Virus record (IMG/VR): IMGVR_UViG_3300017777_007595
Span: 1-25,826 of that record
Length of the DNA stretch: 25,826 nucleotides
Source of the DNA: a virus
Taxonomy: Duplodnaviria; Caudoviricetes
Strand: one strand, 5' to 3'
Shown: positions 1-25,826 of the stretch, piece after piece
Position numbering within the stretch: the stretch's first letter is position 1
How the letters are laid out: the number at the start of each line of letters is the position of its first letter
Translations under genes and position numbers: made by a program
Notes under the pieces: generated by a model
What the model saw: only the letters and a program-made list of their open reading frames with translations
The model's database searches: none
What the model was told of the DNA's origin: nothing

Positions 1-3000
1 AGTACCAGGACTAATTACAGGGGTTTCTATAGTTATTGTTTTAGTTTGACCTTTTTGGATATATTCCCATGGTGGACCTTCTGGAGCTCCAGGTTCTGGG
101 GTTAGGTCTAGAAAATCCCATCCTGTAGCTGTACCTCGAATTCTAAAACCAACCTTAAGAGGAATATTATTGTTTGGAATGTTATTCCCACTATATGAAG
201 CTTGATTTATTCCAAAATTAACACTTAATGGATTAGCAGGATCAGTACTAAATACTGGAGGATTCCATTTAATAGTTATGGTAAATTTAGCTTTAAGTGA
301 ATAATTAGGAAATGTTACTGGGTTATCTATGGTAATTCTTCCTCTGTTAATGAATGAATCACCCGGATTATTAGAGGTAGGATATGCCGATTGAATTGAA
401 TTCCCACTATTTTGATATATTATATTAGTATTAAAAAGAGGAATTTGATTCCAAGTATGTGGATATTGTAATGAGTTACCTCCTCCGTTTAACTCTGGAA
501 ATTGAAATACCCAATTAATTGGATTTTCATTAATGTTATTAGGTAACCCACCACCATAACCTGTACCATATGTGAAATTATTATATCCGTATACCTCCGT
601 AGAATTATTAGTAGGGCGATTATATAAAGAGTTTTTAAGAGTGTTTGAAGTTTGATTTATACTATACTTTCCTCCAAAATATGGGGATACAGGTTGTTCA
701 CCAGGAGGTATAAATGTTAAAGTTTCTAAAAATCCGGAATTACTTCCTGTTTGTGAATATAAAATAGGTGTAGCATATTCACCTGAGCGATAGATTTTAT
801 ATTTATTATTTCCTGCGAATTGTTCGGCTGAAGAGTTTTTATCAGGATCTAGATATAAGTATCCATCTCTTTCAAATAATTGAATTTGATTATTATAAGT
901 AAAATCACTTAATGCAGGAACTTGAGTATTGATATCTTCATCAATTATATAATCTAGATTAATGATAGTTTTCTTTAATACTTCAGGAGTAGATCCTCCT
1001 TTACTTGTATAATATCCAACAAATGGCTTTAAATTTCCTGCTACTATTTCTTTACCATAACCTGTATCACCAGCAGTATATTCATTAAATTTGGCGGCTA
1101 CAGTTTTAGAACCGTTATATCTCGGAATAATATGTCTTTGTAAATTATAATAGTAATCTTGAACTTGTGCTCTAGTAGCAGTTCCATCAATTAATTGATC
1201 AAAATTGATTGGAGTTAAAGATGAACCAACAATTGGACTAGTAGAATAATCTACATCCATATAGTATTGACTTCTTCTTGCTTCAGATGCGTTACCAAAC
1301 AAAGCATTATAATCATTATTTGTAAAATTTATACTAAAATCAGGTTCTATAGCAACTAAATCTGGGGTATTTAGTTGGGCTGGTGTTTTATAATCTATTA
1401 AAAATTGGTTTATAGAAAGAGTTCTTATACTACCGGCATTAGTAGCGCTAATAACTAAAAATAATTCATCATTTTCAACTGGGAGGGAAGAATTATTAAG
1501 AGTAACAAATAAAGAAAAATTTTGATTTCCTGCTGATGTTAGAATAACTGAATCAAGTATTTCACTATCAAATATAGATTGGTTTATATTTTTTCTAAGT
1601 AAAGCAATAGTTCTTATTCCAGCATCTGTATTAGAACCAGTTCCTGCTACAATTATTGTTATATCATCTACATTTGGAGTTTTTTCAAAAACATAAGAAA
1701 AACTAGATGTATTAAAATTTCCATATCCAAAACCATCAAAATGTACATTAGATATAAATTGATATCCTTGATTTGGAGCAATCCTATTAATTGAAAAAGC
1801 ACCTAAAGTAATAAAAGGAGCACTACCCGTTATATTAGCATTTCCACTTCTTATATCATTGTCATTATTATATACATCAACTGGTATGGTAGGGGATTGT
1901 AGAAGTAGTGGACTTAAGTTATAAAGAGTACCATATGTAGGGACTGAAACTACAGTTGGTAAAATTGGATCGGATATTATATATAGGTAATAGGTAGAGT
2001 ATTGAGATATTTGTTGGATAGGGAAACTAATATTTGTAGTTCCACTTCCATTTTTCATCAAAATATTAATTTGAGTAGCTTGTCCTAATGGTACAGATAA
2101 ATCATCTCCATTAGAATTAAATTTACTTATTTTGATAAATTTATTTTTGCATTGGTTTGGTCTAAAATTAGAAGAAATTTGAATAATAGTTGTATCTATG
2201 CATTCATTGAACAAATATATTTCTCCTTGATCCGGTTCAGTATTTGAGTCTAAGAATTTTTCTTCAAAAATTATCTCATCTACAATATAATATCCATTTT
2301 GTTTTGGAGAAGGACCGGCACTATAGTTTTTATATTGCTTTCCAATATATTGAGTTACAGTATATAAATTTTCTTTAGTAGAAACATCTAAAAATGGATT
2401 AAATTGTTCTTCATAAATTTGTATGGTGGAACCACTAAATTCTCCATTGTAGAATTCATCTTGAGTAGTACGAGATTGAGTAACTAATCCTAATGGAGTT
2501 ACTATAACTTCTTCCCAACTTTGAGTAAAATCAGGAATAAAATTTCTAATAAAAGGATCTGTTCCTCCAAATTCACTGAACCCACCAGCTATACCCCCAG
2601 AAATAAAAGCAGTATCAATAGATGCTGTTTTTTCAAGTTGTTCCCAACTAGCCGCAGGTACTTGATATCTATTTCTTTCTAAAAAATGGGGTTTAATTAT
2701 CAAACCAGATGCTAAACTGGTTTTAGCAGGAACAAAATCTTTAATTAGTTTAAATAATGAATTATCAAAATATTTGATTAATCTTATATAATCATTTAAA
2801 TTATATGGATGAATATATTTACAAAAATATTCATCTCTTAATTTATTTAAATCAGGATAATTATTATTAATTGTAAATCTATATTGAGGATCTCCTATAT
2901 ATTTTCCTATATCAAAATATCCTAAAGATTCAGCTATATCATCATTAATTTCATTTTGAGGTGAAAAACCTACCTCTAAATAATTTATATCTTTAGTATA

Positions 3001-6000
3001 ACTTTGAGAAGCCTCATAATTTTGTTGTAAAGATAATGTGTTAGATAAAACTTCTCCATAAAAAGATGAAGAATTATCTTTTATTTTATTTGAATTAGGA
3101 GTTGATGAACCTACAATAGGGGTATCAACATAATAAACTTCAGTTTGGGGAATTGAATGAGTTAATCCTAGGTTATTATATATAATATCATAATTACTAT
3201 GAGAATCAGGAAGTATTATAGATAAAGACGAACTATTCCCATATAAGTAATATAAAAATGGAGTAGCATAACTTGAGGTTGCATAAATTGAAGCTTCAAC
3301 AATTAAATCAGAACTTCCATTCCAAAATGATTCTGTTATACATGAACCTGTAATTGCTGGATGGAGTGAAGTGTATGTTTCATATAAATTTAATGAAAAA
3401 TAAGGCCCATCTAATAGATTACCTAAAGGAGCCCTAAAATCAACTAAATCTTTTGAAGATCCTGATCCTTGAATAGTATTTCCTTCAACAGATTTAGGAT
3501 TCATTACATAATCATCAAAAGTAGCCTCGCTTATAGGATTTCCATAATATCTAAATTCTTGAAATGAACCAGAAAATAAATTATCAGGTGGTATAATATT
3601 AGAAATTCCATTAGAGTAACCACCTAAATAGGTACCAAAAGGAACAAAAGGTGTTACATAAAAGGAAAAATTATTCCAAGAAGTATTATATGAGGATGAG
3701 ATAGAACCATTTATAGTAATAGAACTAGAACCTTGAAATCCTATTTTATAACCATCAACACCATCATATATTTTATTTTTAGCGTATAAAGTATAAGTAA
3801 TATTTTGATTATCTTCACCACTAGCAGAAACATGAGAATTTCTTTTTAGCATTATACTCCACCAACCACCATCAAAGAAAGGTAAAGATATTTCAGGAGA
3901 TGAAAAATAACCTTCATTCCCATTCATAATTAGCTTTAAACTACCATATTCTTTACTTTCACTAGGAATTGAACCAGAATAAGATCCACTAAGATATCCT
4001 GAACCTGTATAAGTTAAAAATACTCCAAAATCAAATCCATTATCTAAATAAGTAGTCTTTTTTAAGAGTATATTTTGAGTTAAAGGAGAAGTTTCAGGAA
4101 TACCTTCAGTTTTAAATCTTAAAGCAATAGTATCAGGTAATATTACTTGTTGAGAATTATAAAAATTTCTTAATAAAGGTAACCAAGGAATTAAAGGTTG
4201 TGCTTTATTTTGAGTGTTAAAAGCATAAGAAAAATAATTATACCAATAATCCCAATCATTTACATTAGTTTTATCTTTACCTCCATATTCAACCATTCTT
4301 AATAAGGTATCTGGGATACCATATAGAGTAATAAGAGTTCTTAATCCTTCTAAAGTACCTTTAGTTTTTAGTAAATAAGGTAAATTATGATAAATTCTTT
4401 TATAAATTTCTTTATTTAAGTCTTCAACAGGAAATAAAGATCCTGTAGCCGAGGCTGTTATGAATGTATCTATGTACTCATATCCTACTGGAGGGGGTAA
4501 AGTAGTAGAAGCATTGGAAATATTGTATAAACTTCCTGAGGGAGTAATTCCTAATAATGAAGAATATAAATCATTAGTTGAAAAATTATTTTGATATATT
4601 TTAAGACCAAAATCTCTTAATATATTAGCAACTAAATCTTTAGAAACTCCATAATCTAATCTATTATCAGCATTGTATTTATTAGTTATATCCTTTATAT
4701 AAATCCAAACATTATCAAAATGTTGTCCTAACATTTCAACAAATAACTGCATTTTAGAATTATTTGAATCTTCTACTAAATATGAAGGAATAGAATTTAA
4801 TAAATAATCTTTATTTTCAGAATCATAATCTTCTGCTACTATTGATTGGGTTTCTAACCAACTAACAGAAATAGGATCAGTTGTAGTTAAATTAATATAA
4901 GGATAAGTAGAATTAGATTTTGGAAATGCTGTACTACCTGATTCATAATAAAGATAATATTCATAACCATCAAAATTAGTTATAACATCATTTATTTTAT
5001 TTAACCATATATCATAACTTTTAGAAACATAAGTATTAGTAGTAGTATTTAACGATAAACTACTATTTGCTTGATATTGTTCTATTAAAGTTAATTTTAT
5101 AACAAAGTTTTCTAATCTAGTTTTTGCTGAGGAAAAATGGATGAAATTAGAATAATCAGAATAATCAACATTAATTTCTATTCCTTTTTCGGCTAAAATA
5201 CTATCTAATTGATATTTTAGACTTCCTGTTCCTAAGGTTGAAGTATTTGTAAGTAAAGAATTATAACTTGTAAATTCTGTTGAATTATTTACTTTATCAT
5301 CAACAACCAAATTTAAGTTAGGTCCTTTTATTTGAATATTTTCATCTCCAAAATCAAATATTAATTGAATATCTATTTGATATGCTAATGATTCTGCTAT
5401 TTTATCAGTTACCCATAATTCTGATTTTAAATCAAATTCTGCAGGTAATGGTTCATAAAGTTTTATTAAAACAGTAGGATCATTAGGATTAGAATCATCT
5501 AATAAAACATTGGTAGCAATAATTAATTTATCATCTCCAAAATTTAAATAGAAATCAGGATAAGACCCTTGAGAATAAAATATTTGATTAGTTAATCTGT
5601 TAGCTTCAAAAACTAATATATTATTAGCTATTTGATTAGTATTTAATCTTATTTCTGTTCTATCAGAACTTATTTCTTGAATAAAGAATCTTGAAACAAA
5701 TGAAGAACCTAATAAATTAGAAACAAAATTATATTTAGTAATGTATTGTCCTTCAGTAAATCCTTCATTTTCTAAATTTAATTGAGGATCAATATTGATA
5801 TTACTATCAAGTATAGAATAATTAGGATAAAATGCATTATAAGCAAGAACATTTTTATTTAAATCAAAAACTAAATACTCAACAGTATCTATATTAGGAT
5901 CAAAAGAAACTTCAACCTCAGAATTTGATATTAAACCCTGGTCTGAAGTAGAATAATTTTGAAATTCTAAAGTATTAGGATCTAATGTTTGTATATTGAC

Positions 6001-6012
6001 TATTTTATCCAT
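1..6012 (-). CDS. Giant virion baseplate protein, >2004 aa, truncated at the left edge; gp7/P2 gpI-like wedge segment plus LamG/ConA-like domain
   Basis: ATG at 6012 overlaps the upstream stop (ATGGATAA) and reads MDKIVNIQTLDPNTLEFQNYS. The frame is open in every stretch I translated, down to base 1, and the track lists no terminated ORF here. Motifs: EIYKRIYHNLPYLLKTKGTLEGLRTLITLYGIP (~4255-4410), LPFFDGGWWSIMLKR and FSGSFQEFRYY (LamG-like, ~3540-3890), LIKDFVPAKTSLASGLIIKPHFLER (~2675-2750). Located in the baseplate operon. Confidence 0.85.
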   Translation of the reverse strand, partial: MDKIVNIQTLDPNTLEFQNYSTSDQGLISNSEVEVSFDPNIDTVEYLVFDLNKNVLAYNAFYPNYSILDSNINIDPQLNLENEGFTEGQYITKYNFVSNLLGSSFVSRFFIQEISSDRTEIRLNTNQIANNILVFEANRLTNQIFYSQGSYPDFYLNFGDDKLIIATNVLLDDSNPNDPTVLIKLYEPLPAEFDLKSELWVTDKIAESLAYQIDIQLIFDFGDENIQIKGPNLNLVVDDKVNNSTEFTSYNSLLTNTSTLGTGSLKYQLDSILAEKGIEINVDYSDYSNFIHFSSAKTRLENFVIKLTLIEQYQANSSLSLNTTTNTYVSKSYDIWLNKINDVITNFDGYEYYLYYESGSTAFPKSNSTYPYINLTTTDPISVSWLETQSIVAEDYDSENKDYLLNSIPSYLVEDSNNSKMQLFVEMLGQHFDNVWIYIKDITNKYNADNRLDYGVSKDLVANILRDFGLKIYQNNFSTNDLYSSLLGITPSGSLYNISNASTTLPPPVGYEYIDTFITASATGSLFPVEDLNKEIYKRIYHNLPYLLKTKGTLEGLRTLITLYGIPDTLLRMVEYGGKDKTNVNDWDYWYNYFSYAFNTQNKAQPLIPWLPLLRNFYNSQQVILPDTIALRFKTEGIPETSPLTQNILLKKTTYLDNGFDFGVFLTYTGSGYLSGSYSGSIPSESKEYGSLKLIMNGNEGYFSSPEISLPFFDGGWWSIMLKRNSHVSASGEDNQNITYTLYAKNKIYDGVDGYKIGFQGSSSITINGSISSSYNTSWNNFSFYVTPFVPFGTYLGGYSNGISNIIPPDNLFSGSFQEFRYYGNPISEATFDDYVMNPKSVEGNTIQGSGSSKDLVDFRAPLGNLLDGPYFSLNLYETYTSLHPAITGSCITESFWNGSSDLIVEASIYATSSYATPFLYYLYGNSSSLSIILPDSHSNYDIIYNNLGLTHSIPQTEVYYVDTPIVGSSTPNSNKIKDNSSSFYGEVLSNTLSLQQNYEASQSYTKDINYLEVGFSPQNEINDDIAESLGYFDIGKYIGDPQYRFTINNNYPDLNKLRDEYFCKYIHPYNLNDYIRLIKYFDNSLFKLIKDFVPAKTSLASGLIIKPHFLERNRYQVPAASWEQLEKTASIDTAFISGGIAGGFSEFGGTDPFIRNFIPDFTQSWEEVIVTPLGLVTQSRTTQDEFYNGEFSGSTIQIYEEQFNPFLDVSTKENLYTVTQYIGKQYKNYSAGPSPKQNGYYIVDEIIFEEKFLDSNTEPDQGEIYLFNECIDTTIIQISSNFRPNQCKNKFIKISKFNSNGDDLSVPLGQATQINILMKNGSGTTNISFPIQQISQYSTYYLYIISDPILPTVVSVPTYGTLYNLSPLLLQSPTIPVDVYNNDNDIRSGNANITGSAPFITLGAFSINRIAPNQGYQFISNVHFDGFGYGNFNTSSFSYVFEKTPNVDDITIIVAGTGSNTDAGIRTIALLRKNINQSIFDSEILDSVILTSAGNQNFSLFVTLNNSSLPVENDELFLVISATNAGSIRTLSINQFLIDYKTPAQLNTPDLVAIEPDFSINFTNNDYNALFGNASEARRSQYYMDVDYSTSPIVGSSLTPINFDQLIDGTATRAQVQDYYYNLQRHIIPRYNGSKTVAAKFNEYTAGDTGYGKEIVAGNLKPFVGYYTSKGGSTPEVLKKTIINLDYIIDEDINTQVPALSDFTYNNQIQLFERDGYLYLDPDKNSSAEQFAGNNKYKIYRSGEYATPILYSQTGSNSGFLETLTFIPPGEQPVSPYFGGKYSINQTSNTLKNSLYNRPTNNSTEVYGYNNFTYGTGYGGGLPNNINENPINWVFQFPELNGGGNSLQYPHTWNQIPLFNTNIIYQNSGNSIQSAYPTSNNPGDSFINRGRITIDNPVTFPNYSLKAKFTITIKWNPPVFSTDPANPLSVNFGINQASYSGNNIPNNNIPLKVGFRIRGTATGWDFLDLTPEPGAPEGPPWEYIQKGQTKTITIETPVISPGT

Positions 6013-6349
6013 TATTAGTTACTGCATTGACTAATTGTTGATTAAGTTCTAAATTGGCTTGCCTTAATGAAGTAATTTCATTAATCAAGGCTTGAATCTC
6101 TTCATTTTGAGCTTCAGTAGTACCTATATATTCAGAACTTGTTTTTACAAGATATTCATGTGAATTGGATTCTCCAAATTTAGGTATTAAATAAAACAGT
6201 TCTTGGTAATATTGAAAAAACTGTTCTACTGAAATTGATGGGCCTGTAGGTTCAGTTTCTGGGGGTGAAACTAATTGGGTGAAAGAGGTATCAATTACTT
6301 TTTTGTATTGATTATCAGAAAAAATTTGTTTATTTAGATTTATCTGCAT
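6005..6349 (-). CDS. Hypothetical protein in the virion module, with C-terminal coiled coil
   Basis: 114-aa ORF tightly packed between baseplate genes; heptad-like tail IQALINEITSLRQANLELNQQL. Confidence 0.8.
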   Translation of the reverse strand: MQINLNKQIFSDNQYKKVIDTSFTQLVSPPETEPTGPSISVEQFFQYYQELFYLIPKFGESNSHEYLVKTSSEYIGTTEAQNEEIQALINEITSLRQANLELNQQLVNAVTNNG

Positions 6350-6351
6350 TA

Positions 6352-7473
6352 TTACCCGTTTACAACTTTAAAATAATAATTATCTTCAAAAATTTGGGTT
6401 GCTCCTCCAAACATAGTTTTTATTAGAATTTCATAATATCTTTCAGGTTGTAACCCATTCATATATAATGTAAAATAAGAACCATATTCATCAGCACTTA
6501 ATTGAGTATATTGATCATCAAAATCTATAATATATTCATTTGTATATAAATCTTTTATAGCATAATATGATGCTGTAGGAAGATAATAGTTAGTTAAATA
6601 TAATGATGCTGTTTGAAATACTCTTGGGGGATATGTTGGTCTGCAGTTTATTCTAAATTTATTAACACTGCTTGGATAAAACACTCCAGGATTTTCAGCT
6701 ATATTAACTGTTATTTCTTGAGTGTTTATAAAAGTATTAGTTGAAGATCCTGTATTAAAATTATAATCTCTCCATCTAAATTCTAAACAAGGTGGATAAA
6801 TAGTATGGGTATCAACAGAAAAATATTTAATTTCAGGTTGTATATCTACATCATAAATAAATTCGGTTTGTTGTTTACAGATAAAACCATTGTTATTTAT
6901 TAAACTTTGACTCCAAACTGTTATAATGTTTTTAACGTTCATCGATAAATCTTTATCGGAAGCGTAATTAAATAATTGAGATGCGCTTATAGACGCTGTA
7001 AAACCGCTAGAAGACAAATTATAATACCATGTACCGCCACCAACAGAAGATGAATAAGATGCTGTTACGCCTGTTGGAAATGAACTAGTTAACCAGGCAT
7101 TACTACCTTCAAAAGATCTATATTGCCAACTAACTCCATTTGTAACTCTTGGGCTATCTAGATATCTGCCAGTACCCATATTCCAAGAACCATATACTGG
7201 ATATAATTCTAATGTAGTAGATAGATTTAGCCCTTCAATATTGGCTATAAAACATTTTAAATAAGAATCCCAAGATGAAGTACCTATTTTATTAGTTAAT
7301 ACCTCATTAATTTCATCAGTTGAAAATTGAATTAAGAATCTACTAGCTTGAGCATCTTCTAATCCAGAAACTTTTAAAGAGGCTTCTAATATTTCATCTA
7401 ATCCTGTATTTTGAGTAGGATATTCAGAATATAATGTTGCATCTTGAGTAGGGAATAGTCTATAGAAGGCCAT
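6352..7473 (-). CDS. Putative virion protein with a DNRLRE/CBM96-like beta-sandwich domain
   Basis: DATLYSEYPTQNTG...SRFLIQF...W-x-MGTG...VSW pattern resembles DNRLRE-type domains; preceded by the ATATTTAT motif. Confidence 0.6.
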   Translation of the reverse strand: MAFYRLFPTQDATLYSEYPTQNTGLDEILEASLKVSGLEDAQASRFLIQFSTDEINEVLTNKIGTSSWDSYLKCFIANIEGLNLSTTLELYPVYGSWNMGTGRYLDSPRVTNGVSWQYRSFEGSNAWLTSSFPTGVTASYSSSVGGGTWYYNLSSSGFTASISASQLFNYASDKDLSMNVKNIITVWSQSLINNNGFICKQQTEFIYDVDIQPEIKYFSVDTHTIYPPCLEFRWRDYNFNTGSSTNTFINTQEITVNIAENPGVFYPSSVNKFRINCRPTYPPRVFQTASLYLTNYYLPTASYYAIKDLYTNEYIIDFDDQYTQLSADEYGSYFTLYMNGLQPERYYEILIKTMFGGATQIFEDNYYFKVVNG

Positions 7474-7508
7474 TTTTTATAATAAATATTATAAGATAAA
7501 AAGGCTTA

Positions 7509-9368
7509 TTAAAAAGAAACAACTCTACCCAAAATATCAGTATCAGGGTATTTTACTTCAAAAACACATGGATCTAATGAAGGATAAACAATATTATTTA
7601 ATGTTGCACCTGAGATATCATAAGCATATTTAGAATAACCTAAGTTTTCTCCGACTTTATTATTAATAGAAACACTTTTAACTGTTTGAACTCCTGCTAT
7701 TTTATCTAATAAAATAAAAATATTTTTTAATATAATAGGTTGATTAATTTGCCATTTATCAATAGAAAAATAATCTTTTAAAGCAGAAATGCAATTTATT
7801 AAAACTTCATTATTATTATAATCAGGAAGAGTAATTATTTCAAAACTTACCCCAATGTTAACTATAAATGCATCTTTTACATTAACGACATCATTTATCA
7901 TTCTATATTTAGATAAATAAGTTATTAAATTTTGTTTTAATGCTGGGGTAGCTGTATTTAATTGTTTAAATTGGTTTTGTGATAAAATATATAGATCTAA
8001 TATAGCATTAGTTTCTCCTGAAAATGAGGGAGTAATTTTAGTAGGTTCGATATAAGCTTTTGAAATAACTCCATATCTTGGAGGTAAGGATAGTGATCTT
8101 ACTAGATAATCATCTTGAGTAACATTTCGTAATTGAGTAGCAAAATTAGAAATAGTATTTTGTCTAATTTCTTCTACTGTATCTCCATCACCACCACCAT
8201 CAGCTGCAGAAGGATTAGTTACTGCTAATGAATCGAAAATTTGTTGGGCTAATGTTGGGTCTAAATTACTTTTCATAAAAGTAGCATTACCAACAAAATT
8301 AACTAAAGTATTAGCAGATACATTTGATGAAGCTCCTCCTCCTGTTAGATATCTAAATATTACTGTAGTATCTGAGGGAGCAATACCATATGTTTTTGTA
8401 AAAACAAAATTATTAGGTGCGTATGCTGTAGTTAGTTTGGTTTTTTCAAATGGTAAACCTAAACCAACATTATCAGGATTAGGAATAATTTCTTCATCAG
8501 AATCTGATGTATTTCCTGCACCAAATTGAATTTGTAATGAACCAGAATCAATAAATCTAGTGGCAAATCTTCTTTGAATCTGTTTTAATTTTAATAAAAA
8601 AGGAACTTCATTCCCATTATTATAAAAATTAGGATCATTTGTATTAGTATTTTTTATAGAATCATAAATAGTATCTTGAGCTAAATAATCTACTTCATAC
8701 CATTCATTCCCATCACTATCAGTAGCATCTAATATTCCTATTAATCTATCCGCGGGTAAATTAATTGTAGTAAATCTTTGAGGTTCTGTAAAAGAATAAG
8801 AAGTAGTATTAATAGTAGCTGAAATTGCTGGTTTTGATTTTTTTAATAAAAAATAAGTAGGGTTTCCGGAACCATCTATTTCATATATAGTTACTTCTGT
8901 GGGGTCAGTAGAACTTGAATAAGAAAAATCAATAGCATCACCTACCAAAAATGAAATTTTATTAATATCAGAAGATTGAACCGATGAATTTTCAGCTATA
9001 TATAAAGCATAATCAAAATCAGGAACATAAGAACCACCAGATATTTTTGAAGGAACAATTTGGTAAAAATCAATAGTTGTTGAGGCAGCACTAGTTACAC
9101 TTGGTTTATAACCAAACATATATGCTAATTCAAATAGATTATTGGTTTGACGGGCAAATTGTAAAAAAGTTTCTTGAAATTGATTATCTTGATAAAATGA
9201 TAAAACATCTCCTACATAAGATGCTTGTTCCATAAATAACATCCCTGGGGATGAAGGACTAAAATCATTATATGTAGTAGCAAAATAAGTTTTAGCATAA
9301 TTTATAAGAGAATTTCTAAATTCGCTAAAATCTTTATTTATATATTTAATGTCTTTGTTATTTGCCAT
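7509..9368 (-). CDS. Baseplate wedge subunit (T4 gp6 / baseplate J-like)
   Basis: Motifs NKDFSEFRNSLINY, DFSPSSPGMLFME, IQFGAG, RYLTGGG..SNV and GGGDGDTVEEIRQN...QLRNVTQDDY; directly downstream of the gp25-like gene. Start placed at ATG 9368 (MANNKDIK) rather than 9377. Confidence 0.88.
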   Translation of the reverse strand: MANNKDIKYINKDFSEFRNSLINYAKTYFATTYNDFSPSSPGMLFMEQASYVGDVLSFYQDNQFQETFLQFARQTNNLFELAYMFGYKPSVTSAASTTIDFYQIVPSKISGGSYVPDFDYALYIAENSSVQSSDINKISFLVGDAIDFSYSSSTDPTEVTIYEIDGSGNPTYFLLKKSKPAISATINTTSYSFTEPQRFTTINLPADRLIGILDATDSDGNEWYEVDYLAQDTIYDSIKNTNTNDPNFYNNGNEVPFLLKLKQIQRRFATRFIDSGSLQIQFGAGNTSDSDEEIIPNPDNVGLGLPFEKTKLTTAYAPNNFVFTKTYGIAPSDTTVIFRYLTGGGASSNVSANTLVNFVGNATFMKSNLDPTLAQQIFDSLAVTNPSAADGGGDGDTVEEIRQNTISNFATQLRNVTQDDYLVRSLSLPPRYGVISKAYIEPTKITPSFSGETNAILDLYILSQNQFKQLNTATPALKQNLITYLSKYRMINDVVNVKDAFIVNIGVSFEIITLPDYNNNEVLINCISALKDYFSIDKWQINQPIILKNIFILLDKIAGVQTVKSVSINNKVGENLGYSKYAYDISGATLNNIVYPSLDPCVFEVKYPDTDILGRVVSF

Positions 9369-9369
9369 T

Positions 9370-9777
9370 TTATTCAAAAGCTATTTCAATTTGGTCAGTT
9401 ATTCCTGTATCTTTTATATTGTAGTATAAATTAACAAATACTTGATTTTGGTCAGTCTCTGAGGTTACTTCTAAAGAAGTAACAGTGATACTGGGGAAAT
9501 ATAGAGCTATTTTAGATTGTATATCTTCTTTTAGAAAATCTAAATTTCCTGTGGTAATTTGTTCAAAAATAAAAGCTCTTAATCCTCCACCATATAATGC
9601 ATTTAAATATCTTTCTCCAGGATTAGTAAGAAAAAAATTGATTAAATTATTTCTTATGGCATCTTTAGTAGTATAAGTAGAATTAAATACAGCATCCCCA
9701 TTAAAAGGAATACTAATTCCTACTGCTACACTAGGTTTAGTGTCTATTGGAAATATCTTTTTAGCACCAAAAGCCAT
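9370..9777 (-). CDS. Baseplate wedge protein, gp25/GPW family
   Basis: AIRNNLINFFLTNPGERYLNALYGGGLRAFIFEQ matches the gp25 signature (T-x-x-GER...G); 135 aa. Confidence 0.9.
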   Translation of the reverse strand: MAFGAKKIFPIDTKPSVAVGISIPFNGDAVFNSTYTTKDAIRNNLINFFLTNPGERYLNALYGGGLRAFIFEQITTGNLDFLKEDIQSKIALYFPSITVTSLEVTSETDQNQVFVNLYYNIKDTGITDQIEIAFE

Positions 9778-10133
9778 TATTTATTCATCAAATTCATTAT
9801 TTGGTCTAAACCTACACTACCCTCAGGTAAAGAACCATTAACTGGATCAATAGAACGAGGGCTAAAAGTATTTAGATCTTGGGTAGTTTTTTTATGAGTA
9901 GAAGAAAACCCATTAGACATTTCAGAAATCATATTTCCAAATAATGATCTACGTTCCTCAGAAGTTAATACTTTCGGATTTTCAATATGAGGTTGGGAAT
10001 ATGTATCTCTTGAAGATTCATTAACTACTGTTTTGGGAGCTCTAACAGCCTCTAAAAGTAAACTTTTCATTTCTTCTTGAAATACTTCTCTAACTGCTTC
10101 TTTAATAAGTTGTTTAAATACAGACGTTTTCAT
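9777..10133 (-). CDS. Hypothetical phage protein
   Basis: 118 aa; N-terminus FKQLIKEAVREVFQEE; 1-nt overlap with the gp25-like start; ATATTTAT 6 nt upstream. Confidence 0.8.
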   Translation of the reverse strand: MKTSVFKQLIKEAVREVFQEEMKSLLLEAVRAPKTVVNESSRDTYSQPHIENPKVLTSEERRSLFGNMISEMSNGFSSTHKKTTQDLNTFSPRSIDPVNGSLPEGSVGLDQIMNLMNK

Positions 10134-10155
10134 ATGATTATAAATATTATAAATT

Positions 10156-10929
10156 TTAATTTGCTATTAAACCTTTACTGTCAATTAAAAACTTTAATTC
10201 TTCTATCAAAATTTTAGGATTATTAGTAAATGATGGAGTTGTTTTTAATAAAATTATACCTTGAGAATTTTTTGCTACGGCGTATCTTCTAGTAATAGAT
10301 AAATCAAGATTTTCTTCTTCAATAACTTCAAATGTAAATCCTTTATAAGCTAAATCAACAACATTTTGTTTAGAATTTTTTATTTCCTGAACTTGACTTA
10401 ATAATTCAGTATCAACTGAGGGAAGAGAACCAGCAATACCTAGTTCATTTTTACATTTATTAATTAGTATATCTAATAATTCTAATTGGGCTAAAATTTG
10501 ATCAATTGTAGAAATAATATAATCTAAAATAGAATCTAAAGAATCTAATTGAACTTCTGTTTGTTTTAATAAAGTTTTAGCAACTTCTAATCCATCACTA
10601 GCTGTTGTTATTACTCCTATAGGAATACCAATACCTGGAGGAGCAGAGGTAGGGATAGGAAGTAATTTAATAACACTGATAGCTGTTTTTAAAGGAGGTA
10701 TTATTATATCTAAAGGATTTACTATGGATCTTATAGTATTAATTGTTGTCTTAAGTGAATTTAAAGAATTTACTATTTGATTTCTAGTATTAATAATTTG
10801 TAATAGTTGAGGTTGAGTAGGACATTTATCTTTTAATTTAGCTATTTCTGAGGAAATAGTAGATAAAGCTCTATCTTTTAGAGTAGCTACTTTTTTAATT
10901 AATATTTGGGATAAAGATGTTAAACTCAT
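10156..10929 (-). CDS. Hypothetical helical/coiled-coil protein in the virion module
   Basis: 257 aa; long amphipathic helices around a LPIPTSAPPGIGIPIG turn. Confidence 0.75.
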   Translation of the reverse strand: MSLTSLSQILIKKVATLKDRALSTISSEIAKLKDKCPTQPQLLQIINTRNQIVNSLNSLKTTINTIRSIVNPLDIIIPPLKTAISVIKLLPIPTSAPPGIGIPIGVITTASDGLEVAKTLLKQTEVQLDSLDSILDYIISTIDQILAQLELLDILINKCKNELGIAGSLPSVDTELLSQVQEIKNSKQNVVDLAYKGFTFEVIEEENLDLSITRRYAVAKNSQGIILLKTTPSFTNNPKILIEELKFLIDSKGLIAN

Positions 10930-10937
10930 AATATTAA

Positions 10938-12170
10938 TTAACTTTTAGCTTCACACTTGGCTTTAAAATCTAATACTGTATCTTTTACAAAACCATAAAT
11001 ATAAATTCTAACAAATTTTTCATCAGCATTAAGTTCAAATGTTAAAGATTTATAATATTTAGAATTTTCCTCTGTTATATCAGGTGAAACTACTAAATTA
11101 TTATTAGGATTAAAAAAATCATTTTTTATCCCATAATTAAACGCTGGATACTCGATATTTTTGTAGTTTTTACCAAAAATACTACTTTGATTAAATGGTC
11201 TATATAAAGGATTAGGAAATTGTTTAGGTTTTTCACTTTCAGGGATATCCACTTTAAACATATTAGGAGTATTAGTAGGATAATTTTGTTCCCAAGCTGA
11301 AATATTATTTTTAGGAATTTTAGGTAAATAATTCCATATTTCTGAGGTAGGAAATAAAGGATATTTATTTAAAAAAGGTTGAAGAACACTTCTTCTAAAA
11401 AATCCATCAGGTTCTCCAGAGGCCCCATTTAAATCTATAACAAATAAAGGAATAAAACCGGTTTGAGTTATTGCTCTATCTTTATTTATAATTTCAACTT
11501 TTAAAGCATCAGGATAATAATATGGATTAAAAGTTATAGTAAATAATCCTCCATCTTTAAGCTCTTCTCCAATAGAATATTCCTGTTGATAAGTTAAAAA
11601 AGGAGTTGGTCTTCCTTTAGGATCTTTAATATTTTCAGGTTCAATATCTGTTTTAATTCTAACAGGTGTAAACTCTGTATAAGTACATACATTTGGAGTT
11701 TTAGCTGGTGGTGGAACATAAGTAAGTAAAGAAATACTAACAAATTGATCTTTTTTATATTTTTCTAAACCAGCTAACTCAGATATTTGAGTAATAGTAG
11801 AGCCTGGGGGTGGATTCCAAGGTTCTAATCCAATTATTGAGGGTTTAATACTAAAATTAGAAACATTATCTCTAATCACTGGATAGTTGACTTTTATATA
11901 GTTTTCTAATTCTTTAGATCTAGTATTAGCCAAAGATCCTGGAGTTTCAAAGCCTGGAGGATTTGGGACTTGGGATTCTGAACCTTGGATTATTATTTGT
12001 AAATCTATTTGTGAGTTTTTTGATTTTTGACTTAAAATTTCTTGTTGTAGTAGATCTAGTCTTTTTTTTAAAGTTTCTTGGTTTGAAGAGGATAGATCTT
12101 TTATAAGATATTTTCCGCTATCAAACTCAAAAAATTTAAATGACCAAAGTGCACTACTTGTAGATGACAT
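10938..12170 (-). CDS. Hypothetical protein, possible divergent OmpA-C-like N-terminal domain
   Basis: 410 aa; IIIQGSESQVPN...SLANTRSKELENYI loosely fits the OmpA-C pattern I-x-G...LS-x-x-RA-x-x-V-x-x-YL. Confidence 0.65.
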   Translation of the reverse strand: MSSTSSALWSFKFFEFDSGKYLIKDLSSSNQETLKKRLDLLQQEILSQKSKNSQIDLQIIIQGSESQVPNPPGFETPGSLANTRSKELENYIKVNYPVIRDNVSNFSIKPSIIGLEPWNPPPGSTITQISELAGLEKYKKDQFVSISLLTYVPPPAKTPNVCTYTEFTPVRIKTDIEPENIKDPKGRPTPFLTYQQEYSIGEELKDGGLFTITFNPYYYPDALKVEIINKDRAITQTGFIPLFVIDLNGASGEPDGFFRRSVLQPFLNKYPLFPTSEIWNYLPKIPKNNISAWEQNYPTNTPNMFKVDIPESEKPKQFPNPLYRPFNQSSIFGKNYKNIEYPAFNYGIKNDFFNPNNNLVVSPDITEENSKYYKSLTFELNADEKFVRIYIYGFVKDTVLDFKAKCEAKS

Positions 12171-12172
12171 AA

Positions 12173-13579
12173 TTAAGCTCGTGTGTCAGGTGATGGGTTT
12201 AAAGAATCATCTTGTTGTGATCCTGTAGGATTTTCTAATAAAGGTGTGTTATTTTGTTGTAATGGAATATCTGATGATGTAGGTAAAGGAGAAGAAATTT
12301 CTTGACTTCTAATTTGAAGTTCAGTTTGTGGGGTAACATTACCTGGATTTAAGACTAATGGAATCCCATTATCTTTTATATATACATCTTGGGATAATAA
12401 TATAGTTATTTGGGGTAATAATCTAGTTATTGCTGCAGTTAGTTCGGCTGCGGCTGTATTTACCCCTACTTGAGGGGTTACAGGAAGAACTTCTGCTAAA
12501 GCTATTAAAGATACTGCTAATTTATTTAAAGGATTTAATAAATTTGTTAAAAAATCAACTGTTTTATTACCTAATAAAGCTTGTTGAGAAGCATTTTTAT
12601 CAGCTAAATAAATTTTTCCAGATGTTTGTATAATAGTGTCTTTAGTATCAATATTAATACTTTCTAAAGAATTTAAATTAATAGTTTTAGCTGAACTTAA
12701 TAATATATGATCATTAGCCGAATTAAAAACTAAACGTCCTGAATTTAGGATTATTTGTTTTCCTGAAAATTCTTTAGGAGATGTAGGTTTTTGCTTGTAA
12801 CTATTATAGGAAACAGAAGAAGCATTTAATGGAATATTTTGAGTTTGGGTTAAATAAACAGATGAATCGTCATTATTTATATCTTCTGTTACAGGAATCC
12901 ACCCTTCAGGTGTTTGACCTCCTTGTCCATTTCTAATAATTGTAATTGGATCCCCATCATTTCCTTCACTTGACCAATTATTTGGGGTTGATTTAACAGT
13001 ACTACCTAAACGAATCGAATTTCCCCATCTACCTTCATGAATTACATCTCCTTCAAAAGGTAATAAAGGATGAATATTTGCTTTTTCTTTAAATGTTGAA
13101 CCTAAATTTATTTCAGTAGAAGCATCTGTTACTCTTCTAACATCCCCAGCAAAAGATGAATCATAATCATTTAATTGCTGTTGTGAAGGACTTCCTGGGT
13201 TTTCAGGATAAGCATTATGGTGGGGATGATTCCAAATACTAATGATGTTTATATAATAAAGTTCTGTAGCGGTAGTAGCTTCTCCTATTTCAGAACTAGG
13301 TAATGACATTATATAAACTATTTCATTTATTAATGGAAAATTTTTAATATTAGATAATAAGGGTTTTGCAATAGGAAATTGGTTTTTTGAATCAGAAGGC
13401 TTAGTTACAAAATCAAATTCAATAATACCTAGACCATTCCATTCCCCCAATTCTTTAAAACGAGGATGGCTTTCATTTAGGATTATACTTTTAACTCTAA
13501 CAGGGGTTATTAAACTAGATAACCCTAATATAGATAAAAATTGACCTACTTTTGATCTAGGATTTAGAAATCCACTCAT
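12173..13579 (-). CDS. Baseplate central spike/hub (T4 gp5 / GpV / VgrG-like)
   Basis: OB-fold-like N-terminus (PLLSNIKNFPLINEIVYI), GDVIHEGRWGNSIRLGS, beta-helix-like repeats GKQIILNSGRLVFNS...ILLSSAKTINLNS, and ALLGNKTVDFL; upstream of the gp25/gp6-like genes. Confidence 0.72.
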   Translation of the reverse strand: MSGFLNPRSKVGQFLSILGLSSLITPVRVKSIILNESHPRFKELGEWNGLGIIEFDFVTKPSDSKNQFPIAKPLLSNIKNFPLINEIVYIMSLPSSEIGEATTATELYYINIISIWNHPHHNAYPENPGSPSQQQLNDYDSSFAGDVRRVTDASTEINLGSTFKEKANIHPLLPFEGDVIHEGRWGNSIRLGSTVKSTPNNWSSEGNDGDPITIIRNGQGGQTPEGWIPVTEDINNDDSSVYLTQTQNIPLNASSVSYNSYKQKPTSPKEFSGKQIILNSGRLVFNSANDHILLSSAKTINLNSLESINIDTKDTIIQTSGKIYLADKNASQQALLGNKTVDFLTNLLNPLNKLAVSLIALAEVLPVTPQVGVNTAAAELTAAITRLLPQITILLSQDVYIKDNGIPLVLNPGNVTPQTELQIRSQEISSPLPTSSDIPLQQNNTPLLENPTGSQQDDSLNPSPDTRA

Positions 13580-13929
13580 TATTTATCTTCAGAATTTGAT
13601 TTGTTAAGTTTATCAATTTCAGCTAATAATTGGGCTTTTTCTTCATCAGAAATTGTATATCCATCACCATTAGAAACAGCTGTTTGCATACTTCTTTGGA
13701 TTATGGTAGCCATTTTAATTAGTTGTTCATCATTTTTTACTCCAATTTCTATATATTCTTTAATTAAAGGAACAATCAAAGTTGCATCCCCTATATCTTC
13801 AATTAAGGGTTTTAACTCATTTATTAGGGCAGAAATTTGCATTTCTTTTTTCTTTTGGTTATTATATATTTCTTCCAAAAGATTAGAAAATGTTTTTTTC
13901 CCAAATATTTTTACATTCAAAGAATCCAT
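13579..13929 (-). CDS. Hypothetical helical phage protein
   Basis: 116 aa; 1-nt overlap with the spike gene start; ATATTTAT 8 nt upstream. Confidence 0.8.
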   Translation of the reverse strand: MDSLNVKIFGKKTFSNLLEEIYNNQKKKEMQISALINELKPLIEDIGDATLIVPLIKEYIEIGVKNDEQLIKMATIIQRSMQTAVSNGDGYTISDEEKAQLLAEIDKLNKSNSEDK

Positions 13930-13944
13930 TTTTATTTATAAATA

Positions 13945-14691
13945 TTATTTATCATCAAAATTTATATAACCGTTTTCTAGATAAAAAACATAATTCTTTT
14001 TGAATATATCGTTTAATTTATTTGCTACTTTAGTAATTTTAGGTGTTTTAACATCTATCATTTCTCTGATATAAATGTATAGGGCTTTTTTATTAAATAC
14101 ATCTAAATTATCTCTCTTCCTAAATAACTCTAAAATAGCATCTGCAATCTTTGCATTTTCATCTGGAGGAGTAGTGTATCTATCTAAAGGAAATAATTCA
14201 TAAATATTATCGGTACAATATTTTACATAAGCATCAATAAATTTAGAAAGTTTATCTCCACTATATTTTTGATCATCTAAAGAATAGGAAAAAGACTCAT
14301 TAGATTTGACTTCTTCAATAGGAGACTTATCTATTTTCTTTTTGTAATTCTTATCATTATAAACAATAAGCCAATTTTTAACTATTGTTCCAAAATAAGA
14401 ATAAGCTTTAGCTCCTTTAGAAGAGTCAAATTTATGAATCTTTTCTTCTACTAATAAGGCAACTATTTCATGTTTTAAATCTTCTAAATTTTCAACTTCA
14501 GTATAGTAAAATTTAAAAGTATGAATTAAATTTTCTGCTAACTTATAAAAAGCATAATGAATTTTATCTCTAAATAATCTTCCTCTTTCCTCAGGGTCAG
14601 TTGAATTATTATATTGGATTATTGCATCTTCAGTTTCTTTTGTAAAATAATTTTTTTTAGAAGATGATTGTGGAATCACCATATTCTCCAT
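13945..14691 (-). CDS. Phage RNA polymerase sigma factor for late transcription (T4 gp55-like)
   Basis: Sigma region-2-like segment AFYKLAENLIHTFKFYY...EDLKHE...KIHKFDSSKGAKAYSYFGTIVKNWL; no evident region 4; adjacent to the structural operon. Confidence 0.78.
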   Translation of the reverse strand: MENMVIPQSSSKKNYFTKETEDAIIQYNNSTDPEERGRLFRDKIHYAFYKLAENLIHTFKFYYTEVENLEDLKHEIVALLVEEKIHKFDSSKGAKAYSYFGTIVKNWLIVYNDKNYKKKIDKSPIEEVKSNESFSYSLDDQKYSGDKLSKFIDAYVKYCTDNIYELFPLDRYTTPPDENAKIADAILELFRKRDNLDVFNKKALYIYIREMIDVKTPKITKVANKLNDIFKKNYVFYLENGYINFDDK

Positions 14692-14694
14692 ACA

Positions 14695-14958
14695 TCATAG
14701 TGTCTTTTTTATCTCATTTTGTAATTCTTTAATATAATTAAAAAACCAACCTATTTCATCATCACTACTAAAAGTTTGCTTAGAATCTAACTCATTGAGT
14801 TTTATATCAGCTACTTTAATTAGTTTAGATAAATTAATATATGTTTTTTGATATTTTTCTTGTATATCTTCATATTTTTCAAGTTTTCTAAGAAGATTCC
14901 AAGTAGTAAAACCAAGAACTGAGATTAAGATTAATAAAATAATAATTGTTGTAATCAT
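14695..14958 (-). CDS. Small membrane-anchored coiled-coil protein
   Basis: N-terminal transmembrane helix IIILLILISVLGFTTW; ATGA overlap with the HD gene stop. Confidence 0.8.
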   Translation of the reverse strand: MITTIIILLILISVLGFTTWNLLRKLEKYEDIQEKYQKTYINLSKLIKVADIKLNELDSKQTFSSDDEIGWFFNYIKELQNEIKKTL

Positions 14959-15722
14959 AGACTATCAACTAATCCTTTTAGTGAGTTACTTTTAATAGAT
15001 TTTAGTGCTTTGTCTTGAATCCCTAGTTTTTTATTAGAGGTTGTAGTACTTTTAGCGGGTTCTACTTCTCCTTTAAATTTAGGTAACCATTCATGTTCAA
15101 ACTCAATACGTGCTGCCATTAAATCGGCTTGATGAACAATAAAAGGTAATGAAGTACGTGGTTTTTGTTCGGGCATATAAGTCATTAGATATTTTTTATT
15201 GCCTTCATCATATAAACCATCATGAGTCTGAATGGTAATCATTTCATTAAATGAATATTGGATTCCATGTTGCTGGAGTAAAAATAATCCTCTATCAGGT
15301 ACTGATGCAAATGGGAGTTTGTTATTAAAGGTATAATCTTCTCCTAGTTTTTCTTTACGCCATTGGTCTGTTTGAGGAACATATGATTCGTTTTCCTCAT
15401 TTCCAATTTTACCTAAGTCATGATTTAAGGCTGAGAATACTAATTCTTCTTTGGTATAGGTAGAATCATCAACTCCCATTTCAATCCAAACATCATTTAA
15501 CTTAAGTGCACAATCAATAACTCTCAATACATGATCTACATAGCCGCCTGGGAATGCATTGTGATATTCCTTTTTGTGTGAGGCAGGCATAAGAGCAATA
15601 CGTTCTGAGTATTTAGAATAAAAATCTAAAAGTTGAGAACGACGAGGTTCTGAAATGTATGCTTTAATAGTTTCTTCTAGATCAACCCAGTTTTGTTGGA
15701 TTTGTTCTGCTGTAAGTTTCAT
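14955..15722 (-). CDS. HD-domain metal-dependent phosphohydrolase (YhaM-type HD)
   Basis: YHNAFPGGYVDHVLRV...ALNHDLGK...THDG...VHQAD gives the complete H...HD...D metal-binding set. Confidence 0.9.
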   Translation of the reverse strand: MKLTAEQIQQNWVDLEETIKAYISEPRRSQLLDFYSKYSERIALMPASHKKEYHNAFPGGYVDHVLRVIDCALKLNDVWIEMGVDDSTYTKEELVFSALNHDLGKIGNEENESYVPQTDQWRKEKLGEDYTFNNKLPFASVPDRGLFLLQQHGIQYSFNEMITIQTHDGLYDEGNKKYLMTYMPEQKPRTSLPFIVHQADLMAARIEFEHEWLPKFKGEVEPAKSTTTSNKKLGIQDKALKSIKSNSLKGLVDSL

Positions 15723-15725
15723 ATA

Positions 15726-15926
15726 TTACTTGATAGGATTAATTTCTTCAGGTGAAAATGGTTGTTGGTGAACAAATGATTTCAATTGTTCTAAAATATC
15801 TCTAGAAGTTTCTATAGTACTTAGGAAATCTTCTACGGGTGACTGTCTATTTACCATAAACTGCAATTTATTCATATTAGATTCCAATGTATCTAACTTG
15901 TTCAATAATAATTCTCTGTTTCTCAT
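15726..15926 (-). CDS. Hypothetical protein
   Basis: 66 aa, helical, A-rich upstream region; first gene of the HD/sigma operon. Confidence 0.75.
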   Translation of the reverse strand: MRNRELLLNKLDTLESNMNKLQFMVNRQSPVEDFLSTIETSRDILEQLKSFVHQQPFSPEEINPIK

Positions 15927-15991
15927 AATACTTGTTTTTTTATGTTTATAAAATTTCTTTATTCGTTCATTTTATCAAAAATCCCGTAACC

Positions 15992-16023
15992 CCAATATAA
16001 TATAATAATTGAAAAACTCCAAA
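15992..16023 (-). promoter_or_regulatory. Bacteroidota-type housekeeping promoter for the HD/sigma operon
   Basis: TTTG-N20-TATATTGG on the minus strand versus consensus TTTG-N19-21-TAnnTTTG. Confidence 0.55.
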
Positions 16024-16057
16024 CTAAAGTGAAAAATTTTTATATTTATAACAAAAA

Positions 16058-16582
16058 ATGAAACTAAAATTTTCTGCTACACTTTTCCTGGTTGTAGTAT
16101 TCCTGGGTTTTATGATGGATTATGATTCTGGGGTAGAATCTTATTCAAAAATAGAAATTACTCAACCCCCACCTTTAATTCTAACCCCAGATTCAACCTT
16201 TAAATTACAGCCTATAGTTGAAAATGTAGATTTAAAAGGATATGAGGTTATTTTTTCCTTTAAGTTATATTATAAAGATAAAATGGCCAAACCTATTGAT
16301 CTTAAAAAAGGTCCCCCAATAGATGGGTATTGTTCTGACCTTACGATAATAACTTTTTATTTAGAAAACCAAGACTCAGTTAAAGTAGAAAGTGTTAAAC
16401 GTATGAGTTGCCAAATTTTAGCTATATTTAATTTAACTAAAGAACAAAACAGTAAATTAAGAACTTATCCTATGAAATCTATTAAAGTACTTAATTATGT
16501 TACTGAAAATCAATATACATTTTCTGTTAGTGATAAGGTATATTGGAATAGATGGATAAATAAGTATAATAATTGGCGTTAA
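16058..16582 (+). CDS. Putative secreted or membrane-anchored protein
   Basis: Signal/TM N-terminus MKLKFSATLFLVVVFLGF; ATATTTAT at 16042-16049 in the sense orientation. Confidence 0.8.
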   Translation: MKLKFSATLFLVVVFLGFMMDYDSGVESYSKIEITQPPPLILTPDSTFKLQPIVENVDLKGYEVIFSFKLYYKDKMAKPIDLKKGPPIDGYCSDLTIITFYLENQDSVKVESVKRMSCQILAIFNLTKEQNSKLRTYPMKSIKVLNYVTENQYTFSVSDKVYWNRWINKYNNWR

Positions 16583-16672
16583 CATTTTTACTTCATTTTA
16601 CGGTTTAATATAGTTTCTATATTAAATTTTTATCTCGATTTCACCATCGGTATCGATAAATATGTAAAAACT

Positions 16673-17089
16673 TTATAAAACGTTTACAACACTACTTTTT
16701 ACTTTAAGAAGAAAAGAACAATTCTCATATTCTTCTATATTTTCAAAATGTTTAAGAGAAACTTCCAAACATTTCAGTAAGATAGTATCTGAAAATGTAT
16801 TTAAAATTTCTATGTGTATTGGGGATTCTAAGTCTAGTTTAGAAATAAAAGAGTAAGCTCTATTAAATATTATATTTTCCCCCATATTTACTAAATCATC
16901 AACAGACCAATTAGGATTTTCTTTTTGTAAAGATAGGGAAATATTATAATTGTAATTATTCATGTTTAATAACAATTTTTTGAACATTCCTATATAGTAA
17001 TAAGGATGCTCGTCGAAACTTACTTGAGTTGTTTCAACTGAGGTATCCTCACTTGAGGAAAATAGTTCAAAAATTTGGTTAATATCCAT
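16673..17089 (-). CDS. Hypothetical protein with a C-terminal UVR-like (UvrB/C) motif
   Basis: LKHFENIEEYENCSFLLKVK resembles E-x-YE-x-AA-x-LRD; ATATTTAT 5 nt upstream. Confidence 0.7.
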   Translation of the reverse strand: MDINQIFELFSSSEDTSVETTQVSFDEHPYYYIGMFKKLLLNMNNYNYNISLSLQKENPNWSVDDLVNMGENIIFNRAYSFISKLDLESPIHIEILNTFSDTILLKCLEVSLKHFENIEEYENCSFLLKVKSSVVNVL

Positions 17090-17100
17090 TTACAATAAAT

Positions 17101-17128
17101 ATGGGTATCCAATTTCTTGAATACCCAT
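17101..17128 (-). terminator. Strong GAAA-tetraloop hairpin, possible terminator or processing site
   Basis: ATGGGTATTCAA-GAAA-TTGGATACCCAT, a 12-bp stem with one U-G pair; only a weak U-tract follows. Confidence 0.5.
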
Positions 17129-17161
17129 GATATAAAAAAACCTATAAATAGGTAAAAAAAC

Positions 17162-17314
17162 CTAATCTTCTATACCCCCGGAGTTAAAATGTTTTTTGTA
17201 TTTATCCTTTTTTTTATTAGGAACCATCTTAGTTTTAAACCTCCCATCATAAAATCCTTGTTCTTTAGCGGATTCTCTTTGCTTTTTTTTAGCAAATTCA
17301 AAATTCTTATTCAT
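17162..17314 (-). CDS. Small basic protein (50 aa), ArfA-like candidate; not in the ORF track
   Basis: Manually translated MNKNFEFAKKKQRESAKEQGFYDGRFKTKMVPNKKKDKYKKHFNSGGIED*; fills the gap and is co-oriented with its neighbours. Confidence 0.65.
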   Translation of the reverse strand: MNKNFEFAKKKQRESAKEQGFYDGRFKTKMVPNKKKDKYKKHFNSGGIED

Positions 17315-17328
17315 AACGAAAAATAAAA

Positions 17329-17343
17329 AAAGGGTTCTTCAAC
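17329..17343 (-). repeat. 3' arm of a long-range inverted repeat (anti-boxA), followed by a U-tract
   Basis: Minus strand GTTGAAGAACCCTTT is complementary to 17687-17701 with one G-U pair. Confidence 0.75.
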
Positions 17344-17350
17344 GGGTTAA

Positions 17351-17668
17351 TTATCCTTTGATTAGATTTTTATTATTTAATTTCATTTGGGCTTCATGGG
17401 CCCCCGTAAGCTTTGCTTCGAGCTTATCAATTCGCATATCAGTATATGCGTTAGCCATATCTCTAGTAGTTGTATAATTATTTTCAATACGTTGATGATA
17501 ATCTTTAAAGCGATCATTCATATCATAACGAGACCATGAGATATCTTGTTCAATATATTTAATTTGTTTTGATTGTTTGAATACCTTCACAATACTATAA
17601 ATAACAGCAGCTACAACTAGCATAGCAACCATCGTTAGCACTCCAAAAGTAAAATACATTGTTTCCAT
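17351..17668 (-). CDS. Single-pass membrane protein with coiled coil
   Basis: TM helix YFTFGVLTMVAMLVVAAVIYSIV, then a helical soluble domain. Confidence 0.85.
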   Translation of the reverse strand: METMYFTFGVLTMVAMLVVAAVIYSIVKVFKQSKQIKYIEQDISWSRYDMNDRFKDYHQRIENNYTTTRDMANAYTDMRIDKLEAKLTGAHEAQMKLNNKNLIKG

Positions 17669-17685
17669 AATTTGTTATTTTTTGT

Positions 17686-17701
17686 TGTTAAAGAACCCTT
17701 T
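17686..17701 (-). promoter_or_regulatory. boxA-like element and 5' arm of the long-range stem
   Basis: GTTCTTTAACA (17686-17696) fits the boxA consensus GYTCTTTAANA; lies immediately 3' of the tRNA. Confidence 0.65.
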
Positions 17702-17702
17702 G

Positions 17703-17776
17703 TGATTCTGATTGGATTCGAACCAATGACCGACAGCTTAGAAGGCTGTTGCTCTATCCAACTGAGCTACAGAATC
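17703..17776 (-). tRNA. trnR: tRNA-Arg(UCU)
   Basis: Acceptor GATTCTG/CAGAATC, D-arm GCTC-AGTTGGATA-GAGC, anticodon arm ACAGC-CTTCTAA-GCTGT, T-arm ATTGG-TTCGAAT-CCAAT; CCA not encoded. Confidence 0.96.
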
Positions 17777-17788
17777 ATTAATTTTATA

Positions 17789-17820
17789 TAAAGTTAATAA
17801 AAAAATATCTGTAAGCCAAA
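17789..17820 (-). promoter_or_regulatory. Bacteroidota-type promoter for the tRNA-Arg cassette
   Basis: TTTG-N20-TAACTTTA, ending 12 nt upstream of the tRNA 5' end. Confidence 0.6.
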
Positions 17821-17924
17821 TCTAATAAAATTATATTATAATTTATATAAGGCTCATTTAAAAGAAAAATTAATTTCATATTTATAACAAATTTATTGTT
17901 GAACTAAATCTACATATATGGATA

Positions 17925-18137
17925 ATGATAAAGAAGCTGACAGTTGTACCACTAGAAGATTATTTTTTAATGCTGGCCATGTTTTTCAACCCTTTTGGTT
18001 TCGATATTATATTCAAAATAATACTAAATATAACAAGTTCTTATTGGATTACCACAAGTATTTTTTACCTAGTGTCGGCCTCCTTTTTTGGCTTATATTT
18101 TTGGTTGCGTAAACGAAAAATTAATTCAACTCAATAA
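17925..18137 (+). CDS. Small membrane protein (2 TM)
   Basis: Hydrophobic segments FLMLAMFFNPFGF and YWITTSIFYLVSASFFGLYFWL with a basic tail; ATATTTAT at 17878-17885 on the + strand. Confidence 0.7.
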   Translation: MIKKLTVVPLEDYFLMLAMFFNPFGFDIIFKIILNITSSYWITTSIFYLVSASFFGLYFWLRKRKINSTQ

Positions 18138-18390
18138 ACTTAATTTTAAAACTTCTTAGTTTTTTCATTATGAGTTCATAGTCTTTTTCTGAGATAAATC
18201 TACCATTGAATTTGAATAAATAACCTTCTTTAAATTCTTGACTTAGATAAATTTCATAGTAATACTCATTTTCATCTAAAAATTTAGACATTTTATCCTT
18301 ATATTTTCCTTCAATATGGAAACCATATGTAGAATATGATTTTACTACAGAATCAAACCAATCAACAAATTTTAAAAAAAGTTTTTTCAT
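18121..18390 (-). CDS. Hypothetical protein
   Basis: 89 aa; ATATTTAT 10 nt upstream; converges on the + strand gene. Confidence 0.7.
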   Translation of the reverse strand: MKKLFLKFVDWFDSVVKSYSTYGFHIEGKYKDKMSKFLDENEYYYEIYLSQEFKEGYLFKFNGRFISEKDYELIMKKLRSFKIKFIELN

Positions 18391-18411
18391 AATTTTTATG
18401 ATAAATATAAG

Positions 18412-18439
18412 AAAAAAGTAGCCCTAATTAAAGGGCTAC
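18412..18439 (-). terminator. Intrinsic terminator after the DUF932 gene
   Basis: GTAGCCCT-TTAATT-AGGGCTAC followed by TTTTTT. Confidence 0.85.
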
Positions 18440-18459
18440 CTGTAATACCTAAATTAATT

Positions 18460-19215
18460 TTAAGCGTATTGTTCAGCTAGCTTCCATAATTGTTGATTCA
18501 ATTCAACATGCAAACCAGGTGATAAATTACTCATTACGTTTTCTTGAACACGATTAAATACATTCCAAAGTACAGAACCTTCATCTTCAATACGGCGAGG
18601 AACTAACAATTCAACAGCACTAACTTTAGATAATTTTGAAATATCTTTTGCTTTAGTTGCTAGATTGAATTTTTGAGTTTCGTTAAGCTCTATTTCTTTC
18701 ATTTGATTAACAGGTAATAAAATTTTACCGAAATCAGTATTAACTTCTTCAAATGCTCTTTCAAAATTTCTTAATCTAAGATCTGAATTATTTCCTCTGA
18801 TATTGTAACTTTGTTGTTGATCTTGGGCTCTTACTAATCCATTAGAGCAAACTTGACGAAACAAATATCCTGAATCTAGAGTAGAATAATCTTGAACAGG
18901 ATTAACTCGCATTAATACTTCAGGATACAGATCTTCATTTGAAGAAAGTTGCATATTTTCATTACGAAACTTAATAAAGGCTTTACTATATCCTTGCCTT
19001 TTAAATTGTTTACTAGGTTTTTCAACAGCATATACTGGTTTCCAACCTTTTTCACTAGCCATATCAATTACTTCTGAAAAATCTAACATTTTACCTTTAG
19101 TAATTTCAGAAAAAAATGAAGGAGCTAGTTGACGTAATGAATACGTGTCTAGTACTGGGAATTTACCGATAGTTTCATTAGCTAGAAAATCGGGTTCAAC
19201 AAGGTTTAGTTTCAT
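18460..19215 (-). CDS. DUF932 (DUF945-like) family protein
   Basis: LFRQVCSNGLV and LLVPRRIEDEGSVLWNVFNRVQENV signatures. Confidence 0.85.
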   Translation of the reverse strand: MKLNLVEPDFLANETIGKFPVLDTYSLRQLAPSFFSEITKGKMLDFSEVIDMASEKGWKPVYAVEKPSKQFKRQGYSKAFIKFRNENMQLSSNEDLYPEVLMRVNPVQDYSTLDSGYLFRQVCSNGLVRAQDQQQSYNIRGNNSDLRLRNFERAFEEVNTDFGKILLPVNQMKEIELNETQKFNLATKAKDISKLSKVSAVELLVPRRIEDEGSVLWNVFNRVQENVMSNLSPGLHVELNQQLWKLAEQYA

Positions 19216-19235
19216 ATGGTTTGGGTTTTTAAATG

Positions 19236-19296
19236 TGTCATAAAGATACGAACGGAATTTTCAAAATCCAAGTTTTAATATGACTTTGAGATGACT
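19236..19296 (-). promoter_or_regulatory. GTCAT-repeat promoter, copy 1 (class A)
   Basis: GTCAT-N6-GTCAT-N8-TTG-N20-TATCTTTA-TGACA. Confidence 0.8.
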
Positions 19297-19311
19297 TTTT
19301 TAATAAATATT

Positions 19312-19533
19312 TTAATTCCAAAAATAATTTTCAGAGTAACCTTTAATGAATCTATTAGCTACCCAATAACTAACATTACCTCCTGCTTCAGTTAAATTTT
19401 TAAATAAAACATCAGCTTCAGGCATTTCTTCAATATCAAATTCAAATTTTTGCAAAACATCGAATCCAATTTCAGAAGCCATTTCTTGATCTTTAAAAGA
19501 ATAGCAAATCATAATTTTTGGTGTAGATTTCAT
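19312..19533 (-). CDS. Hypothetical protein
   Basis: 73-aa acidic ORF directly behind promoter copy 2. Confidence 0.75.
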   Translation of the reverse strand: MKSTPKIMICYSFKDQEMASEIGFDVLQKFEFDIEEMPEADVLFKNLTEAGGNVSYWVANRFIKGYSENYFWN

Positions 19534-19556
19534 GGTTGCGGGGTTTAAATTTGTTA

Positions 19557-19604
19557 TAAATATACGAATGAAAATTTACAAATCAAAATGACGAAACTAT
19601 GACG
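19557..19604 (-). promoter_or_regulatory. GTCAT-repeat promoter, copy 2 (class B)
   Basis: GTCAT-N6-GTCAT-T-TTG-N19-TATATTTA. Confidence 0.8.
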
Positions 19605-19606
19605 TT

Positions 19607-19912
19607 TTATCTATTACTGTAAATAGTTTTTCTTGAGGGTCTAGGATCTATGTTATGTAAATAAATAAAACCAGGAGTATTCTCTTTATAAACTATATTA
19701 CTTTCAAAATAATAAACCGGTCCTGAATAATCCTCATAATAAGGAGTATTGGTTTCATCAAATTGGAGAATCCTTCGTTCACCCTTATAGCTTCTAAATT
19801 CTCTAGGGGTTACTCTATACCATTGTCCTGTATTATAGTGTTTTATTTCTAAACACCTTTGAGTAGGAAACGGATATACTAATTTTGCTGGTTTACCTTT
19901 TTTTTCTGACAT
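19607..19912 (-). CDS. Hypothetical phage protein
   Basis: 101 aa; WYRVTPREFRSY.GERRI motif; overlaps the upstream gene end. Confidence 0.75.
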   Translation of the reverse strand: MSEKKGKPAKLVYPFPTQRCLEIKHYNTGQWYRVTPREFRSYKGERRILQFDETNTPYYEDYSGPVYYFESNIVYKENTPGFIYLHNIDPRPSRKTIYSNR

Positions 19913-20126
19913 GCTCGTAGATTAGTTCTTTACCCCTACACATTCTGCATAGGGTTTCAAATTTTCTGATATTGTCAAGAGGTTTGGATTGATCTATGAA
20001 GGGGGACCAATCAGGTAATCCCATAACTAGCCCCCTAAAGAAATGTCCATCCTCATTCATAACGATAAATTCATCCTGAATTATATCGTCAGCTCTTAAT
20101 TGAGCGATAATTTTAGATTTTCTCAT
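19893..20126 (-). CDS. Hypothetical protein
   Basis: Start moved to ATG 20126 (MRKSKII) to minimise overlap with the upstream gene. Confidence 0.65.
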   Translation of the reverse strand: MRKSKIIAQLRADDIIQDEFIVMNEDGHFFRGLVMGLPDWSPFIDQSKPLDNIRKFETLCRMCRGKELIYEHVRKKR

Positions 20127-20358
20127 CAATCTCAGGTAAAAATCCACTATTTTCAAGAGCCATCCACAAACGTTCTTTCCAGGTTTCATTTTTTACACCT
20201 TCAATTAGGTCTTTATCAGTAGCACCATTAAGAGTAGCCTGACCTACTAAAACTAGAGCTTTTTCAATACTTTCTTGGAACGTAACCATGTCTCCATTTT
20301 TAAAGGATTCTTTTGATTGGTTCCAAAGAGCGGTGATTGGGGAATTTGATTTTTTCAT
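20113..20358 (-). CDS. Hypothetical protein
   Basis: 81-aa ORF directly behind promoter copy 3. Confidence 0.75.
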   Translation of the reverse strand: MKKSNSPITALWNQSKESFKNGDMVTFQESIEKALVLVGQATLNGATDKDLIEGVKNETWKERLWMALENSGFLPEIDEKI

Positions 20359-20381
20359 GGCGTTATGTTTTTATGTTTATG

Positions 20382-20429
20382 TAAATATACGAATAAAATT
20401 TCGGGTTTCAAAATGACGAAATTATGACT
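20382..20429 (-). promoter_or_regulatory. GTCAT-repeat promoter, copy 3 (class B)
   Basis: GTCAT-N6-GTCAT-T-TTG-N19-TATATTTA. Confidence 0.8.
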
Positions 20430-20805
20430 TTTTGATAATCTGATCAATATAAGACTGACTGATATCAAGTTCAGGCTTTAAACAACATACTCGATATGTT
20501 TCTCCTGGGTTTAATCCTACTTTAATTAGAGCTTTAATTTTATCGGATTTCCATTTGAAAAAATCCTCAGTAAAAACTACTCCATAAATGTATTTACAAT
20601 CTTCATCGGAGCGTTCAGTAATACCTTTAATTATATCAACTTCATTTTGTTCGTTTTCTTTAAATAAATTACGAATTTTATCTCTAACTTCTTCTAACTG
20701 AATACGTTTTTCTAAAATTACTTTTTCCTTGTTAGGATAGTCTTTAGTTGATTGAATTTTACAAATTTCAACAACTAGGCTGTTTAGTTCTGATTGGTAG
20801 ATCAT
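20422..20805 (-). CDS. Hypothetical protein
   Basis: Start moved to ATG 20805 (MIYQSEL) because the track start at 20838 lies inside promoter copy 4. Confidence 0.7.
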   Translation of the reverse strand: MIYQSELNSLVVEICKIQSTKDYPNKEKVILEKRIQLEEVRDKIRNLFKENEQNEVDIIKGITERSDEDCKYIYGVVFTEDFFKWKSDKIKALIKVGLNPGETYRVCCLKPELDISQSYIDQIIKKS

Positions 20806-20822
20806 AGGTGCGTTTTTAATTG

Positions 20823-20884
20823 TGACATAAAGATACAAAAGGCCTCTTGCGAGGCCTCTGTTTTTATATGACTTTAATATGACC
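20823..20884 (-). promoter_or_regulatory. GTCAT-repeat promoter, copy 4 (class A, -33 TTG degenerate) with embedded GCAA hairpin
   Basis: GTCAT-N6-GTCAT-ATAAAAAC-AGAGGCCTCGCAAGAGGCCTTTTG-TATCTTTA-TGTCA. Confidence 0.75.
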
Positions 20885-20887
20885 CTT

Positions 20888-21073
20888 TTAATCCATAACC
20901 CCCATTAAAATCCCAATAGACAACCCTATGTAGAATATAAATAAAGACGGAATCCAAGATACAAAAAATAGTAACATATACCAAAAATTCCAAGTTGCAA
21001 AACTAATTATGGCTGGAAAAAATAAAGTAACTATAATTAGTAAAAAATATATTAGTAAATATAACTTTTTCAT
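20888..21073 (-). CDS. Small membrane protein (2 TM)
   Basis: 61 aa, almost wholly hydrophobic after MKK. Confidence 0.7.
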   Translation of the reverse strand: MKKLYLLIYFLLIIVTLFFPAIISFATWNFWYMLLFFVSWIPSLFIFYIGLSIGILMGVMD

Positions 21074-21082
21074 AATAACTTA

Positions 21083-21199
21083 TTATTTTTTAGTGGGTTT
21101 ATTAGTTGTTTTTTTAGTTTGAGTTTTTTTAGTTGGTTTGAGTTTAGCTTTAGGAGTTTCATTTTTCCAAAATCCAAGACGTTCAATGTCATTATTCAT
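21083..21199 (-). CDS. Small Lys/Thr-rich basic peptide (38 aa); not in the ORF track
   Basis: MNNDIERLGFWKNETPKAKLKPTKKTQTKKTTNKPTKK*; starts 2 nt after the upstream stop and fills the gap. Confidence 0.55.
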   Translation of the reverse strand: MNNDIERLGFWKNETPKAKLKPTKKTQTKKTTNKPTKK

Positions 21200-21201
21200 T
21201 T

Positions 21202-22194
21202 TTATTGGCGTTTTACAAGTTTTCCATCAATTGCATAATAAAAAGTAGCTGGTCTGTATTTAGGGAAATCTCTATAATTAGGAGTTATTCCTAATGCATC
21301 ATTAACTGTAATTTGAGTTTCAAATATTTTTGAACATTCTCCAAATTCAATAATAGCTTTTAATGTATATATTCCTGCTTGAGAATAGTAATGGACTGGA
21401 TTAATATCGTTTTGAGCAAAATTACCATCTCCAAAATCCCACTCAATATAATCATATGCTGAATAAATATTTAGAACTGGGGTAACATATGAATCTCCTA
21501 AATATATTGTAGTATAAGGAATATTTAAAACAGCATCTATAACAGTATTTTCAACTAAAAACGAAACAGTTTCAGGGATACTATCATAAACAGATAGTGT
21601 ATAATTACCACTAGATAAATTATAAACAGTATCAGTATATGTAGGAAGATATAGAGTTTGTCCTGAACTATTAGTTAGATAATATGGTGTTGAAGGTTCA
21701 TCATTATCAATTACAACATACCCTTCATCACACCCATTTACTGTTTCTATTTGAATTGGCCTTTCAAATAAAAGTGAAAATCTGTTTGAAACAGGACCTT
21801 GAAATGTATAAGGAAGAGTATGATAACCAGGTACTATATTATCTAATAAAATAAATGGTAATGTATCTCCTATAATCAAATCTACACCTATTACAAAAGT
21901 ACCTGTATCAGGAAAAGCAGAAGTACCTAATGGAATTAATTTATCTTCCGTTAGGTACCCAAATGCATTAATTGAATATTCAGCAGTGCCTATATATGTC
22001 CAAACTCCTTCATCAGATCCTACAAGGCGAGGAGCATCACAACAATTATCTGCTTGATCAGTGGTCGAATCAGTAAATACAATAATAGTTTGTTTAGAAA
22101 ATTGATTTGGTTTTGAAAAAAATAATCTAATACCACCTTGACTGTAACATGCGGTACTAATTAAAAGCACCAGCACACTTAAAAAATGTTTCAT
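21202..22194 (-). CDS. Secreted PKD-domain protein with a truncated T9SS-CTD-like tail
   Basis: Signal peptide MKHFLSVLVLLISTACYS-Q; PKD signature IEWDFGDG...NPVHYYSQAGIYTLK; C-terminal YYAIDGKLVK. Confidence 0.85.
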   Translation of the reverse strand: MKHFLSVLVLLISTACYSQGGIRLFFSKPNQFSKQTIIVFTDSTTDQADNCCDAPRLVGSDEGVWTYIGTAEYSINAFGYLTEDKLIPLGTSAFPDTGTFVIGVDLIIGDTLPFILLDNIVPGYHTLPYTFQGPVSNRFSLLFERPIQIETVNGCDEGYVVIDNDEPSTPYYLTNSSGQTLYLPTYTDTVYNLSSGNYTLSVYDSIPETVSFLVENTVIDAVLNIPYTTIYLGDSYVTPVLNIYSAYDYIEWDFGDGNFAQNDINPVHYYSQAGIYTLKAIIEFGECSKIFETQITVNDALGITPNYRDFPKYRPATFYYAIDGKLVKRQ

Positions 22195-22457
22195 TTATTC
22201 AATTCTTTGTTAGTAAACGTTTGTTTAGTTGTATAAAGTAATTTAACATTAGAAACCTGTTTAACATCAATATTATGATATTTAATAAACCATTCCATTT
22301 TATATTCATCCCAAGTAAACTTGTTCCAATATTTATGGGTCAAAGTATCTTTAGAGCCGTCTGTTTTCTCTACCAAAACATAATCAACATATAAAATGTT
22401 TTTTGTTTTACAGCTGAATAAAACCAACAAAATTGCGAAAAATAGGATCCTTACCAT
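22191..22457 (-). CDS. Putative lipoprotein
   Basis: MVRILFFAILLVLFS-C lipobox followed by KTK; ATATTTAT 7 nt upstream. Confidence 0.75.
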   Translation of the reverse strand: MVRILFFAILLVLFSCKTKNILYVDYVLVEKTDGSKDTLTHKYWNKFTWDEYKMEWFIKYHNIDVKQVSNVKLLYTTKQTFTNKELNK

Positions 22458-22492
22458 ATCGTTTATAAATATGATAAAGATCCTTTTTAAAA

Positions 22493-22759
22493 CTATTTAA
22501 TTTTAAAAACAGCCCCTGATTGGTCAAGAGATATTGACTCTACAATCATGTCTTTTTTAGTTTCAAAATAATGTTTAAGATTTCCTCCAATTGAAATGTA
22601 TGGGCCTCCTGAGGGATCTACCATAGTATAAACATTGGGATTATCTTCCCATCCCCATCTACACCATTCAGATTTAAATCCTGACATTTTAACAGTGTTA
22701 TCATCTACTTTTTCAAAAACGATGTTATCACCATAACGATTTTGGTATGTTACTTTCAT
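22493..22759 (-). CDS. Hypothetical phage protein
   Basis: 88 aa; NRYGD...MVDPSGGPYISIG motif; 1-nt overlap with the upstream stop. Confidence 0.8.
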   Translation of the reverse strand: MKVTYQNRYGDNIVFEKVDDNTVKMSGFKSEWCRWGWEDNPNVYTMVDPSGGPYISIGGNLKHYFETKKDMIVESISLDQSGAVFKIK

Positions 22760-23055
22760 TAGTCTAGATATTTAATATATTCGTAATGAGCCTGTGATAA
22801 TAGAGTTATTTTTCTTTCAATTTCATTATTAATTATTCTTGAAAGTCTAGGTCCTAAAATCCCATGTAAATTATTATAGAATCGACCCTCACTAAATTTG
22901 AGTTTGATTTGGGAGTATTCAAAACCAGGTATTTGAGTTAGTTCTTGAAAAATTTCATCAAGATAATTAGTAATACTTGGAATTTCAATATCCAAACCAT
23001 AATGCCCCTCTCCTAAAAAAGAAGCATACTTTTCATTAAATTGATTTGAGTTCAT
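22759..23055 (-). CDS. Hypothetical phage protein
   Basis: 98 aa; QIKLKFSEGRFY resembles the QxKEKFGxLRFY motif seen in phage hypotheticals. Confidence 0.75.
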   Translation of the reverse strand: MNSNQFNEKYASFLGEGHYGLDIEIPSITNYLDEIFQELTQIPGFEYSQIKLKFSEGRFYNNLHGILGPRLSRIINNEIERKITLLSQAHYEYIKYLD

Positions 23056-23076
23056 AACTATTTGTTTAAAAATTAG

Positions 23077-23148
23077 TAGTCGGTACGGGATTCGAACCCG
23101 TGTGACAAGAATGAAAATCTTGTATCCTAACCCCTAGATGAACCGACC
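23077..23148 (-). tRNA. trnE: tRNA-Glu(UUC)
   Basis: Acceptor GGTCGGT/ACCGACT (G1-U72), anticodon arm CAAGA-TTTTCAT-TCTTG, T-arm ACGGG-TTCGAAT-CCCGT; CCA not encoded. Confidence 0.95.
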
Positions 23149-23154
23149 ATTTTA

Positions 23155-23367
23155 TTAAATGATTCCTAATTGTTTAGCTCTTCCATAACCTACCCAATCA
23201 CCAGTTTCTTCATTTAAATATTTACGCTTAGTGATAGGTAATTCTTCTTGTTCTTCTTCAAATGTTTTGTAACCTGAAGGATAATCTAATTCAACCGAAG
23301 TCATTCGATTTCCTTTATAGGTAACATTCATTTTTACCCCGTCTTCGAAATTAATGTTTTGTGTCAT
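23155..23367 (-). CDS. Hypothetical protein
   Basis: 70 aa behind promoter copy 5; ends 6 nt before tRNA-Glu. Confidence 0.75.
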   Translation of the reverse strand: MTQNINFEDGVKMNVTYKGNRMTSVELDYPSGYKTFEEEQEELPITKRKYLNEETGDWVGYGRAKQLGII

Positions 23368-23383
23368 ATGTTTTTAAATTTCT

Positions 23384-23444
23384 TGACATAAAGATACGAA
23401 TGGCCTCTTGCGAGGCCAAACTTTAATATGAATTTTATATGACG
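23384..23444 (-). promoter_or_regulatory. GTCAT-repeat promoter, copy 5 (class A) with embedded GCAA hairpin
   Basis: GTCAT-N6-TTCAT-N8-TTG-N20-TATCTTTA-TGTCA. Confidence 0.8.
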
Positions 23445-23448
23445 TTTT

Positions 23449-24225
23449 TTACCTTATATAAAGCAATCTTCCTGCCAAATCATAATGAGGGGCGACTACT
23501 TGATTTAAATAATATTTAGACATTATAATTTCGCTATATGTTCTACCGCCATTATAATCATACTCAATTATTCTTATATACACAATACCAGGATATACAG
23601 GAGTTAATTCAGATGAATATGTAGTAGCAGTTGATTTATTTCCTTGAGCTTTTACTGATGTCGCATCAACCCAATTATTTAAATCATAGTTATATTGAAT
23701 TACAAAGTTATTAGAGTTTTTTTCACTGTATGTAGTCCATAATACATGAAGATACTCATTTATTTGTTGAGCCACTACAGGTCCAAACTCTACAGCTAAA
23801 GGATTAATTTCTATAAAATAAGGACAAAAATTGTCAATGTACGATGTTTTTATTCCAAAGGATACATAATACATTTCATCAGATAAATCCACTATTTCAT
23901 TTCCAACACTCAATAAAGTACAGCTAGTATCATACACTGAAATGTTGGTTACAGTTACTCCATATCCTAAAGGAGAAGAATACCCCCAATAAATTAATCC
24001 ATTCTTACCCTTAGGATAAAAATCAAACCATAAAGTAGTATCAGATATTTCACCTGAAATACAATATCCATTGTTGTAAAGTTGAATAAAATTGGGATTT
24101 CCTATTAAAGGATAATGTTTTAATACGGGTAATGACTGTTCGCTAAAACATTGGGAATAAAGATTGGGAGACAACTCTATTGATAGTATTGCTATTAGCA
24201 ACACTACTTTAGCTAGAGTTTTCAT
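23449..24225 (-). CDS. Secreted protein with a Bacteroidota pre-CTD Ig/FN3-like domain and truncated T9SS-CTD-like tail
   Basis: Signal peptide; PLAVEF...LWTTYSEKNSNNFVIQ...GNKST..TYS...YIRIIEYDYNGGRTYSEI matches the LPVEL...L-x-W-x-TASE-x-NN...YYRLKQ-x-D-x-DG...YS domain; ends HYDLAGRLL. Confidence 0.8.
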   Translation of the reverse strand: MKTLAKVVLLIAILSIELSPNLYSQCFSEQSLPVLKHYPLIGNPNFIQLYNNGYCISGEISDTTLWFDFYPKGKNGLIYWGYSSPLGYGVTVTNISVYDTSCTLLSVGNEIVDLSDEMYYVSFGIKTSYIDNFCPYFIEINPLAVEFGPVVAQQINEYLHVLWTTYSEKNSNNFVIQYNYDLNNWVDATSVKAQGNKSTATTYSSELTPVYPGIVYIRIIEYDYNGGRTYSEIIMSKYYLNQVVAPHYDLAGRLLYIR

Positions 24226-24255
24226 AGTGTGTTTTTGTTATAAATATTGAAAAGA

Positions 24256-24468
24256 TTAAGAAATCATTTCAAAGTGCTCATTCCATGATACTAGAGGGAT
24301 AGTGAATATACTTCCTTTAGAAACAGATTTAAACACAACCATTGATTGACCTACCGAATCAAAACTTAAAGCCATAGTAACCACCCTGAATAAATCCCCA
24401 GGATATTTCTTTAATTGGTAATTAGTTTTTTTCCTTGGTACTTGTAAATTAATTCCACCAGAATTCAT
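24256..24468 (-). CDS. DUF1653-like protein
   Basis: YQLKKYPGDLFRVVTMA...MVVFKSV...FTIPLVSWNEHF resembles DUF1653 (Y-x-H-x-KG..Y-x-V...VVY...RP...F). Confidence 0.55.
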   Translation of the reverse strand: MNSGGINLQVPRKKTNYQLKKYPGDLFRVVTMALSFDSVGQSMVVFKSVSKGSIFTIPLVSWNEHFEMIS

Positions 24469-24940
24469 AGTATTTAGACATTAAATGATGATAAAGTTCC
24501 CAATCTCGTTTCTCTACTTTTGAAGCCTCTTCTTCTTTTTTATTATACAATTCCATATTATCTGAAATAGTCCAATTTTCCTTCATTTGATAAAAATCAG
24601 GATTTTCTGTTGGTTCAAACATTTTATCGAACGGATCTGATTTAATTAAATAACGAAATGTATCAAAATACCAATCATCTTGTTTCCGCTCAAGAATATT
24701 AATACAGATACGTAGAGCTTTTACAGATTTATCCCAATCAATATCAGTATGTTTTCTGTTAAGAGCCTCATACATTTGCTTGAGTTTAAATAACTGGATT
24801 TTAGTTATAGAACTATAATCCCAATTTTTATCTCTCCAAATAATAGGAAACCATTTATAAAGATTAATAACCCCTTGTTTAAAATTTTTCAAAGGAAGTT
24901 CTATATTATAAAACCACCAATAATTAGTTTTTTTCATCAT
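24449..24940 (-). CDS. Hypothetical phage protein
   Basis: NLYKWFPIIWRDKNWDY...WWN; start moved to ATG 24940/24937 to reduce overlap. Confidence 0.75.
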   Translation of the reverse strand: MMKKTNYWWFYNIELPLKNFKQGVINLYKWFPIIWRDKNWDYSSITKIQLFKLKQMYEALNRKHTDIDWDKSVKALRICINILERKQDDWYFDTFRYLIKSDPFDKMFEPTENPDFYQMKENWTISDNMELYNKKEEEASKVEKRDWELYHHLMSKYYEFWWN

Positions 24941-25268
24941 ATTCAGCGCTGAATTTTTTTCCTTCTTTAGTTGCAAAATAAACCATTTCACCATGTTCAT
25001 TTTCTACACCATCAATAAGTCCTTTTGATAGTAAAGAATTTAAATGAGTTTGAGTTATAGCTGTCGAAGTTATTTTTTCAAGTTCTTCGGCATCAAGTCT
25101 GAAATCTGTAGAATCTTCAACCCATAATTTTAGACATTTTTCACAAATCATATCTGTGAGAATATTAATAAAATCATCAGGATTAGAAAATTCATCTAGA
25201 TCATAATATTTTTTAAAAAAAGATACTATTTCTTCAGAATAATCTTGTACTTCTTGTGGATAAGTCAT
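24924..25268 (-). CDS. Hypothetical acidic protein, possible winged-helix-like C-terminus
   Basis: Start moved to ATG 25268 (MTYPQEV); LNSLLSKGLID...VYFATKEGK tail. Confidence 0.7.
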   Translation of the reverse strand: MTYPQEVQDYSEEIVSFFKKYYDLDEFSNPDDFINILTDMICEKCLKLWVEDSTDFRLDAEELEKITSTAITQTHLNSLLSKGLIDGVENEHGEMVYFATKEGKKFSAEYDEKN

Positions 25269-25278
25269 ATGTTTAGTT

Positions 25279-25446
25279 TTAGTTTTTTTCAAAAAATGAA
25301 CCAATGTGGGCTATTCCAAAATACAGAGTCACTATACCTGATGCACTAGATAAACCTCTAAAATTTAGGATACCATACATACCAATAATAATAAAAATCA
25401 CACTCATAGAAATAGTGATTGCGGGGTGGTGGATGTATTTTTTCAT
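25279..25446 (-). CDS. Small membrane protein (55 aa); not in the ORF track
   Basis: MKKYIHHPAITISMSVIFIIIGMYGILNFRGLSSASGIVTLYFGIAHIGSFFEKN*; lies directly behind promoter copy 6. Confidence 0.7.
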   Translation of the reverse strand: MKKYIHHPAITISMSVIFIIIGMYGILNFRGLSSASGIVTLYFGIAHIGSFFEKN

Positions 25447-25464
25447 GATATTTCTAATTTTTCA

Positions 25465-25525
25465 TGACATAAAGATACGAATGATTTTTTAAAAAAACAA
25501 ATTTTTAATATGACTTTTATATGAA
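25465..25525 (-). promoter_or_regulatory. GTCAT-repeat promoter, copy 6 (class A)
   Basis: TTCAT-N6-GTCAT-N9-TTG-N20-TATCTTTA-TGTCA. Confidence 0.8.
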
Positions 25526-25526
25526 T

Positions 25527-25551
25527 AAAAAAGGCACCTTAACGGTGCCTT
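25527..25551 (-). terminator. Intrinsic terminator
   Basis: AAGGCACC-GTTAA-GGTGCCTT followed by TTTT. Confidence 0.85.
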
Positions 25552-25616
25552 ATAATCTGATAGGATAGCGAGTACTACAAGATTTATAACTACAGCGGTC
25601 CTAAGCTGTATATTTT

Positions 25617-25826
25617 TTATCCTCTTCCACCACCACGTGAAAATCCTTCAAAAAAGCTCAAAATTTTCTCAGCAGTTTCAGGGCTGATAAAACCACTTAA
25701 TGGTCCTTCACCTTGTACAGCTTGTTCAAGTGCAGATTTAACAGCAGCTCTACCTCCTAATAATAAGGCTAACCCAGTAATAATTTTACCTATGACCATA
25801 GGATCTAAACTTACTGGATCAGGGGG
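25617..25826 (-). CDS. C-terminal part of a hypothetical protein, probably starting beyond the right edge
   Basis: The frame of the 25617..25799 ORF stays open to the window end (PPDPVSLDP-MVIGKII...); hydrophobic segment IITGLALLLGG. Confidence 0.6.
   Translation of the reverse strand, partial: PPDPVSLDPMVIGKIITGLALLLGGRAAVKSALEQAVQGEGPLSGFISPETAEKILSFFEGFSRGGGRG

Follow-up and report, generated by a model that had tools for sequence, protein, structure and literature searches.

The window, by which we mean the whole stretch of 25,826 nucleotides that was analysed, is a piece of a large tailed phage with a baseplate-like gene, and its minus strand carries a compact locus in which one small protein-coding gene lies between two complementary strands behind a tRNA. 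A promoter-like site precedes the tRNA, the promoter consensus of Bacteroidota being TTTG-N19-21-TAnnTTTG. The parts of the locus are as follows:

17789..17820, minus strand: promoter-like site TTTG-N20-TAACTTTA, found by sequence inspection, with one mismatch to the Bacteroidota consensus.
17702..17776, minus strand: tRNA-Arg(UCU), CCA not encoded, 3' end at 17702/17703 (ARAGORN; Rfam RF00005, 74.6 bits).
17687..17701, minus strand: 5' (leader) strand of the helix, AAAGGGUUCUUUAAC, consisting of a variable outer stem and most of boxA.
17686..17696, minus strand: boxA, GUUCUUUAACA, which fits the consensus GYTCTTTAANA (PMC5725501).
17669..17686, minus strand: A-rich translation initiation region, outside the helix.
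17351..17668, minus strand: ORF of 105 aa with one predicted N-terminal membrane helix, a long helix/coiled coil and a DxRxDK motif.
17329..17343, minus strand: 3' (trailer) strand of the helix, GUUGAAGAACCCUUU, consisting of anti-boxA and the complement of the outer stem, 7 nt past the stop.
17319..17331, minus strand: U-rich tract overlapping the end of the helix, of a kind found in a minority of relatives.
17162..17314, minus strand: lysine-rich ORF of 50 aa, a local neighbour and not a conserved part of the cassette.

The arms AAAGGGUUCUUUAAC and GUUGAAGAACCCUUU form 15 contiguous pairs, one of them U-G, around a loop of 343 nt; 18 nt separate the end of the 5' arm from the ATG, and the last C-G pair is followed by seven U, one A and five U. 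The helix is present in both the minimum-energy and the centroid folds (z = -3.2), and in the closed RNA positions -14 to -1 are predicted to be unpaired with a probability of 0.86. Within the window alone, rival helices of 13-15 bp with loops within 1.5 kb reach an equal or lower energy (-20.3 for one on the minus strand, -22.5 and -21.2 for two on the plus strand, versus -19.8 for the 15-bp helix), although only 2 of 3000 shuffles of the 3' flank attain its score. From the window alone the helix is not clearly beyond chance, and its proof comes from the relatives. Elsewhere on the minus strand we observed terminator-like hairpins at 18416-18441, upstream of the tRNA promoter, and at 17101-17128, downstream of the 50-aa ORF, as well as a family of repeated intergenic motifs with the core TTCGTAT(A/C)TTTA (19212-19292, 19528-19608, 20353-20433 and 20809-20842), which from their sequence are likely to be early promoters.

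Relatives were gathered both by protein and by a DNA pattern (tRNA T-loop plus GTTCTTTGAC), the latter giving 120 loci among the matches listed, of about 310 estimated; in 34 of these 120, again among the matches listed, the same gene family stands directly behind boxA. A flank set was counted as passing if it held an ORF-enclosing helix at a score threshold of 28, duplicates and short flanks having been removed. Two recombinases (L043, L044), a partial row (L019), two rows with no start (L022, L039), five rows with short flanks and duplicates were excluded from the first set. Of its 48 distinct flank sets 45 passed, versus 7 of 467 other ORFs, and when the 5' flank of one member was joined to the 3' flank of another 13% passed. 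The second set was picked by protein alone (best 80 of 188, best 80 of 335, and all 16), with queries that came partly from boxA-found members, such that the choice of subfamilies is not fully independent of boxA. With 2 short, 24 already seen, 45 duplicate and 1 filtered row left out, the helix was found at the same threshold in 96 of 102 new flank sets versus 1 of 226 control ORFs; the six misses scored 23-27 and show shorter or bulged helices. Across both sets the helix spans 12-26 bp, with a median of 17-18 bp, and the enclosed gene has 79-138 codons. The arrangement of tRNA, boxA, ORF and anti-boxA that the first-pass annotation read from the pairing of 17701-17687 with 17343-17329 is thus confirmed by that pairing and by the relatives, and its proposal to look among homologues for paired flanks and boxA finds both of them kept (helix in 45/48 and 96/102), with arms that covary.

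Two broader readings of the helix were considered and rejected. That it is a general phage feature is contradicted by four long phage records (798 ORFs), in three of which the family gene is the top-ranked ORF; the other top-ranked ORFs of the fourth read as flanked by self-complementary terminator repeats. That it is a property of any tRNA-boxA site is contradicted by the gene-less loci, 59 of which could be drawn from the 80 pattern loci having 1.5-kb flanks: none has a helix on the boxA core at or below -18 kcal/mol, the best being -15.5. Furthermore, no such helix surrounds the ORFs next to the gene in these loci, which indicates that release from a tRNA precursor does not by itself require one. 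A natural control is offered by L020:1196-1492 and L021:3001-3297, where a derived family member on a long protein branch (1.31) sits in the same genomic slot as the gene of the window and, in what is a single event, is without the tRNA, boxA, both arms and the DxRxDK motif. In L005, an array of 12 tRNAs is flanked on both sides by paralogous cassettes (557-865 and 3256-3561), both of which have a helix of their own.

The pattern of substitution in the arms points to the level at which the pairing is maintained. On the transcribed strand the pair cells hold 59 G-U, 2 A-C and 11 other combinations in the first set, and 141 G-U, 11 A-C and 56 others in the second; with G-U so far above A-C, selection acts on the RNA. 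The outer columns, -7 to -1 counted from the boxA G, are paired in 76-83 of 84 rows versus 33-63 in column shuffles, a comparison that ignores relatedness and in which related rows are not independent events. The outer stem has no dominant sequence, with up to four Watson-Crick pair types in a column, and distant lineages (e.g. L007, L023, L315 and L320) have wholly different arms that nevertheless pair, so inheritance cannot explain the pairing. Accordingly, the RNA-level selection that had been suspected from the single G-U pair of the window is borne out by the excess of G-U (59:2 and 141:11) and the covarying outer stem.

The boxA strand evolves differently. A boxA within one mismatch is present in 82 of the 102 protein-picked relatives versus 0.9% in shuffles, and the same motif recurs in host-phylum rRNA spacers, such that the earlier identification of boxA holds and the motif is conserved. 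Toward the 3' end of boxA the partner strand decays, with Watson-Crick pairs in 16-56 of 84 rows at columns 6-9, while the boxA strand itself stays conserved there; the two bases after boxA, which the anchor pattern does not include, are conserved as A (0.92) and U (0.89) and are paired in 12 and 39 of 84 rows, respectively. What is maintained is thus the sequence of boxA and, in the outer stem, the pairing. Of boxA and the helix, the latter is the more constant: about 20 of the 102 have no boxA within one mismatch and 23 no detected upstream tRNA, with the helix nearly always kept, and the protein tree contains two lineages that lost boxA and kept the helix. As lineages without boxA or tRNA keep the helix, Nus binding and tRNA processing appear to be dispensable in some of them. 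The notion that boxA occurs only where a tRNA precedes it, hinted at by the first 48 rows, was weakened in the 102, which comprise 69 with tRNA and boxA, 13 with boxA only, 10 with tRNA only and 10 with neither.

boxA was also observed apart from the gene. It lies directly behind a tRNA with the gene absent in 86 of the 120 viral-contig loci (L050-L169) among the matches listed, and 27 of 59 examined gene-less tRNA-boxA loci have another T-loop motif within 250 nt; the sequence context of such sites suggests a possible rRNA-style antitermination of phage tRNA arrays. In G410 (L217, near 9792) a phage tmRNA gene is immediately preceded by a boxA-like GTTCTTTAAC, some 1.2 kb upstream of the cassette. 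In L109 (= L418), L166, L438, L486 and L496 a second boxA/anti-boxA helix (11-13 bp) surrounds a non-coding RNA that is structured and about 120 nt long; this RNA stands directly behind tRNA and boxA, has inner helices with compensatory changes and is followed by a further conserved element. Searches with Rfam returned no match to it in L109 and L166, and among 103 hits to its pattern 4 have boxA upstream.

The enclosed protein belongs to a large family, with 104 homologues in one search and 578 representatives (50% identity) at E <= 1e-10 in another, which is viral in Atlas clusters. In each of the 102 new members a single hydrophobic segment is present, at the N terminus, together with a DxRxDK-type motif. 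The structure model is a single long helix (pLDDT 88.9), and a three-copy prediction gave 0.67 versus 0.00 for the best control, with at least 94% of contacts agreeing between runs and pLDDT of at least 84; the mark used for it was attained in calibration, on two copies only, by 20 of 30 solved homo-pairs and by 1 of 23 single chains. These predictions speak for a membrane-anchored coiled-coil oligomer without demonstrating it. The family had nothing above the cut-off in Pfam, PHROGs or NCBIfam and no match in GenBank phages or among the viral structures of BFVD; for a chromosomal copy there was one weak genome-contig match that a profile search did not confirm, and weak matches occur in 14 of 401 genomes of the host phylum (best E 5.7e-6). 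The Mu releasin DUF2730 and Rz-like spanins share the architecture of a single membrane helix and a coiled coil, a likeness known here by weak scores (Atlas 0.82; phrog_739 in 10 of 40 members, best E 2.4e-4); in contrast to them, the present family has no significant match and no lysis-gene context. In G407 (L192, ~2500-4200) we observed tandem genes with near-identical N-termini (MDNFDLKKYLVENKV) and palindromic terminator-like repeats between them.

The helix was located relative to the neighbouring tRNAs and to the ends of the ORF. Where ARAGORN called an upstream tRNA, the helix base lies -1 to 2 nt from its end in 21 of 26 and 42 of 64 loci, and where a tRNA follows, it begins 2-7 nt past the helix in 6 of 6 and 2-5 nt past it in 15 of 17. 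Between the 5' arm and the ATG, each of the 141 helices leaves 14-40 nt (medians of 20 and 22 in the two sets), and the stop is followed by the 3' arm at a median of 8 nt; these distances correspond approximately to the edges of the footprints of initiating and terminating ribosomes. The predicted accessibility of positions -14 to -1 is 0.73 with the helix versus 0.67 without the 3' arm. From this free start region and its unreduced accessibility, the helix looks designed to be compatible with translation. The start of boxA lies 26-50 nt before the ATG, and in one subfamily boxA ends about 5 nt before an AGGAG. Enlarged tRNA-like elements of 108-118 nt, missed by ARAGORN and scored as tRNA by Rfam, stand directly before the cassette or boxA at L003:2853-2960, L126:1415-1522 and L166:205-322. 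We also observed a strict SD-like motif before 60 of 102 members (L221-L395) versus 21 of 699 ORFs in four related phage records, a count in which the members are related to one another and to which the copy in the window, having no SD-like motif, does not add. Since ribosomes of Bacteroidetes are reported not to use the SD (PMC7797042), this excess is unexpected if the host is, as seems likely, a member of Bacteroidota.

A Bacteroidota host is inferred from the promoter-like motifs, the scarcity of SD motifs in related records and a bS21 gene, which is present in one of five related records searched. We sampled the rRNA operons of that phylum through 41 genomes, 21 of which have a 23S match, and obtained 10 loci (L171-L180). 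All ten spacers contain tRNA-Ile, tRNA-Ala and GTTC(T/A)TTGAC at 55-223 nt before the 23S. The best helix enclosing the 23S starts in the 3' part of boxA in five of the ten and lies wholly downstream of boxA in three, and the whole of boxA pairs with the strand after the 23S in two (L176 and L177). With tRNA, boxA and helix in the ten sampled spacers, the analogy that the first-pass annotation drew between the cassette and the tRNA, boxA and stem of rRNA spacers holds, and it is demonstrated for the phylum of the likely host.

In light of the observed pairing, boxA conservation and geometry, we propose, with a probability of roughly one half, that the cassette is a Nus-assisted leader-trailer clamp which protects a translatable mRNA freed by tRNA processing; its binding, cleavage, stability and translation we infer as follows. 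Polymerase would read through the tRNA, and boxA would recruit the rRNA antitermination complex of the host, which might keep the 5' strand close to the exit channel as the ORF is looped out. Such Nus-held looping has been put forward for rRNA (PMC10250234; bioRxiv 10.64898/2026.03.17.712431), where the Nus complex bridges the 5' and 3' halves of the helix (bioRxiv 10.64898/2026.03.17.712431). On emerging about 8 nt past the stop, the trailer would pair with boxA and the outer stem, a step whose pairing is backed by covariation and whose timing is presumed, and would thereby displace NusB/E. The cut at the tRNA 3' end, together with an RNase P cut where a tRNA follows, would then fall at the helix base and may leave a near-blunt closed end resistant to exonucleases. 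Judging from the geometry, ribosomes could start and stop inside the loop with the helix unopened. The message is therefore likely to be made, trimmed and protected like an rRNA precursor, yet to be translatable. Among the functions offered in the first-pass annotation, excision or stabilisation of the mRNA is the best reading, the role of RNase III in it being putative.

Several other explanations account for part of these observations. One that is compatible with the clamp, and which we regard as unlikely though deserving attention, is a completion checkpoint, in which Nus tethering would block translation of the nascent message and the trailer would strip Nus off, so that only finished transcripts are translated. 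The boxA in the 5' UTR of suhB does repress translation (PMC5725501), boxA here starts 26-50 nt ahead of the ATG, and a strict outer stem with loose inner pairs would fit a toehold, but the boxA-less lineages keep the helix all the same. A still fuller picture, which we offer as a tentative conjecture, would put the mRNA on the rRNA assembly line of the host: Nus-silenced while being transcribed, stripped of Nus by its own 3' UTR as the helix closes, and trimmed by tRNA nucleases to a sealed, long-lived loop around which ribosomes cycle, with the stop beside the start. We consider it rather doubtful that RNase III cuts the helix as it does in pre-rRNA, an event that would excise the mRNA or start its decay. 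RNase III does cut rRNA leader-trailer helices (PMC10250234; bioRxiv 10.64898/2026.03.17.712431), and the layout matches these at a length of 12-26 bp, but the median of 17-18 bp compares with 25-40 bp in enterobacterial pre-16S leader-trailer helices, for which at least 17 pairs are needed (PMC10250234), and cleavage in the middle would leave the remaining pairs too few to keep the strands together. As the tRNA ends abut the helix base, moreover, no further cut is needed for release of the mRNA.

The remaining alternatives fare worse. An intrinsic terminator with a gene-sized loop that gates downstream genes is improbable in general, even if it might be a secondary use in the clade of the window, where the C-G pairs are followed by seven U in the window and close relatives, and where no local terminator hairpin was found right after the ORF in the window. 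Against the short loop and the U tract of 7-8 nt that define intrinsic terminators, the window has the U tract but a loop of 343 nt, and across the family at least seven U in the 8 nt after the helix occur in just 9 of 45 and 9 of 96 cases (18/141), tRNAs follow at 2-9 nt in 22 loci, a crude scan placed a separate hairpin with a U run behind 23 of 102, and the downstream genes vary freely. Gating of the 50-aa peptide, as had been suggested, does not generalise, the gene being downstream in 5 of 48 loci, two of them without the helix; nor did its description as ArfA-like find support, as it has no match in Pfam, PHROGs or NCBIfam and its only Atlas lead is DUF7230 (0.90, rank 13). The proposal that 5'-3' pairing silences a toxic membrane protein in the manner of type I toxins would suit the single hydrophobic segment of a small protein in 102 of 102 members, and loss of the helix in L020/L021 coincides, in one event, with the long branch (1.31) and loss of the DxRxDK motif. 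Nevertheless, the helix covers the SD or start in 0 of 141 cases, unlike aapA3, where long-distance pairing sequesters the SD (PMC6733600), and a scan limited to the -7 box found an antisense -7 box in 13 of 48 loci, at scattered places. Lying at least 14 nt from the start in 141 of 141, with accessibility undiminished (0.73 versus 0.67), the helix does not support silencing, which we judge very improbable. Lastly, the arms could be terminal inverted repeats, acting in DNA, of a mobile cassette that inserts behind tRNA genes, which would fit a gene found behind many different tRNAs and between changing neighbours; the arm sequences are not conserved, though, and the G-U:A-C ratios on the transcribed strand (59:2 and 141:11) largely refute this reading, to which we give next to no credence.

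The same design is maintained around a single protein gene in a phage family of great diversity. If the Nus-assisted clamp is correct, phages package a message via the rRNA machinery of the host. The varied arms, the boxA-less lineages and the helix-less lineage supply natural variants, and the unit of 370 nt would be a compact test of how Nus looping and leader-trailer pairing affect stability, cleavage and the timing of translation. It might furthermore provide a portable way to stabilise mRNAs in Bacteroidota.

boxA leader-trailer helices are a known means of rRNA folding and maturation. The claim of the first-pass annotation that no described system has this layout is borne out within the literature searched, which lay mostly outside subscription journals and excluded supplements, and in which no phage or bacterial mRNA with this layout was found; boxA is likewise absent from the main text of the paper on bS21-encoding phages (PMC9723584). 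The cassette resembles type I toxin mRNAs (aapA/IsoA, PMC6733600), which likewise encode a small membrane protein and have 5' and 3' ends that pair with each other around the ORF, but in these the SD is hidden by the pairing and an antisense RNA is required, whereas the start of the cassette is free and its protein about three times longer.

Further type I toxin mRNAs with a 5'-3' long-distance interaction are hok and fst. Closer in their use of boxA are the suhB leader of E. coli and the nutL-N leader of lambda, in which a 5' UTR boxA lies within tens of nt of the start; in suhB it represses translation via a Nus loop from 6 nt before the SD and still at 100 nt (PMC5725501). These leaders differ from the cassette in that the available part of their description mentions neither a 3' UTR strand on boxA nor a tRNA context, and their outcome is repression and Rho termination (PMC5725501). 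The closest comparison is with the rRNA operon spacer, in E. coli as in L171-L180, where a tRNA is followed by boxA GTTCTTTGAC and then by a long-range helix that encloses the product. That product is rRNA, whereas the cassette encloses a protein-coding ORF, tRNAs being all that Rfam finds in the window. Furthermore, the helix of the cassette is shorter, begins at the tRNA 3' end and extends upstream of boxA, and boxA itself pairs, whereas the corresponding strand of the E. coli helix is found 18-19 nt downstream of boxA and the effect of that helix is independent of RNase III (PMC10250234). The parts of the cassette are thus known from rRNA operons, and it is their use around an mRNA that appears to be new.
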